From: a virus
Lineage: Duplodnaviria > Heunggongvirae > Uroviricota > Caudoviricetes
Length of the DNA stretch: 4,292 nucleotides
Direction: 5' to 3' (one strand)
IMG/VR virus record: IMGVR_UViG_2671180636_000002
In this document: piece by piece, positions 1 to 4,292 of the stretch
Layout of the letters: each line of letters begins with the position of its first letter
Numbering within the stretch: position 1 is the first letter of the stretch
Position numbers and translations under genes: made by a program
The notes under the pieces: model-generated
Databases searched by the model: none
Seen by the model: only the letters and a program-made list of their open reading frames with translations
Told to the model about the DNA's origin: nothing

Positions 1-13
1 GGTCAACTGATCC

Positions 14-1170
14 TTAACTGATCGGCATTACACCACCGGGACGCGGATTCATATCTTCCAGGTCGCGGCAGTCATTGGAAGAGTAAATTCCCCAGTTGAT
101 CCCGGTGGCGTAGGCTTCAAAACGGGACTTCATATCCCCGCGCAGTAACGCCCCGGCGTTAAATTTGGCGTAATAAACGCCCTGCTTACTTTTTCGTACC
201 AGTCCGGTGTTGATCCGCTGTTCGATGCGGGTCAGATACGGCACCAGTGAATAGTTGATAAATCCCAGCCCCAGCTCTTCGATATTGTTGAAGGTGGCGC
301 GATCGGTGTTCTGCACCATGTGCAACGGCACCCGGAACAGACGACAGATTTCTTCCAGCTGAAACTTGCGGGTTTCCAGGAACTGACTGTCCTCGGCGTT
401 CAGCGCCATCGACTTCCAGTCCAGCCCCATTTCCAGAATCATCGGGCGGTGAGCATTGCCAAGCCCCGTGTGACACTCCTCAAAATCTTTCTTCAGACGC
501 TCGTAAGCATCCGGCGTGAGCTTTTGTTCCGTACGCAACACACCGGATGTCACCGCACCATTACTAAACAACCTGGCACCGTGCTCCTCGGTTGCCGCTG
601 CCAGTGAAATGGCCTCACGCGCATACGCAATGGGATTCAGCCCGACAAGTCCATCCAGCGTCAGGGTGCGCACATGCCAGATTTCATTCTGGGTCAACAC
701 ATCCACGGAACCATCCGGAAACGTCACCTGATAAACCGGCTGCCACTGGCTGTTCAGCTTCGGTTCCACACAGCCCGGATCTATCGGAAGAAGCTCCACC
801 ACTTCTCCCAGTGCCTTTACCTTGTAGGCGTAAAAATTCCCCCGTAGACACAGGCAGACAATAACCAGCTCCCAGAATTCCTGCGGTGTCATGTAGCCAT
901 TAGGTTTTGCCGAAACCAACTTATGCAGTCGTTCATCCACCGCCCGTGTTTTCAGGGTACCGCTGATTTTGTAGAGACTGCAGGGCAGCATACCAACAGA
1001 CTCTGCCAGCACCCTGACGCAAGAATAGACCGCCGTCAGGCGCATGGCCCGCTGGCTACTGATCCGCTTTCCGGTATAGGTGTCGTATGACAGCCCGATA
1101 GCATCAGCAGTTCTGCTGGCGTGGTCACCGGCACATCGCTTTTTCGTTGAAATAATCCCGAAAAGAACAC
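14..1170 (-). CDS. Phage portal protein, HK97-family-like; 5' end unresolved (possible frameshift near the N-terminus)
   Basis: Long minus-strand ORF with stop TAA at 16..14, immediately downstream of terL as expected for a packaging module. The block AMRLTAVYSCVRVLAESVGMLPCSLYK near the N-terminus resembles the conserved N-terminal block of HK97-type portals as I recall it. The track ORF extends to a TTG at 1261, but 1171..1261 in that frame reads [16 protein letters not shown] (not protein-like) and overlaps a well-supported small ORF. There is no ATG/GTG/TTG in the body frame between 1170 and the conserved block. A GTG at 1170..1168 with GGAGG 6 nt upstream lies in a different frame. Confidence 0.85.
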
Positions 1171-1352
1171 TATTTACCTCCGCCGACAGACTGCCGTGTA
1201 CGGTCGAGATATCGCGCCACCAGCCACGACCAGAACAGGCACAGCGCCCCGGCAACAACAAAACCCGCCGGGGGATAAATCAGCCAGGCACCATACGCCA
1301 GCAAAAGCGCACCCAGCACGCCCACCAGAGGCGCGAGAATCAGCATGATCAT
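1170..1352 (-). CDS. Hypothetical small membrane protein (60 aa, two predicted transmembrane helices)
   Basis: ATG at 1352..1350 preceded by GAGG with a 5-nt spacer (minus strand TAACTGAGGTAATTATG), starting 11 nt after the terL stop. Translation [60 protein letters not shown] has two hydrophobic stretches and a charged tail. Codon choice is enteric-like (ctg, gcg, gtg, ggc). Its stop TAG at 1172..1170 overlaps a GTG at 1170..1168 by one base. It exactly fills the terL-portal gap. Confidence 0.55.
1177..1181 (-). promoter_or_regulatory. Shine-Dalgarno-like GGAGG 6 nt upstream of GTG at 1170 (candidate portal initiation site)
   Basis: Minus strand GGCGGAGGTAAATAGTG; the GTG overlaps the TAG stop of the small ORF by one base. 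Confidence 0.4.
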
Positions 1353-1363
1353 AATTACCTCAG

Positions 1364-3097
1364 TTAAAGCGAGCGGATCCCGTAGGACTCAATGTGGTCA
1401 GACAGCGTGTCTTCTTTCTCGTACAGCATGGCTCTGCCAACCGCCATAATCAGCGCAACTGCACCATCGATTTTGTTTTCCGCCTGCTCTTTGACGGGTT
1501 TCACCACATCATCGTTACCCGGCATGTTTTTGCCGACCACGTTGCCGATACACCAGGTCATGATGGGATTGCCGTCATGATGAAAACGTCCCGATTCAAT
1601 CGCTGCTTCCAGCTCTTTCATCGGATCGGACATATTGGTGAAGTTCTGGACGATAGTGACGGGATTCAGGTCTTCATCAGCAAGGTCATGTGACAACCCG
1701 GTCGCCCCGAAGGGGTCGATGGGTGACTCACTGACCGGGCTGATTTTGTTCGCCGCTTTGGCCTCCTCGAGGATGTAGCGATAATCCACCTCCGCACCAT
1801 CGGTAACGGTCAGAACGCCCATTTCCACCCATTTCTGAAAGCGTTCGGCTGTCCGTCGATCTTCATTTTTCTCGACGCTGTACACCGTGTCATACGGTAC
1901 CCAGAAACGCGGGGCCACACTGTAGTAATGCGTTTTACCGTCAATCTCGCGGGTATAAAGTCGCGCCATGCTGTTCATATCCAGCTTACGCGCCAGGTCA
2001 AAGGCCAGAATGCACGGCTGCCCCTCGAACTGCTCAAGGGTCAGTGATTTATCCTCGCAGCTCTGCCAGCTCACCAAGTTGAAATACGCCGAACGCGCCG
2101 ACACCCAGATATTGAGGTGTTTTGTTTTAAAGACGTTTGCCAGACGGGCGTTATTTTTCGCACGCTGCTGCTGACTTAACAAAAATTCGCGATAAACCGA
2201 CACGCCAATATTTGGATTGGCTTTTTCCAGCACCTGCGGGCCGGTCCAGTCGTCACCTTCATCAACGGTATAGATGATCCCGAACAGTTCATCGTTAGGC
2301 ACCGAGCCGTTGAGCATCTCGATGACTTCCCGCCGCTTGTCGTAGCACGGCCCCTCAATGTTGTACCCGGCGGTGGTGATGGCCCACATCAGTGGCTGAC
2401 GTCGCGCCCCCATCCCGGTAAGCATTGTGGTATAAAGCGCATCGGTGGCATGCTCGTGATATTCATCAACCACGGCACAGTGGGGTGATGAACCATCACC
2501 TGGGTTGCCGATCAGCGGTTCAAACCGCGCGCCATCCTCCGGACGGTTCATGTTTGAGGCGTTAACCTCAATCCCGAACGCTTCCGTCAGCATGGGTGTG
2601 CGTTTACACATCAGTCGCGCCGGGCGAAAGACTTCCCACGCCTGTTTCTCTGTCGTGGCACCGGAATACACTTCCGCGCCAAACTCGTTATCACAGGCAA
2701 AACAATACAGGGCAACACCGGCAGAGATTGCTGATTTGCCGTTCTTACGGGGGATTTCGGTGTACACCTCCCGGAAGCGGCGCAACCGGGTGCCTTTATT
2801 GACCCAGCCAAACGCACAGCAGATCACAAATAGCTGCCACGGCTCCAGCGTGATGGGCATCCGTTTGAATGCCCACTCCCCCTTGGTGTGCGGCAACAGC
2901 TGAATAAATTTCGCGGCCCGTTCAGCCAGGTCCTTGTCGAAGCGGTAACGAAACGACTTACTTTTTTCCGCCATCAGGTCATCAAGATGGCGCTGGCAGG
3001 CCTGAATCACAAACTGGCAGGCAACAATCTTTCCGCGCACGACATCCCGGGCATACTGATTTGCAGCATTTACGTTGGGGTAAGATTTCCGGCTCAT
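1364..3097 (-). CDS. terL: Phage terminase large subunit (TerL; ATPase plus nuclease)
   Basis: 577-aa ORF, ATG at 3097..3095, stop TAA at 1366..1364. P-loop-like EIPRKNGKS at about aa 115-122; hydrophobic stretch ending in acidic residues AVVDEYHE (Walker B-like); C-terminal acidic motifs ILAFDLA and [12 protein letters not shown] consistent with an RNase H-like nuclease domain. Size and position directly downstream of a small terminase fit TerL. Confidence 0.92.
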
Positions 3098-3588
3098 GAT
3101 TCGATAATTTTCAGAAACGGGTTAGTGGCTTTCTTCTGCCCCGCCAGGCCAATCAGACGCTGGCGGCTGCTGGGGTCGAGTCCGAGCATTGCCCCCGTGC
3201 TGCTCATCTCGGACTCCTGTTCTTTTTTGGCGGTCAGCTCCGGATTTTTGACCCTGCCGCCCATTGCACCGGTGATGGTGTTGCCCTGTATGGCAATATT
3301 TTTCACGGCACGTCGCCAGAACTCATAGGCCACGCACCACCGCTCAAGTACCGCCAGGTCAGTCACGCACAGCAGGCCCTGACCGCAGAGTTCTTTGGTT
3401 GTCAGTTGCCACATGATCGTGGCGAGAGGGAGATCTTCTTCAGCGAACCACTCTGGTGGCTCAACACCTTTGATGGGCGTAAAAACAGGTTCATCTTTGT
3501 TCAGGGCTCGCTTGCCGGGGTTTCCGGCCAGCGCCTTGCGCGCCGTTGGCTTGGGGCGACGCCCGGAACGCCCCGCCGTTCCAGCCAT
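3094..3588 (-). CDS. terS: Phage terminase small subunit (P27-family-like TerS)
   Basis: N-terminus [36 protein letters not shown] matches the GR.GR.PKPTA.K.L.GNPGKR.LN..EP signature I recall for P27-family small terminases. ATG at 3588..3586 is preceded by AGGAG (3601..3597) with an 8-nt spacer; the GTG at 3597 used by the ORF track overlaps the SD and is unlikely to be the start. Stop TGA at 3096..3094 overlaps the terL ATG (ATGA). Confidence 0.9.
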
Positions 3589-3596
3589 ATGCGGCA

Positions 3597-3601
3597 CTCC
3601 T
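3597..3601 (-). promoter_or_regulatory. Shine-Dalgarno AGGAG for terS
   Basis: Minus strand AACCAGGAGTGCCGCATATG; 8-nt spacer to ATG at 3588. Confidence 0.6.
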
Positions 3602-3627
3602 GGTTAAATTTCATTTTTCGCGGGTAT

Positions 3628-3687
3628 AAAAAAACGATGGGGCGGGCAGTCCGGAAGACGTCAGGTCACAGGGATTTGCCCCGCCCC
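3628..3687 (-). other. GC-rich imperfect inverted repeat followed by a T7 tract on the minus strand; candidate cos site or terminator-like hairpin
   Basis: Plus strand GGGGCGGGCA (3639..3648) and TGCCCCGCCCC (3677..3687) form an 8-9 bp G/C stem around a 28-nt loop that contains the palindromes GACGTC and TCCGGA. On the minus strand the stem is followed after 4 nt by TTTTTTT (plus A-run 3628..3634). It lies in the 121-nt HNH-terS intergenic region. Confidence 0.3.
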
Positions 3688-3709
3688 TCCCTACAAGTGA
3701 GAATAATTA

Positions 3710-4115
3710 TCACCGGATTCGTTCGCGCGCTGTTTTCGCTTTATGGCAGGGNNNNNNNNNNNNNNNNNNNNNNNNNNNNNNNNNNNNNNNNNNNNNNNNN
3801 NNNNNNNNNNNNNNNNNNNNNNNNNNNNNNNNNNNNNNNNNNNNNNNNNNNNNNNNNNNNNNNNNNNNNNNNNNNNNNNNNNNNNNNNNNNNNNNNNNNN
3901 NNNNNNNNNNNNNNNNNNNNNNNNNNNNNNNNNNNNNNNNNNNNNNNNNNNNNNNNNNNNNNNNNNNNNNNNNNNNNNNNNNNNNNNNNNNNNNNNNNNN
4001 NNNNNNNNNNNNNNNNNNNNNNNNCACCGCGATGTTTATCGCAGTAACCCGAACTGTCTGTGGTTGTACCTGCACATCCACGCTTACGGCAGGCACGTGG
4101 GATTAGTGATGGCAT
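3710..4115 (-). CDS. Phage HNH endonuclease (packaging-associated), interior masked by N-run
   Basis: ATG at 4115..4113 preceded by GAGG (4124..4121) with a 5-nt spacer. Visible N-terminus MPSLIPRACRKRGCAGTTTDSSGYCDKHRG is Cys/His-rich and zinc-finger-like, typical of terminase-associated HNH proteins. Visible C-terminus ...PCHKAKTARERIR with stop TGA at 3712..3710 resembles the second half of an HNH motif. The two ends are in different frames across the N-run, so the coordinates are the span, not a verified ORF. Confidence 0.7.
3752..4024. other. Run of 273 N (masked or unsequenced gap)
   Basis: Directly visible in the sequence; falls inside the putative HNH endonuclease gene. Confidence 1.
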
Positions 4116-4157
4116 AAATACCTCATACCCTGCGAAATGTTTACCACGATAAAAAGG

Positions 4158-4292
4158 CTACTTAATGCACTGAGTGCGGATATACTCCTGTGCCCCTTCC
4201 AGTTGCATCTGCATCGTCATCAGCCGCTCTCTGAGGGTGAAATAATCCCGTTCAGCGGTGTCTGCCAGTCGGGGGCTGGTTGCATTATCCAC
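4158..4292 (-). CDS. Partial CDS, C-terminal 44 codons of an unidentified upstream phage gene (continues beyond window end)
   Basis: Minus-strand frame open from the window edge, reading ...VDNATSPRLADTAERDYFTLRERLMTMQMQLEGAQEYIRTQCIK, stop TAG at 4160..4158. Ends 42 nt upstream of the HNH start and is co-oriented with the operon. No recognisable family from this fragment. Confidence 0.45.
   Translation of the reverse strand: MDNATSPRLADTAERDYFTLRERLMTMQMQLEGAQEYIRTQCIK

Follow-up and report, generated by a model that had tools for sequence, protein, structure and literature searches.

The prophage gene ymfR, a predicted membrane hairpin and conserved companion of one class of portal genes

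The gene ymfR is known from prophage e14 of E. coli K-12 (b1150; IPR020297), where it occupies the slot between terL (aaaE) and the portal gene (beeE), is 183 nt long, and overlaps the portal start by one base of its stop codon. Homologs of ymfR have been annotated in the phages SfI, SfII, ST64B, phiP27, and phiKO2, and the family counterparts in four of these (phiP27 L37, ST64B Sb3, SfII_03, and phiKO2 gp3) belong to phages in which the annotation reads "putative integral membrane protein." The NCBI name "protein YmfR" is used in ~1600 E. coli genomes. The literature was searched for functional work on YmfR and no functional study was found.

Here a 4,292-nt stretch of phage DNA (the window) was analyzed, in which an ORF at 1170-1352 had been singled out as the best candidate for something undescribed. 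Judged by its sequence, this ORF is ymfR, a prophage gene already named, and the same gene as the K-12 copy. Its product is identical to K-12 e14 YmfR at 58/60 residues (97%), the exact protein sequence carries the NCBI name "protein YmfR [Shigella]," and residues 1-55 match phrog_502 ("membrane protein") with an E-value of 2.8e-28. Length, slot, and one-base stop/start overlap are those of the K-12 gene, from which the ORF differs in nothing of substance. With such a close relative, a protein family, and annotations in several phages at hand, the ORF can no longer be called undescribed. Searches of Pfam, NCBIfam, and PADLOC returned noise-level transmembrane matches only, and a PDB sequence search using two family profiles gave no match. 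A Foldseek search of the YmfR model against the PDB yielded nothing significant, as is expected for a bare helical hairpin. Nothing was returned by tblastn of one high-GC family member against isolated phages, for which low-complexity masking is the probable reason.

The ymfR gene in the window

The coordinates of the locus are collected in Table 1. The sequence confirmed the earlier description of a 60-aa hydrophobic ORF with its own GAGG and ATG (GRAVY 1.16, two hydrophobic blocks), and also that this ORF fills the interval between terL and portal exactly (terL stop at 1364, ATG at 1352, TAG/GTG overlap at 1170). According to the alignment, the GAGG is also kept in SfII, phiP27, and phi467. 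The sequence at the ymfR tail and portal RBS, read directly, is GGCGGAGGTAAATAGTG, in which the last ymfR codons double as the portal RBS. The terS and terL genes also overlap in the window.

Table 1. Features of the ymfR locus, with positions given for the whole window.
Feature	Position	Strand	Basis and remarks
ymfR CDS, 60 aa and TAG stop	1170..1352	-	ORF list; member of the YmfR/phrog_502 hairpin family
GAGG RBS of ymfR	1358..1361	-	5 nt ahead of ATG; read from sequence
ymfR start ATG	1352..1350	-	11 nt past terL stop
ymfR stop TAG	1172..1170	-	last G common with portal GTG (TAGTG)
GGAGG RBS of portal	1177..1181	-	within ymfR Gly-Gly codons; 6 nt ahead of GTG
Portal start GTG	1168..1170	-	one-base overlap with ymfR stop
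Portal pseudogene, PF04860 type	31..1170	-	alignment with SfII, phiP27, phi467; three-frame translation; BLAST end points
terL, 577 aa, intact	1364..3097	-	directly upstream of ymfR; annotations of matching records
terL stop TAA	1366..1364	-	read from sequence
Predicted TM helix 1, residues 2-25	1278..1349	-	AF2, hydropathy; family-invariant P8, G11, G14, G21, W23
Tight turn Y26-P-P-A-G30, predicted periplasmic	1263..1277	-	alignments, K+R counts; most conserved segment of the family
Predicted TM helix 2, residues 31-46	1215..1262	-	AF2, invariant columns; G35, C38, L39, W41-S42-W43
Variable positively charged tail, predicted cytoplasmic, residues 47-60, ends GGK	1173..1214	-	alignment

The prophage in the window is defective. 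A 1-bp deletion between 1108 and 1109 shifts the portal frame, and the 3' end of the portal gene has been cut off by IS4. A portal ORF running through the ymfR region in its own frame would have counted against ymfR; the long ORF that extends into it in the portal frame (14..1261, TTG start) results from this deletion.

Homologs with a conserved frame proved to be abundant. Of 21 distinct enterobacterial sequences, 19 keep the 183-nt frame and the remaining two are 186 and 195 nt long; 15 residues are invariant among homologs that are 58-90% identical. The dN/dS ratio is 0.10-0.18 in the ymfR frame (0.10-0.25 at dS 0.7-1.9) and 0.8-3.9 in the other two frames, so that purifying selection is limited to the frame of ymfR itself. 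These comparisons mark ymfR as more than a chance ORF and bear out the view that it is a real gene and no out-of-frame artefact. The impression that the region is somewhat more GC-rich than its flanks was right numerically (GC 0.607, at the 96.7th percentile of 183-nt windows, with the window averaging 0.547) but does not stand as a mark of foreign origin, since GC3 equals that of the neighbors (0.672 in ymfR vs. 0.646-0.655 in terS, terL, and portal). Only codon positions 1 and 2 contribute to the GC excess, which thus reflects a protein rich in Gly, Ala, Leu, Val, Pro, and Trp, not a foreign island.

Synteny and co-inheritance with the portal gene

The order terL, hairpin, portal was found in SfII, phiP27, phi467, phiKO2, Marinobacter AS1, and K-12 e14, and identically around Enterobacter, Klebsiella, and E. 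coli homologs of 58-66% identity; at homologous loci terL is matched by the Pfam models TerL_ATPase/TerL_nuclease. Distant loci were located using a degenerate DNA pattern for the family turn motif YGAW..Y.PAGF, and the hosts of the hairpin family comprise Alpha-, Beta-, and Gammaproteobacteria and some Actinobacteria. A portal gene lies directly downstream in 72/72 environmental viral contigs, downstream in 51 of 55 matches in bacterial genomes, and directly downstream in 268 of 277 hairpin ORFs overall, a figure that gives the share of hairpin ORFs with a portal as distinct from the share of PF04860 portals with a hairpin. No contiguous conserved DNA block was found among the portals; the portal proteins have a conserved N-terminus (M-x-G-L-F-G-x-L).

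The terL-portal junctions of related phages were compared, as the earlier note had proposed. The hairpin is present at every SfII-type and SfV-type locus examined, including that of SfV, where the gap between terL and portal is annotated as empty yet contains a diverged hairpin copy, and it was found in 0/80 loci of the HK97 type (HK97 and close relatives). The statement that HK97-like modules carry nothing between terL and portal therefore applies to HK97 and its close relatives and fails for modules of the SfII, SfV, and phiKO2 types; absence of the hairpin is limited to a distinct HK97-type portal clade.

Among 134 non-redundant triples, mostly from enterobacterial prophages and yielding pairs that are phylogenetically non-independent, hairpin identity followed portal identity (Spearman 0.76, partial 0.76) and not terL identity (Spearman 0.14, partial -0.03). 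Hairpin and portal were common and terL different in 39 pairs, and the reverse case, with hairpin and terL common and portal different, was met in 0 pairs. Two natural swaps agree with these counts: phi467 has another terL with the same ymfR and portal, and SfV has the same terL with another hairpin and portal. The comparisons indicate that the hairpin is inherited together with the portal and not with terL, and they identify ymfR as a widespread, conserved partner of portal genes of one class and not a stray insert.

The two genes are also joined at their junction. A stop/start overlap with the portal (TGATG/TAATG or ATGA) was found at 60 of 65 non-redundant environmental loci, and the one-base junction seen in the window is also annotated in SfII, phiP27, phi467, phiKO2, and K-12 beeE. 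With the portal RBS placed inside the ORF, an overlap in nearly all members, and a GTG as portal start in the window, ymfR could be thought of as a translational leader only, which delivers ribosomes to a weak portal start while its peptide has no function. We give this hardly any credence, because purifying selection is strong and frame-specific, Gly, Trp, and Pro residues are invariant across distant phyla, and a transmembrane hairpin would not be conserved by a mere leader.

The co-inheritance also bears on the description of ymfR as an inserted moron, that is, as a small host-modulating inner-membrane protein that would serve the lysogen or the infected cell and, for example, block the DNA entry of a superinfecting phage or modulate a host membrane protein. 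This is the category in which phrog_502 is filed ("moron, auxiliary metabolic gene and host takeover"), and the conserved part of the protein is predicted to face the membrane core and the periplasm, which is where it could meet a membrane protein of the host. The gene is moreover intact in defective prophages with a broken portal (the window and K-12 e14), although an intact 183-nt ORF is expected by chance in a decaying prophage. Against an insertion, no promoter-like (sigma-70-like) site was found on either strand in 900-1700 and no intrinsic terminator on the ymfR strand of the same interval, the sole terminator-like site being on the opposite strand. GC3 matches the neighbors, and a slot kept over several bacterial classes and inherited along with the portal is the reverse of what morons show, which are distributed sporadically. 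The PADLOC defence models were unmatched by YmfR and by two of three distant members, and the third (P0123) gave only a non-significant match to LeoBC (E-value 0.23). Under an SOS-inducing drug, K-12 ymfR is up by ~4.5 log2 units with other e14 genes (PMC10012262); such e14-wide induction, in company with the lytic genes and apparently not constitutive, fits expression from a late operon rather than in the lysogen. The gene is probably expressed late only. Taken together the label of an inserted moron does not suit the gene, and we regard a moron function as distinctly unlikely.

An RNA element or terminator within the ORF was also considered and rejected, as folding was no better than that of shuffled sequence (z = 0.47 for the "putative terminator" annotated within SfII_03, and -0.11) and no Rfam family was found.

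Predicted topology of the hairpin

YmfR has the features of its family, with 60 aa (family range about 50-70), two hydrophobic helices, and the Y.PAG turn. The AlphaFold2 model places helices at residues 2-25 and 27-57 with a mean pLDDT of 74 and, along with hydropathy and the hydrophobic blocks, supports the two-helix membrane hairpin proposed earlier. Across 187 family members K+R residues average 0.77 per protein at the N-terminus, 0.03 in the loop, and 1.80 at the C-terminus; the tail ends in GGE, GGD, KEG, or EGD in many members. From the model and this charge pattern we infer that YmfR is inserted in the host inner membrane as a helical hairpin whose termini both lie on the cytoplasmic side, while its Y-P-P-A-G turn reaches the periplasmic face.

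Class II holins such as S21 of phage 21 are likewise small, late proteins with two TM helices and an N-in/C-in topology, and YmfR resembles them in size and predicted topology. A lysis-timing function, holin- or antiholin-like, in which a late two-helix N-in/C-in protein adjusts membrane permeabilization, would also suit the small-residue faces of the helices and the rare tandem-duplicated four-helix members of the family, which suggest self-association in the membrane. Unlike a holin gene, however, ymfR lies outside the lysis cassette: SfII has a separate and complete S/R/Rz/Rz1 cassette ~5 kb upstream, and at one homologous locus the endolysin is located upstream of HNH. The YmfR tail is short and weakly charged, the holin families of Pfam and NCBIfam were unmatched even at E-values up to 10, and the fixed slot beside the portal would be left unexplained. 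A role in lysis is therefore improbable.

It is also conceivable that the protein is carried by the virion, about a dozen hairpins being loaded with the portal and leaving with the DNA to help it cross the inner membrane of the recipient. The linkage of the hairpin to the head/portal module is independent of the type of tail, which is contractile in the group of SfII, ST64B, and phiP27 and non-contractile in phiKO2 and PY54, and hairpin synthesis is coupled to that of the portal through the stop/start overlap. A protein with a GRAVY of 1.16 should, on the other hand, insert in the membrane of the producing cell, the positive-inside pattern is in keeping with entry into the membrane from the cytoplasmic side, and the chains of solved virion structures gave no sequence match. 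We consider carriage by the virion very improbable.

A possible role in portal assembly and comparison with known systems

The explanation that we prefer takes ymfR as a late-operon gene for an inner-membrane hairpin that is no moron and serves as an accessory of portal or procapsid assembly; as a whole it is put forward tentatively, with clearly less than an even chance of being right. The gene would be transcribed with the phage late (head) operon. It belongs as a fixed part to the HK97-fold head modules of one large lineage, nearly always directly upstream of a portal of the PF04860 type. Since the portal RBS lies within the last ymfR codons and the stop and start overlap, YmfR and portal are probably made from one message in linked amounts. 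From its place in the membrane YmfR may then contact the portal and aid its oligomerization or the nucleation of procapsids at the inner membrane.

Several observations weigh against such an accessory. The most conserved half of the protein (YGAW..Y.PAGF) is embedded in the membrane and proximal to the periplasm, whereas the cytoplasmic tail that could reach the portal is short and variable. HK97 and the relatives represented by the 80 HK97-type loci assemble their portals in the absence of such a gene, so the hairpin is not universally required. Overlapping stop and start codons occur widely in phage late operons, which makes coupling alone weak evidence, and co-inheritance could merely mirror a recombination boundary at the 3' end of terL. 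The best 150 family matches, moreover, included no protein in which hairpin and portal are fused. A more specific version of the portal accessory is considered unlikely. In this version the YmfR hairpins would assemble within the inner membrane into a small oligomer or ring, which would hold the portal as it is made and seed a single procapsid on each portal. If it were true, these phages would begin to build their heads at the membrane, as T4 does, and the SfV record, and probably others, would lack the annotation of a morphogenetic gene.

For the window itself these results carry little weight, as it holds, in a decayed prophage, an almost identical copy of an E. coli/Shigella gene that already has a name. 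For the family they matter more. It has been filed as "moron" or as an anonymous "membrane protein," and is sometimes mislabeled as lambda W or left unannotated, yet its fixed slot, purifying selection, and co-inheritance with the portal are what one would expect of a core head-module gene. Accounts of head assembly in HK97-like phages usually include no membrane component. The association of a conserved membrane protein with the portal gene is a lead that can be tested directly and cheaply, since SfII, ST64B, and phiKO2 can be induced and are amenable to genetics.

Among known systems, lambda gpW (head-tail adaptor Ad1) is encoded in the same slot, between the lambda terL (A) and portal (B) genes, but is a soluble protein, in contrast to the predicted membrane hairpin of YmfR. 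The label "head-tail joining protein W" is found on the YmfR homolog in some GenBank records. A relationship between the two was rejected (hhalign probability 0.8%, 4 aligned columns), no match to the hairpin family was found at the lambda portal gene, and the lambda portal presumably belongs to a different portal family. The T4 membrane protein gp40 helps the portal protein gp20 to start prohead assembly on the inner membrane. The likeness of YmfR to gp40 would lie in the proposed principle only, a small membrane protein acting on the portal at the inner membrane, with no homology implied, and the genes are arranged differently, gp40 being encoded away from gp20, whereas ymfR adjoins the portal gene.

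Layout of the window and state of the prophage copy

The genes of the window are all encoded on the minus strand, in the order HNH endonuclease, terS, terL, a 60-codon ORF (ymfR) and portal. Direct reading of the sequence confirmed the layout described in an earlier note. The terL stop codon TAA is followed by CT, GAGG and five bases before the ymfR ATG, and the ymfR stop codon TAG and the portal start codon GTG have one G in common (TAGTG). The ribosome-binding site of the portal gene (GGAGG) lies within the terminal Gly-Gly codons of ymfR. The HNH endonuclease gene, located upstream of terS, is masked in its middle by 273 N.

Positions of the genes in the window and the source of each assignment
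Feature	Position	Strand	Source
HNH endonuclease gene	3752-4024 N-masked	minus	ORF list/sequence reading
terS	3094-3597	minus	ORF list
terL	1364-3097	minus	ORF list
ymfR, 60 codons	1170-1352	minus	ORF list
portal	GTG at 1170, running downward	minus	sequence reading

Compared with the phages SfII, phiP27 and phi467, the portal gene lacks one base pair between window positions 1108 and 1109 on the minus strand (window 1100-1115: GAACT-GCTG vs. GAGCTGGCGG in the three phages). This deletion shifts the portal frame some 20 codons downstream of the GTG and accounts for the long out-of-frame ORF (14..1261) that overlaps ymfR in the ORF list. The same deletion recurs in four IMG/VR contigs that show 100% identity to the window across 3751 nt, and so is no isolated read error. 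Similarity to the SfII-type portal ends at about window position 31, and the last ~30 bases (window 1-35) are IS4 terminal sequence (TAATGCCGATCAGTTAAGGATCAGTTGACC on the minus strand), leaving the portal gene truncated; the four identical contigs all end no more than 136 nt away from it. The prophage is thus defective. ymfR is intact, as it is in the cryptic prophage e14 of Escherichia coli K-12, and the survival of a 183-nt ORF in a decayed prophage needs no special explanation.

Identity, coding status and predicted topology of YmfR

The ORF, which the earlier note had considered the best candidate for something undescribed, is the known but functionally uncharacterized gene ymfR. The region matched 23 records of phages and 1619 of E. 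coli; the NCBI pipeline names the ORF ‘protein YmfR’, and its annotation in phiP27 (L37), ST64B (Sb3), SfI, SfII and phiKO2 (gp3) is that of a putative integral membrane protein. The product is identical at 58 of 60 residues to YmfR of e14 (b1150, ‘IPR020297 domain-containing protein’), whose gene is flanked by remnants of the terminase (aaaE) and of the portal (beeE) and shows the one-base overlap seen in the window. In Shigella the exact window protein carries the name YmfR; it was present on at least 1000 contigs. It matched phrog_502 (‘membrane protein’) with an E-value of 2.8e-28; no family was found in Pfam, NCBIfam or PADLOC, no relative in the PDB by sequence or fold search, and no study of YmfR function in a literature search. 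Expression of ymfR rises by about 4.5 log2 units together with the other e14 genes upon exposure to an SOS-inducing drug (PMC10012262). Some YmfR homologs in phage records (ON470584.1, ON470603.1, ON470580.1, and PQ793804.1; hits H5, H17, H19, and H13, respectively) are labeled ‘head-tail joining protein W’; profile comparison revealed no relationship to lambda gpW, and the label appears to be positional.

As the earlier note had proposed, ymfR is a genuine protein-coding gene and not an out-of-frame artifact. The ORF was present in 91 of 94 enterobacterial sequences (the window and 93 other loci) in 21 distinct nucleotide versions, 19 of them exactly 183 nt long. Comparison of its first 46 codons with 58-66% identical homologs gave dN/dS ratios of 0.10-0.18 (dS 0.96-1.75), against 0.8-3.9 for the same substitutions in the other two frames, and 15 residues were invariant among 26 sequences (M1, L6, P8, G11, G14, L18, G21, W23, Y26, G30, G35, C38, L39, W41, and S42). 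It is highly improbable that ymfR is a mere translational leader, a reading contradicted by the conserved peptide. Folding of the RNA of the ymfR region was no more stable than that of shuffled sequence (z = 0.47 and -0.11) and an Rfam search of the region gave no match; the ‘putative rho-independent terminator’ in the annotation of the SfII ymfR coding sequence (SfII 2370-2419, window about 1295-1344) is therefore unsupported, and a pattern scan found no terminator on the same strand.

The description of the product as a small two-helix hydrophobic protein also held. YmfR has a GRAVY value of 1.16, and AlphaFold2 (26-sequence alignment) predicted two helices at residues 2-25 and 27-57 with a mean pLDDT of 74. 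Over 187 family members, K+R averaged 0.77 in the segment preceding helix 1, 0.03 in the turn and 1.80 in the segment following helix 2; by the positive-inside rule, the N- and C-termini would be cytoplasmic and the Y-P-P-A-G turn would lie on the periplasmic side. The predicted topology is hence that of a membrane hairpin. Small residues line one face of each helix (G11/G14/G21 and G35/C38/S42), which would fit tight helix packing. Four profile-search matches (P0158, P0171, P0181, and P0213) are tandem duplications with two hairpins and four predicted helices in one protein of 102-122 aa, which suggests dimers or higher oligomers as the working form of the single hairpin. A function of YmfR in lysis timing is quite unlikely, given the separate S/R/Rz/Rz1 cassette in SfII.

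Distribution of the hairpin family and its linkage to the portal gene

When 1.84 billion representative proteins were searched with a profile of the hairpin family (YmfR/phrog_502), 415 clusters were recovered at a cut-off of E <= 0.001. Among the best 150 clusters nearly all proteins were 45-110 aa long, with four shorter fragments (26-43 aa) and one protein of 1523 aa, probably a chance match. Members inspected among the matches listed had the central motif S-Y-G-A-W-L-I-Y-x-P-A-G-F-I in common, and all ten distant members tested against PHROGs fell into phrog_502. Using a degenerate DNA pattern for this motif, two further sets were collected. In the first, 72 mostly high-GC environmental viral contigs, a homolog of the SfII portal was directly 3' of the hairpin ORF in every case and a terL homolog 5' of it wherever DNA was available. 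The second comprised 55 matches on 54 stretches of bacterial genomes from Alpha-, Beta-, and Gammaproteobacteria and a few Actinobacteria (Micromonospora, Mycobacterium, Solirubrobacteraceae), with the portal downstream in 51 matches and the remainder at contig ends. Two records, OR844959.1 (‘Enterococcus phage Efm 3-10’, 1764 bp) and L280 (a ‘Bacillota bacterium’ MAG), contain sequence with about 95-100% similarity to the terL-ymfR-portal region of E. coli/Shigella, most likely due to contamination or mislabeling and not to a Gram-positive host.

When all loci collected to that point except the lambda and HK97 records were pooled, the portal was directly downstream of 268 and terL directly upstream of 234 of the 277 hairpin ORFs; the layout is not a local insertion. 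The hairpin stop overlapped the portal start in 60 of 65 non-redundant environmental loci (TGATG/TAATG 43, ATGA 17), and the two were separated by 0-13 nt in the other five.

The reading of ymfR as an inserted moron is accordingly not supported. Neither strand showed a sigma-70-like promoter near ymfR, and the search of the ymfR strand gave no intrinsic terminator. ymfR is indeed more GC-rich overall (0.607 vs. 0.547 for the window), but its GC3 (0.672) is close to that of terS, terL and portal (0.646-0.655); the excess is at codon positions 1 and 2 and results from amino acid composition. PHROGs places phrog_502 in the category ‘moron, auxiliary metabolic gene and host takeover’, which we argue is wrong because the position is invariant and the gene is co-inherited with the portal. 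That YmfR is a host-directed or exclusion protein is unlikely.

The hairpin gene travels with the portal gene. In phi467, terL differs while ymfR and portal are almost identical to those of the window, with the break just upstream of the ymfR ribosome-binding site; terL of phage SfV is 95% identical to that of the window up to about 80 nt from its end, beyond which hairpin and portal both differ. Across 134 non-redundant terL/hairpin/portal triples, hairpin identity correlated with portal identity over the N-terminal 250 residues (Spearman 0.76; partial 0.76 with terL controlled) and not with terL identity over the C-terminal 250 residues (0.14; partial -0.03), the 8911 underlying pairs being non-independent and predominantly from enterobacterial prophages. 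Hairpin and portal were alike and terL was not in 39 of these pairs; none had like hairpin and terL with an unlike portal. Portals following a hairpin gene start with the short conserved hydrophobic motif M-x-G-L-F-G-x-L (MGFLSxL, MSLFGSI, MRGLFGTL, and MAGLFGAI in loci L092-L163; MFFSGLF in SfII, MLLDALF in SfV), a putative contact site for the hairpin.

The SfV annotation (NC_003444.1) leaves 99 nt between terL and portal without a gene; in this region we identified a diverged hairpin ORF of 53 aa (2290-2451; family HMM E-value 2.5e-6; MKSLIADVIGLAGFGLLTCGVYLQFGMAPALILSGALLLVGALAMARRGTRAA). It was found in all 80 SfV-type loci, always with 162 nt and in 32 distinct versions, and other gene callers predict it as ‘hypothetical protein’. 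The ORF is under purifying selection, with dN/dS of 0.18-0.45 in its own frame; the other two frames gave 1.2-4.2 when SfV-type sequences were compared with each other and 0.57-2.1 in comparisons with locus L226. Because the annotated SfV portal start (2392) lies inside this ORF in another frame, and the SfII-SfV portal alignment starts 16 codons later at a GTG, the start was probably set 16 codons too far upstream, the true start likely being the GTG at about 2440. In HK97, terL and portal abut, and the hairpin HMM gave no match in HK97, 80 HK97-type loci or lambda (best E-value above 0.7). The premise that nothing separates terL and portal thus holds for HK97 itself but fails for HK97-like modules generally, since the hairpin is conserved at the terL-portal junction of SfII- and SfV-type modules and absent from that of HK97-type modules.

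Possible role of YmfR

What is established for ymfR is a gene under selection with a predicted topology, a fixed position, coupling and portal linkage. Among the possible roles we favor, with rather low confidence, that of an accessory factor at the membrane for the assembly of portal or procapsid. YmfR would be made only with the late operon, would insert into the inner membrane and would act on or with the portal. The main difficulties are that the conserved half of YmfR is the membrane and periplasm-proximal one while its cytoplasmic tail is variable, that HK97 manages without a hairpin gene, and that overlapping stop and start codons are commonplace in phage late operons. YmfR as a virion-carried injection helper is very unlikely. 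The attachment of the hairpin family to the portal gene is the sole point of wider interest, and the proposed assembly role would be analogous in principle to that of T4 gp40 with gp20.

Follow-up and report, generated by a model that had tools for sequence, protein, structure and literature searches.

A portal gene at the 3′ end of a phage packaging module raises the question of how, if at all, its protein is made. In the window analysed here, a stretch of 4,292 nt, the best initiation site of this gene opens a reading frame that is not the frame of the portal body, and the initial annotation had listed four explanations: an indel introduced by sequencing, a prophage in decay whose portal is truly frameshifted, slippage of the ribosome, or non-canonical initiation. 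We find that the portal is almost certainly a genuine pseudogene of a decaying Shigella sonnei prophage with two lesions, a one-base deletion at codon 22 and an IS4 insertion after codon 380.

The packaging module and the start of the portal gene

All genes in the window lie on the minus strand, and they follow the order HNH, TerS, TerL, YmfR and portal. In the coding direction, the first genes are an Rz-like lysis protein, of which the window covers the C-terminal part (4292-4158), and an HNH endonuclease that starts at 4115; a stretch of 273 N (3752-4024) masks most of the latter. The window is a gapped draft sequence, and this gap of 273 N compares with 218 nt in other assemblies. The small terminase subunit of the P27 family (3094..3597; PF05119, Terminase_4) is 167 aa long when read from GTG 3597, or 164 aa when read from ATG 3588. 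The large terminase subunit (1364..3097) is intact, has 577 aa and matches Pfam PF03354 and PF20441; this exact protein was found in 4305 blocks of the searched collection. Next come an intact 60-aa ORF (1170..1352), whose homologs are annotated as membrane protein or YmfR, and a portal-like ORF (1261..14) that runs from TTG 1261 to a stop at 16-14. Rfam and tRNA scans of the window gave no match.

Megablast comparisons recovered the module at 88-95% identity in phiP27, Salmonella phage ST64B and the Shigella phages SfI, SfII and SfIV. The same module was present in about 1600 complete E. coli genomes, where its genes are annotated in turn as "terminase large subunit", "YmfR" and "phage portal protein". 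The portal of the window is located in the packaging module after TerL and YmfR, in the order seen in phiP27, ST64B and E. coli prophages. We assign the window to an S. sonnei prophage of the phiP27/ST64B type, with an HK97-family portal, of which it represents the packaging module.

The 5′ end of the portal gene was located by comparison with its homologs. A GTG at 1170 shares 1 nt with the TAG that ends the ymfR-like ORF upstream, and a GGAGG Shine-Dalgarno (SD) sequence (1177..1181, minus strand), which is invariant in all aligned homologs, lies 6 nt upstream of it, inside the 3′ end of ymfR. The portal coding sequences of phiP27, E. coli A36 and E. coli ATCC 11775, as well as beeE of the K-12 prophage e14, are annotated from the last base of the ymfR stop (TA-G-TG). 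In the ST64B record, the start is annotated one codon upstream, at an ATA, and the downstream reading is identical. The N-termini of the homologous portals align with the frame of GTG 1170 in the window (MFFSGLFQRK) and continue with (E/D)A-IGLSYDTYTGK. They are not colinear with the TTG frame, the result that the initial annotation had named as refuting its reading, and this outcome supports its main point. GTG 1170 is the authentic start of the portal gene, and together with 20 native codons it forms the authentic 5′ end (1108..1170, minus strand).

Two overlapping frames follow from this start in the window. The frame of GTG 1170 is ended by a premature TGA (1036..1038, minus strand), and the product of this ORF (1170..1036) is 44 aa long, with 21 native and 23 out-of-frame residues. 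The frame of the portal body has no stop codon between TTG 1261 and 16-14, and has TTG codons at 1261, 1258 and 1255. It also contains an ATG at 1045-1043 (MRLTAVYSCV), which corresponds to native Met43 and is used by most gene callers, giving a 343-aa product. The initial annotation had described the GTG with its GGAGG and the end of its frame at TGA 1038..1036 as they are seen in the sequence and in the ORF list; its statement that the body frame has no canonical start before the AVYSCV block has to be corrected, since this ATG lies there.

A one-base deletion at codon 22

When the phiP27 portal was compared with the window by tblastn, residues 1-21 were aligned in frame -3 (1170..1108) and residues ~23-380 in frame -2, down to position 32, with 94% amino acid identity over 376 residues. 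The homology switches frame between residues 21 and 23, and the portal body, codons ~23-380 of a 413-aa portal, occupies 31..1106 of the minus strand in the -1 frame relative to the start. An alignment of five DNA sequences, the window and four intact homologs, contained one gap column, found only in the window, at 1109/1108. The homologs read GA(A/G)CTGGCGGA(G/T)GCT at this site and the window reads GAACTG-CTGATGCT. CTG-GCT (Leu21-Ala22) was the ancestral sequence and has become CTG-CT: of the GG pair, one base is gone and G1108 alone is left (deletion site 1107..1109, minus strand). A -1 shift, equivalent to a 1-nt deletion, had been proposed as necessary to join the two frames, and each intact homolog indeed has exactly one base more and encodes its portal in a single frame. 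The intact local allele, GAACTGGCNGATGCT, was also found in nine IMG/VR phage contigs.

Putting one G back yields ...PAELADAIGLSYD..., a junction identical to that of the ST64B and e14 BeeE proteins, and gives a colinear portal of 380 codons. This conceptually repaired translation matched the profiles of the HK97 portal family, with 359.2 bits for PF04860 (cutoff 39.1; residues 47-373) and 263.6 bits for TIGR01537, portal_HK97 (cutoff 112.05; residues 39-379). As it stands in the window, the gene is not an uninterrupted ORF, with the frame switch at residues 21/23, the stop at 1038-1036 and the end of homology at residue 380 of 413.

An A5 run had been proposed as the indel or slippage site and had been placed at 1141-1145. 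The run actually lies at 1140-1144 (minus strand), and its surroundings, CGAAAAAG, are identical in the window and the four intact homologs. Because the run is unchanged in these homologs, it was ruled out as the site of the deletion, which lies about 32 nt downstream at the GG pair (1107-1109).

The same deletion recurs in other sequences of the module. Searches with the exact sequences of the 577-aa terminase and the 343-aa portal product found 20 loci, which come from 18 distinct NCBI assemblies, and exact-pattern matching in IMG/VR added six further contigs. The identical deletion allele was present in 26 of these 26 loci, and 20 of them showed 100% identity with the window across some 3.7 kb. 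Several of the 18 assemblies are records of multi-megabase length whose accessions are of chromosome style; one of them, CP000038.1, is S. sonnei Ss046 (PMC5447701, where Yang et al. 2005 is given as the source of the Ss046 genome). At an identity of at least 99%, the window allele was absent among about 1370 complete E. coli genomes matching a 126-nt region around the site, and each of the 30 full-length E. coli matches listed covers 127 nt, against 126 nt in the query. Because the deletion is identical across 24 independent sequences and absent from the E. coli matches, it is, judged by sequence comparison, a genuine mutation rather than a sequencing error, carried by all S. sonnei assemblies examined, and the allele is lineage-specific. 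Scans of contigs from one genome per species found no exact match for either the deletion allele or the repaired allele and were uninformative, presumably because the Genome Taxonomy Database (GTDB) merges Shigella into E. coli and the representative genome does not carry this prophage allele.

An IS4 insertion near the 3′ end

A second lesion of the portal, absent from the initial annotation, is located at the other end of the gene. Homology to all portals ends at 31/30, and the remaining 30 nt of the window (1..30, minus strand) are the terminal 30 nt of IS4, so that the portal sequence breaks off after 380 of its 413 codons. Past this junction the homologs read ...GGTGGTGATGTCTATCTC, and the window reads ...GGTGGTG/TAATGCCGATCAGTTAAGGATCAGTTGACC, where the slash marks the junction. 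The insertion replaces the last 33 portal residues with VMPIS, followed by the stop at 14-16. The terminal 30-mer was found with 100% identity in 1854 E. coli genomes, in up to 32 copies per genome, and it sits 36 nt outside insG, which is annotated as "IS4-like element IS4 family transposase". In S. sonnei loci that reach beyond the portal, the next gene has Nterm_IS4 and DDE_Tnp_1 domains.

The insertion is flanked by a target duplication. IS4 is expected to produce a direct duplication of about 11-13 bp. The 12-bp target site GTCCCGGTGGTG (31..42, minus strand) is found at both IS4 junctions, the left one in the window (GTCCCGGTGGTG/TAATGCC) and the right one in contig L031 (GGCATTA/GTCCCGGTGGTGATGTC; right-junction sequence CTGACTGGCATTAGTCCCGGTGGTGATGTCTATC). 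The same IS4 junction is found in every NCBI locus that extends to the 3′ end of the portal. Beyond it, three loci continue with raiA-pheL-pheA, and in most of the other extending S. sonnei loci IS4 is cut by an IS3-family element, which is followed by bamE. No head or tail genes directly follow IS4 in the S. sonnei loci extending past the portal, and capsid genes are not adjacent to the locus in the complete S. sonnei genomes examined.

Contig L031 was the only match when viral contigs were scanned with the IS4 right-junction pattern. It has the same frameshift and, past the right end of IS4, a complete head and tail gene set; such genes may survive elsewhere in some genomes. L031 also has an N at 2819, a 386-bp segment that is present twice with three differences, and an IS4 without its first 68 nt, and it looks like a chimeric scaffold. 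Taken at face value, the contig would mean that the frameshift dates from, or was once present in, a more complete prophage, which is uncertain. A relative order of the two lesions, with the frameshift before IS4, had been considered from L031 and was dropped in view of its chimeric appearance.

Fate of the broken gene and comparison with known systems

In the decaying S. sonnei prophage, ribosomes loading at GGAGG and GTG 1170 would read the 21 native and 23 out-of-frame codons and stop at TGA 1038-1036, leaving the portal body out of frame and without its last 33 codons. A functional portal would not be produced. The deletion was probably a spontaneous replication error, and it may have persisted because the prophage was defective by then and the S. 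sonnei clone is young. At most, reinitiation at ATG 1045 would give the 343-aa fragment, truncated at both the N- and the C-terminus. Some reinitiation of this kind, yielding a fragment without evident function, is plausible because the TGA is only 5 nt downstream of the ATG (ATGCGCCTGA).

A different reading starts from the same fragment, namely that the broken locus is still expressed by an unusual route, either reinitiation at ATG 1045 or rare -1 slippage, and that the fragment is kept for a benefit to the host, such as hindering the assembly of superinfecting relatives. The 343-aa product would hold the whole Pfam portal domain; we consider a maintained beneficial fragment very unlikely. 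TerS, TerL, YmfR and the lysis genes are intact in most assemblies, which might be taken as a sign that the prophage has kept some function. With nearly all copies of the locus 100% identical in nucleotide sequence, too little time for decay explains these intact genes more simply.

The divergence of the gene from its relatives also bears on the age of its inactivation. Nei-Gojobori estimates for the repaired gene gave a dN/dS of 0.04 against phiP27 and of 0.10-0.11 against ST64B and ATCC 11775; the gene therefore evolved under strong purifying selection through almost all of this divergence. The three substitutions adjoining the deletion are synonymous or common to ST64B. Together, these observations suggest that the inactivation is recent. 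Four replacements, A13V, D/E162N, R233C and P365S, fall at sites that are invariant in four comparators (D or E at 162), and could reflect relaxed constraint after inactivation, as seen in this small comparison set. S. sonnei is reportedly a young clone, and the near-absence of further decay fits such an age.

Recoding would rescue a full-length portal from the two frames, either by a programmed -1 frameshift or by transcriptional slippage, for example at the A5 run at 1140-1144. The geometry is right for it: the body frame is open across the whole 135-nt zero-frame ORF, a -1 slip anywhere from 1170 to 1039 would fuse the two frames, and the A5 run (CGA AAA AGC) lies inside the overlap. However, a scan of 1170..1036 for zero-frame heptamers of the form X XXY YYZ found none, the only homopolymers being T4 (1164-1161) and A5 (1144-1140), and A5 is far below the roughly 9 nt or longer that support transcriptional slippage. 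A slip at A5 would moreover turn 13 conserved residues (SDVPVTTPAELAD) into junk. The four aligned relatives share the A5 run and encode their portal in a single frame. No two-frame layout was seen among these four relatives and K-12 beeE, with the 30 listed E. coli matches all one base longer, and the layout of the window is derived and confined to a single lineage. The IS4 truncation precludes a full-length portal regardless. Slippage, which the initial annotation had offered as one option, is on this evidence highly improbable.

The idea that the genome has an intact portal 5′ end and that the deletion is a sequencing or assembly artefact gains some credit from the gapped draft with its run of N, and from related assemblies in which private 1-nt indels occur in the module. 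These single-assembly differences are nearly all 1-nt indels elsewhere, in TerS, TerL and ymfR, for example at 3228, 2967, 2882, 2500 and 1274, with one substitution, at 1409, in a single locus (L014), and none is common to different assemblies, which is the behaviour of sequencing errors. In contrast, the lesion at codon 22 is constant across loci, including the Ss046 reference chromosome, and lies within a GG dinucleotide rather than a long homopolymer. The probability left for an artefact is negligible, and of the options listed at the outset it is the frameshifted portal in a decaying prophage that is borne out. Just as hard to credit is a single-frame portal initiated at TTG 1261, 1258 or 1255, which has in its favour an uninterrupted ORF from TTG 1261 to 14 and one deposited annotation, the original 414-aa product of Ss046 from TTG 1258, and against it that, as previously noted, the upstream sequence offers these codons no purine-rich SD and the stretch is part of the ymfR coding sequence, which is read in another frame, that its non-protein-like translation has no counterpart in any homolog, and that about 50 open codons are a chance expectation in GC-rich sequence.

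A frameshifted pseudogene has consequences for the annotation of the locus, which is at present inconsistent, with 414 aa from a spurious TTG in Ss046 and a 343-aa "portal" from ATG 1045 in many other records. The proper annotation is a frameshifted, IS4-interrupted pseudogene with its authentic start at GTG 1170. The common 1-bp deletion and the IS4 junction are possible simple markers of the S. sonnei lineage.

Among known systems, the portals of phiP27 (P27p38, NP_543090.1) and ST64B (sb4), and the PGAP-annotated portals beside ymfR in many E. coli prophages, are among the closest to the window copy. They share with it the order of TerS, TerL, a 60-aa YmfR-like protein and portal, the same GTG overlapping the ymfR TAG by 1 nt and the same GGAGG, with 88-95% DNA identity to the window and, for phiP27, 94% identity of the body protein. 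These portals are single ORFs of 413-414 codons, whereas the window copy is one G short and broken by IS4 at codon 380. The tail assembly chaperones G/GT of lambda are made by programmed -1 frameshifting at a conserved slippery heptamer, and their two-frame layout is conserved across relatives. The window is like lambda G/GT in having two overlapping frames related by -1, and unlike it in having no heptamer and in having relatives that use one frame.

IS-driven pseudogenisation is typical of Shigella genomes, and the window fits this pattern with its IS4 and 12-bp duplication, the nested IS elements downstream and the rearrangement from strain to strain, none of which is unusual. The pseudogene is a routine one in an IS-rich genome, a case of ordinary prophage decay with no new mechanism involved. 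The closest precedent is beeE (b1151), a dead remnant in the defective K-12 cryptic prophage e14. It belongs to the same portal family and has the same GTG start overlapping ymfR, and the N-terminus of e14 BeeE is identical to that of the repaired window over 30 residues except for A13V. The two remnants differ in how they were broken: beeE stays in frame over about 135 codons before a deletion or fusion cuts it short, with a product of 157 aa, whereas the S. sonnei gene has an early 1-bp frameshift and an IS4 insertion and retains nearly the whole portal body.

Invariance of the portal deletion and apparent errors in single assemblies

The 1-nt deletion in the portal gene was invariant, unlike the private 1-nt indels of individual assemblies, which were found in the genes for the small and large terminase subunits (TerS and TerL) and in ymfR of five Shigella sonnei loci (L009, L011, L019, L023 and L025). 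These private indels, located at window-equivalent positions 3618, 1274, 3228/3227, 2997, 2967, 2882 and 2500, break the TerS, TerL and ymfR open reading frames in the gene calls of the affected assemblies, and they look like assembly errors. The window itself carries a run of 273 N at 3752-4024, within the gene for an HNH endonuclease, which lies upstream of TerS. S. sonnei assemblies that are identical elsewhere have just 218 nt at this place (3129-3346 of locus L006). The 273 N thus do not preserve the true length, as a mask would, but fill a scaffold gap whose size was estimated.

Reinitiation geometry and annotation of the portal fragment

An in-frame ATG at 1045, the native Met43, lies 5 nt upstream of the out-of-frame stop TGA at 1038-1036 (window 1036-1045, ATGCGCCTGA). 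This geometry could permit termination-reinitiation, the product of which would be a 343-aa fragment. In most pipelines, the fragment from ATG 1045 carries the annotation 'phage portal protein'. Pseudogene annotation was inconsistent between S. sonnei Ss046 (CP000038.1, L012 5840-7084) and the other loci: a 414-aa product from TTG 1258 is called in Ss046, a 343-aa product from ATG 1045 in the majority of the other assemblies, and none in some. Among database records, OR844959.1, a 1764-bp GenBank entry named 'Enterococcus phage Efm 3-10', is 97.1% identical to the enterobacterial ymfR and portal region; the record has probably been mislabelled or comes from contamination.

IS4 insertion and the sequence beyond it

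IS4 is inserted in the portal gene following codon 380, and its terminal 30 nt occupy the left edge of the window (1-30). The insertion target, GTCCCGGTGGTG (window 42-31), is 12 bp long, and in contig L031 it is duplicated at the opposite end of IS4. Downstream of the portal gene, the sequence following IS4 was not uniform among S. sonnei assemblies (L009, L010 and L021 versus L006-L008, L012 and L016-L020). In some, raiA-pheL-pheA adjoins an intact IS4 encoding a 442-aa transposase; in others, an IS3-family element cuts IS4 at about codon 374-380 and bamE comes next. This variation points to IS-mediated deletion or inversion later than the original insertion.

Contig L031 (1-13286, IMGVR_UViG_2663762996_000003) has the same portal frameshift as the window and also reads through into an intact portal 3' end, followed by complete prohead protease, major capsid and tape-measure genes. 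Its position 2819 is an N, the first 68 nt are missing from its IS4, and it carries two copies of a 386-bp segment that have 3 differences between them; it looks like a chimeric scaffold. The contig gives a hint that some genome still carries the distal half of the prophage.

Amino-acid replacements relative to intact portal proteins

Four replacements at positions conserved in the intact comparators were found in the portal sequence: A13V (codon start at 1134), D/E162N (688), R233C (475) and P365S (79). They possibly reflect relaxed constraint following inactivation. Residue 365 in contig L031 is the ancestral Pro. In the four intact comparators, homologous portal genes of related phages and prophages, residues 13, 233 and 365 are invariant, and residue 162 is conservatively varied as D or E.

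Follow-up and report, generated by a model that had tools for sequence, protein, structure and literature searches.

The 121-nt gap between an HNH endonuclease gene and the small terminase gene terS in the stretch of DNA analyzed here (4,292 nt in all, hereafter the window) is most probably, at roughly 90%, the cos site of a temperate phage of the SfV/SfI type, which resides here as a prophage and packages its DNA in the way HK97 does. The cos identity of such a region is already known from the literature on Shigella phage SfI, and a specialist would find nothing surprising in the cos proposal as it was first made. What is added here is a three-part anatomy of the site and a set of testable assignments for its parts. 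The analysis fixes the genome ends for a prophage family whose cos region (3560–3752) has matches in 1188 of 5426 complete Escherichia coli genomes. It also shows a distance of 7 nt between the mapped overhang and the point at which the database records of SfV and SfIV begin.

All genes of the window lie on the minus strand, in the order HNH–cos–terS–terL–portal that is also found in SfI, SfV, SfII and SfIV. The gap, 3589–3709, extends from the HNH stop codon (3712–3710) to the ATG of terS (3588–3586). The features of the window are, with their coordinates:

3710–4115, minus strand: HNH endonuclease gene, readable only at its ends (4115–4025 and 3752–3710).
3692–3709, minus strand: non-conserved spacer from the HNH stop codon to the cos footprint, a mosaic boundary with information of about 0 in 57 relatives, among which alternative spacers occur.
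3669–3691, minus strand: upstream cos element, defined by conservation, with the G-rich box GGGAGGGGCGGG (3691–3680) followed by GCAAATCCCTG; it holds the right arm of the inverted repeat (3677–3687).
3653–3668, minus strand: variable spacer (0.1–1.0 bit) that forms part of the loop and holds GACGTC; the SfV and SfIV records start within it, at 3655.
3649–3652, minus strand: GGAC directly 5' of the overhang, with 1.75 bits at A and 2.0 bits at C.
3639–3648, minus strand: cohesive end (cosN core) 5'-TGCCCGCCCC-3', by identity with the SfI run-off gap; probably a 10-nt 3' overhang, and at the same time the left arm of the repeat.
3604–3638, minus strand: downstream, cosB-like element, defined by conservation and proposed as the TerS site, consisting of ATCG, a run of seven T (T7, 3634–3628) and ATACCCGCGAAAAATGAAATTTAA (3627–3604).
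3597–3601, minus strand: Shine-Dalgarno sequence of terS, AGGAG, as seen in the DNA itself.
3094–3588, minus strand: terS, small terminase of the P27 family, 164 aa (Pfam Terminase_4).
1364–3097, minus strand: terL, large terminase, 577 aa (Pfam TerL_ATPase and TerL_nuclease), with an ATGA overlap with terS.
1170–1352, minus strand: 60-aa hydrophobic ORF between terL and portal (phrog_502, 'membrane protein', E 2.8e-28).
About 1261 to the window edge, minus strand: portal gene (Pfam Phage_portal).

The middle of the HNH gene is masked by a run of 272 N (3753–4024). This run is 55 nt longer than the homologous 217 nt of the nearest relative (L019, 520–736), so that the two visible ends of the gene are out of frame with each other (4115–3710 measures 406 nt). 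The visible ends are identical to the first 30 and the last 14 residues of a 116-aa ORF in L019, which matches the Pfam HNH family (PF01844, E 1.6e-16) and phrog_144, and it is through this ORF that the gene directly upstream of cos and terS is identified as an HNH endonuclease. RefSeq annotation at the matching E. coli loci gives the same pair, HNH and P27 terS. The only PDB sequence match of the window TerL is the TerL of HK97 (6Z6D, E 5.4e-26, residues 80–556). The GGAG of the terS Shine-Dalgarno sequence is kept in those relatives whose terS starts nearby. On the far side of the HNH gene, positions 4158–4292 (minus strand) encode the C terminus of an Rz-type spanin and agree fully with the end of an L019 ORF (81–386) in which an Rz1-like lipoprotein ORF is embedded at 142–324. 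Thus, a lysis cassette lies directly upstream of the HNH gene. At the other end of the window, the 60-aa ORF is unannotated in SfV, where the portal CDS is drawn over the same stretch in another frame, suggesting that the portal start may be mis-annotated.

The identification of the region rests on its close kinship with mapped phages. In megablast searches against phage records the window is 96–98% identical to Shigella phages SfV, SfI, SfII and SfIV. When SfI virion DNA was sequenced outward from both ends, the run-off reads left a 10-nt gap relative to the prophage, 5'-TGCCCGCCCC-3', and the authors concluded that this phage of Shigella flexneri uses cos packaging (Sun et al. 2013, PMC3636060). 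The 10-mer is the reverse complement of window positions 3639–3648, which means that the left arm of the inverted repeat is the cohesive end itself. It stands in the window with the same flanks as in the SfV and SfI group and upstream of a P27-family terS. Positions 3586–3655 are identical to SfV, and the whole segment from the cut to terS is likewise identical in the SfI group. On window coordinates, the database records of SfV and SfIV start at 3655 and that of SfI at 3638, directly after the overhang, so that all three genomes were linearized inside the 121-nt gap. A preliminary description of the window had proposed a cos site of an HK97-like phage between the HNH gene and terS. The SfI-mapped end, the linearization points of SfV and SfIV and the homology of TerL to that of HK97 all bear this out.

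Some differences within the group are also apparent. The G-rich box ends in GGGTCA in SfV and in GGGGCA in the window, and the spacer after the HNH stop codon differs between the two. The ends of SfI were mapped on virion DNA, whereas the window copy is a prophage known from its sequence. Position 1 of the SfV (U82619.2) and SfIV records is not a physical end, as it lies 7 nt upstream of the SfI-mapped overhang. The SfI authors mention a one-base difference (T versus A) from the published SfV cos (PMC3636060); no such difference was found in the SfV record. In E. coli, matches to the cos region are found in at most four places per genome, with 15 places on plasmids.

To describe the anatomy of the site we compared 57 distinct cos regions from Enterobacterales, Comamonadaceae and phages of Pseudomonas, Moraxella and Burkholderia. 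The alignment is anchored on CCGCGAAA and contains no gaps; the anchor expression, together with the requirement for TTTT, inflates columns 3614–3623 and 3629–3632, while the other peaks are unbiased. Three blocks are conserved gap-free, namely, the G-rich box with AAATC (3669–3691), GGAC with the overhang (3639–3652) and the T-run with ACCCGCGAAAAATGAAATTTAA (3604–3634). Outside 3604–3691 conservation is nil among the 57 relatives, and on the terS side it ends at 3603. On the opposite side, the edge of the functional unit is marked by position 3691, exactly where many E. coli matches are interrupted. In the central block, information peaks at the AC (3650–3649) and at the first four bases of the overhang, YGCC, and declines over the 3' half of the overhang. 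Alignment with cos regions of related phages had been suggested as a check on the cos proposal, and its outcome, a block-wise conservation far beyond chance, is favorable to it.

The feature that first drew attention to the region was an imperfect inverted repeat, and its elements are all present as described, including the 121-nt intergenic region in which they lie. The arms GGGGCGGGCA (3639–3648) and TGCCCCGCCCC (3677–3687) form eight perfect pairs, a bulge and two further pairs around a 28-nt loop (3649–3676) with the palindromes TCCGGA (3650–3655) and GACGTC (3657–3662), and on the minus strand the arm is followed by ATCG and then by the T7 run. The preliminary description considered that the hairpin and the T7 run might form an intrinsic terminator or attenuator on the minus-strand transcript, separating HNH from the terminase genes; the lysis genes would then fall on the HNH side. 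This is an unlikely explanation, even though the element lies at a gene end and in this lineage can form a GC-rich RNA stem (−27 kcal/mol), the extended form of which ends next to U7. The minimum free energy, a calculation that the description had itself proposed, is ordinary for the composition (z −0.62 versus dinucleotide shuffles, 54 of 200 of which fold at least as well). The loop measures 28 nt, the T7 run starts 4 nt after the arm, a promoter and terminator consensus scan returned no site in the gap and an Rfam scan of 3400–3752 returned no match at E ≤ 1. A perfect stem of at least 8 bp arises in 6.7% of 2000 dinucleotide shuffles of the 121-nt region. Nor is the stem kept among the 57 relatives. 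Its ten pairs are formed in 61.4% of cells, compared with 62.8 ± 0.9% after shuffling (476 of 500 shuffles reach as high a value) and with 65.4% for partners displaced by −1; on the same alignment, 0 pairs are predicted by RNAalifold. Changes confined to one arm go uncompensated in close relatives (L025, L073, L084 and L065): among loci with a TerS at least 99% identical, some carry GGGGGAGG in place of GGGGCGGG with the overhang unchanged, and one has CCTC in the overhang with the other arm unchanged. The T-run and the ACCCGCG block are conserved as a pair, also in sequences that have no stem. Since the pairing is neither unusual nor conserved, the terminator reading is left without support. 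Late transcription in lambdoid phages continues through cos and on into the head genes, and a strong terminator at this position would therefore be counter-productive.

The repeat might instead be recognized as such, either as a cruciform or through two nuclease protomers sitting on the arms, with cutting between or at the arms as in a lambda-type cosN. Both arms fall within conserved blocks and their complementarity reaches 10 of 11 in this lineage, but the geometry makes this explanation very unlikely. The mapped overhang is one entire arm (3639–3648) and lies off the symmetry axis, whereas the other arm belongs to the separate G-rich box about 31 bp upstream, so that the lambda-like symmetric core suggested at the outset has to be abandoned. 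The Klebsiella, Xenorhabdus, HK97, Burkholderia and Gamma relatives keep both blocks but have lost the complementarity of the arms, with no compensating changes, and the DNA fold is unexceptional (z −1.09 versus dinucleotide shuffles). Headful (pac) packaging, with the region as a mere intergenic spacer, has a negligible probability: we found no points in its favor, and it is opposed by the homology of TerL to the cos-type TerL of HK97, by the adjacency of HNH and terS with deeply conserved non-coding blocks, which argue for a specific site, and by SfI virion DNA, which has defined ends at this very sequence (PMC3636060). Under the cos reading, the hairpin itself is not functional but incidental: what makes an inverted repeat here is solely that, in this lineage, the C-rich overhang is by chance complementary to the G-rich box.

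The position of the cut can be followed across mapped phages. AC precedes the overhang in one register in all of them (a slash marks the cut): GGAC/TGCCCGCCCC in the window and SfI, TGAC/CGCCGCCAAA in HK97, GGAC/CGCCCGCTTC in the Burkholderia type and GTAC/CGCCGCCCC in Gamma. Together with the first overhang bases, YGCC, the AC forms an AC/YG edge. A first pairwise alignment had given a 3-nt offset of the cut relative to HK97, which was rejected in view of the common register of GAC and overhang in the four mapped phages. As to polarity, HK97 has a 10-nt 3' overhang, CGCCGCCAAA, and the Burkholderia phages phi644-2 and phiE125 have 10-base 3' extensions, 5'-CGCCCGCTTC-3'. The outward SfI reads show a gap and not an overlap, which implies recessed 5' ends and thus 3' overhangs. 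The SfI paper states no polarity, so the 3' polarity of the overhang in the window is inferred from this gap and by analogy with HK97 and phiE125.

The AC/YG edge points to the HNH protein as a likely nickase. Ten phage HNH enzymes encoded next to cos sites were characterized as strand-specific nickases, with sites including AC^CG (Gamma), RAC^CR (phi105) and AC^CSG (Xu and Gupta 2013, PMC3592412). The window-type HNH, represented by the L019 ORF, aligns from end to end with the Gamma nickase N.phiGamma, N-terminal zinc ribbon included, at 38% identity (E 1e-16). In the Gamma genome an AC^CG site lies exactly at the edge of the 9-nt end repeat, and the AC/YG edge of the overhang matches the nick specificity of this homologous enzyme. 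It counts against the match that the nick site in the window would be AC/TG, compared with the preferred AC/CG. If the overhang is a 3' one, the strand complementary to terS has to be nicked exactly between AC and YG, and it is there that we propose the HNH nick. Concatemeric DNA would then be cut with a 10-nt stagger, leaving 5'-TGCCCGCCCC-3', presumably 3'-protruding. HNH would probably nick the plus strand between 3648 and 3649 (CA/GT), at the AC/YGCC edge, and TerL would nick the minus strand between 3639 and 3638. The assignment of the first nick to HNH is tentative, for the literature says only that each of the two enzymes might cut one strand and describes their division of labor as unresolved, and HK97 gp74 and a Skunavirus HNH were reported to be non-specific when assayed alone. 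The prediction that follows is that HNH nicks at AC/YG.

The downstream element is the most informative part of the region: the stretch 3633–3604, comprising the T-run and ATACCCGCGAAAAATGAAATTTAA, is its information maximum, although some of these columns are inflated by the anchor. The block does not vary even in relatives whose terS DNA has dropped to about 78% identity. Xenorhabdus and Photorhabdus have about 60 nt more between it and the ATG of terS, yet it lies at the usual distance from the cut. Because its distance is fixed relative to the cut and not to the start codon, the block belongs to cos and not to the terS leader. The extra nucleotides of the Photorhabdus and Xenorhabdus loci (L114, L117–L131, L137 and L139) contain a conserved CTTTCACTGTTTTTGA motif of their own.

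A role for this block is suggested by HK97, where TerS binds CTAACCCGATTTTTT at +15 to +29 downstream of the cut, with Arg128 recognizing the C:G pair at position 21 and Arg7 placed in the minor groove, and where a 9-bp A-tract is essential; the bound TerS ring stalls the motor and thereby places the cut site in the TerL nuclease (PMC11331095). In the window the overhang is followed by ATCGTTTTTTTATACCCGCGAAAAATGAAATTT, with ACCCG and then A/T tracts at +14 to +33. The highly conserved ACCCGCG and AAAAAT at +14 to +26 resemble the HK97 TerS site in sequence, and the cos region aligns with the HK97 cos junction with a score of 78, versus 44.5 ± 5.9 for shuffled sequences. R7-S8 occurs both in HK97 gp1 and, within the N-terminal arm, in the window TerS; the latter has S141-R142 where its C-terminal helix starts, the former S127-R128. 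Between the two proteins BLASTP detects no similarity and the predicted folds have weak to moderate similarity. Searches of the window TerS against the PDB gave 0 matches by sequence and no significant match with Foldseek.

Additional support comes from a survey anchored on HNH genes. The same upstream half, from the G-box to GGAC/YGCC, is joined there to three different downstream blocks, and the type of the block agrees with the N-terminal type of TerS (three types) in 27 of 27 loci; as the classes were defined after seeing the data and the block is physically linked to the adjacent terS, this agreement supports the assignment as a TerS site without proving it. Within each of two pairs of loci, L178 with L180 and L226 with the window, the HNH-side half of cos is shared from the G-box through the spacer and GGAC into the first part of the overhang, but the downstream blocks and TerS families differ. 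Such combinations indicate that mosaic joints lie at or within the cohesive end itself. Judging from the sequence, the T-run, ACCCGCG and the A/T tracts (3604–3634) would probably serve as the docking site of the small terminase ring, the T7 run being most likely a part of it. The corresponding prediction is that TerS docks on ACCCGCG and the A-tracts.

The upstream element is similarly constrained. Among the 57 relatives the G positions of the box carry 1.6–2.0 bits and the AAA 1.1–1.7 bits (AAAT at 3677–3674), and the distance from the box to the cut is fixed. From the end of the box to the AC/YG edge it amounts to 31 nt both in the window and in Bacillus phage Gamma, and HK97 (GGGGGGGGGATCAAATC) and a Burkholderia phage have a G-box at a similar distance. 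In the HNH-anchored survey, a box 25–38 nt upstream of AC/YGSS and downstream of the HNH gene is present in 38 of 77 distinct loci; two controls gave 0 of 77 each. That the box might form a G-quadruplex was considered and dropped, as most relatives have only three G-tracts. By its position, the G-box with AAATC may be analogous to cosQ of lambda, which is needed for bottom-strand nicking at termination according to the title of the paper cited for it. We suggest by this analogy that 3669–3691 could serve the HNH/TerL nuclease complex as a cosQ-like element for positioning or termination. It is predicted that the G-box 31 bp upstream is required for HNH-dependent cos cleavage. The papers searched yielded no description of the box, which is weak evidence that it is undescribed; a literature search with the motif sequences gave nothing but primers of no relevance.

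Taken across phyla, these observations allow a broader reading, which we put forward tentatively and at somewhat less than even odds. The cos site would be modular: its upstream half, with the G-box about 31 bp from AC/YG, would travel with the HNH enzyme, which would nick the strand complementary to terS at AC^YG; its downstream half would be specific to the type of TerS; and recombination at the cohesive end would shuffle the two halves between phages. The literature searched contains no description of such an architecture. If true, it would answer the question of which nuclease cuts which strand.

Among known systems, HK97 shares with the window a 10-nt overhang after GAC, a G-run with TCAAATC about 30–40 bp upstream, ACCCG with an A/T tract downstream, a homologous TerL and an HNH gene (gp74) upstream of cos. 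It differs in the overhang itself, CGCCGCCAAA, in the position of ACCCG, which lies 4 nt further from the cut, and in the approximately 300 bp between the HNH gene and cos. Burkholderia phages phiE125 and phi644-2 have their 10-base 3' extensions, CGCCCGCTTC, in the same register, and the related Burkholderia phage vB_E438 has the same G-box, GGAC and a TTTTCACGCCCGCGAAAT block, an adjacent HNH gene and a TerS that is 50% identical. The Burkholderia type differs in the 3' half of the overhang, in the spacer and in the host. In Vibrio phage H2 (L091), the TerS of which is 49% identical to that of the window, terS starts only 6 nt after the HNH stop codon, so that the cos of this phage must lie elsewhere, and it was left out of the cos comparison.

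Bacillus phage Gamma has a G-box, GGGTAGGGGCGGG, 31 nt upstream of AC/CGCCGCCCC, with the spacing of the window, but its end repeat measures 9 nt and its downstream block is another one. Pairwise BLAST finds no similarity between the TerS proteins of Gamma and the window; Gamma TerS is annotated in its record as matching TIGR01558, which we take to be a P27-family model. In phi105 (L159/L161) the AAATCCCT motif is accompanied by a C-rich box in place of the G-box, and 1 nt separates the annotated 7-nt cos from the RAC^CR site of the phage's own HNH. With lambda the site shares a three-part logic, cosQ–cosN–cosB being matched by an element upstream, a site of nicking and a small-terminase site downstream. 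Lambda has 12-nt 5' overhangs, a symmetric cosN, the Nu1/gpA terminase, IHF sites and no HNH; none of these features recurs in the site as read here. In the window the overhang is a single arm away from the axis and the terminase proteins are of P27 and HK97 type. The likeness to lambda is thus one of analogy and not of membership.
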